The notes below the pieces were generated by a model that made no database searches, had not been told where the DNA came from, and was given only the letters and a program-made list of their open reading frames with translations. A stretch of DNA of 51,955 nucleotides, taken from Bacteroidales bacterium (GTDB lineage Bacteria; Bacteroidota; Bacteroidia; Bacteroidales; UBA932). Shown here piece by piece: positions 1 to 51,955 of the stretch (the first letter of the stretch is position 1; each line of letters starts with the position of its first letter). A program made the position numbers and the translations under genes. The stretch spans positions 1 to 51,955 of the forward strand of contig JAFZAF010000136.1 in the NCBI GenBank assembly GCA_017548335.1, given 5' to 3'.

Positions 1-12
1 CAAATAAATTCG

Positions 13-20
13 TATATTTG
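13..20 (+). promoter_or_regulatory. candidate -7 promoter box (TATATTTG) for greA
   Basis: Exact match to the Bacteroidetes -7 consensus TAnnTTTG, 68 nt upstream of the greA ATG. Sequence match only. Confidence 0.4.
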
Positions 21-87
21 CAAACACATCCAAGGGTTCTGCCACAAGGCAGGACTCCTTTTTAGTTAACTGAACGAAAACCAGATT

Positions 88-558
88 ATGGCAGAAGCAC
101 ACTACATCAGCCAGGAAGGGCTGGACAAGCTCAAGAAAGAACTCGCTGAGGCGCTGGCGCAGCGTCCCGTCATCTCCGCGGCCATCGCGGAGGCCCGCGA
201 GAAAGGAGACCTCTCGGAAAATGCCGAATACGAGTCGGCCCGCGAGGCGCAGGGCTTGCTCGAACTGAAAATCGCGAAACTGCAGAACCAGGTCATCAAC
301 GCCAAGGTCCTGGACAGCTCCCAGCTCAATACCGACCAGGTCCAGATGCTCAACCGGGTCAAGGTCGAAAACCTCTCCAACCACCGCGTGATGGAATTCA
401 CCATCGTGGGCGAGAGCGAGGCCGACTTCACCCAGGGCAAGCTGGCCGCCACGACCCCCATCGGCAAGGCCCTGATGGGTCACCGCAAGGGCGAAACCGT
501 GGACGCAAAGGTCCCTTCCGGCATCATCCAGTTCAAGATCCTTGACATTTCCCTCTGA
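88..558 (+). CDS. greA: transcription elongation factor GreA
   Basis: 156-aa ORF. N-terminal coiled-coil with acidic tip (KGDLSENAEYESAREAQ) and a C-terminal Gre domain (TPIGKALMGHRKGETV) typical of GreA. Confidence 0.95.
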   Translation: MAEAHYISQEGLDKLKKELAEALAQRPVISAAIAEAREKGDLSENAEYESAREAQGLLELKIAKLQNQVINAKVLDSSQLNTDQVQMLNRVKVENLSNHRVMEFTIVGESEADFTQGKLAATTPIGKALMGHRKGETVDAKVPSGIIQFKILDISL

Positions 559-965
559 TGGCAACGCTTTTCACCCGCATCGCCCAAGGCGAGATTCCGT
601 CCTGGAAAGTGGCGGAAAACGAAGACTACTATGCCTTCCTGGACATCAGCCCCCTGGCACCGGGCCATACCCTCGTAATCCCCAAGAAGGTGGAGGACGA
701 CTACATCTTCCATCTGGACGAGGCCACGTACACCGGCCTCTGGGCCTTCGCCCGCAAGGTCGCAACGGCCCTCAAGGCCGCCGTGCCGTGCAAGCGCGTC
801 GGCGTGGCCGTGCTCGGGATGGAAGTCCCGCACACCCACATCCACCTGGTTCCGCTCCAGACCGAAGGCGACCTGGACTTCCGCAAGGTCCGTCCGGTCG
901 TGACCCCGGAGCAAATGGCGCAGATCGCCGCCGCAATCCTCTCGGAATATGAAAAATTGCAATAA
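558..965 (+). CDS. HIT (histidine triad) family protein
   Basis: 135-aa ORF with the histidine-triad motif HTHIHLVP and the PLAPGHTLVIPK segment. Its start overlaps the greA stop (TGATG). Confidence 0.9.
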   Translation: MATLFTRIAQGEIPSWKVAENEDYYAFLDISPLAPGHTLVIPKKVEDDYIFHLDEATYTGLWAFARKVATALKAAVPCKRVGVAVLGMEVPHTHIHLVPLQTEGDLDFRKVRPVVTPEQMAQIAAAILSEYEKLQ

Positions 966-2052
966 GACCGTTGCGCTCGCGCTTGCCGTGCTGGCGCTTT
1001 CCGCCTGCGGCCAGAAGGCCCATATCCGCGGCAACCTGAGCGGCGCCGCCAACAAGCCCGTCGTGGTCAAGCTGCTGGATGTCAATACCTACCGCACGCT
1101 CGACACCATCAAGACCCGCGCCGACGGCTCCTTCCGTTACAATGCGGAGGTCAAGAAAGGCCAGCCGGAGTTCATCTACCTGTTCTACGGCGACACCCGC
1201 ATCGCAGCCCTGCTGCTGGAGACGGGCGAGACGGCCGTCGTGCAGGCGGACACGCTGGGCGGCTTCACCGTCGAGGGGTCGAAGGGCTCTTCCGACCTGG
1301 CGGTCGTCGACAAGGCTTACGCCGATTTCCACGCCGCCCTTGCGGCGCACGAGTCCACGCCGGTGGAGATGACGCGCGACTACATCAACCACTACCGCGA
1401 GAGCGTCAGGTACGTGCTGGCGCATCCTTACTCGCTCACCACGGTGCCCGTGCTCTTCGAGCGCCTGGGCGAGGCTCCCATCTTCGCCCAGCTCACGGAC
1501 GGCATCCTTTTCCGCAACGCCGTCGATTCGCTGAAGACGGTCTATCCCGACTCGCGTTACGTGAAGGCGCTGCAGAAGGAGGCCGACAGCCGTATGCGTA
1601 TGCTCGAAATCAACAACCAGGTGCAGAACGCCCCGGTGGCTTCTTTCCCGGATATCGTCCTGCCGGACATCAAGAGCGAGAAGCGCGCCCTCAGCGAGGT
1701 GGACGCCAAGGTGGTCCTAGTGCATTTCTGGGATCTCACCGATGCCTCCCAGAAGATGCTGAGCCTGGACGCGCTGCTGCCGCTTTACAACGAGTTCCAC
1801 GCGCGCGGCTTCGAGATCTATTCGATCTGTGTGACGCCCGACAAGCCGGAATGGGCTTCCGTCGTGCTGGCGCAGAAACTGCCGTGGATCAACGTGAACG
1901 ACGGTCTGGGCGGTGCTTCGCCCGCCGTGATCACCTACAACGTGACTTCGCTGCCCAATTCTTTCCTGGTCGTTGACGGGGAACTGAATACGACGCCGAT
2001 CAGCGGGGGAGTGGAGGGCCTGCGGAAGGAACTCCGGAGGCTGCTCAAGTAG
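949..2052 (+). CDS. TlpA-like thioredoxin-fold lipoprotein (DUF4369-like N-domain) lacking the CXXC motif
   Basis: Lipoprotein signal (LAVLALSAC). N-terminal beta-sandwich-like region, then a C-terminal thioredoxin-like region (VVLVHFWDLTDASQKM...WINVND...LPNSFLV). The position normally occupied by W-C-x-x-C reads W-D-L-T-D. Confidence 0.75.
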   Translation: MKNCNKTVALALAVLALSACGQKAHIRGNLSGAANKPVVVKLLDVNTYRTLDTIKTRADGSFRYNAEVKKGQPEFIYLFYGDTRIAALLLETGETAVVQADTLGGFTVEGSKGSSDLAVVDKAYADFHAALAAHESTPVEMTRDYINHYRESVRYVLAHPYSLTTVPVLFERLGEAPIFAQLTDGILFRNAVDSLKTVYPDSRYVKALQKEADSRMRMLEINNQVQNAPVASFPDIVLPDIKSEKRALSEVDAKVVLVHFWDLTDASQKMLSLDALLPLYNEFHARGFEIYSICVTPDKPEWASVVLAQKLPWINVNDGLGGASPAVITYNVTSLPNSFLVVDGELNTTPISGGVEGLRKELRRLLK

Positions 2053-2067
2053 TGCTTGACGCGTGTC

Positions 2068-2105
2068 ACGAAGAAGGCCGCCCCTTGCCGGGCGGCCTTC
2101 TTCGT
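2068..2105. terminator. GC-rich hairpin between convergent genes (possible bidirectional terminator)
   Basis: Near-perfect inverted repeat ACGAAGAAGGCCGCCC / GGGCGGCCTTCTTCGT with a 6-nt loop, between the stops of 949-2052 (+) and 2105-2641 (-). No clear U-tract on either strand. Confidence 0.45.
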
Positions 2106-2641
2106 TATGCGTCGTATTTGGGTTTCAGGATTTCCGAGTAGAGGATCAGTTTCTTCGGGTCGATCTTCAGTTTGTCCGCGGGCTGCTTCTCTACATTCGT
2201 TTCCTTCTTTTTCCGGTGGATGGCCCGCACGCCCTCTTCGGATTGTTCTTGATCTGGGCTGCTGCGGAGCTTGCCCCCCGAAACGTCCTCCTTCGTCGGA
2301 CCCCACCGCTGCGCTTCGCTTGCGGTCCCCCCTCTTACGGTGCCGAGGGTGGCACGGTTTAACCTGCGGTTTCCCTCCTTGCCGCTCGGCAGAGAAAGCG
2401 AGCTGTCTCTGCACTCACTTGCTGCGTCGGGTCCGGGGGCAACTCCGCCAGCAGCCCCGTCGGCCGATCTTCCGTCATTCCGGGCGAGCTCCCTGGCGGC
2501 CGGAGAAGAGGAAGGGAAAGTGGGACGGGGACGCGGGGTGGGCTGGGATGCGGCGCGTTTCTGCTTGGCACGCTTGTCAAGCAGGGCGACGACCACCGGA
2601 AAGGCGAACATCAATATGGGAATCAGCACCTCCCAATCCAT
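2105..2641 (-). CDS. hypothetical membrane-anchored protein with a long disordered Pro/Ser/Arg/Gly-rich region
   Basis: 178-aa ORF, co-directional with and 30 nt downstream of tsaB. N-terminal hydrophobic helix (VLIPILMFAFPVVVALL) followed by low-complexity sequence. Several other frames are also open here, so coding status is uncertain. Confidence 0.5.
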   Translation of the reverse strand: MDWEVLIPILMFAFPVVVALLDKRAKQKRAASQPTPRPRPTFPSSSPAARELARNDGRSADGAAGGVAPGPDAASECRDSSLSLPSGKEGNRRLNRATLGTVRGGTASEAQRWGPTKEDVSGGKLRSSPDQEQSEEGVRAIHRKKKETNVEKQPADKLKIDPKKLILYSEILKPKYDA

Positions 2642-2671
2642 AGTCCAAAAATAAAGAAAATCCCTTGAAAA

Positions 2672-3364
2672 TCAAAAGAGTTTGCGCCGGCTGACCGTCG
2701 CGATGAAATCCTTCAGGTAAAACGGCTCGAAATAAGCCGTATCCTTGAAGTTCCCCGCCTCGAACTCCCGCATCGCAGGCCCGAGCATCGCCGAAGCGTG
2801 AGGGAAGGTCTGCACGAAACGGGTCTGCGGCCCGGCAAGTACCTCGCTGCACTTGGCGGCCCCGTCGCCGATGAACAGCACGGGCCCCCCGGCGCGCTCG
2901 GCGGAAAAACTGTCCGCATCGATTACGCGAGGTTCCACCTCGGTCAGCAGCTGCCCGTCGGGGGAGAAGACGGCGGTATAAACCTCCATCCGGCGCGCGT
3001 CCAGCAGGGGAATGACATAGCGGCAGCCATCGGGCACCAGGCCGTTGTCCCGGGCCTGCTGGACGAGTACGTCGAGCGTACCCACCGCCAGCAGCGGCAC
3101 GCCGGCCGCAAAGCAGATGCCTTTGGCCGTGGACACGCCCACGCGCAGCCCCGTGTAGGACCCCGGACCGCCGCTCACGCACACGGCGTCGAGGTCGGAA
3201 GCGAGCATCCCGGCGTCGTCCAGCAACCCCTTGATGAAAGGAGCGGTCATCGCGGCGTGCGCCCGGGGCTGGTCGCTTTCGCGGGTGGCCGCGACCTTGC
3301 CGTCGACGGCAAGGGCCACCGAACAGAGTGCGGTGGAAGTCTCGATGAGCAGGAGCCTAGACAT
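2672..3364 (-). CDS. tsaB: tRNA threonylcarbamoyladenosine (t6A) biosynthesis protein TsaB
   Basis: 230-aa ORF. N-terminus LLIETSTALCSVALA and GPGSYTGLRVG motif typical of TsaB/YeaZ. Confidence 0.9.
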   Translation of the reverse strand: MSRLLLIETSTALCSVALAVDGKVAATRESDQPRAHAAMTAPFIKGLLDDAGMLASDLDAVCVSGGPGSYTGLRVGVSTAKGICFAAGVPLLAVGTLDVLVQQARDNGLVPDGCRYVIPLLDARRMEVYTAVFSPDGQLLTEVEPRVIDADSFSAERAGGPVLFIGDGAAKCSEVLAGPQTRFVQTFPHASAMLGPAMREFEAGNFKDTAYFEPFYLKDFIATVSRRKLF

Positions 3365-3905
3365 TCCCGGAAACGACCTCGGTGGCGGCCGCGGCGGCGC
3401 CGGCGGCGTCAGTCCCGCCCGAAACGAAGGACTTCAGGATGGGGAAGATGGCGTTGGCGACGTCCTTGAGGGCCTGATATACCACGGCGTTCTCCGTGGC
3501 TTCGGGCTTCACCAGGTGCAGGGAGCTGTTGAGCGTTTCGAAGAGCAGGATCACCAGGCCGAGGATGAGCCCGACCTTCAGGATGCCGAACACCATACCC
3601 AGCAGCCGGTTGAAGAAGCCCAGCGAGAGGGCCTTCAGCGCCTTGGTGATCAGTACGCCGATGAGGTTCAGGATGAGCGCGACCACGATGGCGATCAGGA
3701 TGAAGCAGATGACCTTCAGCACGGTGGCGTCGAGGGTCACGTAGGTGCCCAGCCAGTCGGCAAGCATCGTGGAGAAGTGGAAGGCGGCCCAGGCGGCGAG
3801 CAGGATCGCCACGAAATCGATGACCTGCTTCACGAATCCCTTGGAAATGCCGGCCACGATGGCGGGGATGAAACAGAGCAGGAGAACAATGTCGAGAATA
3901 GCCAT
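3357..3905 (-). CDS. cvpA: CvpA family membrane protein
   Basis: 182-aa multi-TM ORF. N-terminus ILDIVLLLCFIPAIVAGISKGFVKQV is typical of the colicin V production protein family. Overlaps the tsaB start by 8 nt. Confidence 0.85.
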   Translation of the reverse strand: MAILDIVLLLCFIPAIVAGISKGFVKQVIDFVAILLAAWAAFHFSTMLADWLGTYVTLDATVLKVICFILIAIVVALILNLIGVLITKALKALSLGFFNRLLGMVFGILKVGLILGLVILLFETLNSSLHLVKPEATENAVVYQALKDVANAIFPILKSFVSGGTDAAGAAAAATEVVSGNV

Positions 3906-3913
3906 ATCCTTAT

Positions 3914-3944
3914 TTTGTTAAATAGGCAGAAATCGTTAAATTTG
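3914..3944 (+). promoter_or_regulatory. candidate ileS promoter (-33 TTTG / -7 TAAATTTG)
   Basis: TTTG at 3914-3917 and TAAATTTG at 3937-3944 with a 19-nt spacer, 38 nt upstream of the ileS ATG. Matches the Bacteroidetes promoter consensus. Confidence 0.5.
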
Positions 3945-3981
3945 CAGACTAAATTTACAAGGCAAAATTAGGCAAAAAAAT

Positions 3982-6900
3982 ATGACATTCAAAGAATATG
4001 GCGGATTGGATCTGGTCGGCGTAGGTGCGGAGGTGCTCCAACGCTGGAAAAAGATGCACGCCTTCGAGAAATCCCTGGCTGTCCGGGAGGGTGCGCCGGA
4101 GTTCATTTTCTTCGAAGGACCGCCTTCCGCGAACGGAATGCCGGGCATCCACCACGTGATGGCCCGCTCCATCAAGGACGCCGTCTGCCGCTATAAGACC
4201 CAGGCCGGCTTCAAGGTCCGCCGCCGCGCGGGCTGGGACACCCACGGCCTGCCGGTCGAGCTGGGTGTCGAGAAGAAGCTTGGCATCACCAAGGAGGACA
4301 TCGGCAGCAAGATTTCCGTCGCCGACTACAACCGCACCTGCCGCGAGGAGGTGATGAAATACACCGCCGAGTGGCGGAGCCTGACCGAGCGCATCGGTTA
4401 TTGGGTGGATATGGACGACCCGTACGTCACCTACGACAACCGCTATATCGAGACGCTCTGGTACCTGCTCAAGGACATCTACGGCAAGGGCCTGCTGTAC
4501 AAGGGCAAGAGCATCCAGCCGTATTCCCCGGCCGCCGGCACGGGCCTGAGCACGCACGAGCTCAACCAGCCGGGCTGCTACCGCGACGTCAAGGACACTA
4601 CCTGCACCGTGCAGTTCAAGGTGGTGGGGGAGGAAGACCTCTATTTCCTCGCCTGGACCACGACGCCCTGGACCCTCGCGTCCAACACGGCGCTCTGTGT
4701 CGGTCCCAACATCGACTACGTGAAGGTCCGTTCCGCGAACCCGTACACCGGCGCCCCTGCGACCTATATCGTGGCCGAGGCGCTCGTGGGCAGCCTGTTC
4801 AACGGAAAGGTTCCCTTCGAGGTGCTTCCCGGCACCGTCAAGGGCCGCGAACTGGTGGGCCTGCGCTATGAGCAGCTGATCCCGTGGTTCCGTCCCGACG
4901 GAGACGCCTTCCGCGTCATCCCGGGCGACTACGTGACCATAGAGGAAGGTACCGGTATCGTCCACATCGCGCCGACCTTCGGCGCCGACGACGCCAAGGT
5001 GGCCCGCGCTGCCGGCATCGCCGCCCTGCAGGTGGTCGACCGCAACGGCGACGCGCAGGCGCAGGTGGACCTCCAGGGCCGTTTCTGCCGCCTGGAAGAC
5101 CTCGACCCGCAGTATGTCGCCACGCACGTGAGCCCGGACTACGCCGGGTGGGCCGGCCGCTACGTGAAGAACGCCTATGACAGCAGCCTCGCTCCGGACG
5201 CTCCCACGCTGGACATCGACCTGTGCGTGATGCTCAAGGCCGCAGGGAAGGCGTTCAGGATCGAGAAGCACGTCCACTCTTATCCGCACTGCTGGCGCAC
5301 CGACAAGCCGGTGCTCTACTACCCGCTGGACAGCTGGTTCATCAAGACCACGGCCGTGCGCGAGCAGATGATGGCCCTGAACGGGGAGATTGCCTGGAAG
5401 CCGGAGTCCACCGGTACCGGCCGCTTCGGCAAGTGGCTGGAGAACATCCAGGACTGGAACCTCAGCCGCAGCCGTTACTGGGGCACCCCGCTGCCTGTCT
5501 GGCGCACCGAAGACAGCCGGGAAGAACTCTGCATCGGCTCCGTGAAGGAGCTGTACGCCGAGATCGACAAGGCCGTGGCCGCCGGCATAATGCCTTCCAA
5601 CCCGTTGAGGGACAAGGGCTTCGACCCGGACGATATGTCCAAGGAGAACTACGACCGCATCGACCTTCACCGTCCGTACGTCGACGAGATCTTCCTCGTC
5701 AGCCCGTCGGGCAGGAAGATGACGCGCGAGACCGACCTCATCGACGTCTGGTTCGATTCCGGCGCGATGCCGTACGCCCAGACGGGCCTGCGCGGCATCG
5801 ACAGCCCGGACTTCGGCTGCACGGCCGACTTCATCGCCGAAGGCGTGGACCAGACGCGCGGGTGGTTCTACACCCTGCACGCCATCCATACGATGGTCAG
5901 CGGCACGCCCGCCTTCAGGCGCGTGATCTCCAATGGCCTCGTGCTGGACAAGAAGGGCGAAAAGATGAGCAAGCGCCTGGGCAACGCCGTGGATCCTTTC
6001 CAGGCGATGGACAAGTACGGTCCCGACACCCTCCGCTGGTATATGCTGACCAACGCCCAGCCCTGGGACAACCTCAAGTTCGACGAGGCCGGGGTGGAGG
6101 AGGTACGCCGCAAGTTCTTCGGCACGCTGTACAACTCCTACTCGGTGTTCGCGCTGTACGCCAACATCGACGGTTTCGACCCGGCGGCGGAGACGGTGCC
6201 CTACGAGCATCGCCCGATGTTCGACCGCTGGATCGTCAGCCGGCTCAACACCCTGGTGAAGGGTGTGGTGGCCGCCTATGAGGACTACGACATCACCACG
6301 GCGGGCCGCCTGGTGCAGGATTTCGTGTGCGACGACCTGTCCAACTGGTACATCCGCCTGAACAAGAAACGCCTCTGGGGCGCCGGGATGACGGAGGACA
6401 AACTCTCCGCCTACCAGACCCTGTACGAGGTGCTGAAGGGCGTGGCCCTGCTGGGTGCGCCCATCGCGCCGTTCTTTATGGAGCGGCTGTGGCTGGACCT
6501 CGTGCCGGACTCCGACTCGGTGCACTACCGCCCGATGCCGGCGTACGACGCCTGCCTCGTGGACGAGGGCCTGGAGGAAAGTATGGGCTTCGCCCAGAAG
6601 GCTTCCTCGATGGTGCTCGCCCTGCGCAAGAAGGTGGGCATCAACGTGCGCAAGCCGCTAGCGAAGGTGCTCGTCCCGGTCCTCGACGACACGGTGAAGG
6701 AGCACATCCAGCGCGTCAGCGACATCTTCCTGACGGAGGTCAACGTCAAGGAGATCGAGTTCCTGCACGACACCGTGGGGCTCATCACGAAGAAGATCAA
6801 GCCCAACTTCAAGACCCTCGGCAAGATCTACGGCAAGCAGATGAAGGAGATCGCCGCCGCATTCGGCACCCTTTCGCAGGAGGAGATCGCCGCCATCGAG

Positions 6901-7338
6901 CGCGCCGAGGCCGAGTATGTACTGCACCTGCCGTCCGGCGACGTCACCCTCGCCAAGGGCGACTACGAGATCAGCTCCGAGGATATGCCGGGCTGGCTCG
7001 TGGCCACGGAAGGCACCCTGACCCTGGCCCTGGACATCGTTCAGACGCCGGAACTGGTCCGCGAGGGCAACGCCCGCGAACTCATCCACCCGATCCAGAC
7101 CCTCCGCAAGGAAAGCGGTTTCGAGGTCACGGACCGGATCCGCACCGTCCTGTATGCCGACGGCGCCGTGGCGGACGAGATCCGCGACGCGCTCTCGGAA
7201 TACGCGGATTACGTAGCAGCCCAGACCCTCTCGCTCTCGCTGGAGCTCAAAGGCCTGGACGAAGCCCCGGAGGATGCCGCCACACTCGAGTGGGGCGCGG
7301 GCACCTTCCGCATCCAAGTAAGCAAACAAACTAAATAA
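3982..7338 (+). CDS. ileS: isoleucine--tRNA ligase
   Basis: 1118-aa ORF with a class I aaRS HIGH-type motif (PGIHHVMAR) and KMSKS motif (KMSKRLGN). Length and architecture fit IleRS. Confidence 0.98.
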   Translation: MTFKEYGGLDLVGVGAEVLQRWKKMHAFEKSLAVREGAPEFIFFEGPPSANGMPGIHHVMARSIKDAVCRYKTQAGFKVRRRAGWDTHGLPVELGVEKKLGITKEDIGSKISVADYNRTCREEVMKYTAEWRSLTERIGYWVDMDDPYVTYDNRYIETLWYLLKDIYGKGLLYKGKSIQPYSPAAGTGLSTHELNQPGCYRDVKDTTCTVQFKVVGEEDLYFLAWTTTPWTLASNTALCVGPNIDYVKVRSANPYTGAPATYIVAEALVGSLFNGKVPFEVLPGTVKGRELVGLRYEQLIPWFRPDGDAFRVIPGDYVTIEEGTGIVHIAPTFGADDAKVARAAGIAALQVVDRNGDAQAQVDLQGRFCRLEDLDPQYVATHVSPDYAGWAGRYVKNAYDSSLAPDAPTLDIDLCVMLKAAGKAFRIEKHVHSYPHCWRTDKPVLYYPLDSWFIKTTAVREQMMALNGEIAWKPESTGTGRFGKWLENIQDWNLSRSRYWGTPLPVWRTEDSREELCIGSVKELYAEIDKAVAAGIMPSNPLRDKGFDPDDMSKENYDRIDLHRPYVDEIFLVSPSGRKMTRETDLIDVWFDSGAMPYAQTGLRGIDSPDFGCTADFIAEGVDQTRGWFYTLHAIHTMVSGTPAFRRVISNGLVLDKKGEKMSKRLGNAVDPFQAMDKYGPDTLRWYMLTNAQPWDNLKFDEAGVEEVRRKFFGTLYNSYSVFALYANIDGFDPAAETVPYEHRPMFDRWIVSRLNTLVKGVVAAYEDYDITTAGRLVQDFVCDDLSNWYIRLNKKRLWGAGMTEDKLSAYQTLYEVLKGVALLGAPIAPFFMERLWLDLVPDSDSVHYRPMPAYDACLVDEGLEESMGFAQKASSMVLALRKKVGINVRKPLAKVLVPVLDDTVKEHIQRVSDIFLTEVNVKEIEFLHDTVGLITKKIKPNFKTLGKIYGKQMKEIAAAFGTLSQEEIAAIERAEAEYVLHLPSGDVTLAKGDYEISSEDMPGWLVATEGTLTLALDIVQTPELVREGNARELIHPIQTLRKESGFEVTDRIRTVLYADGAVADEIRDALSEYADYVAAQTLSLSLELKGLDEAPEDAATLEWGAGTFRIQVSKQTK

Positions 7339-7346
7339 CCGTTAAT

Positions 7347-7769
7347 ATGGAAAAAGTTACCCCTTCAGAGCCTCAGGCCGTCAAGACCCGTTACTCCGAT
7401 GCCGAACTCGCCGAGTTCAAGGCTATCATTGAAGAGAAGCTCGCCAAGGCCAAAGCCGAGTACAACACCCTCCGTCAGGTGGTGATGCACAACGGCACCA
7501 ACGATATCGAGGACACCACCCCGTCTTTCCGCACGGTCGAGGACGACGGCGCCTTCCAGCTTTCCAAGGAAGAAGCCAGCCAGATGGCGCAGCGCCAGTA
7601 CAAGTTCATCCAGAACCTGGAAGGCGCGCTGGCCCGCATCGAGAACAAGACTTACGGCATTTGCCGCGTGACCGGCAAGCTCATCCCCAAGGAGCGCCTG
7701 CGCCTGGTGCCGCACGCAACCCTGACCGTCGAGGCCAAGGAAATGCTCGCCAAGCAGGGCAAGAACTAG
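7347..7769 (+). CDS. DksA/TraR family protein with a degenerate zinc finger
   Basis: 140-aa ORF with a coiled-coil N-terminal region. The C-terminal segment YGICRVTGKLIPKERLRLVPHATL resembles the DksA/TraR finger but retains only one Cys. Sits in the ileS-dksA-lspA order. Confidence 0.8.
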   Translation: MEKVTPSEPQAVKTRYSDAELAEFKAIIEEKLAKAKAEYNTLRQVVMHNGTNDIEDTTPSFRTVEDDGAFQLSKEEASQMAQRQYKFIQNLEGALARIENKTYGICRVTGKLIPKERLRLVPHATLTVEAKEMLAKQGKN

Positions 7770-7773
7770 GGAT

Positions 7774-8340
7774 ATGAAATTATCCCAAGGCAAACGGCTC
7801 CTGCTGCTGGGCGTCCTGCTCGTCGTCATCGACCAGGTGATCAAATACCTGGTCAAGACGAATATGGAGCTGGGACAGCAGATCTATGTGATCGGGCAGT
7901 GGTTCCGCCTCTGCTTCGTGGAGAACGAGGGGATGGCGTTCGGGATGGCGTTCGGCGGTCAGGTGGGCAAGTTCCTGCTGTCCCTTTTCCGCATCTTGCT
8001 CAGCGGGGCGCTGATCTGGTGGATTTCCTCCCTGATCAAGAAGGGAAACACCCCGAAGGGCGTGCTGGTGGGCCTGACGCTGATTACGGCCGGAGCCATC
8101 GGGAACATCATCGACAGCCTGTTCTACGGCATCATCTGGGGCTATGCGCCCTTTATGTTCGGCAAGGTGGTGGATATGTTCTTCTTCCCGCTCATCCGGG
8201 ACGGCGAGCGCGTGATCTTCTTCAGTCCCGTGTTCAACTTCGCGGATTCCTGCGTGACGGTGGGGGCTTTCTATCTGGTGTTGTTCCAGTGGAAGTTCTT
8301 CGCCAAGGACGAAGAAAAAGAAAAGAAGAAAGAAAAATAG
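7774..8340 (+). CDS. lspA: lipoprotein signal peptidase II
   Basis: 188-aa, 4-TM ORF with NEGMAFG and FNFADSCVTVG motifs typical of LspA. Confidence 0.93.
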   Translation: MKLSQGKRLLLLGVLLVVIDQVIKYLVKTNMELGQQIYVIGQWFRLCFVENEGMAFGMAFGGQVGKFLLSLFRILLSGALIWWISSLIKKGNTPKGVLVGLTLITAGAIGNIIDSLFYGIIWGYAPFMFGKVVDMFFFPLIRDGERVIFFSPVFNFADSCVTVGAFYLVLFQWKFFAKDEEKEKKKEK

Positions 8341-8343
8341 AAG

Positions 8344-8428
8344 CGGAGGCGGAGGGATTCGAACCCCCGGAACGTTACCGTTCAACAGTTTTCAAGACTG
8401 CCGCCATCGACCACTCGGCCACACCTCC
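8344..8428 (-). tRNA. tRNA-Ser (anticodon TGA)
   Basis: Reverse complement GGAGGTGTGGCCGAGTGGTCGATGGCGGCAGTCTTGAAAACTGT... folds as a cloverleaf. Acceptor GGAGGTG/CGCCTCC, anticodon loop CTTGAAA, long variable arm (GAACGGTAACGTTC), T-loop TTCGAAT. CCA is not encoded. Confidence 0.9.
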
Positions 8429-8442
8429 GTTTTTGCGGATTG

Positions 8443-8450
8443 CAAAGATA
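8443..8450 (-). promoter_or_regulatory. candidate -7 box (TATCTTTG) for tRNA-Ser(TGA)
   Basis: Plus-strand CAAAGATA is TATCTTTG on the minus strand, 15 nt upstream of the tRNA 5' end. Confidence 0.4.
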
Positions 8451-8465
8451 GGCAAATAATCTGAT

Positions 8466-8506
8466 TTCAGAAAATTGAAGCGCCCGGGAGAGATCCCGGA
8501 CGCTTC
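8466..8506 (-). terminator. hairpin terminator downstream of the OMP gene
   Basis: GAAGCGCCCGGGA / TCCCGGACGCTTC inverted repeat (one mismatch), followed on the minus strand by AATTTTCTG. Lies 25 nt past the stop of 8531-9148. Confidence 0.5.
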
Positions 8507-8530
8507 GTCTTGTAAAGGAAACCGAAGTTT

Positions 8531-9148
8531 CTAGAAGAGGAACGCAACACCCGCGGTGAGCTGGTTGCGGCGATACGCGGTGTTGGTGTTGTTGTAGCGG
8601 TTCAGCATACCCATATCGTAGCCGATGTTGAGGCGGAACATATTCATAATCTCGACGCCCACGCCGCCGCCGACCAGGATGTCGAAGCGGTTGAGGTCGG
8701 AATTCTCCTGATAGCGGTCATAGGATCCGCTGCTGGTGCCGACGCTGCTGGTCACCTTGGAGGCGACACCCAGCGAGACGCTCGGACCGGCATAGGCGAA
8801 GAAGCGGAAATCCGGGCTGAGGTCGAGACCGTAGCTGAAATGCAGGGGGACGTTGATGAAATGATCCTCGCGCTTGCCGCTCAACTTGGTGATGATGAGG
8901 TCGGTGGCATTGCTCTTGGCAGCATAGCCGTAGTAAACGCCGGGGGTGAAGTTGATACCGGAAGCCACGGGCACGGTGAAGCCGACGCCGGCGTAGAAGC
9001 CGCTCAGCGGATCGGAGTTGGTGGTGCTGCCGGACTTGACGACATCGATGGAGTTGAAATAACCGGCGCCGACGGAAGCCTGAGCGAACGCAGGGGCGCT
9101 GGCGAGCAGCACGAGGGCTGCGGAAAGAAGGGTAACAATCTTTTTCAT
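8531..9148 (-). CDS. outer-membrane beta-barrel protein (porin-like OMP)
   Basis: 205-aa ORF with a signal peptide (LLASAPAFAQ), alternating hydrophobic beta-strand pattern rich in G/Y, and a C-terminal ...GVAFLF typical of OMP barrels. Confidence 0.8.
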   Translation of the reverse strand: MKKIVTLLSAALVLLASAPAFAQASVGAGYFNSIDVVKSGSTTNSDPLSGFYAGVGFTVPVASGINFTPGVYYGYAAKSNATDLIITKLSGKREDHFINVPLHFSYGLDLSPDFRFFAYAGPSVSLGVASKVTSSVGTSSGSYDRYQENSDLNRFDILVGGGVGVEIMNMFRLNIGYDMGMLNRYNNTNTAYRRNQLTAGVAFLF

Positions 9149-9185
9149 ACTTATAATGATAATGTATTGTGTCGTTTCAGTGTCA

Positions 9186-9204
9186 TTTCGGACAGGGTCC
9201 GAAA
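9186..9204 (-). terminator. possible hairpin downstream of icd
   Basis: Perfect 8-bp stem TTTCGGAC/GTCCGAAA with a 3-nt loop, 50 nt past the icd stop. No U-tract, so function is uncertain. Confidence 0.3.
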
Positions 9205-9253
9205 GGAAGATGCGAAAATCGCGCCAAATGTTGCAGTTGACACTTAGTCCGGC

Positions 9254-10462
9254 CTAGGCGAGCCGCTTCTCCAGGCGCTCGCGGATGGCCGCGATGAACC
9301 TGGCCGAGTTGACCGGCTGCGGCGTGACGCCCTCCATCAGCGGCACCAGGTCCTTGGTGGCGATGCCTTCGCCCAGGGTGTCGAAGCAGGCCGCTTCCAG
9401 CGAGTCCGCGAACCGGACGAGGTCCTTCAGGCCGTCCTTCTGGCCCCGCTGCCGGAGCGCTCCGCTCCAGGCGAAGATGGTGGCCATCGGGTTCGTGGAA
9501 GTCTCCTCTCCCTGCAGGTACCTGTAGTAATGGCGGGTCACCGTGCCGTGGGCGGCCTCGTACTCATAGTTCCCGTCGGGGCTCACGAGCACGCTGGTCA
9601 TCATCGCCAGGGAACCGAAGGCCGTGGACACCATATCGCTCATCACGTCGCCGTCGTAGTTCTTGCAGGCCCAGATGAATCCGCCCTTGCTGCGGATCAC
9701 GCGGGCCACCGCATCGTCGATCAGGGTGTAGAAATAGGTGATGCCGAGTTCCTCGAAGCGGGCCTTGTATTGCTCGAACACTTCGTCGAAGATCTCGCGG
9801 AAGCGGGCGTCGTAGGTCTTGGAGATGGTGTCCTTGGTGGAGAACCAGAGGTCCTGCCGGGTGTCCGCGGCGAACTGGAAGCAGGCGTGCGCGAAGGAGC
9901 GGATGGATTTGTCCGTGTTGTGCATCCCCTGGACGACGCCGGCGCCCGTGAACTCCTGGATCACCACTTCGTCGTGGCTGCCGTCTTCGCCGTCGAACAC
10001 CAGCTTCGCCGTGCCGGGGCCGCCGATCCGCATCTCCACGCTCTTGTACACGTCTCCGTAGGCGTGTCGGGCGAGGGTGATGGGTTTCTCCCAGTTCTTC
10101 ACCACGGGGTGGATGGAAGGGAGGGTGATGGGGGCGCGGAAGACCGTTCCGTCCAGGATGGAGCGTATGGTGCCGTTGGGGCTCTTCCACATCTGATGCA
10201 GCTTATATTCCGTCATCCGCTGCGCATTGGGGGTGATGGTGGCGCACTTGACGCCCACACCGTATTTCTTGCAGGCGAGGGCCGCCTCTATCGTAATCCG
10301 GTCGCCGGTCTCGTCCCGTTTGGGCAGCCCGAGGTCGTAATACTCCGTCTTGAGGTCCACGAACGGCAGGATGAGTTCATCCTTGATCATCTTCCAGAGT
10401 ATCCGGGTCATCTCGTCACCGTCCATCTCGACGAGGGGAACGGTCATCTTTATCTTATCCAT
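9254..10462 (-). CDS. icd: NADP-dependent isocitrate dehydrogenase (eukaryote-like subfamily II)
   Basis: 402-aa ORF. N-terminus VEMDGDEMTRILWKMIKDELILPFVDL...KCATITPN and overall length match IDH1/IDH2-type NADP-IDH. Confidence 0.95.
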   Translation of the reverse strand: MDKIKMTVPLVEMDGDEMTRILWKMIKDELILPFVDLKTEYYDLGLPKRDETGDRITIEAALACKKYGVGVKCATITPNAQRMTEYKLHQMWKSPNGTIRSILDGTVFRAPITLPSIHPVVKNWEKPITLARHAYGDVYKSVEMRIGGPGTAKLVFDGEDGSHDEVVIQEFTGAGVVQGMHNTDKSIRSFAHACFQFAADTRQDLWFSTKDTISKTYDARFREIFDEVFEQYKARFEELGITYFYTLIDDAVARVIRSKGGFIWACKNYDGDVMSDMVSTAFGSLAMMTSVLVSPDGNYEYEAAHGTVTRHYYRYLQGEETSTNPMATIFAWSGALRQRGQKDGLKDLVRFADSLEAACFDTLGEGIATKDLVPLMEGVTPQPVNSARFIAAIRERLEKRLA

Positions 10463-10504
10463 CCTGTTTGCTTGTTAACGGACGGTAAAGATAATAAAGT
10501 ATTT

Positions 10505-10535
10505 TAAAAAAGAAAAACCGGCATTGGAATGCCGG
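10505..10535 (-). terminator. Rho-independent terminator after tRNA-Val
   Basis: On the minus strand, hairpin CCGGCATT..AATGCCGG immediately after the tRNA 3' end, followed by TTTTTTCTTTTTT. Confidence 0.65.
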
Positions 10536-10539
10536 CTTC

Positions 10540-10617
10540 TGGTAGGGACGATCGGGGTCGAACCGATGACCTCTTGAATGTGACTCAAGCGCTCTGAACC
10601 AACTGAGCTACGCCCCT
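10540..10617 (-). tRNA. tRNA-Val (anticodon CAC), CCA encoded
   Basis: Reverse complement AGGGGCGTAGCTCAGTTGGTTCAGAGCGCTTGAGTCACATTCAAGAGGTCATCGGTTCGACCCCGATCGTCCCTACCA. Acceptor AGGGGCG/CGTCCCT, anticodon stem CTTGA/TCAAG, loop GTCACAT. The cloverleaf is clear. Isotype rests on my manual anticodon placement. Confidence 0.8.
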
Positions 10618-10634
10618 GTCTCATTAAGGGACTG

Positions 10635-10642
10635 CAAAAATA
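10635..10642 (-). promoter_or_regulatory. candidate -7 box (TATTTTTG) for tRNA-Val
   Basis: Plus-strand CAAAAATA is TATTTTTG on the minus strand, 18 nt upstream of the tRNA 5' end. Confidence 0.4.
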
Positions 10643-10674
10643 GACCATTTTTGCGAAATTCGCAAATTTTTTCA

Positions 10675-10682
10675 TACCTTTG
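10675..10682 (+). promoter_or_regulatory. candidate -7 box (TACCTTTG) for tRNA-Ser(CGA)
   Basis: TAnnTTTG match 15 nt upstream of the tRNA 5' end. Divergent from the tRNA-Val promoter, with the palindrome TTGCGAA-A-TTCGCAA between them. Confidence 0.4.
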
Positions 10683-10696
10683 CAATCCCATCAACC

Positions 10697-10781
10697 GGTG
10701 AGTTGTCCGAGTGGTTGAAGGAGCCTGCCTCGAAAACAGGTGTACGGCAACGTACCGGGGGTTCGAATCCCTCACTCACCG
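10697..10781 (+). tRNA. tRNA-Ser (anticodon CGA)
   Basis: GGTGAGTTGTCCGAGTGGTTGAAGGAGCCTGCCTCGAAAACAGG... Acceptor GGTGAGT/ACTCACC, anticodon loop CTCGAAA, long variable arm (GTACGGCAACGTAC), T-loop TTCGAAT. CCA is not encoded. Confidence 0.9.
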
Positions 10782-10787
10782 CTCCAG

Positions 10788-10816
10788 GCGTCTGCTTTGC
10801 AGGCGCTTTTCTTTTT
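10788..10816 (+). terminator. Rho-independent terminator after tRNA-Ser(CGA)
   Basis: Hairpin GCGTCTGC-TTT-GCAGGCGC (one mismatch) followed by TTTTCTTTTT. Confidence 0.65.
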
Positions 10817-10834
10817 CGTATATTTGATGTCGAT

Positions 10835-11980
10835 ATGAAACGACGCGATTTCCTCAAGACGACGGTGGCCGCCGGGGCCGGGGCGGCGCTGCTGGGCACG
10901 GCCGGCGCCTGCGCCCCTCGCAAAGCGGCTCCCAAGCCCTACCGGGTGGGCGGGAAGGCACGGATGCAGCTCCGCTGGGAGCCCTACGAACTGCAGCTGC
11001 AGCACACCTTCACCGTGGCCTCCTACTCCCGCACCACCACGCCGGACGTGCAGGTGGAGATCCACTACGACGGCTTCACCGGCTACGGCGAGGCGTCGAT
11101 GCCCCCGTACCTGGGGCAGACGGTGGAGAGCGTGTGCACCTTCCTGGAGAAGGTAGACCTGGGGCGGTTCGCGGACCCGTTCCAGCTGGAGGACATCCTC
11201 GCCTACGTGGACAGCCTCTCCCCGGGCGACACGGCCGCGAAGGCGGCGGTGGACATCGCCCTGCACGACCTGGTGGGCAAACTTCTCGGCCAGCCCTGGT
11301 GGCGGCTGTGGGGGCTGGACGCGGCCAAGGCGCCGGACACCACCTTCACCATCGGCATCGACACGCCGGAGGTCGTCCGCGAGAAGACGCGCGAGTGCGC
11401 GGACCGCTTCAACATCCTGAAAGTCAAGGTGGGGCTGGACAACGACGAGCAGATGATCCGCACCATCCGGGAAATCACGCAGTTGCCCATCGCCGTGGAC
11501 GCCAATCAGGGCTGGACCGACCGGCAGAAGGCCCTCGACGAGATCTTCTGGCTGAAAGAGCAGGGGGTGGTGATGGTGGAACAGCCGATGCCCCGGGAGC
11601 GCCTGGACGACAACGCGTGGATCACGGAGCGCAGCCCGCTGCCCATCTTCGCCGACGAGGCCATCCAGCGCCTGGCCGACATCCCGGGCATCAAGGGCGC
11701 CTACACGGGCATCAACATCAAGCTGATGAAATGCACCGGGATGCGCGAAGCCTGGAAGATGGCCACCTACGCGCGGGCGGAGGGGATGCGCGTGATGCTG
11801 GGCTGTATGACCGAGACCTCCTGCGCCGTCACGGCCGCCGCCCATCTGTCGCCCGTCGCGGATTTCGCCGACCTGGACGGCAACCTGCTCATCAGCAACG
11901 ACCGCTTCCGGGGGATGACGGTCGAGGCCGGCCGCATCACGCTCCCGGATGCGCCCGGCCTCGGCCTGGTAAAACTTTAA
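10835..11980 (+). CDS. dipeptide epimerase (L-Ala-D/L-Glu epimerase-like, enolase superfamily) with a twin-arginine signal
   Basis: The track ORF starts at 10703 inside the tRNA, so I trimmed it to the ATG at 10835 (MKRRDFLKTTVAAGAGAALLG, a Tat-like signal). Body carries enolase-superfamily landmarks (FNILKVKVG, AVDANQGW, VMVEQP, IFADE, NIKLMKCTG). A TATATTTG -7 box at 10819-10826 lies 8 nt before the ATG. Confidence 0.85.
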   Translation: MKRRDFLKTTVAAGAGAALLGTAGACAPRKAAPKPYRVGGKARMQLRWEPYELQLQHTFTVASYSRTTTPDVQVEIHYDGFTGYGEASMPPYLGQTVESVCTFLEKVDLGRFADPFQLEDILAYVDSLSPGDTAAKAAVDIALHDLVGKLLGQPWWRLWGLDAAKAPDTTFTIGIDTPEVVREKTRECADRFNILKVKVGLDNDEQMIRTIREITQLPIAVDANQGWTDRQKALDEIFWLKEQGVVMVEQPMPRERLDDNAWITERSPLPIFADEAIQRLADIPGIKGAYTGINIKLMKCTGMREAWKMATYARAEGMRVMLGCMTETSCAVTAAAHLSPVADFADLDGNLLISNDRFRGMTVEAGRITLPDAPGLGLVKL

Positions 11981-11983
11981 GTA

Positions 11984-13078
11984 TCAGATAGTCAGCCACT
12001 CCGTGGAGACAATCCCGGTGAAGACCAGGATGCCCGTGGCAATCAGGGACAGCAGCCACAGCACGAAAATCACCAGCCCGGGGTGCCAGCTCGGCGACTT
12101 GAAGCCGAAGAGCAGCTGCAGCCCTCCGTAAAGGATACCCAGGAAGGGGAGGAAGACCACCAATCCCAGCAGGACGTGGATCCACGGCCGCGCCATCGCC
12201 GCCGCGACGGACGGGGCATAGTAGTGGAGTTCGGCCAGACCCTGGTTGTACAGATGCCCGAGTCCGAACAGCCCGCCGTGCTCCACGACGCCGTGTCCGA
12301 ACAGGCCGCTCCCGAAGCCCAGCACGCCGCTGGCGAAGAGTCCGGAGAAGCCGACGATAACCAAAAGCACGCCGATCAGTTTCCCCAGGACGCCGCCCAT
12401 CTCGCTCCAGGCCTTGGACTGACTCACGGACTTGATGGCGTCGCCGACCTCGCGGGCGCCGTTCTCGATGCTCTGCTGGATGCCCAGCACGGTTCCGTCT
12501 TCGCCCCGCTGCTCCCAGCGCTGCTTGGCGGTCTTGGCCGCCGGCATACAGACCCACAGGATAGCGTACAGCACGGGGAAGAACAGGTGGATGGACAGGT
12601 TCAGGTGCCCGTGGAAGTTCCACTTGAAGACGGACAGCCCGAGCACGGTGAACAGGACGAACAGGATGCGGAACAGGGTCTTGTCCACGTTGAAGTAGGC
12701 ACCCAGGCCGCTGCACACACCTGCGACCACCTTGTCGTTCATATCGCGGTAGAGCTTGCGGCGGGGCTTTTCAACCTTCATTCCGGGCTGCGACCCGGAA
12801 TCTCCCTCCGTCGCGTCCTCCTCCTCGATGACCTCCGGCCGCCCGAGGATGCCGATGATCCGCTCGATGTCGGCGCGGGACACGACCCCGTCGCGCCCGC
12901 ACTTCTCGTGCAGCAGTTCCGCCATCCGCTCCTCGATGCCTTCAATGATCTCGCTGCCGCCCTCGCGGCCGGAATAGAAGATCTCCAACTCGCCGAGGTA
13001 GGAGGCGGCCAGCTGCGAGGCGTCCTGCTCCATCGTGAAGGCGTAGCCGCCCAGGCTCACTTTTTCTACTTCTTTCAT
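11984..13078 (-). CDS. PspC domain-containing membrane protein
   Basis: 364-aa ORF with a PspC-domain signature (KLYRDMNDKVVAGVCSGLGAYFNVDKTLFRILFVLFTVLG) and multiple TM segments. Confidence 0.8.
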   Translation of the reverse strand: MKEVEKVSLGGYAFTMEQDASQLAASYLGELEIFYSGREGGSEIIEGIEERMAELLHEKCGRDGVVSRADIERIIGILGRPEVIEEEDATEGDSGSQPGMKVEKPRRKLYRDMNDKVVAGVCSGLGAYFNVDKTLFRILFVLFTVLGLSVFKWNFHGHLNLSIHLFFPVLYAILWVCMPAAKTAKQRWEQRGEDGTVLGIQQSIENGAREVGDAIKSVSQSKAWSEMGGVLGKLIGVLLVIVGFSGLFASGVLGFGSGLFGHGVVEHGGLFGLGHLYNQGLAELHYYAPSVAAAMARPWIHVLLGLVVFLPFLGILYGGLQLLFGFKSPSWHPGLVIFVLWLLSLIATGILVFTGIVSTEWLTI

Positions 13079-13407
13079 ACGTTCTTAAGGGTTTGGATGC
13101 CGTCTACCAGGTCTTTCCAGGCCTCGTCCATCAGGGCGAGCTGCTCCCGGCCCTTGTCGGAAATCACATAATACTTACGGGGCGGGCCCTGGGTGGATTC
13201 CTCCCAGCGGTAGGACAGCAGGCCCTGGTTCTTCTGGCGGATGAGCAGGGGATAGAGCGTGCCTTCCACGACGATCATCCCCACGGCCTTCAACTCCTCG
13301 ATGATGGAGGAAGCGTAGGCCTCGCGTTTGTTGAGGATCGAGAGGATGCAGTATTCCAGCACCCCCTTCCGCATCTGCGTGCGGACGTTTTCAGCTGTGT
13401 TCTCCAT
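13075..13407 (-). CDS. PadR family transcriptional regulator
   Basis: 110-aa ORF with a winged-helix PadR signature (GVLEYCILSIL...GTLYPLLIRQKNQGLLSYRWEES...PRKYYVISDKG). Confidence 0.9.
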   Translation of the reverse strand: MENTAENVRTQMRKGVLEYCILSILNKREAYASSIIEELKAVGMIVVEGTLYPLLIRQKNQGLLSYRWEESTQGPPRKYYVISDKGREQLALMDEAWKDLVDGIQTLKNV

Positions 13408-13410
13408 AAT

Positions 13411-13983
13411 CTACTTCTTTTTGGAATAAGCGGCGATGTTCTCCGCGGTCACGGGTACGCCGTGCATCTCGCATTTCTGCGTGGGCGTGACGGCCTTCGG
13501 GATGGCAATCCAGCAGATCACATAGAGCCAGAAGCCCGCCGTACCGGCCAGCAGTGCCACCAGCATCAGCACGCGGGCGAGCACAACGTCGATGTCCAGG
13601 TAGATGGCAAGGCCCGCGCACACGCCGGCGATGCGCTTGTTGTCGTAGTCGCGGTAGATTTTCTTGCGGATGTTCGCGTCCGGCTCGGTATTCGCGGACT
13701 CCGCGGCCTTCGGATTCTCCGGGCCGCCGTCCGGCATCCCGAGCTGGCCGGTGACGCGCTCCACGAGAGCGATGTTCACGACCCGGGACTCGTCGCCGAT
13801 CTCCTGCAGGAAGAGTTCCGAAATGCGGGTCTCCAGGTCTTCCATCACCTCCGCGTTCTCGCCGGTGGCCGAGGCGGCCAGACGCGCGCGAAAGTGGCCA
13901 AGGTATTCACTCAGACGCTTATAGGCGTCCTCTTCAATCGCGAAGCTTCTGCTTCCGAGGCTGATGTTCAATACTTTTTTCAT
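13411..13983 (-). CDS. PspC domain-containing protein
   Basis: Start trimmed to the ATG at 13983 (MKKVLNISLG...). PspC signature KIYRDYDNKRIAGVCAGLAIYLDIDVVLARVLMLVALL. Confidence 0.8.
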   Translation of the reverse strand: MKKVLNISLGSRSFAIEEDAYKRLSEYLGHFRARLAASATGENAEVMEDLETRISELFLQEIGDESRVVNIALVERVTGQLGMPDGGPENPKAAESANTEPDANIRKKIYRDYDNKRIAGVCAGLAIYLDIDVVLARVLMLVALLAGTAGFWLYVICWIAIPKAVTPTQKCEMHGVPVTAENIAAYSKKK

Positions 13984-14004
13984 TGTTATAGAACTTTGAC
14001 ACTG

Positions 14005-14012
14005 CAAAGATA
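14005..14012 (-). promoter_or_regulatory. candidate -7 box (TATCTTTG) for the PspC-PadR-PspC operon
   Basis: Plus-strand CAAAGATA is TATCTTTG on the minus strand, 22 nt upstream of the ATG at 13983. Confidence 0.4.
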
Positions 14013-14049
14013 TATAAAAAAATTAATACCTTGTATAGCATAGTACTAA

Positions 14050-14092
14050 AAAATGTAAAAAAATTTTGCCCGACCTGGTAGGGGACGGGCAA
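14050..14092 (-). terminator. Rho-independent terminator ending the capsule operon
   Basis: On the minus strand, hairpin TTGCCCG...CGGGCAA followed by AATTTTTTTACATTTTTT. Lies 17 nt past the stop of the HAD-like gene. Confidence 0.65.
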
Positions 14093-14108
14093 ATTCAAGT
14101 TGGGATCA

Positions 14109-14504
14109 TTAACGGAACATCTTGCCGAACAGGGACTTACGGCGTTTCTTGTGCTTTCGTTCCCGCTTCTTGCAGATAATTTCGTAGATCGTGCCCCAGT
14201 CGGGGAGGCCGCCGATGTTGCGGTCGTCGATATACACGTCCGCGATAATCTTGGTTCCCGCCTGTCCGGCGAATAGGGCACCTGCCGGCTGGTTGCTGTT
14301 CACGGCATAGAAATCCAGGCCGCGTTCGTGGCAGAAGTTGACCGCTTTCTCCAGCAGTTCTCCCTCGCGGGAGGTCCACAGGATCAGCCGGTTGCCGTCT
14401 TCCTGCAGTTGCAGCAGGGTTTCGATGGCGAAGGGCTTCTCCTTGCCGATCTCGGGGTATTTGTGCTCGACGATGGTTCCGTCGAAGTCTACGGCGATAG
14501 TCAT
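14109..14504 (-). CDS. small capless HAD-superfamily phosphatase-like protein with a basic C-terminal tail
   Basis: 131-aa ORF. HAD motif I DFDGT at residues 6-10, motif II-like LWTSR, motif IV-like YIDDRN, and no cap insertion. Tail KKRERKHKKRRKSLFGKMFR. The ATG lies 3 nt after the wzc stop. Confidence 0.7.
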   Translation of the reverse strand: MTIAVDFDGTIVEHKYPEIGKEKPFAIETLLQLQEDGNRLILWTSREGELLEKAVNFCHERGLDFYAVNSNQPAGALFAGQAGTKIIADVYIDDRNIGGLPDWGTIYEIICKKRERKHKKRRKSLFGKMFR

Positions 14505-14507
14505 ATG

Positions 14508-16889
14508 CTAGTTGTTGTCGTTTTCTCCGTAACCATAGCCGTAACCATAGCCGTAACCATAGCCGTAACCATAGCCGTAGCCATAGCCGCCGTAGCCGTA
14601 ACCCCGCTTGAGTTCGGCACCGTTGAAGATGATGGCCATATTCTTCAGACGTCCGCTTTCCTGGATGTCATTCAACTGAGGGAGTATGCGACGGTCCAAC
14701 TGGCCGGCGCGCAGGACGAACAGGTTTACATCCACTACCCGGCTGATGATCATCGGATCTGCGACGACCTGCAACGGCACGCTGTCGAGCAGGACGTAGT
14801 CGTAACGCTTGCGCAGTTCGGAGATAAACTCGTCGAAGCGCTTGCGGCTCAGCAGTTCCGTCGGGTTGGGCGGGATGTGTCCGGCCGGGACGAAGTCCAC
14901 GCCTTCCGCCACTTCCTTTCGGATGATGTCCTCCACCCGGATGCTTTCTTCATAGAGATAGTTGGACAGGCCGGTGGTCTTGTGCTTCAGACCGAACGCC
15001 TTGGAAATGGTCCGCTTGCGGAGGTCAAGGTCCACAAGCACCACCTTCTTCCGGGCATCCGCCAGGCATCGTGCCATATTGGCACTAATAAAAGTCTTAC
15101 CGGCCGAGACGGCAAAGGATGTCGTCGCAATCACGGGATGGTCCACTCCTTCGGGCTTCATAAAATCGAGGTTGGTGCACATCATACGCATCGCCTCGGT
15201 GAAAACGCTTTTGCTTGATGCGTCGTATTTGATGGGGGACTCAGGTTCTTCCGTGTCTTTCTTTTTACGATGGCCCTTTTTCTTGTGTTGTGTAAGCGGG
15301 ATTTCTGCAAGGACCGGCACGGACACAAGTTCCTCGATCTCCTTGCGCGAGCGAACCTTGGTGTCAAGGAAAAGGCGGGCGATGAGGATCACGGCCGGGA
15401 CCAACAGGCCCACCAGCAGGGCTAGCATCAGCATCCTGTTGCGTTGCGGGTAAACCGGAGCCCAGGATCCTTCCGGACTGTCGATCATCCGGGCGTTGTT
15501 GTCGGCCATCGCCTGCGTAAGGGCATTTTCCTCTCGCTTGTTGAGCAGGAAAACATAAAGCTGCTCCTTGATCTGCTGCTGGCGCTCGATGTTCAGCATC
15601 TGCTTGGCCTTGGCCGGCATCGCGGTGAACTTCTGGATGGAGGAGGTCTCCTGGCGGGAGAGGTCCTGCTTTTGGACGTTCAGGCTGGTGAGCAGGTTCT
15701 GGATGATGCCGAGGATATTCTGACGCAGGGATTCGATGTTTCCTTCCACCTGCTTGACTGCGGGGCTGACGGCACTCGAGGCGGCCACCAATTTCTCCCG
15801 GCGCAGGATCAGTTCGTTGTATTGGCTGATGGCCTTGTCGGCATTGGCATCATTGAGGCCAGTGTTCACGGGAATCATCTCGAAAGAACCGATAGAACCC
15901 CGCACATAATCGCGCAGGTACTCGGCAAGGGAGATCCGGGTTTCGATCTGAACGATTTCCGCATTGTAACCGCGGCTCTCGTTAAGGTAGCGGGATGCGG
16001 CTTCGTCCACATCCATAATCCGCTGGGAACTCTTGAATGCGGCCAGGTTATCTTCCACGGCACCCAGTTCGTCCTGGATGATGACCAGGCGCTCGTTGAT
16101 GAAAGCGGCGGTGTTCACGGCCACGCGGTTCTTCTCCCGGATGGCGTCTTCGTTATACTTCTCAATCAGCACGTTGAGGATATCGCAGGCACGTTGGACA
16201 TTGAAATCCTGCTGCGAAAGGGAGAGGATATTGGAGTCCTGGCTGATCTGCAACCGGGACAGGAATGACGCCGCCTGTTGTTGAGAGGGCACCTTCCGGA
16301 CGGTGATCATACGCCCGAAAGCGGCTTCGTTGTAGAAGGATGTGGGTTGGAAAACGGCCCGACCACCGGCCAGGGCGATAGTATCGCCCAAGGCAACCTT
16401 CTGCGTGGCGTTACCGATTACAAGTTGGAGGGTCTTGGCGTCCAGCGGAGTTACTTGTGCGACGAACGGGCCGGGCTCTTCACCGTCCTCACGGGAGAAA
16501 AAGAGACGTATCGGCGCATTGCGGTAAAGTTCGATGTCGCGAAGGCGGATATGTTGCTTATAATCGATGTCGGCATCCAGGGAACGTACCACCTCGGTCA
16601 TCATCGCCTTTGATTGCAGCTGAAGCATTTCATTGCTCATACTGACGGTGTTGATGATGTTGCTGTAGTTGTCCATCCGGACAGAACGGGTGGAGTTGGT
16701 CGGGTCCTTGATAATGACCGTTACGTTGCTCCGGTAGAGCAACGGACTTTTGGAATAGCGGTACCAGGCATAGCCTACGGCAAGGGCTGCGCAGAGCAGG
16801 AACCAGTACCAATGGCTCAAAAGGTAAAAGAACAGGTCGACCAAATTGACTTGTTCTCCGCGGGAATTCTTTTTCAGGGAGGTATCCAT
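14508..16889 (-). CDS. wzc: polysaccharide co-polymerase / tyrosine autokinase (Wzc, BY-kinase)
   Basis: 793-aa ORF. Has an N-terminal Wzz-like chain-length domain with two TM segments. Carries Walker A (SAGKTF), Walker A' (VVLVDLDLRKR) and Walker B (YVLLDSVP). C-terminal Tyr cluster GYGYGGYGYGYGYGYGYGYGYGYGYGENDNN. Confidence 0.9.
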   Translation of the reverse strand: MDTSLKKNSRGEQVNLVDLFFYLLSHWYWFLLCAALAVGYAWYRYSKSPLLYRSNVTVIIKDPTNSTRSVRMDNYSNIINTVSMSNEMLQLQSKAMMTEVVRSLDADIDYKQHIRLRDIELYRNAPIRLFFSREDGEEPGPFVAQVTPLDAKTLQLVIGNATQKVALGDTIALAGGRAVFQPTSFYNEAAFGRMITVRKVPSQQQAASFLSRLQISQDSNILSLSQQDFNVQRACDILNVLIEKYNEDAIREKNRVAVNTAAFINERLVIIQDELGAVEDNLAAFKSSQRIMDVDEAASRYLNESRGYNAEIVQIETRISLAEYLRDYVRGSIGSFEMIPVNTGLNDANADKAISQYNELILRREKLVAASSAVSPAVKQVEGNIESLRQNILGIIQNLLTSLNVQKQDLSRQETSSIQKFTAMPAKAKQMLNIERQQQIKEQLYVFLLNKREENALTQAMADNNARMIDSPEGSWAPVYPQRNRMLMLALLVGLLVPAVILIARLFLDTKVRSRKEIEELVSVPVLAEIPLTQHKKKGHRKKKDTEEPESPIKYDASSKSVFTEAMRMMCTNLDFMKPEGVDHPVIATTSFAVSAGKTFISANMARCLADARKKVVLVDLDLRKRTISKAFGLKHKTTGLSNYLYEESIRVEDIIRKEVAEGVDFVPAGHIPPNPTELLSRKRFDEFISELRKRYDYVLLDSVPLQVVADPMIISRVVDVNLFVLRAGQLDRRILPQLNDIQESGRLKNMAIIFNGAELKRGYGYGGYGYGYGYGYGYGYGYGYGYGENDNN
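14529..14603. repeat. in-frame 12-bp tandem repeat encoding the (GY)n tail of Wzc
   Basis: GTAACCATAGCC repeated four times perfectly (14529-14576), followed by the degenerate units GTAGCCATAGCC and GCCGTAGCCGTAACC. Confidence 0.95.
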
Positions 16890-16896
16890 AAGGTAA

Positions 16897-17673
16897 TTAG
16901 AGGCGTTTTGCCAATATGAAAAGGGTGGTGATAGCTGTGGTCGCGGTAAACAGAGGCGTCAAAGCGGACATGATGGCTGTCATATTACTGGAGGAACGGA
17001 GGCCGCGAGGCTTCACATAGACGATGTCGTTCTGCCGGAGATAGAATACGGGCGAATCGAAAAGGCTCTTGGACTGCAGGTTGATGGAGTAGGCCATACG
17101 TACTCCTTCTTCCGTCCGGATGACCATTACGTCGGGAATCTTGGAATGTTCGTCAGTGCCTTGGGAACGGGCGAGGACCTGAAGGATATTGATGCTGCTG
17201 CCTTCGACAGGCATCACGCTCTGGCCTGTTTCTCCCAAAACCGTAATGGTGAAGTTCTCCATCTCCACGTTCACGATAGGTTCCCGGATATAGCCCAGGC
17301 GGACTATTTCGGATGCCACCCAGTCTTCCACCTCCTTCAGGGTCTTGCCCAGGATGTGCATCGTGCCCAATACCGGGAACTGGATGTCACCGTTTTTGTC
17401 CACCGTATAGATGGTGGCCGTGGTCAGCGCCTGTCCGGATTCTCCCACAAGGCCGTTACCTACGTTGAAAGGCGCCGCCAGTTCCGCATCGGTACTGTAA
17501 ACCTGGATGCTGATCCTGTCATCCACCTGCAGGCGCAGTTCAGGAGCCGGTTTGGCAAGGTAGGGTGTGTCATATTCCAAATCTCGCAGATAAGCGAGTT
17601 TGGCGGGAGTGGTGCAGGATGCCGCCAGCACGACGAATGCCGTCAGCATCAACCATTTAACATTTCCTTTCAT
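16897..17673 (-). CDS. wza: polysaccharide export outer-membrane protein (Wza-like)
   Basis: 258-aa ORF with a lipoprotein signal (LAASC). Poly_export-like region (LRLQVDDRISIQVY...FNV...YTVDKNGDIQFPVLG) and an SLBB-like segment. Sits next to wzc. Confidence 0.85.
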   Translation of the reverse strand: MKGNVKWLMLTAFVVLAASCTTPAKLAYLRDLEYDTPYLAKPAPELRLQVDDRISIQVYSTDAELAAPFNVGNGLVGESGQALTTATIYTVDKNGDIQFPVLGTMHILGKTLKEVEDWVASEIVRLGYIREPIVNVEMENFTITVLGETGQSVMPVEGSSINILQVLARSQGTDEHSKIPDVMVIRTEEGVRMAYSINLQSKSLFDSPVFYLRQNDIVYVKPRGLRSSSNMTAIMSALTPLFTATTAITTLFILAKRL

Positions 17674-18811
17674 AAATATCTGTCATTTTATCTATCATAC
17701 CTTGTGCGGTAAACATCCGCTCAAACCTCATCCTGGCTCCTTCAGCGTAGCTCTGCCAGGCCTCCCGGTCGTCGCAGATACGGCGGATGGCATCGGCCAG
17801 TGCTTCCGGATCGCCCGGCTCCACGTTCAGGCCCGACACGCCGTCCTCGTTCACCCAGGACACGCCCGAGGCGGGAATCCGCGTGGCCACCACCGGCTTT
17901 CCGCAAGACATCGCCTCGATCTGTACGATACCGAACGCCTCCGTCTTCATCACGGAACTCAGTACGAAAACGTCGCAGGCTCCGTACAACGCCGGCAACT
18001 CGTCATCGGGCACATATCCCAGCAACTTCACCCGCCCGTGCAGGTCGAGGGAGTCGATCTGCGCCTGCAGGCTTTCCCGCAGCGGCCCCATCCCGCCGAT
18101 AAGCACCTGATAGTCCTCTCCCAGCAAGGCGGAGGCCTCAATCAGGGTATCGTATCCCTTGTAAGGGATAAGGCGCCCCAAAGATACAACAATTTTTTTG
18201 CCCGGATAGCGGTTTTTTACCGCTAAGGCCGTATTTTCTTCAAATTGCAGAGGTTGGATGCCGATGGGGACATAGGTAACCTTGTCCTGCACTCTCTGCA
18301 GGGCAGGGGATTCGCGGACATAGACGGGTGTCGTTCCGACAATCAGTCCGGCCCGGCGGATCAGCCAGGATTGAAGCGGACGATATAGCGCGAGCAGAGT
18401 TTTCTGCGACAGGATATCACTGTGCCAATGCAGGATGACCGGTCCGCGGAAACCGCTCAGCCGCAGGGCGATCGCAGCCATCGGGTCGGGATGGTGGATG
18501 TGAATCAGGTCGTATTCCGCAGCGTGCCGGCGCAGCCAGCGCACCATCGCCGGGGAGATCATCGTGGCAGCTTTCTTGGCGATGGCCGGCACGCAGATGA
18601 CGCGTCCGCAGTCGTTGAACCGGATGATCTTCCCTTCCGGTGTAAGGGTGCAGCGGGGCTGGTCCGGCACGTCTACGGGGTCGGTCTTCAGCGTAGCGCA
18701 GAGCATATCGCACGGGATGCCGCGCTCCGACAGGCCGCGGGTCAGATCCCACATCACCTTCTCCACGCCGCCGCGGATGGGGTAGAATTTACCGAGTTGC
18801 AAGATCTTCAT
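17657..18811 (-). CDS. glycosyltransferase family 4
   Basis: Start trimmed to the ATG at 18811 (MKILQLGKFYPIRGGVEKV). Has a GT4 C-terminal domain with an E-x7-E motif (EAFGIVQIEAMSCGKPVV). Confidence 0.85.
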   Translation of the reverse strand: MKILQLGKFYPIRGGVEKVMWDLTRGLSERGIPCDMLCATLKTDPVDVPDQPRCTLTPEGKIIRFNDCGRVICVPAIAKKAATMISPAMVRWLRRHAAEYDLIHIHHPDPMAAIALRLSGFRGPVILHWHSDILSQKTLLALYRPLQSWLIRRAGLIVGTTPVYVRESPALQRVQDKVTYVPIGIQPLQFEENTALAVKNRYPGKKIVVSLGRLIPYKGYDTLIEASALLGEDYQVLIGGMGPLRESLQAQIDSLDLHGRVKLLGYVPDDELPALYGACDVFVLSSVMKTEAFGIVQIEAMSCGKPVVATRIPASGVSWVNEDGVSGLNVEPGDPEALADAIRRICDDREAWQSYAEGARMRFERMFTAQGMIDKMTDIYERKC

Positions 18812-20018
18812 AAAGCCGGATGTAGTCTTGGAACCGCTCCGTACGGGAGAAATGCCGCAGGGCATATTCCCGGCAGGGACCGGTATAGTTTTCCTTGCCT
18901 TGTTTCAGGATGTGCCGGATGCAGGCGGAGAGGCTCACCACGTCGCCCTGCTGCACGATAAAGCCGGTCTCCGGGGTGATGGATTCGACGCTGCCGCCTG
19001 TACGGTATGTGACCACTGGCGTGCCGCAGGCGATGGCCTCCAGGTTCACGGTGGGGTAATTGTCCTGCCAGGTGGGGTTCACCAGCGCCAGGGCTTCCGA
19101 GTACAGTTCCGCAAGCGCCGACGCGTCGGCGGTGCGGTCGATGACGGTTACCTGCGGAGGAAGGGCGGTCCGCTGCTCCGCACCCATCCGGCCCACAACC
19201 GCCAGACGGATGTCCGGGCTCAGCAGTTCCGTCAGCCGGGCCAGGTCCGGGAGTCCCTTCTCGGGGAGCCAGATGCTGGCCACGGCCAGCACGAAAGGGC
19301 CTTCGGGAATCCCGTAACGGCTGCGGATATCCGATCCCGGCCGGGGTCGGAAAACGCCCAGGTCGATGCCGTTATGGATGACGCGGCAGGGTTTGTCCTT
19401 CAGGTAAGACTTCCCGACCTCTTGCCGCATCCAGTCGGACACGGTCACGAGCGTCAGGTTATCCATACCTCCGACAGCCGCCTTTTTGGCGGCATAGTTC
19501 CGACGGGAACGGTCCAGCAGCCAGCTCTTGGGGAAGGCCTTCTTCTGCGGGCAGTGATGGCAGCCCGTCTGCCAGCGGTCGCACCCGGCTGCGGCGTAAT
19601 GGTAGCAGTGTCCGGTAAACAGCCAGCAGTCGTGCACGGTCCAGACCACGGGTTTCCCGCGTTCTGCGAGGAAGCGGCAGAGCAGGGGATAGTTGAGGAA
19701 GTAGCCGTGGACGTTGTGGATGTGCACGATGTCCGGGTCGACTTTCCGGATGCGGCGGATAAGCCGTCGCGTGGCGCAACGGGAAGCCAGCCCGTGCGCG
19801 TCGAAGAGCCGCGTGGCCAGCCAGTGCAGCAGCAGATCCAGGCGGGTTCCCACCGGAATCAGTTTCGAGGAATGTGCCGGAACCCCGTCGCGGGCCCGGC
19901 TGTAAGCGATATGGCTCTCCCAGCCTGCCGCTTGCGCCAGTTCGCCGAGTTCGCGCATAATCTTGCCTGTGGAGGTGTTCTCCCGGATCACGGGGTTGAT
20001 TTGCAGCAGTTTCTTCAT
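18789..20018 (-). CDS. glycosyltransferase family 4-like
   Basis: Start trimmed to the ATG at 20018 (MKKLLQINPV...), immediately after the upstream stop. GT-B C-terminal region (NYPTVNLEAIACGTPVVTYRTGG). Confidence 0.8.
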   Translation of the reverse strand: MKKLLQINPVIRENTSTGKIMRELGELAQAAGWESHIAYSRARDGVPAHSSKLIPVGTRLDLLLHWLATRLFDAHGLASRCATRRLIRRIRKVDPDIVHIHNVHGYFLNYPLLCRFLAERGKPVVWTVHDCWLFTGHCYHYAAAGCDRWQTGCHHCPQKKAFPKSWLLDRSRRNYAAKKAAVGGMDNLTLVTVSDWMRQEVGKSYLKDKPCRVIHNGIDLGVFRPRPGSDIRSRYGIPEGPFVLAVASIWLPEKGLPDLARLTELLSPDIRLAVVGRMGAEQRTALPPQVTVIDRTADASALAELYSEALALVNPTWQDNYPTVNLEAIACGTPVVTYRTGGSVESITPETGFIVQQGDVVSLSACIRHILKQGKENYTGPCREYALRHFSRTERFQDYIRLYEDLATR

Positions 20019-20019
20019 C

Positions 20020-20895
20020 TTATTTCCCTCCCACGATAAAACTGGTGAATCCCGGCAGCAACCTTCGCATTCCAAAAAAGAGAGCTGTCAGCAGCCCCAA
20101 CACAATCACGATACTGGCCATCCAGACGCTGACGAGCGCCAGTGTCCCTTCGGGATGCAGCAGCAAGGCCAGGCCCTTCTTGACCCCGATGACAAGCAGA
20201 TAGTGATACAGATAGATGAAGTAGGTCCAGGCGCGGGAACGGCTGTCGAGGGGGCCGGGTGCAAGCAGCCAGCGTTCGGCCGGCGCAATCTTCCGCACGC
20301 CCAGGCAGGCTCCGGCGGAGAAGAAGAATACCGGCTCCGGGCCGAGCTTGAAGGCCCACAGCACGCCGAGGGCCAGCACGCCCCACCAGCCGAGGTAGCG
20401 CACCAACAGATACACCAGCGGGGAGATGGCCACTAGCACGATGAGCTCGCGGATGAACCAGAGCGACATATTCACAGGCCCTTTCCAGAACACGAACAGC
20501 GGATCCTTCCAGTTGTCGCCAAAGAATCCGGACACCATCGAAGGCACTTCCTTGATGGCGAAATAATAGCATCCCCAGGCGATGGCGTTGGCGATCAGGT
20601 AGGGAATCACCAGTGTAAAGAAACGGGATTTGTACTTCCCCCAGAACCATTTTACATCTGGATTGTCCGGCGTATTCCGGAAAAACAGGTAACCAGAGAG
20701 TGCAAAAAACAACGGAACGCAGATTTCCGTGATGCAGATGACGATGCGGGTAAAGGTGTCGAACGCCGGAGTGCCGGCAGCAAGGTTCTCCGTGGTGGCG
20801 TGCCGGCACACGATACCGACCGTCAGCAGTACGCGGAGCAGGTCCAGGCGGTTGCCGGGTTTCACCTGAGCAGGCTGTCGAAACATTTCTGCCAT
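20020..20895 (-). CDS. acyltransferase family 3 (polysaccharide O-acyltransferase), membrane
   Basis: 291-aa multi-TM ORF. N-terminal signature NRLDLLRVLLTVGIVCRHA is typical of Acyl_transf_3. Confidence 0.75.
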   Translation of the reverse strand: MAEMFRQPAQVKPGNRLDLLRVLLTVGIVCRHATTENLAAGTPAFDTFTRIVICITEICVPLFFALSGYLFFRNTPDNPDVKWFWGKYKSRFFTLVIPYLIANAIAWGCYYFAIKEVPSMVSGFFGDNWKDPLFVFWKGPVNMSLWFIRELIVLVAISPLVYLLVRYLGWWGVLALGVLWAFKLGPEPVFFFSAGACLGVRKIAPAERWLLAPGPLDSRSRAWTYFIYLYHYLLVIGVKKGLALLLHPEGTLALVSVWMASIVIVLGLLTALFFGMRRLLPGFTSFIVGGK

Positions 20896-21995
20896 TGTTC
20901 CATCACGTTCCGTTCGGAATAGGTCTGCGTGACCTTCCGGGCAGCAGTGCTCATTCTCCTGCGCAGTGCATCGTCACACATCAGACCCTCCATTGCTTTC
21001 GAAAGCGCAGGTACATCCCCTTCCAGGACAATGCGGCCGTTCTCCCCGTCGCGGAGGATGTCGCGGGGGCCGCATTTGAAGTCGAAGCACACCCCCGGCA
21101 GGCCGCAGGCCATCGCCTCGATGAGCACCATCGGGAATCCTTCGTAGTGGGAGCTCATCACGAGAAAGGCGCTGGAAGCATATTCCCGGAAAATGTCCGG
21201 TGTGGGCGGATGGATTTCCACGCTTGCCGCGATGCCCAGACATCCAATCCGCTTCTTCAACATCGATTCCCATTCGCCCTGTCCGAAAACGTCCAGGTGC
21301 CAGGTCTTGCGCAGATCCTTCGGCAATAACGCCCAGGCGTCCAGCAGACGGTCGAATCCCTTCTGGTAGTCCAACCGCCCCACGGCGATTACGCGCCGGC
21401 TGTCTGTGTCATGGATGACATCCGGAATCTGCAGTGCCGCATTGGGAATGACCTCCAGGTTGGGAAGCGCCCCCCAGTAGCCGGCATCCTCCCGGGTCAG
21501 CACCACGAAACGGTCGAAGCGCCGCACGATCCGCCCGTCCTGCCGGGTGCGGAAACGGTCGGCCAGGCCCAGCAGGCCCTTCCGGCCGTATTGCAGGCGG
21601 AAAAACTTGTTGTAGTGCAGTTCAAGCACCTTCTTGCTGCCGTCACGGATGGCGGGGATAAAGGAAGACTCCGAAGGGTAGAGCGACACCACAATATCGG
21701 CCCGCTCCCGCATCAGCAGTTCGGTTAAACGCTTGCGGTGCAGGGGCCGCTTGCGCAAATAGGACAGGATCTTCCTGACAGCGCCGCGTCCGTTATCGAG
21801 CGAATAATCGATGCCCAGATCCACCATCCGCACCTGCGGCGGGAATTCGTAGAACGGCGGCAGCCCCTGCTGGTCCGTGGTCACGACCATCAGCTCATAC
21901 CCTCCCTGCGCGGCAAACCAGTGGACCTTGTTCAGCAGGACCCGTTCCATTCCGCCGGGGTGATGGACGGAAGCGATGCAATAGATGAGTTTCAT
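20862..21995 (-). CDS. glycosyltransferase family 4
   Basis: 377-aa ORF with VGRLDYQKGFDRLL and EGFPMVLIEAMACGLPGV (E-x7-E) motifs. Confidence 0.85.
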   Translation of the reverse strand: MKLIYCIASVHHPGGMERVLLNKVHWFAAQGGYELMVVTTDQQGLPPFYEFPPQVRMVDLGIDYSLDNGRGAVRKILSYLRKRPLHRKRLTELLMRERADIVVSLYPSESSFIPAIRDGSKKVLELHYNKFFRLQYGRKGLLGLADRFRTRQDGRIVRRFDRFVVLTREDAGYWGALPNLEVIPNAALQIPDVIHDTDSRRVIAVGRLDYQKGFDRLLDAWALLPKDLRKTWHLDVFGQGEWESMLKKRIGCLGIAASVEIHPPTPDIFREYASSAFLVMSSHYEGFPMVLIEAMACGLPGVCFDFKCGPRDILRDGENGRIVLEGDVPALSKAMEGLMCDDALRRRMSTAARKVTQTYSERNVMEQWQKCFDSLLR

Positions 21996-23230
21996 TCGTT
22001 CCGCTTGTCTCCGTCGATGCAGAAGAGCAGGGCGTCGATGAAGAAGATATCGGTGGTGACTTTGGCCCAGATGATGAAGGTCAAGGCGATCAGGAGCAGG
22101 GAAGTAATAAAGAAATTCTGGTATTTCCCATTGAGCGACAAATGGTTGTAGATGAAATAGCCCGAGTAGATCACCAACCCGATCAAGCCGCAGTACAATA
22201 CGAAGTTACAGTAGCCGATGTCGGTACCCCATTCGAACACCCCGATCCGTCCACTGCCGATTATCCACGTCCTTGGATCGTTGGGCCAGATCCACATCAG
22301 CTGCATCAAGGTATCTGTGGATCCTGTATGGAACTCGCCCGTTTCAGCCCAGGTGAAAAATCCTTCGAAACCGAAACGCAGATAACTCCGGAAGACGCTG
22401 CTGGCCCGATAGACCCCGACAGTGACCGTTATCGCGGTGATGATGAGCAGGAAGAAGACGAGGAACAGCCGGAACTGGTCTTTGGAGATAAAACCGCCCT
22501 TCCTTAACCTGAAGACGGAAATGACGATAAATCCCAGCCCCAGGGCGGAACCTACCATAGTCGTCCGGGAAATCATAGACCCGATCACCGTGATAGTGAT
22601 GAAGGCCAGAAGGAATTGCAAAAGGGATTTGGTGCTGTTCCGGACATCCTTATTCGTGGCAATCTGATGGGCGATCATCACCTGGACGACGGAGAATCGG
22701 CATCCGGCGGGATCCAGGGCGCATCCGATTCCGTACAGCCGAAGGTACCGTGAAAAATACTCGCCTCCGACAAAGATGGAGTCCACGAACCGTTTGACCC
22801 CCGAAATGTTGTCAATCAACAATGCGATGACGCATTGGCACACGCACACGATGGCCATAAACCGTGTCAGCGTGCACAGATCCACTTTCCCGCTGTGCTG
22901 CCTGAGAAGGAAATAGACGGCATAGGCTCCGAGCATCCAAGTGGCGAAAGAACGCCAATATGTGACATAGGTATTATCAGTCGTTCCATTTGCCGTCGTG
23001 GAGAACAGGCACCAGGCCGAGAAAACGATGGCGATGAATCCGGAGATCAGCGTTGTGTGGGAAAGCCTTACCGTCCGGTCTTTCAGTAAATCATAGATGA
23101 AGAACAAGATTCCCGTCCCGGCGAGGATCATCTTGGAATTCAGGGAATCCGGAAGGAAGGTAAAACCGACGGGAAAGATGAAGAAACTGACGAGAATGGT
23201 CAGAAGAGTCACTGAAACGATCCTTCTCAT
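21992..23230 (-). CDS. wzy: O-antigen/capsule repeat-unit polymerase (Wzy-like)
   Basis: 412-aa ORF with about 10 or more hydrophobic segments. Visibly more AT-rich than its neighbours. Its position among GT genes, with Wzx and Wzc in the same locus, fits Wzy. There is no strong motif evidence. Confidence 0.6.
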   Translation of the reverse strand: MRRIVSVTLLTILVSFFIFPVGFTFLPDSLNSKMILAGTGILFFIYDLLKDRTVRLSHTTLISGFIAIVFSAWCLFSTTANGTTDNTYVTYWRSFATWMLGAYAVYFLLRQHSGKVDLCTLTRFMAIVCVCQCVIALLIDNISGVKRFVDSIFVGGEYFSRYLRLYGIGCALDPAGCRFSVVQVMIAHQIATNKDVRNSTKSLLQFLLAFITITVIGSMISRTTMVGSALGLGFIVISVFRLRKGGFISKDQFRLFLVFFLLIITAITVTVGVYRASSVFRSYLRFGFEGFFTWAETGEFHTGSTDTLMQLMWIWPNDPRTWIIGSGRIGVFEWGTDIGYCNFVLYCGLIGLVIYSGYFIYNHLSLNGKYQNFFITSLLLIALTFIIWAKVTTDIFFIDALLFCIDGDKRNE

Positions 23231-23233
23231 AGT

Positions 23234-24214
23234 TTATCGGTAGATGAAGCCATATACGAACTTGTATATCAGCAGGTAATACAATCTCACCCCGGTCCAG
23301 CAACGCCGGGACGCCATCTTCTGCAGCAGGCGGGTGCGCAGCGGCAGGGCTTTGTTCCCCATTGCGGAACCGTTTGCTTCGGGGAACCAGGAATACCAGG
23401 TTTCGTAATCATTCCGGTCGGCGCTGATCAGCAGCGGGCGTTTGAGGAAAAGTTTCAGATAATCGATGTACTGCGCCATCTCGTCTGCATAGGGGCCCGC
23501 CAGCAGGAACCGTTCCGCTTCTGCAAGGTTGGTGGAGATTTCCGCACGCCGCTCCTCGCTGAACTGCCGGCTGATCGAAGTAGGGCTGCCGGCATTGTAG
23601 CGGTACAGGGCTTCGTGCTGCTGGACGACCTTCCGGGAACAGGCGAAGGCCTTGAGCATCACCATCATATCCTCGCCCATATTGGCCCCGTCGATGAAAC
23701 GGATGCCGTTCTCGAGCAGGAGTTCCCTGCGTATCAGATACAGCCAGAGATTCCAGCGCATCGTGCCACCGGTAAGGTTTTTCAGCGCCTGCAGGGGCGT
23801 ATCATAATCGGCCTGGCGCATATAGCGGCCGTTCTTTTCGAAGCCCAGCGTCCAGTCCCAGCCCAGGATATCGACGGGTGTTTCCGATGCGTCGAGTGCC
23901 TGGACGGCATCAGATAGCGCCTGCGGCTCGATCCGGTCGTCGGCGTCCACGAAGGCGAGGTATTCGCCGCAGGCCGCCGCGACCCCCCGGTTACGCGCTG
24001 CGGCCACGCCCTGGTTCTGCAGCTGCGAGACGATATGGCAAGGAAAATCCGCGGAGGTGGCGAACCGCTCCAGCATCTCCACGCTGTCATCGGTGCTGCC
24101 GTCTTCTACGAAAATGAGTTCGAAATCGCGGAAGGTCTGCCTACGGATGCTTTCAAGGCTCTCGGCGAGGGTCTTGGCGGCATTGTAGACGGGCATAATG
24201 ATGCTGAATCTCAT
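23234..24214 (-). CDS. glycosyltransferase family 2
   Basis: Start trimmed to the ATG at 24214 (MRFSIIMPVYNAAKTL), which overlaps the upstream stop as ATGA. Carries the GT2 signature IFVEDGSTDDS...FVDADD. Confidence 0.88.
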   Translation of the reverse strand: MRFSIIMPVYNAAKTLAESLESIRRQTFRDFELIFVEDGSTDDSVEMLERFATSADFPCHIVSQLQNQGVAAARNRGVAAACGEYLAFVDADDRIEPQALSDAVQALDASETPVDILGWDWTLGFEKNGRYMRQADYDTPLQALKNLTGGTMRWNLWLYLIRRELLLENGIRFIDGANMGEDMMVMLKAFACSRKVVQQHEALYRYNAGSPTSISRQFSEERRAEISTNLAEAERFLLAGPYADEMAQYIDYLKLFLKRPLLISADRNDYETWYSWFPEANGSAMGNKALPLRTRLLQKMASRRCWTGVRLYYLLIYKFVYGFIYR

Positions 24215-25083
24215 CGGGCTGCAAGTTCGCAAATTTTTCGCAGAAATCCCGGGTCGCGGCCGTTGAATTTACGGGCGAACAGAGCGGGGGAGGCTCTCAG
24301 GAAGTCAAAGTCTTCTTCCGACCAGTCCTGCAGGACCATTTCGCCGCCGGCGGGGTTCTCCTGCCAGCCGATGGCGCGCATACATCCGGCCGTGTCCGAT
24401 TCGAGGCTGTGGATGCGTTGCCTGTAGGGAGACATCCAACAGAGCGTCTGCATTACCAGTTCGTCGCAGCAGAAGGTGTTCCGGAAAGTCTTGCGGATCC
24501 AGTCCTTATGATCCAGAAAGTATCGGGCCATCCCATCGGTGATGCTGACCCATTGCGAGCCTTTCTTGAAATCGACGTTCCGGTTGCGCTTGACGCCCAG
24601 CAGTTCCTGCAGGCGCAGGAAACCGGCCCGAAGCGCCTTCTTGACGAAGCTCCGGCTCTTGAAGTCTTCCGGGAAAAGGTGCCAGCATTTCACTTTCCGG
24701 GCGAAGTCCGGTGGCATCTGCGTCCAGGTGTAGCCGATGAACTCATCTCCGTCGTAGCGGTCGAAGTAGTCGTGGATATAGTCCTGGCCTTTGATGGGCA
24801 GGTCCACCCCGGAGAGCAGATGATAATACTGATAGGGACTCCGGGAGCAGGCGGCCTCGAACAGGGCGAATTCCGCCTCCACCATACTGGGCGCCCCCCA
24901 GCGCACGTCCACGCGCTCTTGGAGAATGGTCAGTCCGGCCTGCTTCGTGCGAATGTCCGGAAGCGACTGCACTTTCTTGTCGAAGTGGATGAAAATATCG
25001 TTCCTGCTGTCGTCCAGACAGGAAACCAACAGTTTCAGCACATTGAATTCGTTATGTGCGAGGATGAGGAAAGCGTGCTTCAT
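24211..25083 (-). CDS. glycosyltransferase family 14-like (core-2/I-branching type)
   Basis: Start trimmed to the ATG at 25083 (MKHAFLILAHNEFNVLKLLVSCLDD..DIFIHFDKK), with an ATGA overlap. The pattern RVDVRWG...FALFEAA...SQW is typical of Branch/GT14 proteins. Confidence 0.75.
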   Translation of the reverse strand: MKHAFLILAHNEFNVLKLLVSCLDDSRNDIFIHFDKKVQSLPDIRTKQAGLTILQERVDVRWGAPSMVEAEFALFEAACSRSPYQYYHLLSGVDLPIKGQDYIHDYFDRYDGDEFIGYTWTQMPPDFARKVKCWHLFPEDFKSRSFVKKALRAGFLRLQELLGVKRNRNVDFKKGSQWVSITDGMARYFLDHKDWIRKTFRNTFCCDELVMQTLCWMSPYRQRIHSLESDTAGCMRAIGWQENPAGGEMVLQDWSEEDFDFLRASPALFARKFNGRDPGFLRKICELAAR

Positions 25084-25988
25084 CCAACGGCTTGCTTGAA
25101 TTTGCGGAAAGACTCGATGATCCCCCTGAAAACGGGAATCTGGTAAAGGTGCCAGAGGCGCAGCGTATTTGCCGGCGGAGTCCATTCGCGGCGGATCTCT
25201 TCCGGCAGGGTGTCATAGACCCGCCACCAGTCCTCGAAGCGGACGGAGAAGATGTTCCAGGGCTTGCCGCCTGTATAATGAATGGTGCCATCACGCTGCA
25301 CTTCGTCCCACAACTCCTCGGAATACTGCCGGACGAAGTCGGGTTTGTATTTCGGGATGAAGAAGGTCCGGATGCTGTTGAAGACCGGTCTTAGCGGCAG
25401 TACGCGGCCTTGGCAGACCTGGTTGAGGGCGTCCTGGTCCGGGAATTCCAGATACGGCACCCGGCAGGCATTCAGCAGACGCTCCGACACCTTCTCCTTG
25501 CGCATCTGCGCGAGGTTCATCAGCAGGAAGCCGGAATTGAAGTATCGCTGCGGGTCGCAGCCCAGCGCCCGGAAACGTTCCGCCTGCCGTTCGATGGGTG
25601 CCTCGAACACCGCGGCCAGCCAGTTGTCGCCCAATTCGGTCTCGGCATAGAGCCGGCCGACATCCTGCCGGACGATCACATCGCAGTCGATATATACGAC
25701 GCTGTCATACTCGGGCAGGAGCTCAGGCAGCAACAGCCGGAAGGAAGCAGCCTCGGTATAACGCGGGTCGGTGTAGACGCCTTCCAGCCTGCCCTTGAGT
25801 GGCAGATAGCGGAAAGCCAGCCGCCCCGCCCCCATCCGGACCAGCTCGGCCTGCATCCGTTCCGGGATTTCTTCCGTGACCAGGCAGATGACTTCGAACC
25901 CTCCGGACGACGCGTCCAGAAGCGAGCGTAGCATCGTCGCCGCCGGGATGAAGTAATTGGGGGTGAAAGCGATGGTAAGGGGAGTCAT
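25080..25988 (-). CDS. glycosyltransferase family 8
   Basis: Start trimmed to the ATG at 25988 (MTPLTIAFTPNYFIPAATML). GT8 landmarks: DxD in VVYIDCDVIV, and FNSGFLLMNL. Confidence 0.8.
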   Translation of the reverse strand: MTPLTIAFTPNYFIPAATMLRSLLDASSGGFEVICLVTEEIPERMQAELVRMGAGRLAFRYLPLKGRLEGVYTDPRYTEAASFRLLLPELLPEYDSVVYIDCDVIVRQDVGRLYAETELGDNWLAAVFEAPIERQAERFRALGCDPQRYFNSGFLLMNLAQMRKEKVSERLLNACRVPYLEFPDQDALNQVCQGRVLPLRPVFNSIRTFFIPKYKPDFVRQYSEELWDEVQRDGTIHYTGGKPWNIFSVRFEDWWRVYDTLPEEIRREWTPPANTLRLWHLYQIPVFRGIIESFRKFKQAVG

Positions 25989-25998
25989 TGCCCTCTTA

Positions 25999-27069
25999 TT
26001 ATTTTGAACGTCCACCACAAGCAAAAGCGAGAGCGCGTGGAATAAGCCGGTTCAATAAATAGTACAGCCCCAGGCAGACAATCAGGACAATGATGGGAAC
26101 CAGCCAGTAACTGATCCACGTACCGGCCAACGAATTCCCAAATAACCGAAGACAAAGTCCCTTCGTCCAGCCAAGGATATAGATCTCGTGAGCGGCATAA
26201 ATGAAGAACACACTTCCGGACAGAACACATAGCCGTTCGCGACGTTTTTCATTGTCTATGAGCGAATCGCAGATATTCATAAAGGTAACCATTCCCAAGG
26301 GATAGAACAACCTGAGAAGCAGCGTGTGCAGGGGTCTGCCGATTTGGGAAGTGGCAATAAGCAACAGGAGGACCGCCGCAATTGCAGCAGGAATCTTGAC
26401 CTTGCTGCAGATGGAGAGCATATTGATCTTGAAGGTCCCCAACCAGGCTCCGACCAAGACAAAGAAGATAGAACGCATTGTCGGGATGGAAGGATTCCAG
26501 GGAGACAGATATACAAGAATAAGAACAATCAGGGAAACCCATTTGAACTTCTTGAATACCAAATATAAAAGTGGAAGTATGAGCGTCAATAGCATCAAGT
26601 CCCGAAGGAACCATAAAGGATAATCAGCCGGTCCGGTGAAAAACCAATACAAAGGTCCGCCGGAGACCGTGTCCTGGCCAAGGGAGAAAAGGCGGAACAA
26701 TCCATTCTTGATCACAGGGGCGAGGACTGCCAGCAGATTCCATAGGATGTAAGGAATCAGTAAACTCCGGATCCTCTTTTTCCATTTCGCTTTAACCCAA
26801 TCGAAACCGAACTCCTCCTCTTTCAGATAACGCAGGAAAAGATACCCGCTGAATACAAAAAACCAACACGTTCCGATGGAGAACAGGTGTCTTGAAAGCA
26901 TCTCGGAAACGAAATGATACACATTCCATCCATCCAGAGACCATTCGACGGTCGAGGTTGGGAAAGTGCCGGCAGCGTGTGCGAACACCACCAGGACGAT
27001 CAGCGGAAAGCGCATCGCCTTGATCAGGACGGATTGCCTGTCGTCTAAAGGGACCGGGTCTTTTTGCAT
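25999..27069 (-). CDS. acyltransferase family 3-like membrane protein
   Basis: 356-aa multi-TM ORF, AT-rich. N-terminal MRFPLIVLVVFAHA resembles the Acyl_transf_3 signature. Confidence 0.7.
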   Translation of the reverse strand: MQKDPVPLDDRQSVLIKAMRFPLIVLVVFAHAAGTFPTSTVEWSLDGWNVYHFVSEMLSRHLFSIGTCWFFVFSGYLFLRYLKEEEFGFDWVKAKWKKRIRSLLIPYILWNLLAVLAPVIKNGLFRLFSLGQDTVSGGPLYWFFTGPADYPLWFLRDLMLLTLILPLLYLVFKKFKWVSLIVLILVYLSPWNPSIPTMRSIFFVLVGAWLGTFKINMLSICSKVKIPAAIAAVLLLLIATSQIGRPLHTLLLRLFYPLGMVTFMNICDSLIDNEKRRERLCVLSGSVFFIYAAHEIYILGWTKGLCLRLFGNSLAGTWISYWLVPIIVLIVCLGLYYLLNRLIPRALAFACGGRSK

Positions 27070-27995
27070 ACTCTCTTCTTAAACCAACGGAGGACCATCA
27101 TCAGCTTATCCTTCCCGGATGCCAGGCGGCACAATTTAAGGTATGGGAATAATTGTTTGAATGGCAGATATCTGATGACGAGGTTGAAATAGTCGTAAAC
27201 GCACTTCTTGTGCAGATAGTCTTCATTGACGATGGAATAGTACTCCCTGTCCGCGGGGTTGTCCGGCTCTTCATAACGGATGGCGCGCAGGAATTCCGAC
27301 AACTGGGAGATTCCCTCCAGTTTCTCTTTGAACCGGGAACGGTCCGCGGAGATGTGCTGCGAGGATTGCCGGAAGCAGAAGAGCATCTCCTGCGTGTTGG
27401 CAACGCCGTTCTGCGACAGGGAAATGGGTGTTGCTATGTCGGAACCAAATGCGCACGGGAAATCCATAAAACCGCCCATCTCCAGCAGGGCGGAGCGTTT
27501 GAAGGCAAAATTCCCGATGCAGGTGAAAGACCGCCCGGTCAACCACCAGTTGAGGTATTCGTATTTGCTGGTAAATTCGGGCAGGATGCTGTCGTCCCAA
27601 AGATGCCGGCCTTCTTCGTCGATCTGTTCCACGGAAGAATGGATGAGGTCCACCTGGGGATATTTTTCTGCCAGCCGGACGACCTCTTCACAGAATGTCG
27701 GACGATAGAGATCATCATCGGAGGCCAGCACGATATAATCCCCGCTCGCGAACGAAATGCTGTGGTTCCATTGCCGGACAAGATTCTCTCCGCCGAGGTT
27801 CCGCCCGTTGCGGATATAGCGGATGCGAGGGTCCGGATGAGCCGCCACGATTTCTTCGAGCGGATCGGGCGAGCAGTCGTCCACGATAATCAATTCCCAG
27901 TCGGGACAGGTCTGGCGGACGATGCTTGTCACCGCTTCTTCCAGGAAACGACCCTTCCAGGCGGGAAGTACGAATGAGACCCGGGGTCCGGTCAT
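27045..27995 (-). CDS. glycosyltransferase family 2
   Basis: Start trimmed to the ATG at 27995 (MTGPRVSFVLPAWKG). GT2 signature ELIIVDDCSPDP...LASDDD. Confidence 0.85.
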   Translation of the reverse strand: MTGPRVSFVLPAWKGRFLEEAVTSIVRQTCPDWELIIVDDCSPDPLEEIVAAHPDPRIRYIRNGRNLGGENLVRQWNHSISFASGDYIVLASDDDLYRPTFCEEVVRLAEKYPQVDLIHSSVEQIDEEGRHLWDDSILPEFTSKYEYLNWWLTGRSFTCIGNFAFKRSALLEMGGFMDFPCAFGSDIATPISLSQNGVANTQEMLFCFRQSSQHISADRSRFKEKLEGISQLSEFLRAIRYEEPDNPADREYYSIVNEDYLHKKCVYDYFNLVIRYLPFKQLFPYLKLCRLASGKDKLMMVLRWFKKRVCKKTRSL

Positions 27996-27999
27996 ATGC

Positions 28000-28500
28000 T
28001 CAGGACTTTGAAACGATGTTTCCCGGAACGCCGACCACGGTCGCCCCGGCTTCGAGGACATCCTTCACGACCACGGCACCGGCGCCGATCCGGACGCCGT
28101 CCGCGATACGGATGCCTCCCAGGATCTGCGCCCCCTGTCCGATATCCACGTTGTTTCCGATGACCGGGGAATCGTCCGGATAACCGCCGGTACTCCCGAT
28201 ACAGCAGTTCCCGTGGATCTTGCAGTTGCGGCCTATGCGCGCCTTGGGATTGACGATTACGGAGCCGAAATGCTCCAGTTGCAATCCTTCGCCGAAACAG
28301 CCGGCGCTGATGATGAAGCCCAGACGGGAACCGAGGCGGTTCTTGCGGGCCTTATACCAGTATGCAAGCAACTTGACGGGCGTGGCAAAACAGAACCGCT
28401 CCTCCTGCCTCAGGAATCGGAGATATCTGCGGATGTAATAACCTTCAGGCCGTATGAGCCATTCAAGGAGACGTTCTTTCCAGGAGATGTTATCTTTCAT
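28000..28500 (-). CDS. hexapeptide-repeat (LbH) O-acetyltransferase, serine acetyltransferase-like
   Basis: 166-aa ORF with left-handed beta-helix hexapeptide repeats (IGRNCKIHGNCCIG...IGNNVDIGQGAQILGGIRIADGVRIGAGAVV). Confidence 0.85.
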   Translation of the reverse strand: MKDNISWKERLLEWLIRPEGYYIRRYLRFLRQEERFCFATPVKLLAYWYKARKNRLGSRLGFIISAGCFGEGLQLEHFGSVIVNPKARIGRNCKIHGNCCIGSTGGYPDDSPVIGNNVDIGQGAQILGGIRIADGVRIGAGAVVVKDVLEAGATVVGVPGNIVSKS

Positions 28501-29446
28501 ATAAGCGGACCAGGATTTTAGCCGGGAAATAAAAACCGTGCGCGATCAGCCAGAGCAGGACCTTCATCTTGCCGGACAGGAAAGGGTTCGACTGGATGTA
28601 GGCGTTCGCTTCGGGGAAACGCACGTTGAACTCGGGGTATTTTTCGGGATGAAGCGACATCCAGGATTTCCATACCAGGATCCTCCAATAGCAGGCCTCC
28701 TTGCAACCCTCGAACGACCGGTGGCCTTGGAGGAAAGAAACCGTCTCGGCCATACTGGAAAGGCGGATGTCCTCGGCTGTCTCATTGTGGGACCTGTGGG
28801 TGATGGAGTCGGAATTCAGGGCGTTGTACCGATACAGGGCCTGCTCCGTCTTTGCGATGGAACCGGCGAAGAAAACGGCCCTTGCCACGAACCAGACGTC
28901 TTCCGTATAGTTGATATGCTCGGGGAAGGCAAGCCGGTTGTCCTTCAGGAACGACATCCGGAAGAGGATTCCGATGGCGAACATCCACCCGCACATAAAC
29001 AGATTGGAGAGCGTTTCCTGCGTGCCGTTTCCGGGAGCGAAGGTCTCATAGACAAAGGAACCGTTTTCAGAAAGCATTTCCATATTGCCGAAGCAGAAAT
29101 CCGTTTCCGGTGTCATCAGGCCCATCAATTCTTCCAGGTAGTTCCCGCACAGGAAGTCGTCGCTGTCGACGAAAGTGACGAATTCCCCGCGGGAATGGGA
29201 AAGCCCGAAGTTGCGGGTATGCGAAACGCCTGCGTTGGGCTTATGGAAAACGACGACCCGTTTGTCCCTCTGGGCGAACTGGTCTGCGATCTCTCCGGAC
29301 CGGTCTGTGCTGCCGTCATCCACCAGGATGAGTTCAAAACGGTCGAAGGACTGCGCGAGGATGCTGTCCAGGCATCTCTCCAGGTAACGGGCGGCATTGT
29401 ACACCGGGACGACGACGGAAACGACGGGGCGTTCTTCGGAACTCAT
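28490..29446 (-). CDS. glycosyltransferase family 2
   Basis: 318-aa ORF. VSVVVPVYNAARYLERCLDSILAQSF..FELILVDDGSTDRS...FVDSDD. Confidence 0.9.
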   Translation of the reverse strand: MSSEERPVVSVVVPVYNAARYLERCLDSILAQSFDRFELILVDDGSTDRSGEIADQFAQRDKRVVVFHKPNAGVSHTRNFGLSHSRGEFVTFVDSDDFLCGNYLEELMGLMTPETDFCFGNMEMLSENGSFVYETFAPGNGTQETLSNLFMCGWMFAIGILFRMSFLKDNRLAFPEHINYTEDVWFVARAVFFAGSIAKTEQALYRYNALNSDSITHRSHNETAEDIRLSSMAETVSFLQGHRSFEGCKEACYWRILVWKSWMSLHPEKYPEFNVRFPEANAYIQSNPFLSGKMKVLLWLIAHGFYFPAKILVRLYER

Positions 29447-30273
29447 TTATAGCTTAGCTTATGGATGGGGAAACGCGCCGGGATATCCTCTTTCTTCATC
29501 AAGGAGAAGGCGGAATCGCTGATGGATTGCTGCAGATAATGGGGGAGGGTGTCGCTGACAAGCGGGAAATCCTCCCCGCAGCCGTACACGTCGAACAGGA
29601 TCTGGAAGAAGAAATAGTCGGGCAGGCTGTCGTGGGTCAGCCACCACGACAGCAGCAGGCGGCAAAGGTCCGAAACGGTCCGGTTGCCCCGTTTCGCCAC
29701 GATAAAACTGTTCAGCATATTGACGCGGAACCCTTTGGCCCAGCCGAAATAGTAGGCATAAGTGTTGCGCCAATAGCGATGGTCCGGCTCGTCCGGATCG
29801 CGGCGGAACACGAAGAAATCGCAATGGGCATATTCTTCCGGTATCCGTCCGGACAGCAGAATGGTGGCATCCATCCAGATGCCGCCGTAAACGCTGAGCA
29901 ACATCAGACGCAGCAGGTCTGCGAAATGTGCCTTGGAATAAACGGCGCGCTTTCTTTGGACAAAATCAGGCAGGTCCAGATACTCGGACAGGTTTTCATC
30001 CGACAGGCGGACCAGCGTGTATCCGGAGGCATACTCTTCCACGGATTCCAGGCACCGCCGGACTACGGGCGGAACGTCTTCATATCCTTGGGCCCAGTAC
30101 TGCCAGATAATGCGGTCCGTCCCGAACCGTTTCTTGGGCTTCAGGTCGAAATGTACAGGATGCTCCCGGTCTTCCGCAATCAGCGACCCGCAGATCCCGG
30201 CCACCCGCTTATGGGTCTTGAGGATCTTCCGTTCGCGAAGTTTCCGCCAGAGGAATGTCCGTGAAAGCTTCAC
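29443..30273 (-). CDS. capsular polysaccharide synthesis protein family (Caps_synth / GT32-like)
   Basis: 276-aa ORF. IIWQYWAQGYEDVPPVVRRCLESV...HFADLLRLMLLSVYGGIWMDATI matches the Caps_synth family pattern. Confidence 0.8.
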   Translation of the reverse strand: MKLSRTFLWRKLRERKILKTHKRVAGICGSLIAEDREHPVHFDLKPKKRFGTDRIIWQYWAQGYEDVPPVVRRCLESVEEYASGYTLVRLSDENLSEYLDLPDFVQRKRAVYSKAHFADLLRLMLLSVYGGIWMDATILLSGRIPEEYAHCDFFVFRRDPDEPDHRYWRNTYAYYFGWAKGFRVNMLNSFIVAKRGNRTVSDLCRLLLSWWLTHDSLPDYFFFQILFDVYGCGEDFPLVSDTLPHYLQQSISDSAFSLMKKEDIPARFPIHKLSYK

Positions 30274-31079
30274 TTTTCCGTGAATTTACGTGCAAACAGG
30301 TATCCGCTTCCGCACAAATCCCCGTATTCATCGAGCCGGTAGGTGCTGGCGTTGGAGCGGGCGATGCTGTGCAACAGATACTTCCCGTCGTTGACGAGCG
30401 TATCTTTGAACGGGGAATCCATCAGTTCCGAAGGGACGAAATACTCGTCGCCGCAGAAAGAGAAACGGTAGGTCTTCAGGATCTCCTCCTTCCGGGAAAG
30501 GAGATAATGCACGGCTGCGTCGGACAGGCTCGCCCAGTTGCTGGCCTTGTAGAAAACTTTACCGCGGTTGGTTTCAATGCCGAGAACCCGCTGGACTGCG
30601 ATGGCCGATTTCCAGAGAAACTGGCTGGCGTGCTTCCGGAACGCATTGCGGGAGGCGTAGTCGTGCAGGAACAAGTTGTAGCGGCGGACTTTCAACGTTT
30701 CTTGATAGGGGAGGTCCTTGGAAAGCCCGGAAAGGATGTTCTTGCCCCTGTTCTCCGTGAGTCGGGCGTCTATCTGCCCGAAGGGTTTCAAGGGCAGGGT
30801 GGTGCCGGAAATGATATGGTAGAAGTCGTAGGGCCCCCGGCCGGCGGCGGCTTCAAACAGCGCGAATTCGCAGCGGATCTGCGACACGGACCCCCAGCGG
30901 ACGTCCACGCGGTCTTGCAGGAAGGTCATCCGGCTGCGCTCCGCCTTGATTTCCGGCAGTACAGGCACCTTACGGTCGATATGGATGAAGATATCGCATT
31001 CCGGGGCGTCCAGCGCGGACACGAGCCGTTGCAGGATACCGAATTCGTCGTGGGCGATGATCAGCCAGGCGTGCGTCAT
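30270..31079 (-). CDS. glycosyltransferase family 14-like (second paralog)
   Basis: Start trimmed to the ATG at 31079 (MTHAWLIIAHDEFGILQRLVSALD..CDIFIHIDRK), with an ATGA overlap. Aligns along its length with 24211-25083 (RVDVRWGS...CEFALFEAA). Confidence 0.75.
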   Translation of the reverse strand: MTHAWLIIAHDEFGILQRLVSALDAPECDIFIHIDRKVPVLPEIKAERSRMTFLQDRVDVRWGSVSQIRCEFALFEAAAGRGPYDFYHIISGTTLPLKPFGQIDARLTENRGKNILSGLSKDLPYQETLKVRRYNLFLHDYASRNAFRKHASQFLWKSAIAVQRVLGIETNRGKVFYKASNWASLSDAAVHYLLSRKEEILKTYRFSFCGDEYFVPSELMDSPFKDTLVNDGKYLLHSIARSNASTYRLDEYGDLCGSGYLFARKFTEK

Positions 31080-32071
31080 ATCCTGTCCGGGAAGAAACGG
31101 CCCTTGAGTGCATCCCAGGCAAGCAGCCTGAGTTTGTCGATGAGGATGAAGGCCAAGGCGAGGGCGATTACGATGCCGAGCATCGCCGGATACAGGGCGG
31201 TCGGGCATACGCTGTCGTGCAGATGCTCGAACAAGTGGTGGTAGAAGGGGGCTACCAGGGAATTCTCGTGAAGCAGGTAGATGGCAAATGCCGAAACCGC
31301 CAGCCAGTTGACCGTCTTGCTCCGGAAGCTCAGTTTCGAGAAGAATAGCAGCAGATACAGGGCGGCGACGACGGTCAGGGGAGAATCATAATGGTTCAGA
31401 TGGAAACCCATCCCGAACCATTTGTAACCGAACCAGAAAAGGACCATCGACAGGAGGGAGGCCCCGAGATAGATGGCAAGGTCCGTCCCTTTCCTGAAGG
31501 AGGACAACTTCCCCGGATGCATCCGCACATAACGGGCCAGCAGGTAGAGTCCGATGAAGAAAAGGGGCGAGAATCCATAGTCGAAATGACCGGCGTCCAG
31601 CAGGAACCCGAAAACGAACTCCGCCGCGAAGAATGCGATGAGCACGCCCCCGAATTCCTTTTTCGAAGCACGCTCGACGAAAGCGTTCAGGACGGGCGAC
31701 AGTGCATACAGGATCAGATAGGACACCACGAACCAGTATCCGTATCCGAACAGCAGGTAAGGCAGCAGATCTTTCCTGAAAGAGACCGGCAGCCCCAGCG
31801 CCGCAAAGACGCCGAAGCAGAGCAGGGCCAGGAAAACGACCTGGAACAGCAGTTTTGCCGCGCCTTTCAAGGAGGCCCTGATGCCGAACCAGCCCGAGAT
31901 CATTACGAACACGTTCACGCATACCAGGCAGAGCTGCCCGACGGCCAGTTTTCCGACTCCGGCCGCTCCCACCAGGTCCTGCTCCTGGACGTATCCGACG
32001 GCGTGACAGAGCATCACCATCAGCATCGCGACCAGCCGCAGCAATTCGAAATTGGATTGTCTTTCTTTCAT
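31076..32071 (-). CDS. acyltransferase family 3 membrane protein
   Basis: Start trimmed to the ATG at 32071 (MKERQSNFELLRLVAMLMVMLCHA), the typical Acyl_transf_3 N-terminus. Multi-TM. Confidence 0.8.
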   Translation of the reverse strand: MKERQSNFELLRLVAMLMVMLCHAVGYVQEQDLVGAAGVGKLAVGQLCLVCVNVFVMISGWFGIRASLKGAAKLLFQVVFLALLCFGVFAALGLPVSFRKDLLPYLLFGYGYWFVVSYLILYALSPVLNAFVERASKKEFGGVLIAFFAAEFVFGFLLDAGHFDYGFSPLFFIGLYLLARYVRMHPGKLSSFRKGTDLAIYLGASLLSMVLFWFGYKWFGMGFHLNHYDSPLTVVAALYLLLFFSKLSFRSKTVNWLAVSAFAIYLLHENSLVAPFYHHLFEHLHDSVCPTALYPAMLGIVIALALAFILIDKLRLLAWDALKGRFFPDRI

Positions 32072-32085
32072 TCCCCCGGAAAGTG

Positions 32086-33168
32086 TTAACCCAGGATGCG
32101 CTTGACCGCCTCGAGGTATTGTCTGCCAAACCGTAGATCCGGCTCCAGATAGTTCCCCTCCGCCCACTCGTTCCAGGACTTGATGAACACGAAGGGTTCG
32201 GGATCGCTCTTCCTGTCCAGACAATCCTTGACCTGGAGCAGATGCTTGCTGAAAAGCAGGGGATTGGAGTCGTGGAAGACGATGCCGTTCTTTCCCGTCC
32301 GCGGGGAATGGTCCCAATTGGGAATGATGGTAGGGATTACGTCGTCCCGGCAATCCTGTGCGGAGACGAAATACCGGCTCGCTTTTTTGTAACTGACGAT
32401 CCTCGGGAAACCGAGAAGCCGGTGCGCAAGTTTCGTGGCGGTCCGGTCGAGGAAGGAGACCTCGTCGGAATAACGGAAAATATTGATGGTCTCGACGGCG
32501 TCGAAGCCCTGGCTTAAGAACAGGTCCGTCTTGGAAGGATCATAGGTGTGGCCTATGATGAAAAGACCGGGCAGGCCATTTTCTGCCGCCAGTCTCCGCC
32601 ACAGGCCGATGAACGACTCCGCATTCGGAAGGCCTCCGGGATTATAGACCATAAACACCGGCTTCCCGTCCTTTTTAATATAGCGTCTGTCCTTGAATGC
32701 CGGCAGCAGGCGATGGAAATGACGGATGTGGTCCTCTTCGGAAGGATAGGTCTGCTCGATCAGCACCTCCCTCTCCCCGACACCGTGATAGAAGCCTCTC
32801 CAGGACTCGTTCGCCCACGCGACGCAGAAGGGGAAATCCGGCTCTCCCGAGGCGAGCATTTCATTGAAAGGCCTCTCAAGCAGCTCTTTTCCGTTCCCGA
32901 ACCAGTAATGCCAGTAACAGAACCCTTCTATTCCATATTGTCTGGCCAGGTCCGCCTGGGCCTTCCTCGTTTCAGGAACCCTCAAGTCATAGTATCCGAG
33001 GTCGGCGGGGACCCGGGGCTGATAATGGCCGGGGAACAGCCTTCTGGCTTTCCCGACGTTCGTCCATTCCGTAAACCCCGTTCCCCACCATCTGTCATTC
33101 TCGGGAATCGGATGGTATTGGGGCAGATACAGGGCGAGGATCCTGTATTTCTTCTTTTCCGGATTCAT
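32086..33168 (-). CDS. WbsX-family glycosyltransferase / GH99-like domain protein
   Basis: 360-aa ORF. ALYLPQYHPIPENDRWWGTGFTEWTNV...YGIEGFCYWHYWF is characteristic of the Glyco_tran_WbsX family. Confidence 0.8.
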   Translation of the reverse strand: MNPEKKKYRILALYLPQYHPIPENDRWWGTGFTEWTNVGKARRLFPGHYQPRVPADLGYYDLRVPETRKAQADLARQYGIEGFCYWHYWFGNGKELLERPFNEMLASGEPDFPFCVAWANESWRGFYHGVGEREVLIEQTYPSEEDHIRHFHRLLPAFKDRRYIKKDGKPVFMVYNPGGLPNAESFIGLWRRLAAENGLPGLFIIGHTYDPSKTDLFLSQGFDAVETINIFRYSDEVSFLDRTATKLAHRLLGFPRIVSYKKASRYFVSAQDCRDDVIPTIIPNWDHSPRTGKNGIVFHDSNPLLFSKHLLQVKDCLDRKSDPEPFVFIKSWNEWAEGNYLEPDLRFGRQYLEAVKRILG

Positions 33169-34613
33169 CGTTTGCCGATTTTCTGTTTGACGATGTCCTT
33201 AAGATAATAGAACTCTTCTTTCTTGAAGATGACGGATGTCAGCAGGTAATACGCGACGCCGGTGCCTGCACCCAGGAGCAACTTGACAAGATGGGAATCG
33301 CTGAGCCTCATTACGAGAATCACCAGTAGTCCCATAATGAGGGAATGCAGGAGGGACGTGGAGAAATCCTTGACTTGCTTCAAGGTCCCGTAGTCCAGCA
33401 GGATCCGGATGTTCTGGGTGCAGATGGCAAAACCGATGACGGCCGTGCAGATGCGTCCGATACACATCGCCGCCAGCCCCAGGGGAATCGTGATGAACAG
33501 CACTGCGACATCGAGCACCTTCGTGATCACGACCATTTTCAGATACAGGTCTGAACGGCCCGTGACATTGGGAAAGGTCATATTCATCCCGTTGATCGGA
33601 TACCACATCAGGGAGAAGCACAGGATCTGCAGATAGGGGATGGACTCCGCCCATTTGTCCGTGAGCAGGAGGCGTATGAAAGGGTCCGCCACGGCCGCCA
33701 GGCCGATCATCATAGGGAATGTCACATAGGCGAACAGCTTGATGAACCGCCGAAAGGCTTCGCGCAGCCGTTCCCTGTCGTCCTGGATGGAGCAGAGAAC
33801 GGGATAACTGACTCCCTGGACCAGTCCGTAAACATTCGAAGACGGGAACGTGGCGAATGATTCCGCACGGTTATACACCCCGAGGGCCGTCGGATTGAGA
33901 ACTTTCCCGATTGTGATGCTGTACATATTCCCCCATACGGTGTCGATCAGGCCGGAAGCGAGGAGTTTGGACCCGAAAGCGAACATCTCCTTGAGCGACT
34001 TCCAGGAAAAGACGGCCTTGGGACGCCAGCGGACAAAGATCCAGGCCAGCAGCGTGTTGACCGAACTGCCGACGAGGGATTGTACGACCAGGGCCCATAC
34101 ACCGTATCCTTTCCTGGCCATCCACAATCCTACCGCACCGATGGCGGTGATTGAAATGATGGAAATGACCGCCTGCGTCTTGAAATTGATGTCTATGGTC
34201 AGCTTGACGTGCTGAATGGCCCCGAATGCATTGATTATCAAGTTGAAGCATACAATCCTCGTAATCTTGGTAAGAATCGGGGTCTTATAGAATGCGGCAA
34301 TGGCCGGGGCGGAGATCCATAAGAGAAAGCAGAACAGCAGGGAGATGGCGATATTGAAATAGAATACGGTGTTGTAATCCGCCTCCGTCCTGTTCTTTTT
34401 CTGGATCAGGGCATTTGCAAAGCCGCTGTCTATAAAGGTCTGTGAAACCGCAAGGAAAATGCTCAACATCGCTACTACGCCATAATCCTCCGGTAAAAGG
34501 ATCCGGGCGATGAGGATGTTGAACACGAACTGTATGCCTTGGGCTGAAAAGCGGTTCAGCGCATTCCAAAGCACACCGTTGACGGTCTTTTCCTTCAGTG
34601 ATTTCTCAGGCAT
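33165..34613 (-). CDS. wzx: polysaccharide repeat-unit flippase (Wzx, MOP superfamily)
   Basis: 482-aa ORF with about 12 or more TM segments. N-terminus GVLWNALNRFSAQGIQFVFNILIARILLPEDYGVVAM is typical of Polysacc_synt flippases. Confidence 0.85.
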   Translation of the reverse strand: MPEKSLKEKTVNGVLWNALNRFSAQGIQFVFNILIARILLPEDYGVVAMLSIFLAVSQTFIDSGFANALIQKKNRTEADYNTVFYFNIAISLLFCFLLWISAPAIAAFYKTPILTKITRIVCFNLIINAFGAIQHVKLTIDINFKTQAVISIISITAIGAVGLWMARKGYGVWALVVQSLVGSSVNTLLAWIFVRWRPKAVFSWKSLKEMFAFGSKLLASGLIDTVWGNMYSITIGKVLNPTALGVYNRAESFATFPSSNVYGLVQGVSYPVLCSIQDDRERLREAFRRFIKLFAYVTFPMMIGLAAVADPFIRLLLTDKWAESIPYLQILCFSLMWYPINGMNMTFPNVTGRSDLYLKMVVITKVLDVAVLFITIPLGLAAMCIGRICTAVIGFAICTQNIRILLDYGTLKQVKDFSTSLLHSLIMGLLVILVMRLSDSHLVKLLLGAGTGVAYYLLTSVIFKKEEFYYLKDIVKQKIGKR

Positions 34614-34623
34614 CTAGATACGC

Positions 34624-34670
34624 AAAAAGCCCCCAGTGCATCCCCTTACGGAGAAACTGCACCCGGGGGC
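34624..34670 (-). terminator. Rho-independent terminator after the OmpA-family gene
   Basis: On the minus strand, GCCCCCGGGTGCA...TGCACTGGGGGC hairpin followed by TTTTTGCG. It lies between the OmpA stop (34692) and the wzx start (34613). Confidence 0.6.
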
Positions 34671-34691
34671 CTTGCTATTCTCGGTTAAGAA

Positions 34692-35705
34692 TTAGTCGTA
34701 CTTGAAGGTAATCTCGATACGGCGGTTCTGGTGACGTCCGAGCCAGGTGTTGTTGTCGCCAACAGGCTGCGAGAAGCCGTGTCCTTCGTAGCTCAGGCGG
34801 TTGGGGGAGATGCCCTTCTCGACGAGGTAGTCGTAGATGGCCTTTGCACGGTTGTTGGACAGTTCCATATTGTAAGCCTCGGTACCGATGTTGTCGGTGT
34901 GGCCGTCGATCTTGGCGGTAACCTTCGGGTAGGTCTTCATCCACTCGACCACCTGCTCCAGACCGAACTTGGCCTCTTCGGTAATCTCGTAAGAGTCGAA
35001 CTCGAAGAGGGTGGTGTTGCGCAGGAAATCGTTGATCTCCTGGGTCTTCTGGGCTACGTCGGGCTTGATGATCGTAACGGTGTCGTGCACGGCGTACGGT
35101 TTGTCGATGTACTTGATGGTCTCACGGTCCACGTACACGGTGCGCGGTTTGAGCTTTCCGCCGAGGTTGAAGGCGAGCCCGAGGGTGGCGCTCACGTTGC
35201 CGGCCGGGTTGCGCTTGCCCTCAGCATACGCGGCGTTCGGGAAGATGGCATAGCGCACATCGGGAACGATGCGGACCACCTTGCCCAGGTAGATCGGGAA
35301 CATCAAACCCACGCCGCCTGCGGCAGTGCCGTTGTCGATCTTCATATAACCGGCGTGCACGTAAGGGATAAAGCTGCGGTGCACACGGATAAGGGCGTCG
35401 GCGTGCACGTACATCAGTTTCTTCTTGCCGAAGTCGGTGTACTGGTCGCTGACGGTCAGACCCTGCCAGCCCACGCGGAAACCGGCGATGTCGTTGAGCC
35501 ACTTGCCGAGATAGACATCAGCGGCATAGCCAAGGCCCATATGGGAGTTCTCGCGGCTGACGAACTTGTCGCCGTCCCAGCCGAGGTTGACACCGCCGCC
35601 AACACCGGCGAACCAGTTTAACTGGACATACTCAGTCTCCTGGGCGGCAGCGGAAAGACCGGCCGCCAGAGCGAGCATCGTGATAACGAATCTCTTGATT
35701 TTCAT
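34692..35705 (-). CDS. OmpA family outer-membrane protein
   Basis: 337-aa ORF with a signal peptide (ALAAGLSAAAQ). N-terminal beta-barrel-like region and a C-terminal OmpA domain (IDGHTDNIGTEAYNMELSNNRAKAIYDYLVEKGI...NRRIEI). Confidence 0.9.
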   Translation of the reverse strand: MKIKRFVITMLALAAGLSAAAQETEYVQLNWFAGVGGGVNLGWDGDKFVSRENSHMGLGYAADVYLGKWLNDIAGFRVGWQGLTVSDQYTDFGKKKLMYVHADALIRVHRSFIPYVHAGYMKIDNGTAAGGVGLMFPIYLGKVVRIVPDVRYAIFPNAAYAEGKRNPAGNVSATLGLAFNLGGKLKPRTVYVDRETIKYIDKPYAVHDTVTIIKPDVAQKTQEINDFLRNTTLFEFDSYEITEEAKFGLEQVVEWMKTYPKVTAKIDGHTDNIGTEAYNMELSNNRAKAIYDYLVEKGISPNRLSYEGHGFSQPVGDNNTWLGRHQNRRIEITFKYD

Positions 35706-35729
35706 ATTGTTAGAATTTTGATTATCCGA

Positions 35730-36419
35730 TTATTTGAAGTGGTAGATGATACCGAGCGAGAGCCTGCCCACCAGGTCGAACGGGAAACCGGCGTAGCCGA
35801 GGAATCCCTTCTGGTCCCCTTCGGACGGGCGGATGCCGCTGTGCCAGTCGTCGTAGGCTTCGAGGCCGAGGTCGGCAAAGAAACCGAGGCCGGAACGGAA
35901 ATCGACCTCCGCGATGGCGCCCACGCGGAAACCGATCACGATGTTACCGTTGACCGGGTTCTGGAACGGGTGGTTAGGATTGGTGAAGTTGTAGGTATAG
36001 GCACCGCCGATACCGGCATAGAGTTTCGGATTGAACGGGCCGAAATTCTCTGCCAGACCATTGAGGTTCAGGACACCGTCGGCGAACGCCGAAACACTTT
36101 CGTACGTGAAAGGCCAGATGTCTTTCTTCGGGCTGGTGTCATACACATTGGACCCGCCAGCGTGCTGGGCATAGGCGCCGGAGAGGCGGATGCCGAAGTA
36201 GCTGTTGAAGTCGTAACCGATGGCTGCGGACCCCTGGGGCTTGATGAGGTCCATCGTCTTCCCGTTGTCGGTGTAGGAGAAGACGTTTTCGCTGAGCGTG
36301 GCCGCCAGACCGCCCTGGACGGAGAAATAGAACCGTCCGGCGTAGTCATACGGACTCTGGGCAAAAAGGGAGGACGCTCCCAAAAGGAGAGTCGCCAAGC
36401 ATACTGCAATCTTGCGCAT
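35730..36419 (-). CDS. outer-membrane beta-barrel protein
   Basis: 229-aa ORF with a signal peptide (LLLGASSLFAQ), G/Y/F-rich alternating strands and a C-terminal ...LGIIYHFK. Confidence 0.8.
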   Translation of the reverse strand: MRKIAVCLATLLLGASSLFAQSPYDYAGRFYFSVQGGLAATLSENVFSYTDNGKTMDLIKPQGSAAIGYDFNSYFGIRLSGAYAQHAGGSNVYDTSPKKDIWPFTYESVSAFADGVLNLNGLAENFGPFNPKLYAGIGGAYTYNFTNPNHPFQNPVNGNIVIGFRVGAIAEVDFRSGLGFFADLGLEAYDDWHSGIRPSEGDQKGFLGYAGFPFDLVGRLSLGIIYHFK

Positions 36420-36574
36420 ATCTGTATTGAATTATTTGTTCGGATTTTACGGCTTCGCCGTCGGGCCTGTCAGGCAGACTCGGGGCTGAAACTATGAAAT
36501 GGAGACACCATTCCAACGGCAAAGTTAATGCAATCTGCCGGAAAAACAAGAGCGCAACGCGATTTTTTGCACTA

Positions 36575-36841
36575 TTATTCTTCGACGAGGCCCGCTGCAA
36601 GCCATTCGCAGGCGATGTCGCGGGCGGCTGCCGCCGCTTCGTCCAGCCCGACCTCGTATTCGTCGAGCAGAAGAGCGGTAAGATCGTCTACGCCGAATTC
36701 ACGCCCTTCGACCCCGTGCCACAGGAATGCGGCCGAGGAGTTGAGGCTCACGAGCCGCTGGAAATCCACGGTCAGGCCCTCGCCGGTCACGATGTGCTCG
36801 TCGCCGAGCTCCCGCAAGACAAAACCTTCTTTCAGATGCAT
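36575..36841 (-). CDS. PqqD-family protein (RiPP recognition element-like peptide-binding domain)
   Basis: About 88 aa from the ATG at 36841 (the track ORF extends to 36859). The pattern LKEGFVLRELGDEHIV...VSLNSSAAFLWHGV.G.EF.VDDLTALLLDEYEV..DEAAAAARDIACEWLAAGLV matches the PqqD winged-helix family. Confidence 0.75.
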   Translation of the reverse strand: MHLKEGFVLRELGDEHIVTGEGLTVDFQRLVSLNSSAAFLWHGVEGREFGVDDLTALLLDEYEVGLDEAAAAARDIACEWLAAGLVEE

Positions 36842-36845
36842 AGTA

Positions 36846-36881
36846 CAAAGATACGTCATTTCACCGAATTTCCGTATCTTT
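36846..36881. promoter_or_regulatory. back-to-back divergent -7 boxes forming a 9-bp inverted repeat
   Basis: AAAGATACG (36847-36855) and CGTATCTTT (36873-36881). They read TATCTTTG toward the PqqD gene (minus) and TATCTTTA toward the nucleotidyltransferase gene (plus, 20 nt before the ATG at 36901). Confidence 0.45.
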
Positions 36882-36900
36882 ACCCCGAAATCTCCACTTG

Positions 36901-37902
36901 ATGCCGGACCGGACGGACATATTCTTCGCGCTGCTGCGCGCGGGCCTGTGGGAGCAGGACCTGCGCCTGCACTCCGCGCTTGCCGCGGAAGACTGGCAGG
37001 TCATCTTGCAGACTGCCCGGCAGCAGGCGGTGCTGGGGCTGGTCTATCGCGGTATTGCGCATCTTCCTGAAGATCAGATGCCTCCGGCGGATGTGCGGCT
37101 CCGCCTCCTTGCGGAAATCGACCGCATCGAACGCCGGGGCCGGCGGATGGAGGAAGCGCAGCAGGAACTGCTCCGGCGCTTCCGCGACGCCGGCCTGCAT
37201 CCGCTGGTGCAGAAGGGGAGCGAAGCGGGGAAGTATTACCCCCAGCCGCTGCTGCGCGAGTGCGGCGACATCGACCTATATTTCGCGGGTAAGGAATTCG
37301 ACCAGGCGAAGGCGCTGCCGCCCGGCGTACGCACGGCCCCGGACGGCGCGGGCGTCTTTACCTTCCGGGACGTGACCGTGGAGCTGCACTCCCGCTACTT
37401 CGACCTGCATCTGCCGGATGCGAAACTCCCTGAAGTTCCTTCCGTCTTTGCCGAACTGCTGTTGCTCTCCGCCCACATCCTCAAGCACGCCATCGGAGCC
37501 GGGGTGGGCTGCAAGCAGCTCTGCGATATGGCCGTCGCGCTGGACCGCACGGATGGGCAGTATGACAAGGAGCTGCTGGAAAAGTATTTGAAGGCCGCCG
37601 GGCTGCTCTGCTGGCACCGCGTACTCTGCTCGCTGCTTGTCTCCGATTTCGGGCTCGATCCCGCCCGCTGCCTGCCGGATTTCAAGCCCTGCAACCCCGC
37701 CCCGCTGCGCCGCATCGTGCTGTCTGGCGGTGCATTCGGGCTTTTCGACCCGACGCGCGAAAAGGCCGTCCGTTCCGGCAAGGTGGCCCGGAAACTGCAG
37801 GCGGCCGCATCATTCCTGAAACGCCTGCCGTTCTCGCTGCGCGTGGCGCCGCGGGAAACCTTCGCCACCATCGGCGAACTCATTAAAGGGAATCTGTCCT
37901 AG
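36901..37902 (+). CDS. uncharacterised nucleotidyltransferase family protein (NTP_transf_5-like, Pol-beta fold)
   Basis: 333 aa from the ATG at 36901 (the track starts at a TTG at 36898). NTase signature KGSEAG...ECGDIDLYF (hG[GS]...DxD). N-terminal FFALLRAGLW helical region typical of this family. The only plus-strand gene inside the capsule region. Confidence 0.75.
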   Translation: MPDRTDIFFALLRAGLWEQDLRLHSALAAEDWQVILQTARQQAVLGLVYRGIAHLPEDQMPPADVRLRLLAEIDRIERRGRRMEEAQQELLRRFRDAGLHPLVQKGSEAGKYYPQPLLRECGDIDLYFAGKEFDQAKALPPGVRTAPDGAGVFTFRDVTVELHSRYFDLHLPDAKLPEVPSVFAELLLLSAHILKHAIGAGVGCKQLCDMAVALDRTDGQYDKELLEKYLKAAGLLCWHRVLCSLLVSDFGLDPARCLPDFKPCNPAPLRRIVLSGGAFGLFDPTREKAVRSGKVARKLQAAASFLKRLPFSLRVAPRETFATIGELIKGNLS

Positions 37903-39215
37903 AACTTCCTGCCACCCACGATGCGCAGGAAGGTAAGCGCGAGCAGGCGTGCGTCGAACCAGATGGAGTGGTTCCTCAGATAATAAAGGTCCAGTTCGAG
38001 CCGCGTCAGCATCTTGTCCAACGTGTCGGTGTAGCCGTTGTACAGCGTGGCGTAGCTGGTCACACCCGGGCGAATCTGGAACAGGTAGCGGTAGCGCGGG
38101 TTCACCGCCATAATCTGGTCGATGTAGAACTGCCGCTCGGGGCGGTAGCCGATGAAGGACATATCGCCGCGGAAGACGTTCCACAGCTGCGGAAGCTCGT
38201 CCAGGTGGTGCTGGCGCAGGAATTTGCCCACCTTGGTCAGGCGCGGATCATCGTCACCGGCATAAAGAGCCGGGGCGCCGGAAGCTTCGGCGTCGATACG
38301 CATCGAACGGAATTTCAAGATGTTGAAGGGCTTGCCACCGCGCCCCATCCGCTCCTGCGAGTAGATGGCCGGGCCGCCGTCTTCCCGCTTCACGGCCAGG
38401 GCGCAGATAAGCGCCAGCGGCGAAAAGACGATGAGCAGCAGGCCGGAGAGCACGATGTCGAAACTGCGCTTCACGGCGTGTCCTGCCAGAGACATCGCGT
38501 CGTTGTTGGGGATGTCCGAGCCGACACCGCCCGTTCCGGCTTCGCGGTCGCCGTCTTCTCCCTTGGGGAACAGGATGCAGTCCACCCCGCCCAGGCGCCA
38601 TTGCAGGGCGTTGATTTCTTCGGGCGTGGCCGCGGCATAGACGATGCGGTTGCCGATGACCTTGCCTGCGTCGGCGGGATCTCCGGAGATGTAGCCCAGC
38701 ACGGAATAGCGGCCGGACGCCTCCGACTCGTCCGCCAGGGTCACGGATTCCCTCCCGATGCCGGCCACCAGGGCGCTGGCGCGGCCCGTCGCGGCGTGGA
38801 TCTCGCGCTCCTCCCGCCAGAGGCTGCGCACCAGGAGACGGGGCGCGAACAGGGCCACGGTGGTAAAGACCAGGTCGCTCAGCAGGGCCACGACGGCCAG
38901 GGTGCTGGAGGGCAATTTCAACAGGCCCACGAACACGAGGACGAGCATTCCGGCTTCCTTGATCAGGATTGCACGACCAAGGCGGCGGTAGCCTCGCAGG
39001 GAAGCGTACCGGGTGACGACCCGTGTGCTTCCCGTAAAGAGCAGCCCCAGCAGGGTGAGCAACGCACCGCAGCCGGTCCACCAGGCCACGACGACGATGA
39101 ACCCGAAGAACGGCTCGGACACGGCGCGCATCATCAGGATAGCCGCCAGCGACGCCATAGCCGACAGCAGGGTATCTACTGTCAGGCGTCGGCGGAGTGC
39201 GCGTTTCTCGTTCAT
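37899..39215 (-). CDS. undecaprenyl-phosphate sugar phosphotransferase (initiating transferase, WbaP/WcaJ-like)
   Basis: 438-aa ORF with N-terminal TM segments. C-terminal Bac_transf domain (KRSFDIVLSGLLLIVFSPL...PFNILKFRSM...DPRLTKVGKFLRQHHLDELPQLWNVFRGDMSFIGYRPE). Confidence 0.92.
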   Translation of the reverse strand: MNEKRALRRRLTVDTLLSAMASLAAILMMRAVSEPFFGFIVVVAWWTGCGALLTLLGLLFTGSTRVVTRYASLRGYRRLGRAILIKEAGMLVLVFVGLLKLPSSTLAVVALLSDLVFTTVALFAPRLLVRSLWREEREIHAATGRASALVAGIGRESVTLADESEASGRYSVLGYISGDPADAGKVIGNRIVYAAATPEEINALQWRLGGVDCILFPKGEDGDREAGTGGVGSDIPNNDAMSLAGHAVKRSFDIVLSGLLLIVFSPLALICALAVKREDGGPAIYSQERMGRGGKPFNILKFRSMRIDAEASGAPALYAGDDDPRLTKVGKFLRQHHLDELPQLWNVFRGDMSFIGYRPERQFYIDQIMAVNPRYRYLFQIRPGVTSYATLYNGYTDTLDKMLTRLELDLYYLRNHSIWFDARLLALTFLRIVGGRKF

Positions 39216-39234
39216 ACGTTTTTAAAAAGACTCA

Positions 39235-39242
39235 CAAAGATA
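39235..39242 (-). promoter_or_regulatory. candidate -7 box (TATCTTTG) for the initiating transferase gene
   Basis: Plus-strand CAAAGATA, 20 nt upstream of the ATG at 39215. The palindrome TATTCTT-GA-AAGAATA (39246-39261) lies in the predicted spacer. Confidence 0.45.
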
Positions 39243-39471
39243 TACTATTCTTGAAAGAATAACAACTTCTACCCCCTTCTACCCCGCAGTGCCGGAGCTG
39301 GGCTTCCCTTTAAAAATAAATATGTTCGCGCGCGATAAAAGCCAATTCTCGAAGTGCGGGAGAACACAATGCATTGATATACAAACAGATAATACCCCCC
39401 CCCTGAAATGGATAAACTGAGCCGTGGTGGAAAAAAGATAAAAATATACTTGCATATTCAGATATTCGTGG

Positions 39472-39479
39472 TAAATTTG
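39472..39479 (+). promoter_or_regulatory. candidate -7 box (TAAATTTG) for the UpxY-like operon
   Basis: TAnnTTTG match 70 nt upstream of the ATG at 39549, with a TTG-containing element about 20 nt further upstream. Implies a 5' leader of about 60 nt. Confidence 0.45.
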
Positions 39480-39548
39480 CAACTTGTAGTATTGTGGATA
39501 GCAGAAAAACGGCACAACACAGCGCAATAATAAATAACAGCAAAGGGA

Positions 39549-40082
39549 ATGTCTTCCACTCAGTCGAATAGGCCTGTTTCCGAGGTCCGCTGGTTCGCGG
39601 CGCGCACGCGCTGCGGATCGGAGTTGTCCGTTGCCGGACGGCTGGAGAAACTGGGTGTGGAGAGTTTCCTTCCCACGGTAAAACTCACTCGTACGCGCGG
39701 GCACGTCCCTTATGAACGCGCGTTGATTCCGAGTCTGGTGTTCCTGCGGACTACCAAGGAGCGGGCTTGTGAACTCGCCAACCGCGAGGCCGTGCCGGTG
39801 AAATACCTGATCGACCCTGCCACCCGTACCCTGATGGTTGTCCCGGACAAGCAGATGGACGACTTCCGCCGTGTGCTGGACCTCTCGACCGACGAAGGCG
39901 GCCTGATCGACCGCCCTCTGGCGTTGGGAGACCGCGTCCGCGTGGTGAAGGGCGTGCTGGCCGGCGTGGAAGGCTATGTGCTGGAGTTCAAGGGCCGCAC
40001 CTATGTGGTGGTGCGCCTGCTGGACAGCTGGTTCGCCAAGGCCAGCGTACCCCGGGCCTGGTTGGAGCCGATAGACAAATAG
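39549..40082 (+). CDS. UpxY-family transcription antiterminator (specialised NusG paralog)
   Basis: 177-aa ORF. NGN-like N-terminus (VRWFAARTRCGSELSVAGRLEKLGVESFLPT) and a KOW motif (GDRVRVVKGVLAGVEGYVLEF). Size and pattern match the Bacteroidales UpxY/NusG-like family. Confidence 0.85.
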   Translation: MSSTQSNRPVSEVRWFAARTRCGSELSVAGRLEKLGVESFLPTVKLTRTRGHVPYERALIPSLVFLRTTKERACELANREAVPVKYLIDPATRTLMVVPDKQMDDFRRVLDLSTDEGGLIDRPLALGDRVRVVKGVLAGVEGYVLEFKGRTYVVVRLLDSWFAKASVPRAWLEPIDK

Positions 40083-40103
40083 AAGACGAAACGAAATAAA
40101 TTT

Positions 40104-40286
40104 ATGCATAAAATGAAAAAGAAAAAACAATTCGTAAGGCCGGCCGTCCTGCAGGATCTTTCCCTCCTGCCGGAGACGCCGATCCTTGCCGGTTCGGTCG
40201 TGGACAATGCGACTATTGTCTCCACCGGCCAGGAAGTCGAGAACTACGACTTTTCTGGAGAGGATTTTAATCACAATTGGGAATAG
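40104..40286 (+). CDS. hypothetical small protein (mini-ORF 1, ETPIL motif)
   Basis: 60-aa ORF (MHKMKKKKQFVRPAVLQDLSLLPETPILAGS...). Starts 21 nt after upxY-like and ends 12 nt before the next lipoprotein gene. Shares a motif with an unlisted ORF at 46177-46317. Confidence 0.5.
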   Translation: MHKMKKKKQFVRPAVLQDLSLLPETPILAGSVVDNATIVSTGQEVENYDFSGEDFNHNWE

Positions 40287-40298
40287 GAGGACCAGGCA

Positions 40299-41831
40299 AT
40301 GCTTATGAAAGGAAAATCCATACTCCTCCTGCTCGCAGCAGGGACCCTCTTCCTGGCGGGATGCCAGAAGACGGGTTTGACCGACGGCACCGGCAGCAAT
40401 GGCTCCATCCGTTTCTCCGCCACCGCCAGTTCCGTAGGCACCAAGACCGCCTATGGCGACTACGACAACGAAACGAATCCCACGTGGCAGGTCGTCAACT
40501 GGGTTACGGGCGACAAACTCCGTATCTACAGCGACAAGGCCGTTCACCGCTACGCGAATATCAATTATGCCGATTATGAGATTGTCGGTGAGCCGACCGT
40601 CTCCGGTCACGAGAGCAAGGCCACGATCGAAGGAACCTCCCTGGACAACGAAACCGTTCCCGGAGGCCTCGACAACGGCGCGGATATGCGCAACGGCCTG
40701 ATCTGGGGCGACGAGCCGGATACGTACACCTTCTACGGTATCTATCCGTCCACCGACTGTGCATCCGGCACTTCCGGTACGCTGAACGGATCGATCGCTG
40801 CCGACCAGGGCACCGGCGACCTCGAGGTGAATATGCCGAAGTACGGTTTCCTGACCGCCGCGCAGCAGATCACCCTGAAGGCCACCGATTTCGACAGCAA
40901 CAACGCCGTGACTCCTCTGAAGGACGGCGGCCCCAACGTCGAAATGCGCTTCGAGCCCGCCTTCACCGCCATCGAGGTGACGCTGAAGAGCACCCAGGCC
41001 AACACGGTCCTTACGGGCGCGTCCCTGGTGTCCTCCTCTACGGCCCTTGCCGGTGACTTCACGGTCGCATACACCGCGGGCACGAGCGGCTTTACGAAAG
41101 CCATTGACTGCAAGTCCGCTACCGGGAAGTCGGTCTCCATCTCCGGCCTCACCGCCACCATCGGCCCGGATGCGCCCTACACCTTCACGCTCTTCGCCTT
41201 GCCGCAGGACCTGAAGGACCTGGAGCTTGTGTTTGATATCCAGAATGCACAGTCCCGTCATCTTGCCCTGAAGAAGAACAATCAGTACCTTACCTTTGCC
41301 GCCTGCAAGAAGCATCGTATCTATGGGCTGCAGATGCCCGACGGCACCTGGACCCTTTACCTTCAGTCCGAGGTGGCGGAGTGGGAAGACAATGCCAAGA
41401 ACCCGAAATACGGTGAGGCGGACGACGAAGGCGCCATCATCAGCGCCGGCGCCCTGGAGTTCGTCTCCGGATTCTCCGGTTCCCCGAGTCGTACCTCCGC
41501 TACGCTGGAGTCGGCCTCGTCTCCGCTGGTCGCTTACTACTCCGTGTATTCTCCTACCAACGGTACGTGGAGGATTACGATGAAGGGAGAGAAAGCTTCT
41601 TCCTTCACGCTGGCATCGCCCAATGTCGAAGGCGCTTCCGCGTCCGGTGATGGTAAGTACATCGAGGGCCCGGTGGACCAGCGCGTGTTCTTCCAGGTGT
41701 CTGCCAACGACGGCGCCGCCTCCGGCGACAGCGTCGAACTCTGGTTCACGGTCCTCGTCGGGGACAAGGAATACAGCCTCCATTCCGAGGTCACCCGCAG
41801 CCAGCTGCCTCTTACCGTCAAGATGCCTTAA
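40299..41831 (+). CDS. fimbrillin-like (Mfa-like) surface lipoprotein
   Basis: 510-aa ORF with a lipoprotein signal (LFLAGC). The N-terminal pattern IRFSATASSVGTKTAYG...W..GDKLRIYS resembles Bacteroidales fimbrillin-family proteins. Motif-level call only. Confidence 0.6.
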   Translation: MLMKGKSILLLLAAGTLFLAGCQKTGLTDGTGSNGSIRFSATASSVGTKTAYGDYDNETNPTWQVVNWVTGDKLRIYSDKAVHRYANINYADYEIVGEPTVSGHESKATIEGTSLDNETVPGGLDNGADMRNGLIWGDEPDTYTFYGIYPSTDCASGTSGTLNGSIAADQGTGDLEVNMPKYGFLTAAQQITLKATDFDSNNAVTPLKDGGPNVEMRFEPAFTAIEVTLKSTQANTVLTGASLVSSSTALAGDFTVAYTAGTSGFTKAIDCKSATGKSVSISGLTATIGPDAPYTFTLFALPQDLKDLELVFDIQNAQSRHLALKKNNQYLTFAACKKHRIYGLQMPDGTWTLYLQSEVAEWEDNAKNPKYGEADDEGAIISAGALEFVSGFSGSPSRTSATLESASSPLVAYYSVYSPTNGTWRITMKGEKASSFTLASPNVEGASASGDGKYIEGPVDQRVFFQVSANDGAASGDSVELWFTVLVGDKEYSLHSEVTRSQLPLTVKMP

Positions 41832-41843
41832 TTGGAAAGGAAT

Positions 41844-44168
41844 ATGAAAAAGATTATCGCATATATCTTCGCAGGAGCCGTCCTTATGCTTGCGGCGTCC
41901 TGCACTTGGGAGCCCGTCGACCCGAACGCCGAAGGCAATGAATTCGCCCTGCAGGTCTACTGCTCGGAACTTACGAAGGCGGGTACTACGCCGGGCGAGG
42001 GCAACGAGAACAAGGTTGTCTCCCTGGACTACTTCTTCTTTGCCAACGCTGAGTCCGGCGCCGCCGTGTTCCACTATCGGGACGCCGCCCCTTCCGCCAC
42101 TTCCGGAAAGTACCAGGGAATCTTCACGCCTGGTAACACCTATGGTGGAAACGAGTTCCCGACCCGCGAGGTCCTTTACGGCTCCAACGATTTCACGACG
42201 GTGTTCGTCGTCGCAAACCTGCGTTCGGTTCCGACGACTCTTCCTACATTGGAGGATCTCAAGGCCATCGCAATTGATCAGTCCTTTATGTCTGACGGTG
42301 CAGCCCTCGCTACCGACAGCGCCGATATGGAGTTCGTGATGACGGCCGAAGCCGAGGTCCGGGGCAATGTGTCCGGAGTCTTCACGACCCTCGGCCTCGA
42401 GCGCCTGGCGGCCAAGATGGTTTTCAACGTCAAGGTTGCCAAGGAGGTGTCCCTTTCGGGCACGCTGGACGGCGACGGAGGCACTTATACGGAGACGTGG
42501 ACGCCGATGCTGAACGGCAACAACGTCCGCGTTTATCTGCAGCAGGCCGTCACCAATACCGTGCTGGGTGTCGCCGACGGCGAGCACTACCCTGCTTCGA
42601 TAACCCAGACTGACTACAATCCAATCGTGCCCGCCAGTTGGAGTGACAACGAGACGACGGTAGGACCGTTCTATTCCTTCGCCACATCCTGGGACGACAA
42701 CCTCGCCCAGGCTCCTTTCGGAAAGATCATCGTTCCCTGGAAGGTCGTCCGCAAGGACGCCAACGGCAACGTGTTCTACTCCGCCCAGCGCGAGGTCTAT
42801 TACAAAGTAATGCTGCCTGACACTGAGATTCTGGCCAACAACTTCTACCAGTTCACCGTGGACATTACGGTGGTGGGTACCGAGACGGATCCCGAGGTGA
42901 CCATCGACGCCACCTATCAGGTGGCCGACTGGACCACCGGCGGCGCCGGCAAGGTGAACACCCAGATCAGCGACATCAAGTACCTGACCGTGGACCGCAA
43001 GCAGGAGAACGCCAACGGCATCATCGATGTCTATGTTCAGGGCGCGCAGGTGCAGTATTCCGCATCGGAAACGGCGGTGATTGACTGGGATGTTTCCAGC
43101 ATCTATTACCTGGATTATATTACCACTGGGTTGACGGACCATAAGCGTTATATCATCCAGAATGGTACGCTCAATACGAATAATGGAAAGAATATCACCA
43201 GTTTGGATGCAGCGAAGGCCTGGGTTGATCTGACTGAAGTCGAGAATCCTAATTCCGAGATTCCGGACACCTATATCACGTTGAACCACGCCTTGATCAA
43301 CGACCTGACCAACACCTATTTCGATGCCTCCCCGTATTTCTATGAAATAACCGTTAGGTTGTCCACGGGAGGTGCCGACCCCAAGACCGTCATCTTCAAG
43401 CAGTATCCGCAGAGCTACATCGAGGAGATGCCGAATACGGGGAACGATATGCATCAGGTCGGTTCTGGCTGGAGTGCTCAGAATGTTGATTTTGGCTATG
43501 TTTATGTGAATGGCGGTCACAATGGTTCGAATAACTATGGTGGTGTCCACGGGTTGACAGGCCAAAACACCAACCCTAATATGTATGTCATTACGACGTC
43601 GGTTTTGAGCGATTCTCAAAAGACGATAGGCGACCCCCGTATCGCAAAGGGGCAGTATGACTTGATTGATAATACCCAATTCAACAGCGCCCCGGTTGTA
43701 TCTGGTGGTTCCAATCGACGTTTGACATACTATAAGCGAGCCGAAACCAGTGACAGGAGCCGTTATATGATTGCTCCGGCGTTCCGAGTAGCGTCATCTT
43801 ATGGTGTTACCAATTCTCTTTCCTATGCCAATGGCAGCCGCCGTTGTGCTTCTTATCAGGAGGATGGTTATCCGGCCGGACGCTGGCGCCTGCCGACGGC
43901 TGCGGAAATCGAGTATTGTGTGACATTGTCAGCCAAGGGCAGGTTGCCTGTTTTGTTTGGCGATAGTAATAGCCAGACCGCATCAACTGATTATTGGAGT
44001 GCAAATGGTTATATTACGGTCGTAGGGAGCAGCGTGACTCCTCATATTGGAACTTTCACCGGGGATAATAGATATGTCCGTTGCGTGTACGACGAGTGGT
44101 ATTGGGGACCCGACCGTGTGACGGCCGCACAGCACGCCTTTATGTGGGGAGATGAACAGGATCAATAA
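41844..44168 (+). CDS. fimbrial/adhesin-like lipoprotein with a C-terminal DUF1566/Fib_succ_major-like domain
   Basis: Start trimmed to the ATG at 41844 (MKKIIAYIFAGAVLMLAASC). FimA-like N-terminal pattern (NENKVVSLDYFFFA). The C-terminus (CASYQEDGYPAGRWRLPTAAEIEY...DYWSANG...RYVRCVYD) matches the WRLPT / YWS / VRCV pattern. Confidence 0.6.
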   Translation: MKKIIAYIFAGAVLMLAASCTWEPVDPNAEGNEFALQVYCSELTKAGTTPGEGNENKVVSLDYFFFANAESGAAVFHYRDAAPSATSGKYQGIFTPGNTYGGNEFPTREVLYGSNDFTTVFVVANLRSVPTTLPTLEDLKAIAIDQSFMSDGAALATDSADMEFVMTAEAEVRGNVSGVFTTLGLERLAAKMVFNVKVAKEVSLSGTLDGDGGTYTETWTPMLNGNNVRVYLQQAVTNTVLGVADGEHYPASITQTDYNPIVPASWSDNETTVGPFYSFATSWDDNLAQAPFGKIIVPWKVVRKDANGNVFYSAQREVYYKVMLPDTEILANNFYQFTVDITVVGTETDPEVTIDATYQVADWTTGGAGKVNTQISDIKYLTVDRKQENANGIIDVYVQGAQVQYSASETAVIDWDVSSIYYLDYITTGLTDHKRYIIQNGTLNTNNGKNITSLDAAKAWVDLTEVENPNSEIPDTYITLNHALINDLTNTYFDASPYFYEITVRLSTGGADPKTVIFKQYPQSYIEEMPNTGNDMHQVGSGWSAQNVDFGYVYVNGGHNGSNNYGGVHGLTGQNTNPNMYVITTSVLSDSQKTIGDPRIAKGQYDLIDNTQFNSAPVVSGGSNRRLTYYKRAETSDRSRYMIAPAFRVASSYGVTNSLSYANGSRRCASYQEDGYPAGRWRLPTAAEIEYCVTLSAKGRLPVLFGDSNSQTASTDYWSANGYITVVGSSVTPHIGTFTGDNRYVRCVYDEWYWGPDRVTAAQHAFMWGDEQDQ

Positions 44169-44183
44169 TTATAGAGGACAATT

Positions 44184-51955: not shown

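Follow-up and report, generated by a model that had tools for sequence, protein, structure and literature searches.

Linear polyphosphorylated peptides (LPPs) are RiPPs of Bacillota whose clusters are embedded in capsule loci, are reported as restricted to that group and have no known function (Popov et al., Nat Commun 2026, PMC13381572). The LPP precursor carries the motif YxxPxVLxHQxIxFETxxS, the Ser of which is polyphosphorylated, and the Tyr of this leader motif is bound by Asp70 of LppB (PMC13381572). In the tailoring of the lasso peptides paeninodin and pseudomycoidin, the kinase is PadeK/PsmK, and the nucleotidyltransferase PsmN adds a hexose to phosphoserine (PMC8498205).

The LPP combination of a discrete PqqD-type RRE (RiPP recognition element) protein and an uncharacterised NTP transferase inside a capsule locus is also found in the 51,955-nt stretch of Bacteroidales DNA analysed here (contig JAFZAF010000136.1; hereafter, the window). 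A first-pass annotation of this DNA had described an ~88-aa PqqD-family ORF on the minus strand and a 333-aa NTP_transf_5 nucleotidyltransferase (NTase) on the plus strand, separated by 59 bp and placed between the capsule initiating transferase and the rest of the locus, and our analysis agreed with this description (Table 1). The 59 bp are the gap between the two ATGs. The initiating transferase gene (Bac_transf) converges on the NTase gene, overlapping it by 4 bp, and the other capsule genes follow on the minus strand behind PqqD, where we found genes for an OMP beta-barrel protein and OmpA, a flippase, glycosyltransferases, Wza and Wzc. A small ORF considered between PqqD and the OMP gene was rejected, since the conserved region there consists of a promoter and hairpins. 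The UpxY-like gene, with a TAAATTTG box ahead of it at 39472-39479, heads an operon that continues with a small peptide gene and Mfa-like lipoprotein genes. The gap between PqqD and the NTase contains a 9-bp inverted repeat (AAAGATACG at 36847-36855 and CGTATCTTT at 36873-36881), a Bacteroidetes-type -7 box on the PqqD side (TATCTTTG, minus strand, 36846-36853, 4 nt ahead of the PqqD ATG) and a near-consensus box on the NTase side (TATCTTTA, plus strand, 36875-36882, 18 nt ahead of the NTase ATG), and it probably acts as a promoter region.

Table 1 Features of the PqqD-NTase locus and its surroundings in the window
Feature	Position	Strand	Basis
PqqD-family RRE protein, 88 aa	36575..36841	-	Pfam PF05402 and AF2 model
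Divergent region between the two ATGs, 59 bp, putative promoter	36842..36900	.	Sequence
NTP_transf_5 (PF14907) Pol-beta-fold NTase, 333 aa	36901..37902	+	Pfam and AF2 model
Polyprenyl-phosphate glycosylphosphotransferase (Bac_transf)	37899..39215	-	PF02397, 201 bits
UpxY-like NusG paralogue	39549..40082	+	PF02357
Candidate substrate/precursor peptide, 57 aa, MKKKKQFVRPAVLQDLSLLPETPILAGSVVDNATIVSTGQEVENYDFSGEDFNHNWE	40113..40286	+	Conserved ORF family

The small ORF is a genuine PqqD/RRE protein. The open reading frame was confirmed at 36575..36859 (-), where an ATG at 36859 would give 94 aa; because almost all of the homologues are 88 aa long, the ATG at 36841 (MHLKEG...) was taken as the start. 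The protein matched PF05402 with 39.5 bits (gathering cut-off 23.4), establishing its family membership. Its AF2 model (pLDDT 90.5) has the topology beta-beta-beta-alpha-alpha-alpha, with strands at 7-12, 15-20 and 30-33 and helices at 35-44, 51-61 and 66-83, which is the winged-helix RRE fold. The best structural matches of the model were the lasso B1 proteins TbiB1 (TM 0.76-0.79) and TfuB1 (TM 0.73). Both structures were solved with the leader peptide bound, and the model superposes on these leader-bound forms. TfuB1 was also matched by the PqqD family profile (E=7e-8); the PDB sequence search with the single PqqD sequence returned nothing meaningful. The gene is under purifying selection (pN 0.056, pS 0.49, window vs related locus L006).

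The NTase is likewise an established member of its family, scoring 101.3 bits against PF14907 (gathering cut-off 31.2). Its frame runs from 36898/36901 to 37902 (+), the 333 aa being counted from the ATG, and includes the KGSEAG...GDIDLYF segment singled out in the first-pass annotation. The Pol-beta signature, G[GS] followed by DxD, is present as K105-G106-S107 and G122-D123-I-D125, and in a 70-sequence alignment with identity down to 20%, K105, G106, G122, D123, D125, H163, H192, H196, Q206 and D209 are invariant. The gene is also under purifying selection. Foldseek with the AF2 model (pLDDT 94) found no close solved structure, the core alone resembling the CCA-adding enzyme, TM1012 and FKRP at TM ~0.2, and the PDB sequence search gave nothing meaningful. 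NTase homologues of 447-489 aa, which appeared to be PqqD-NTase fusions, were rejected as miscalled starts reading antisense through the PqqD gene. Literature searches on PF14907, and on PqqD in Bacteroides capsule loci, found no earlier description.

We compared the neighbourhoods of 50 NTase-related loci, nearly all of them from Bacteroidales. A PqqD gene stands beside the NTase in 28 of these, co-directional and mostly overlapping in 20, divergent in 7 and 2.3 kb away in 1, confirming that the two genes are conserved neighbours, and the association of the pair with capsule loci is conserved across Bacteroidales families. As read from these gene orders, the ancestor had an operon running Bac_transf, PqqD, NTase, HprK-like kinase, Wza and Wzc, with PqqD and the NTase overlapping. 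In Bacteroides-type operons, Bac_transf is directly upstream of PqqD-NTase, and the fuller operon occurs in Bacteroides, Prevotella and Muribaculaceae relatives. In the clade of the window, PqqD is inverted and no kinase is nearby. In other clades, at least two and probably three, PqqD has been lost while the NTase was kept, as was a peptide whose YxxP motif is intact, indicating that neither the motif nor the NTase strictly needs this RRE.

The kinase of the fuller operon is a P-loop protein (GxSGTGKST), encoded directly 3' of the NTase in 14 Bacteroidales loci, with two further copies in the Bacillota locus L053. Among 13 aligned members, which include both L053 copies, weak matches were obtained to ScmC and HprK-related kinase A in 12 and to PEPCK in 11. 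We rejected a Wza paralogue as the identity of this 290-337-aa gene after the NTase, as its sequence and NCBIfam matches are those of an HprK/PEPCK-like P-loop protein; one fused ORF (L036) had joined the Wza and P-loop clusters. The pair had been called an orphan and possibly a minimal two-component system, an origin contradicted by the related loci in which this kinase directly follows the NTase.

The window itself is poor in pathway genes. No kinase homologue was detected by hmmsearch in the 52-kb window or in window-type loci, and the window proteins scanned included no cyclase, leader protease, radical-SAM enzyme or ABC exporter. No window protein matched ABC_membrane or ABC_tran, none of the proteins scanned matched the signal peptidase I family, and the only signal peptidase was LspA (Peptidase_A8), in the housekeeping genes. 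The B2 transglutaminase-like protease and the C asparagine-synthetase-like cyclase had no Pfam match in the window or in annotated neighbour loci. With kinase, leader peptidase and exporter all missing from the window, an LPP-type pathway cannot run as published; nor can a lasso form, the B2 protease and C macrolactam synthetase being absent from the window and related loci. Locus L053 of Bacillota encodes PqqD and a PF14907 NTase together with an ABC exporter, and a unit of kinase, radical-SAM enzyme and YxxP small ORF is present in it twice. The first-pass annotation was thus right that cyclase, protease, radical-SAM enzyme and transporter are absent from the window, but its statement that there is also no precursor gene did not stand: the small ORF after the UpxY-like gene encodes a candidate precursor.

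This peptide, 57 aa or, if started at the ATG at 40104, 60 aa long, belongs to a family with a range of 57-60 aa, which was found in 40 of 67 sources (66 related loci and the window) and comprises 143 representatives at 50% identity (E<=1e-3). The gene lies ~3 kb from the PqqD-NTase pair. Public records call it as a CDS, it is under purifying selection (pS 0.74, pN 0.17), and no Pfam or NCBIfam model covers the family. Conserved are an N-terminal [Y/F]7-x-x-P10-x-[VI]-L motif, Ser28 (138/142), which stands 21 residues after [Y/F]7, and Trp56 (142/142). The window peptide reads F-V-R-P-A-V-L-...-E-T-...-S and, compared by eye with the published LPP consensus, has P+3, V+5, L+6, E+14 and T+15 in common with it; across the family, P+3, a hydrophobic residue at +5, L+6 and E+14 are conserved and T+15 is not. 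The L053 peptides look intermediate between the window peptide and the LPP precursor.

The peptide is encoded near the NTase in 27 of the 50 loci, across different gene orders, and in 15 of the 25 with at least 9 kb on both sides (about 60%). Its gene is always ahead of large Mfa-like lipoprotein genes and often behind a UpxY gene, as it is in window-type loci. A search outward from the peptide found cassettes of peptide and large lipoprotein genes without an NTase within 10 kb (L064-L069); the tightest partner of the peptide is therefore the downstream lipoprotein genes. Several loci with PqqD, NTase and kinase (L038, L039, L044, L045 and L050) have no peptide within 10 kb, and the further weak candidates from an HMM of the leader region only (in L040, L024, L027 and L053, and window ORF 46177) were inseparable from reversed-sequence decoys. 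Unlike typical RiPP precursors, the peptide shows conservation from end to end and not in the leader alone, which counts against a RiPP reading.

The two partners co-vary at the residues predicted to touch. Position 72 of PqqD aligns with D70 of LppB and Q79 of PbaB1, the residue that reads the leader Tyr/Trp. The family consensus at this position is Asp, and the window PqqD has Ala. Position 72 is Asp in all 10 loci with a Tyr peptide and non-Asp in all 5 readable lineages with a Phe peptide (three with Ala, L009 with Ser and L063 with Gln), so that the pairing of Asp72 with Tyr and of non-Asp with Phe holds in 15 of 15 lineages with both residues readable, a co-variation made up of two evolutionary events in two independent lineages. 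The switch in L063 counts as an independent event because its NTase is only 38% identical to that of the window. In L062, a further Phe-peptide locus, PqqD runs off the available DNA; the NTases of L062 and L006 are 99.7% identical, and the L006 PqqD has Ala72. Three more Phe-type peptides, traced in search of further events, belong to stand-alone cassettes without PqqD. RREs of this kind bind leaders through a [Y/W]xxPx[L/V/I/F/A] motif, and the window PqqD may bind the peptide via its [Y/F]xxPx[V/I]L motif. As the Tyr-reading residue co-varies with a ribosomal peptide, the co-option of PqqD for a non-RiPP substrate, which the first-pass annotation had offered as an alternative, is not needed.

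We propose, with a probability of roughly 55%, that the pair is the RRE and the tailoring enzyme of a ribosomal-peptide modification module resident in Bacteroidales Wzx/Wzy-type loci, with the 57-aa peptide as its likely substrate. PqqD would bind the N-terminal FxxPxVL of the peptide through strand addition and offer the region of the invariant Ser28 to the NTase. The NTase would then attach a nucleotide-derived group, which could be an NMP placed straight on the hydroxyl, or a sugar or nucleotide joined to a phosphate that a kinase encoded elsewhere had put there. Physical binding, the residue modified, the chemistry and any part played in capsule or surface-lipoprotein biology are what we infer here. 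Two further points count against this proposal: the co-variation comprises just two evolutionary events, and LppN was inactive in the sole LPP cluster experiment (PMC13381572). A wider version, which we regard as rather doubtful, is a widespread, undescribed Bacteroidales system in which a lasso-type RRE recognises the 57-aa peptide and an HprK-like kinase and the PF14907 enzyme phosphorylate, nucleotidylylate or glycosylate it. The modified peptide might then be, rather than a secreted antibiotic, an envelope primer, carrier or checkpoint signal that couples the capsule machinery for initiation and export (Bac_transf, Wza, Wzc) to how type-V-pilin-like surface lipoproteins are expressed or assembled.

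An unlikely alternative with several observations on its side is that the NTase is a polysaccharide-pathway enzyme acting on a sugar, sugar-phosphate or undecaprenyl-phosphate-linked intermediate, for instance by LicD/FKRP-like phospho-alcohol transfer from an NDP-activated donor, with PqqD as a dispensable accessory and the peptide unrelated. Bac_transf is the most constant neighbour of the NTase (within 10 kb in 40 of 50 loci), and the catalytic residues are all kept in clades without PqqD and without the kinase. One NTase homologue carries a fused PAP2 lipid-phosphate phosphatase domain, and its locus also encodes Bac_transf and a sugar-1-P nucleotidylyltransferase. The Prevotella homologue P0234, whose 90% cluster has 816 member sequences on 329 contigs, follows a CapD-like dehydratase; in its retrieved loci, PqqD was not called and neither the kinase nor the peptide family gave a match. 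FKRP was among the weak Foldseek core matches as well, but only over ~100 aligned residues at TM ~0.2 (E>=0.2), with no LicD/FKRP likeness beyond the NTase core. Moreover, the ancestral operon translationally couples the NTase to the RRE and the HprK-like kinase, a set of three that is otherwise known only in peptide tailoring, and the polysaccharide role leaves the RRE-peptide co-variation unexplained.

It is very unlikely that the pair forms a regulatory switch, in which PqqD docks on a peptide-like tail of Wzc, Bac_transf or UpxY and the NTase AMPylates or UMPylates that protein, tuning capsule output. NTase-fold enzymes often adenylylate hydroxyl groups, the pair always lies among Bac_transf, Wza, Wzc and UpxY genes, and a window without kinase, peptidase and exporter fits an intracellular regulatory role. 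However, the pair is retained even where these neighbours differ in form (short vs long Bac_transf) and orientation, and there is a dedicated small peptide that carries the motif and co-varies with the RRE. Finally, a self-contained two-gene system with its target elsewhere in the genome, as the first-pass annotation had suggested, and with the 40113 peptide solely part of the lipoprotein operon, agrees with the peptide cassettes far from any NTase and the complete enzyme operons lacking a nearby peptide, but is quite improbable: the window has its own candidate peptide, whose family lies no more than 10 kb from the NTase in ~60% of loci and in several gene orders, carries the motif that lasso-type RREs bind and is paired with position 72 in all 15 readable lineages.

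The presence of an RRE is usually read as the mark of a natural-product cluster; in many Bacteroidales of gut and rumen, however, an RRE gene is part of the conserved core of capsule loci, next to that of the initiating transferase. If the peptide-modification module is correct, a Bacteroidales counterpart would broaden the LPP class, bring with it a family of precursors, in more than 140 sequence clusters, for which Pfam and NCBIfam have no model, and tie the class to capsule and surface-lipoprotein biology in the dominant gut phylum. The uncharacterised PF14907 enzymes would gain a concrete, testable substrate, and the natural kinase-less and PqqD-less variants offer a ready dissection of which step needs which partner.

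Among the known systems, HPr-rel-A (NCBIfam TIGR04352, HprK-related kinase A, and TIGR04353, PqqD family peptide chaperone) follows the same gene-trio logic. Its models are the best or near-best NCBIfam matches of the Bacteroides-type PqqD and kinase, below the curated cut-offs (L040 PqqD, 25 bits vs 35; kinase, best E=2e-6), and the window PqqD had no match to them at E<=0.01. In sequence and fold, the window RRE is closest to lasso B1 (TfuB1, TbiB1). In paeninodin and pseudomycoidin, a nucleotidyltransferase and an HprK-like kinase act on Ser, PsmN being the one assayed enzyme in the literature consulted that may be a relative of our NTase; the earlier claim that PF14907 enzymes occur in lasso-type clusters is borne out by L053 and the published clusters (PMC8498205, PMC13381572). 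The fuller Bacteroidales trio of RRE, NTase and kinase matches the tailoring set of both the paeninodin-type lasso peptides and the Bacillota LPP clusters. The LPP system differs in several respects: it belongs to Bacillota and not Bacteroidales, its SpI-like (SipW-type) leader peptidase and MsbA-like exporter were found in no annotated Bacteroidales locus, and its Ser stands at +18 instead of +21. Unlike the LPP precursor, the Bacteroidales peptide is conserved over its full length, ends in an invariant Trp and is encoded ahead of large Mfa-like lipoprotein genes. By eye, the two precursors nevertheless resemble each other in the YxxPx[V/I]L motif near the N-terminus, the acidic residue at position +14 and a conserved Ser that follows the Tyr by ~18-21 residues. 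The HprK-like kinase, which phosphorylates the core Ser in LPP clusters, is present in the Bacteroides-type relatives and absent from the clade of the window, and D70 of LppB corresponds to position 72 of the window PqqD, both tracking the aromatic residue of the motif. By these sequence comparisons, the pair and the peptide look like a trimmed Bacteroidales version of the Bacillota LPP system.

Both ORFs of the pair were found where the first-pass annotation had placed them, with 59 bp between their start codons, and the PqqD and NTP_transf_5 domains each scored above the Pfam cut-off. The ATG at 36841 is the most likely start of PqqD, since it gives 88 a.a., the length of almost all homologues; PqqD is under purifying selection (pN 0.056, pS 0.49; window versus the related locus L006). 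The minus strand continues beyond PqqD with genes for an OMP beta-barrel, for OmpA and for the Wzx flippase; about a dozen glycosyl- and acyl-transferases come next, and then Wza and a Wzc-like protein. The locus is of the Wzx/Wzy polysaccharide type. Pfam searches with all large ORFs of the window turned up neither a kinase nor a peptidase, cyclase, radical-SAM enzyme or ABC exporter, upholding the earlier claim that cyclase, protease and radical-SAM genes are missing.

Features in and around the PqqD-NTase pair of the window
Feature	Position	Strand	Remarks
PqqD-OMP region	36420-36574	minus	PqqD stop to OMP beta-barrel start; conserved in 7 loci
PqqD ORF	36575..36859	minus	Pfam PqqD, 39.5 bits (cut-off 23.4)
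PqqD/NTase intergenic	36842-36900		perfect 9-bp inverted repeat
NTase ORF	36901..37902 (from ATG)	plus	PF14907 NTP_transf_5, 101.3 bits (cut-off 31.2)
Bac_transf initiating transferase	37899..39215	minus	convergent with NTase, 4-bp overlap
UpxY-headed genes	39549-49942	plus	UpxY-like NusG paralogue first
Peptide ORF	40104/40113..40286	plus	directly downstream of UpxY
Hairpin	46001-46030		GC-rich, then T-run; after 598-aa gene
Second short ORF	46177-46317	plus	just upstream of 1192-aa gene

The arms of the intergenic repeat (AAAGATACG, a 17-nt spacer and CGTATCTTT) are both Bacteroidetes-type -7 boxes pointing outward; that of PqqD stops 4 nt short of the ATG, suggesting that the PqqD mRNA is leaderless or nearly so. 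The PqqD-OMP region has a TAnnTTTG box of its own (36520-36527), two conserved elements resembling hairpins (GGAATGG...CCATTTC and ACGGC-GAA-GCCGT) and no small ORF, and looks like a structured 5' UTR of the OMP/OmpA genes.

NTase homologues number in the hundreds, every one annotated solely as PF14907. A genome scan with their alignment yielded 49 loci, 45 of them in Bacteroidales MAGs, chiefly from rumen and gut; the exceptions were a Bacillota (L053), an "uncultured bacterium" (L054), an entry labelled Anaerotignum (L051) and a Proteiniphilum (L052). Neighbours were counted in 50 non-redundant loci with a PqqD-family HMM and single-sequence profiles of the window neighbours. PqqD adjoins the NTase in 28, and the conservation of the two as neighbours, on which the first-pass annotation had staked its reading beforehand, thus held, as did the PqqD assignment of the small ORF. 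Bac_transf lies within 10 kb of the NTase in 40 loci, and UpxY in 27. According to a neighbor-joining tree of the NTases, the deep and commonest layout is PqqD then NTase in the same direction, usually overlapping, with a short Bac_transf gene directly upstream. PqqD was inverted in the window's subclade, producing the divergent pair, and was lost, with the NTase kept, in at least two clades, probably three. One PqqD-less clade has a GDSL hydrolase in its place (L014, L015, L019 and L021; ~9230-9970, minus, a secreted GDSL/SGNH hydrolase gene); in another, the NTase comes after Wza, Wzc and a BT0820-family HAD phosphatase. Between Wzc and the NTase, the kinase-less loci L026, L028, L030-L033 and L063 carry this phosphatase (131-137 a.a.; the L026 copy passes the cut-off of NCBIfam NF046079 with 180 bits), and L063 has a divergent 83-aa PqqD between phosphatase and NTase.

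A fuller operon, of the Bacteroides/Prevotella/Muribaculaceae type, comprises glycosyltransferases, Bac_transf, PqqD, NTase, a 290-337-aa protein, Wza and Wzc. The 290-337-aa protein bears the invariant signature HAS...GxSGTGKST...NDDNP...PWSGK. Its matches to NCBIfam ScmC and HprK-related kinase A (12 of 13 members), PEPCK (11) and HprK-related kinase B (8) are weak and below cut-off, and PEPCK is its best PDB profile match, around the P-loop; we read it as a putative HprK/PEPCK-superfamily kinase. No homologue occurs in the window or in any locus of its clade. The pair is not an orphan, as had been proposed, but a reduced member of this larger conserved Bacteroidales module.

Clustering of neighbor genes brought up an ORF of ~60 a.a., which jackhmmer, seeded with the window copy, recovered in window-type, PqqD-less and Bacteroides-type loci alike. 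A stop-to-stop search placed it in 40 of 67 sources (66 loci plus the window), so that the suggested search for conserved short ORFs returned a family, and the claim that the window holds no precursor gene gave way to a strong candidate. The ORF is a real gene, because pS far exceeds pN in four comparisons (e.g. 0.74 versus 0.17, 0.31 versus 0.027), public annotation pipelines list it as a CDS, and full-library phmmer found 143 cluster representatives, nearly all 54-65 a.a. and matching end to end; Pfam and NCBIfam contain no model for it. The logo shows a Lys-rich start, Tyr (112) or Phe (25) at position 7, Pro10 (133/142), Val/Ile12, Leu13, Glu21, Leu25, Ser28 (138/142), Gly39-Gln40 and an invariant Trp56. 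Its N-terminal part is consistent with the [Y/W]xxPx[L/V/I/F/A] motif bound by the discrete RiPP recognition elements (RREs) of lasso and linear polyphosphorylated peptide (LPP) clusters (PMC13381572). The window peptide, FVRPAVLQDLSLLPETPILAGS, has P+3, V+5, L+6, E+14 and T+15 in common with the LPP consensus, whereas its conserved Ser is at +21 instead of +18. The peptide is thus a good candidate substrate for the pair, encoded in the same window.

The UpxY-like NusG paralogue is the first gene of an operon with the peptide and Mfa-like and other large lipoprotein genes, and does not head the glycosyltransferase genes; the capsule genes are on the opposite strand. Downstream, a 1192-aa protein has Big_2 and tyrosine-phosphatase (Y_phosphatase3) domains. 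The hairpin (CCGCCGCCCGAACTGGGCGGCGGTTTTTAT) looks like an intrinsic terminator dividing two transcription units, and the 1192-aa gene, behind it and with its own promoter boxes, apparently forms a separate one. The second short ORF (…MARRVYLPPECFVVDISTETPILQFSTKDWEEKPGEI) has YxxP, the ETPIL...S stretch of the main peptide and its own TAnnTTTG boxes (46075, 46135); its HMM match is not significant (E=2.2), and it has no homologue among the fetched loci.

The best solved relative of the PqqD profile was the lasso B1 protein TfuB1 (E=7e-8), with TbiB1 and two 2026 entries compatible with PbaB1 and LppB ranking next. The AF2 model (pLDDT 90.5) can be superposed on TbiB1 (TM 0.76-0.79) and TfuB1 (TM 0.73), both in their leader-bound form. 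LppB hydrogen-bonds the leader Tyr through Asp70, where PbaB1, which prefers Trp, has Gln79 (PMC13381572). HMM alignments place both residues at position 72 of the window PqqD. This position is Asp in 10/10 loci with a Tyr peptide; Ala in the window, L007 and L008, all with a Phe peptide; Ser in L009, whose Phe-type peptide was recovered from inside a long ORF; and Gln in L063, also Phe-type. Since the 83-aa PqqD of L063 is very divergent and its NTase just 38% identical to that of the window, two independent co-transitions are indicated, and none of the 15 lineages contradicts the pattern. The covariation suggests, but does not prove, that PqqD reads the 57-aa peptide.

In the AF2 model of the NTase (pLDDT 94), a Pol-beta core is flanked by N- and C-terminal helical domains; solved structures resembled it in the core only (CCA-adding enzyme, TM1012, FKRP; TM ~0.2). 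K105, G106, G122, D123, D125, H163, H192, H196, Q206 and D209 show no variation among homologues with identities as low as 20%, and therefore the NTase is very probably an active enzyme. We assign a probability of about 0.55 to a mechanism in which PqqD would bind the peptide and the NTase would modify its Ser28 region; our confidence in any specific chemistry is low.

Several facts keep alive the alternative in which the substrate of the NTase would be a glycan or lipid-phosphate intermediate. PqqD-less clades retain the NTase together with a peptide with intact YxxP, and five kinase-bearing loci have no peptide in the flanks covered. The peptide is conserved over its full length, unlike ordinary RiPP precursors, and a large lipoprotein gene directly follows it everywhere. 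In an outward search from the peptide, 5 of 7 distinct contexts were stand-alone cassettes (L064-L069) lacking an NTase within 10 kb; the peptide family may serve lipoprotein operons generally. These cassettes, in which large Mfa-like/FimE_C lipoproteins follow the peptide, are far from PqqD and Bac_transf too, and L062 and L033 each contain two peptide-lipoprotein cassettes. Finally, more distant PF14907 homologues turn up in polysaccharide contexts that lack an RRE; in Prevotella, one of them follows a CapD-like dehydratase. Another (P0223; L059, 8898-10556) is naturally fused to a PAP2 lipid-phosphate phosphatase domain and hints that some members act on a lipid-phosphate-linked substrate; L059 also holds genes for Bac_transf, an OMP beta-barrel and an epimerase, besides a GHMP-kinase/NTP_transferase fusion. 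The earlier reading stands in part, as a peptide-recognition/transferase pair tied to capsule loci, without its orphan status and with a candidate substrate in the window.

The proposed recognition-and-modification mechanism has counterparts in known systems. The set of RRE, HprK-like kinase and nucleotidyltransferase in the Bacteroides-type operon is also that of paeninodin-/pseudomycoidin-type lasso tailoring, in which the kinase phosphorylates a Ser and PsmN puts one or two hexoses on the phosphate (PMC8498205). The same set recurs in the LPP clusters described in 2026, located in capsule loci of Bacilli, which encode the RRE LppB, the kinase LppK, the "uncharacterized NTP transferase" LppN, an SpI-like peptidase and an MsbA-like pump, and whose precursors carry YxxPxVLxHQxIxFETxxS (PMC13381572). 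Peptidase and exporter of the LPP type are absent from every Bacteroidales locus annotated, and the window's clade has no kinase; we therefore do not class the window module as an LPP cluster. The cluster at 9977-18442 of L053, the sole Bacillota locus of the set, has a PF14907 NTase, PqqD, an ABC exporter and two tandem repeats of an HprK-like kinase, a radical-SAM enzyme and a YxxP small ORF (MKKEY[EL][KA]P...ARFEVSEYLTTS), and looks like a radical-SAM-bearing variant of the LPP type. L053 directly shows that PF14907 enzymes occur in such tailoring clusters, and the reduced module of the window has the LPP and paeninodin tailoring systems as relatives.

Follow-up and report, generated by a model that had tools for sequence, protein, structure and literature searches.

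A small open reading frame of uncultured Bacteroidales very probably represents a new protein family heading pilus-like lipoprotein operons

Among the major adhesion structures of Bacteroidales are type V pili and related surface lipoprotein systems, which are phase-variable and whose regulation and early assembly are poorly understood. Disordered small proteins of appendage operons are typically regulators, and FlgM and ExsE are intrinsically disordered appendage regulators of this kind, with PapI and PapB as small fimbrial regulators. TnaC, SpeFL, and SecM represent regulatory leader and arrest peptides. Capsule loci of Bacteroides have trans-locus inhibitors designated UpxZ (PF06603), which inhibit non-cognate UpxY antiterminators (PMC4611039, PMC9409006). 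The small open reading frame designated here as ORF1 was found in a similar position, behind a UpxY gene and in front of lipoprotein genes, in a stretch of Bacteroidales DNA of 51,955 nt (the window). ORF1 starts 21 nt after the stop codon of the UpxY gene and ends 12 nt before the gene of an Mfa_like_1 lipoprotein, and its placement between an antiterminator and the first lipoprotein gene, as given in the original prediction, is correct. The features of the locus are listed in Table 1; related loci on other contigs are designated with L and a number.

The transcription unit in the window is read as a promoter, the UpxY gene, ORF1, three pilin-like lipoprotein genes, and a terminator. The motif TAAATTTG is the probable promoter of the operon; the pattern TAnnTTTG has just 10 copies on the plus strand of the 52-kb window, three of them in two intergenic regions of the locus. 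The FimD-like ORF was listed from TTG 41832, and its likely start is ATG 41844 (MKKIIAY...). No direct Pfam match was obtained for the third lipoprotein, and its counterpart L011_728 carries a weak FimE_C match in the precomputed annotation. The hairpin that seems to end the operon is not listed by the consensus terminator scan. Judged from the Mfa_like_1 and FimD_tip_adhes matches, the FimE_C-related protein, and the lipoboxes, the operon is type V (Fim/Mfa) pilus-like. UpxY, ORF1, and the gene of the 510-aa lipoprotein are in one frame with single stops between them, and stop-codon readthrough or fusion was considered for this arrangement; it was rejected, as the frames differ in L005 and L011.

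Table 1. Features of the ORF1 locus and of the adjoining ORF2 region in the window
Feature	Positions	Strand	Basis or remark
-7 promoter motif TAAATTTG (Bacteroidetes-type), probable operon promoter	39472..39479	+	Sequence, upstream of UpxY gene
UpxY-family NusG paralog, 177 aa, first operon gene	39549..40082	+	NF033644 antiterm_UpxY 117.5 bits (cutoff 100); Pfam NusG 1.1e-7
ORF1, small-protein gene	40104..40286	+	60 codons from ATG 40104; ATG 40113 is the family-wide invariant Met and gives 57 aa
Intercistronic spacer, 12 nt, from ORF1 stop to next ATG	40287..40298	+	Sequence; translational coupling proposed
First pilin-like lipoprotein, 510 aa, lipobox LAGC	40299..41831	+	Pfam Mfa_like_1 2e-9
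FimD-like tip-adhesin lipoprotein	41832..44168	+	NCBIfam NF052322 FimD_tip_adhes 296.9 bits (cutoff 170)
Third lipoprotein, 598 aa	44184..45980	+	phmmer match to L011_728 at 1e-22
Intrinsic-terminator-like hairpin CCGCCGCCC-GAACT-GGGCGGCGG, then TTTTTAT, operon end	46000..46029	+	Read from sequence
-7 promoter motif TATATTTG upstream of ORF2	46135..46142	+	Kept in L039 and L040
ORF2, 46 aa, 5' leader of the 1192-aa lipoprotein gene	46177..46317	+	Intact 46-aa homologues in L039 and L040
1192-aa lipoprotein with Big_2 and Y_phosphatase3 domains, 3' of ORF2	46364..49942	+	Pfam

The 60-aa translation of ORF1 quoted in the original prediction was reproduced exactly. Alignment to the family HMM begins at M4 of ORF1, and because this residue is the invariant Met of the wide family, ATG 40113 is the probable start. 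The peptide also has the described basic N-terminus and acidic C-terminus, with a charge of +6 over residues 1-13 (the basic head) and of -9 in the acidic remainder. No cysteine, lipobox, or Sec signal peptide was found in the sequence and by a hydropathy scan, in agreement with the first description; the best 15-residue hydropathy is 1.37 vs 2.43 for the signal peptide of the adjoining lipoprotein. A non-canonical signal peptide was considered as well and rejected. AlphaFold modelling on an alignment of 119 sequences gave no fold (pTM 0.25, a single 4-residue helix), and the peptide is predicted to be extended, with beta-prone hydrophobic stretches. The product of ORF1 is predicted to be an unstructured protein of about 57 residues.

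A single-sequence search with ORF1 found 87 clusters with 59-98% identity, nearly all of them 55-63 aa long and a few called at 74-76 aa. When a profile was searched against 1.84 billion cluster representatives (50% identity clustering), 332 members were found at E<=1e-3, nearly all 54-65 aa long and matched over the full length. In the longer matches the domain is at the C-terminus, which is the pattern expected from mis-called start codons. A 623-aa repeat protein among the profile matches is a false positive. ORF1 scored 97.7 bits (E=1.7e-29) against an HMM of 119 diverse members, in whose alignment ORF1 itself is the first row. With 87 close relatives and 332 representatives, the small ORF is strongly conserved, as had been proposed. 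The family has no match in Pfam, NCBIfam, or PDB sequences, its members are labelled in the sources as 'hypothetical protein' only, and no account of such a small ORF turned up in the literature searched; the first reading did not recognise the family either. On this evidence, ORF1 founds or belongs to a large unnamed family of proteins of about 55-62 aa.

On the DNA of independently retrieved loci, dN/dS of ORF1 was 0.11 vs L001, 0.14 vs L008, 0.18 vs L005, and 0.15 vs L002, with pS of 0.48-0.69. Values from L037-L040 were set aside, as these loci had been retrieved by exact protein identity and Nd is 0 there by construction. Codons for P-I-L and FNHNWE differ synonymously between loci while the residues are unchanged, and the frame, length, and start codon are maintained across 332 diverged clusters. 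With synonymous sites close to saturation and dN/dS at 0.11-0.18, it is the peptide and not the DNA that is under selection; this comparison had been proposed beforehand to separate peptide constraint from nucleotide constraint. That ORF1 is a true gene, and its family a new one at the head of pilus-like operons, is almost certain.

The consensus of the family is MKKKxxYxxPxVLxEVxLxxExxILAGSVVDxxxVxSxGQEVxxYDFSxxxFNHxWE. Its best-kept positions are P13, L28, S31, G42-Q43, and W59, and the C-terminal FNHxWE is also well kept; ORF1 has a full-length profile match and carries P13, L28, S31, G42-Q43, and the C-terminal W. GQ is present in 132 of the 149 family representatives and Trp is among the last six residues in 147 of them; 107 of 149 are Cys-free and no cysteine is conserved. 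Between GQEV and W (the linker before FNH), the spacing differs by as many as 6 residues across the family, and the tail after W has 1 to 5 residues. A subfamily represented by L023, L026, and L027 is without the N-terminal YxxP part, and the conserved core of the family comprises about 40-45 C-terminal residues. G30 is not invariant, with AS, TS, NS, and PS variants occurring. ETPIL, which had been taken for the conserved core motif, is found in no more than 14 of the 87 close relatives and 2 of the 149 representatives, and it is a feature of a local subfamily and not a family signature. An O-glycosylation motif D-S/T-x is absent from the consensus, and there is no supporting context for a Pup-like tag or for ETPILAGS as a TonB box; these candidates were rejected.

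The neighbourhood of the family was examined in about 22 distinct loci. A contig scan with the alignment of close relatives gave 38 pattern matches and a single confirmed locus, and a degenerate DNA pattern for GQE...FNHNWE gave 14 metagenome loci, about 8 of them with family members. In all of the about 22 loci, the ORF1-family gene is the cistron directly 5' of one homologous family of pilin-like lipoproteins. The 510-aa lipoprotein of the window matches L009_357 (3e-68), L014_358 (3e-15), and L011_590 (4e-14), and L002_406 joins this lipoprotein family via L014_358 (2e-20). The spacer between the small ORF and the lipoprotein gene is 2-13 nt, or there is an ATGA overlap, in all loci except L035 (26 nt). 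Genes for FimD-like and FimE_C-like proteins usually follow next after the first lipoprotein. UpxY is directly upstream in about 9 of the about 22 loci (the window, L009, L020, L029, two in L031, L032, and two in GCA_016648615), and in loci without UpxY the small ORF comes first in the operon, behind a promoter motif of its own. In several genomes there is more than one paralogous operon, and every one of them has a separate small ORF; some of these operons flank tyrosine-recombinase switches. Inversion is suspected for the recombinase segment in L011 and L016 and for an operon segment of roughly 6.6 kb in which the window differs from L039/L040. Wherever a carrier could be identified, it is an uncultured member of Bacteroidales known from metagenome-derived contigs, many of these from the WILK20 and XIEF21 assembly sets, which are presumably ruminant gut samples.

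The lipoprotein gene adjoins the small ORF universally and UpxY adjoins it in only about 9 loci; therefore, the small ORF belongs to the pilus-like operon and is not an accessory of the antiterminator. Its supposed tie to the NusG paralog is correspondingly weak, with more than half of the related loci having no UpxY upstream. The small protein evolves much slower than the surface lipoproteins: small proteins of the window and L011 or L014 are 47-48% identical, while their first lipoproteins match at E of about 1e-14. A conserved partner is suggested because the small-protein family is recognisable where the first lipoproteins are only distantly related. The core idea of the original prediction, a translated and conserved small protein of an unrecognised family that is tied to a downstream lipoprotein operon, is supported by conservation, dN/dS, and operon position.

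ORF2, the second small ORF noted in the window, has the translation quoted for it, and its homologues were found on contigs of two other strains that carry an identical ORF1 protein. When the window was compared with L039/L040, Sd was 9.5 and Nd 4.5 (omega about 0.1) in core codons 14-40, VYLPPxCFVVxxSxETPxLQFSTKDWE. Both ends of ORF2 are unconstrained, including the last 6 residues, and the conserved core is the portion that aligns with the ORF1 family. By its intact homologues and constrained core, ORF2 is probably a genuine small coding sequence within the leader of the gene for the 1192-aa lipoprotein. Each of the two small ORFs had been described as lying directly 5' of a fimbrillin-like gene. 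This holds for ORF1; for the gene after ORF2 the fimbrillin-like label found no support, as the 1192-aa lipoprotein has no fimbrillin match in Pfam, even with its first 400 residues at E<=1. Its gene starts after a gap of 46 nt vs the 2-13 nt typical after the ORF1 family.

The gapless alignment of ORF1 with ORF2 was recovered, with 20 residues and 7 identities including ETPIL. The 9-nt core CCGATCCTT shared by the two is present at 40179-40187 and 46264-46272 as described, but it is at chance frequency, with 2 copies vs 0.64 expected and two copies reached in 12 of 100 shuffles. The same is true of the shared 5-residue word: shuffled ORF1 shares on average 2.1 exact 5-residue words with the six-frame translation, and 85% of shuffles have at least one. 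For a relation of the two ORFs speak the conservation of ORF2 and the hhalign comparison with the ORF1 family (P=0.0019, probability 14%; a single comparison set beforehand). Against it stands the low family-HMM score of ORF2, 7.7 bits and confined to the N-terminal half (E=0.21 in a set of 1201 six-frame segments). A protein database search with ORF2 found itself only, and ORF2 has no GQEV...FNHxWE remnant in any frame. Possibly, ORF2 is a distant, truncated relative of the ORF1 family.

ORF1 is tentatively read, at somewhat under an even chance, as a translationally coupled first cistron with a disordered peptide that acts in trans and is probably a regulator. Ribosomes ending ORF1 would be handed on to the first lipoprotein gene, because the stop of the small ORF adjoins the next start (2-13 nt, 12 nt here) or overlaps with it. 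The released peptide, which is basic at its head and carries an acidic, aromatic tail with W-E at the end, would bind a conserved partner in trans via short linear motifs. It could mark its own locus as 'on' and have the expression machinery (RNA polymerase, Rho, or UpxY-type antiterminators) as its target, and the outcome would be a coordinated choice of which paralogous, phase-variable pilus-like operon is expressed, as UpxZ provides for capsule loci and the disordered FlgM or ExsE for other appendages. A regulatory role, taken separately, is favoured as a possibility, doubtful as it is, because disordered proteins of appendage operons are usually regulators, the ORF has the position of UpxZ beside UpxY, and the loci are multi-copy and phase-variable. 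The small ORF is in the UpxZ position wherever UpxY is present; against a regulator, no homology was detected between the peptide and any regulator. A strict pairing of the UpxY-UpxZ type is not general, because more than half of the loci are without UpxY beside the small ORF. The first lipoprotein gene is the sole universal neighbour, and this fits a partnership at the protein level at least as well.

Such a partnership would exist if, before export, the first pilin-like lipoprotein were escorted by the peptide or had it as a cofactor. Made in stoichiometric amounts via coupling, it would bind the cytoplasmic precursor and be left at the membrane; the site could be the signal peptide or the conserved N-terminal 'IRFSA...TKTAY...W..GD.L.IY', e.g., by strand addition, and the peptide would keep the precursor export-competent or time its delivery. 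The adjacency to one homologous lipoprotein family in every examined locus with very short spacers, the separate copy of the small ORF in each paralogous operon, and the extended, beta-prone nature of the peptide are consistent with an escort. Also, tightly coupled neighbour cistrons often encode interacting proteins, and small operon-encoded binders of signal peptides exist, such as NapD for NapA. This explanation is nevertheless unlikely. Known export chaperones are folded and no fold is predicted for the ORF1 peptide, a single small ORF is present per operon with 3-5 similar lipoproteins, the peptide has changed far less than the fast-evolving lipoprotein, and ORF2, if related, precedes a lipoprotein without detectable pilin-like similarity; moreover, no need for dedicated cytoplasmic chaperones is known for Sec-exported lipoproteins. 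Still somewhat less probable is a regulatory upstream ORF acting in cis, in which the nascent peptide or translation itself controls the downstream genes, possibly by ribosome arrest, by control of termination and reinitiation, or by shielding of the leader RNA from Rho. A promoter-proximal first cistron in the operon leader that ends 2-13 nt before the next start would suit such control, as would a peptide predicted to be extended and unfolded, a conserved core restricted to the 40-45 or so C-terminal residues with the N-terminal part absent in L023, L026, and L027, and the location of ORF2, likewise in a 5' leader. Conservation, however, runs along the entire peptide (P13, L28, S31, G42-Q43, W59) and is not clustered near the stop, and the variable GQEV-W distance (up to 6) and tail (1-5 residues) are a poor fit to a fixed tunnel geometry. 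In the window, ORF1 is second after UpxY and so unneeded for loading the first ribosome, and the last 6 residues of ORF2 are unconstrained.

Two further readings go back in part to the original prediction and fared poorly. An exported peptide, either a precursor with a double-glycine-like leader (...ExxILAG|S...) or another secreted signal or pilus component, is very improbable. LxxExxIL-A-G-S is loosely like a double-glycine leader, and small size and the first position in the operon recall precursor-peptide genes, but G30 is variable (AS, TS, NS, PS), no Sec signal peptide and no conserved Cys are present, and no peptidase-ABC transporter, radical-SAM, or other modifying enzyme was found in more than 20 neighbourhoods, so that the option is unsupported. 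A chance open frame over a nucleic-acid element, be it an ops-like site for the NusG paralog or a structured RNA, can practically be dismissed, as can a spurious ORF. Such an element could be argued from the presence of CCGATCCTT in both ORF1 and ORF2 and in the closest relatives L001, L008, and L010, and from the low pS of ORF1 in L038-L040 (0.08 vs 0.25-0.41 in neighbours), a comparison biased by the choice of these loci for identical protein. The 9-mer is, however, as frequent as by chance, and in distant loci it is lost (ATT CTT, CTG TTG, TTC CTA) while the residues are kept; pS is 0.5-0.7 at omega of 0.1-0.2, with frame, length, and start kept in the 332 clusters; and most ORF-bearing loci are without a UpxY gene. 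Rfam search of ORF1 gave no match at E<=1, and its RNA folding (z-score -1.37) was no better than that of shuffled sequence. Together, the synonymous variation, dN/dS of 0.11-0.18, and these null results refute the nucleic-acid element.

The coupled cistron with a peptide acting in trans is preferred to these explanations. Possibly, if with some doubt, the peptide is an obligate and so far unrecognised component of type-V-pilus-like operons, a disordered, locus-specific switch or assembly factor of about 57 residues that is made in step with the first lipoprotein. It could be a UpxZ-like cross-locus inhibitor that also works without UpxY, or a strand-donating partner of the prepilin; if so, other large surface lipoproteins would come under the same principle through short forms of the ORF2 type. 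Neither Pfam nor NCBIfam has an entry for this strongly selected family, which heads hundreds of diverged operons and is one of the conserved small proteins that standard annotation leaves uncharacterised. ORF1 would offer a mutable handle on the one-at-a-time expression of these operons and on the handling of the first subunit. The locus also shows that UpxY-type antiterminators are in use outside capsule loci.

Among the described systems, ORF1 resembles UpxZ in part by position, as it comes second, directly after UpxY, where a surface-structure operon begins (in the window and about 8 other loci), and in having one copy per paralogous, often phase-variable locus. It differs from UpxZ in sequence: ORF1 has no PF06603 match and no Pfam match at all at E<=0.01, and when the 119 members were compared with Pfam at E<=1, they matched 21 families in all, none of which is PF06603. 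Unlike UpxZ, the ORF1 family has about 57 aa and is predicted to be unfolded, most of its loci are without UpxY, and it heads pilus-like lipoprotein operons and not polysaccharide loci. With TnaC, SpeFL, and SecM, ORF1 shares the location of a small ORF in the 5' part of the transcript directly upstream of structural genes, and an extended peptide with a conserved Trp near the C-terminus. In contrast to these peptides, conservation in the ORF1 family spans residues 10 to 59, the spacing to the stop is variable, and purifying selection is as on an ordinary protein.

As with FlgM, ExsE, PapI, and PapB, which couple or cross-regulate loci, ORF1 encodes a small protein in or beside an appendage operon; unlike them, it has neither homology to these regulators nor DNA-binding features. 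No secretion route for such a peptide is known in type V pili. Keyword look-up of PMC12940148, a report on type V pilus operons of Bacteroidales that include phase-variable ones, gave no passage on a conserved small first cistron, and UpxY, NusG, and 'antitermin' had 0 occurrences each. The downstream Mfa_like_1, FimD-like, and FimE_C-like lipoproteins are as in the Fim/Mfa type V pilus operons described in that report (PMC12940148). Furthermore, Tsr-type tyrosine recombinases and a sugar-transferase (EPS) gene are present in related loci, as in the EPS/Mfa1 loci of Phocaeicola vulgatus and Bacteroides fragilis described there (PMC12940148).

Divergently upstream of the UpxY gene and ORF1, the small-protein gene that follows it, the related loci L039 and L040 carry a module of ORF2 (a second small ORF) and a gene for an 1188-aa lipoprotein. 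The same site is occupied by Bac_transf and the capsule locus in the window and in L037 and L038. When the window regions 39216-39586 and 46000-46176 were compared with L039 and L040, the sequences were consistent with inversion between strains of an operon of ~6.6 kb, from the UpxY gene to the gene of the 598-aa lipoprotein. An imperfect C-rich inverted repeat is at both operon ends (AACAGATAATACCCCCCCCC at 39384-39403 versus the reverse complement of 46015-46036). In the window, the capsule or EPS locus and the UpxY gene point away from each other, and this locus lacks a UpxY gene itself. Bac_transf of related loci points the same way as the pilus-like operons and comes either last or immediately 5' of UpxY. 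If flipped, the UpxY-led operon of the window would run on into Bac_transf and the capsule genes.

Coordinates of features in the window and in related loci
Feature	Location	Strand	Remark
Large capsule or EPS locus	window 14508-39215	-	divergent from the UpxY gene
Wzc-like kinase	window 14508-16889	-	in capsule/EPS locus
Poly_export	window 16897-17673	-	in capsule/EPS locus
Wzx-like flippase	window 33165-34613	-	in capsule/EPS locus
Bac_transf	window 37899-39215	-	in capsule/EPS locus
1466-codon open frame	window 39279-43679	-	antisense to UpxY, ORF1, and first two lipoprotein genes
Recombinase segment between divergent operons	L011 5807-6941; L016 5887-6953		~1.1 kb, with a tyrosine recombinase
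57-aa ORF, MKQILVRHGEISAIADLLRVSDRTVMRALRYERNSD...	L035 3594-3767; L036 357-530		helix-turn-helix-like appearance

ORF1 of L038-L040 (3001-3183) differs from that of the window (40104-40286) by just three synonymous changes, with pS of 0.08 for loci that were chosen for an identical ORF1 protein. The adjoining UpxY and first lipoprotein genes have pS of 0.25-0.41 in the same comparison. The low value of ORF1 could come from this selection of loci, from a recombination mosaic, or from added constraint at the nucleotide level. The UpxY gene, ORF1, and the 510-aa lipoprotein gene share one frame in the window (39549-41831), with single stop codons between them. Readthrough across the three genes is disfavoured, as this frame relation is not preserved in L005 or L011, and the common frame is therefore probably a coincidence. 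GC-rich codon usage most probably explains the long antisense frame, which would then be an artefact. In one subfamily, the 57-aa ORF lies ~200 nt 5' of the small ORF, adjoins a Peptidase_S24 gene, and resembles a helix-turn-helix protein.

The gene that comes after the ORF2 homologue of L039 is 340 aa long. When L039 907-2105 was compared with window 46177-46450, the first ~30 codons (signal peptide) were common to this gene and the 1192-aa gene of the window. Because these codons match and the L039 protein is far shorter, the comparison suggests that gene bodies may be swapped behind a kept head of promoter, small ORF, and signal peptide.

A tyrosine recombinase is encoded in a segment of ~1.1 kb with a divergent operon on each side in L011 and L016, and also in L012, L013, L022, and L028. 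Both flanking operons consist of the small ORF, then Mfa-like, FimD-like, and FimE-like genes. The segment is bordered by a 23-nt inverted repeat with the core ATCTCTTGGGGAGAGAT, and the promoter motif TAATTTTG lies inside one of its ends. Between L011 and L016, the segment is oppositely oriented and the left flank keeps its orientation. The segment resembles an invertible promoter and recombinase toggle, which would select one of two pilus-like operons.
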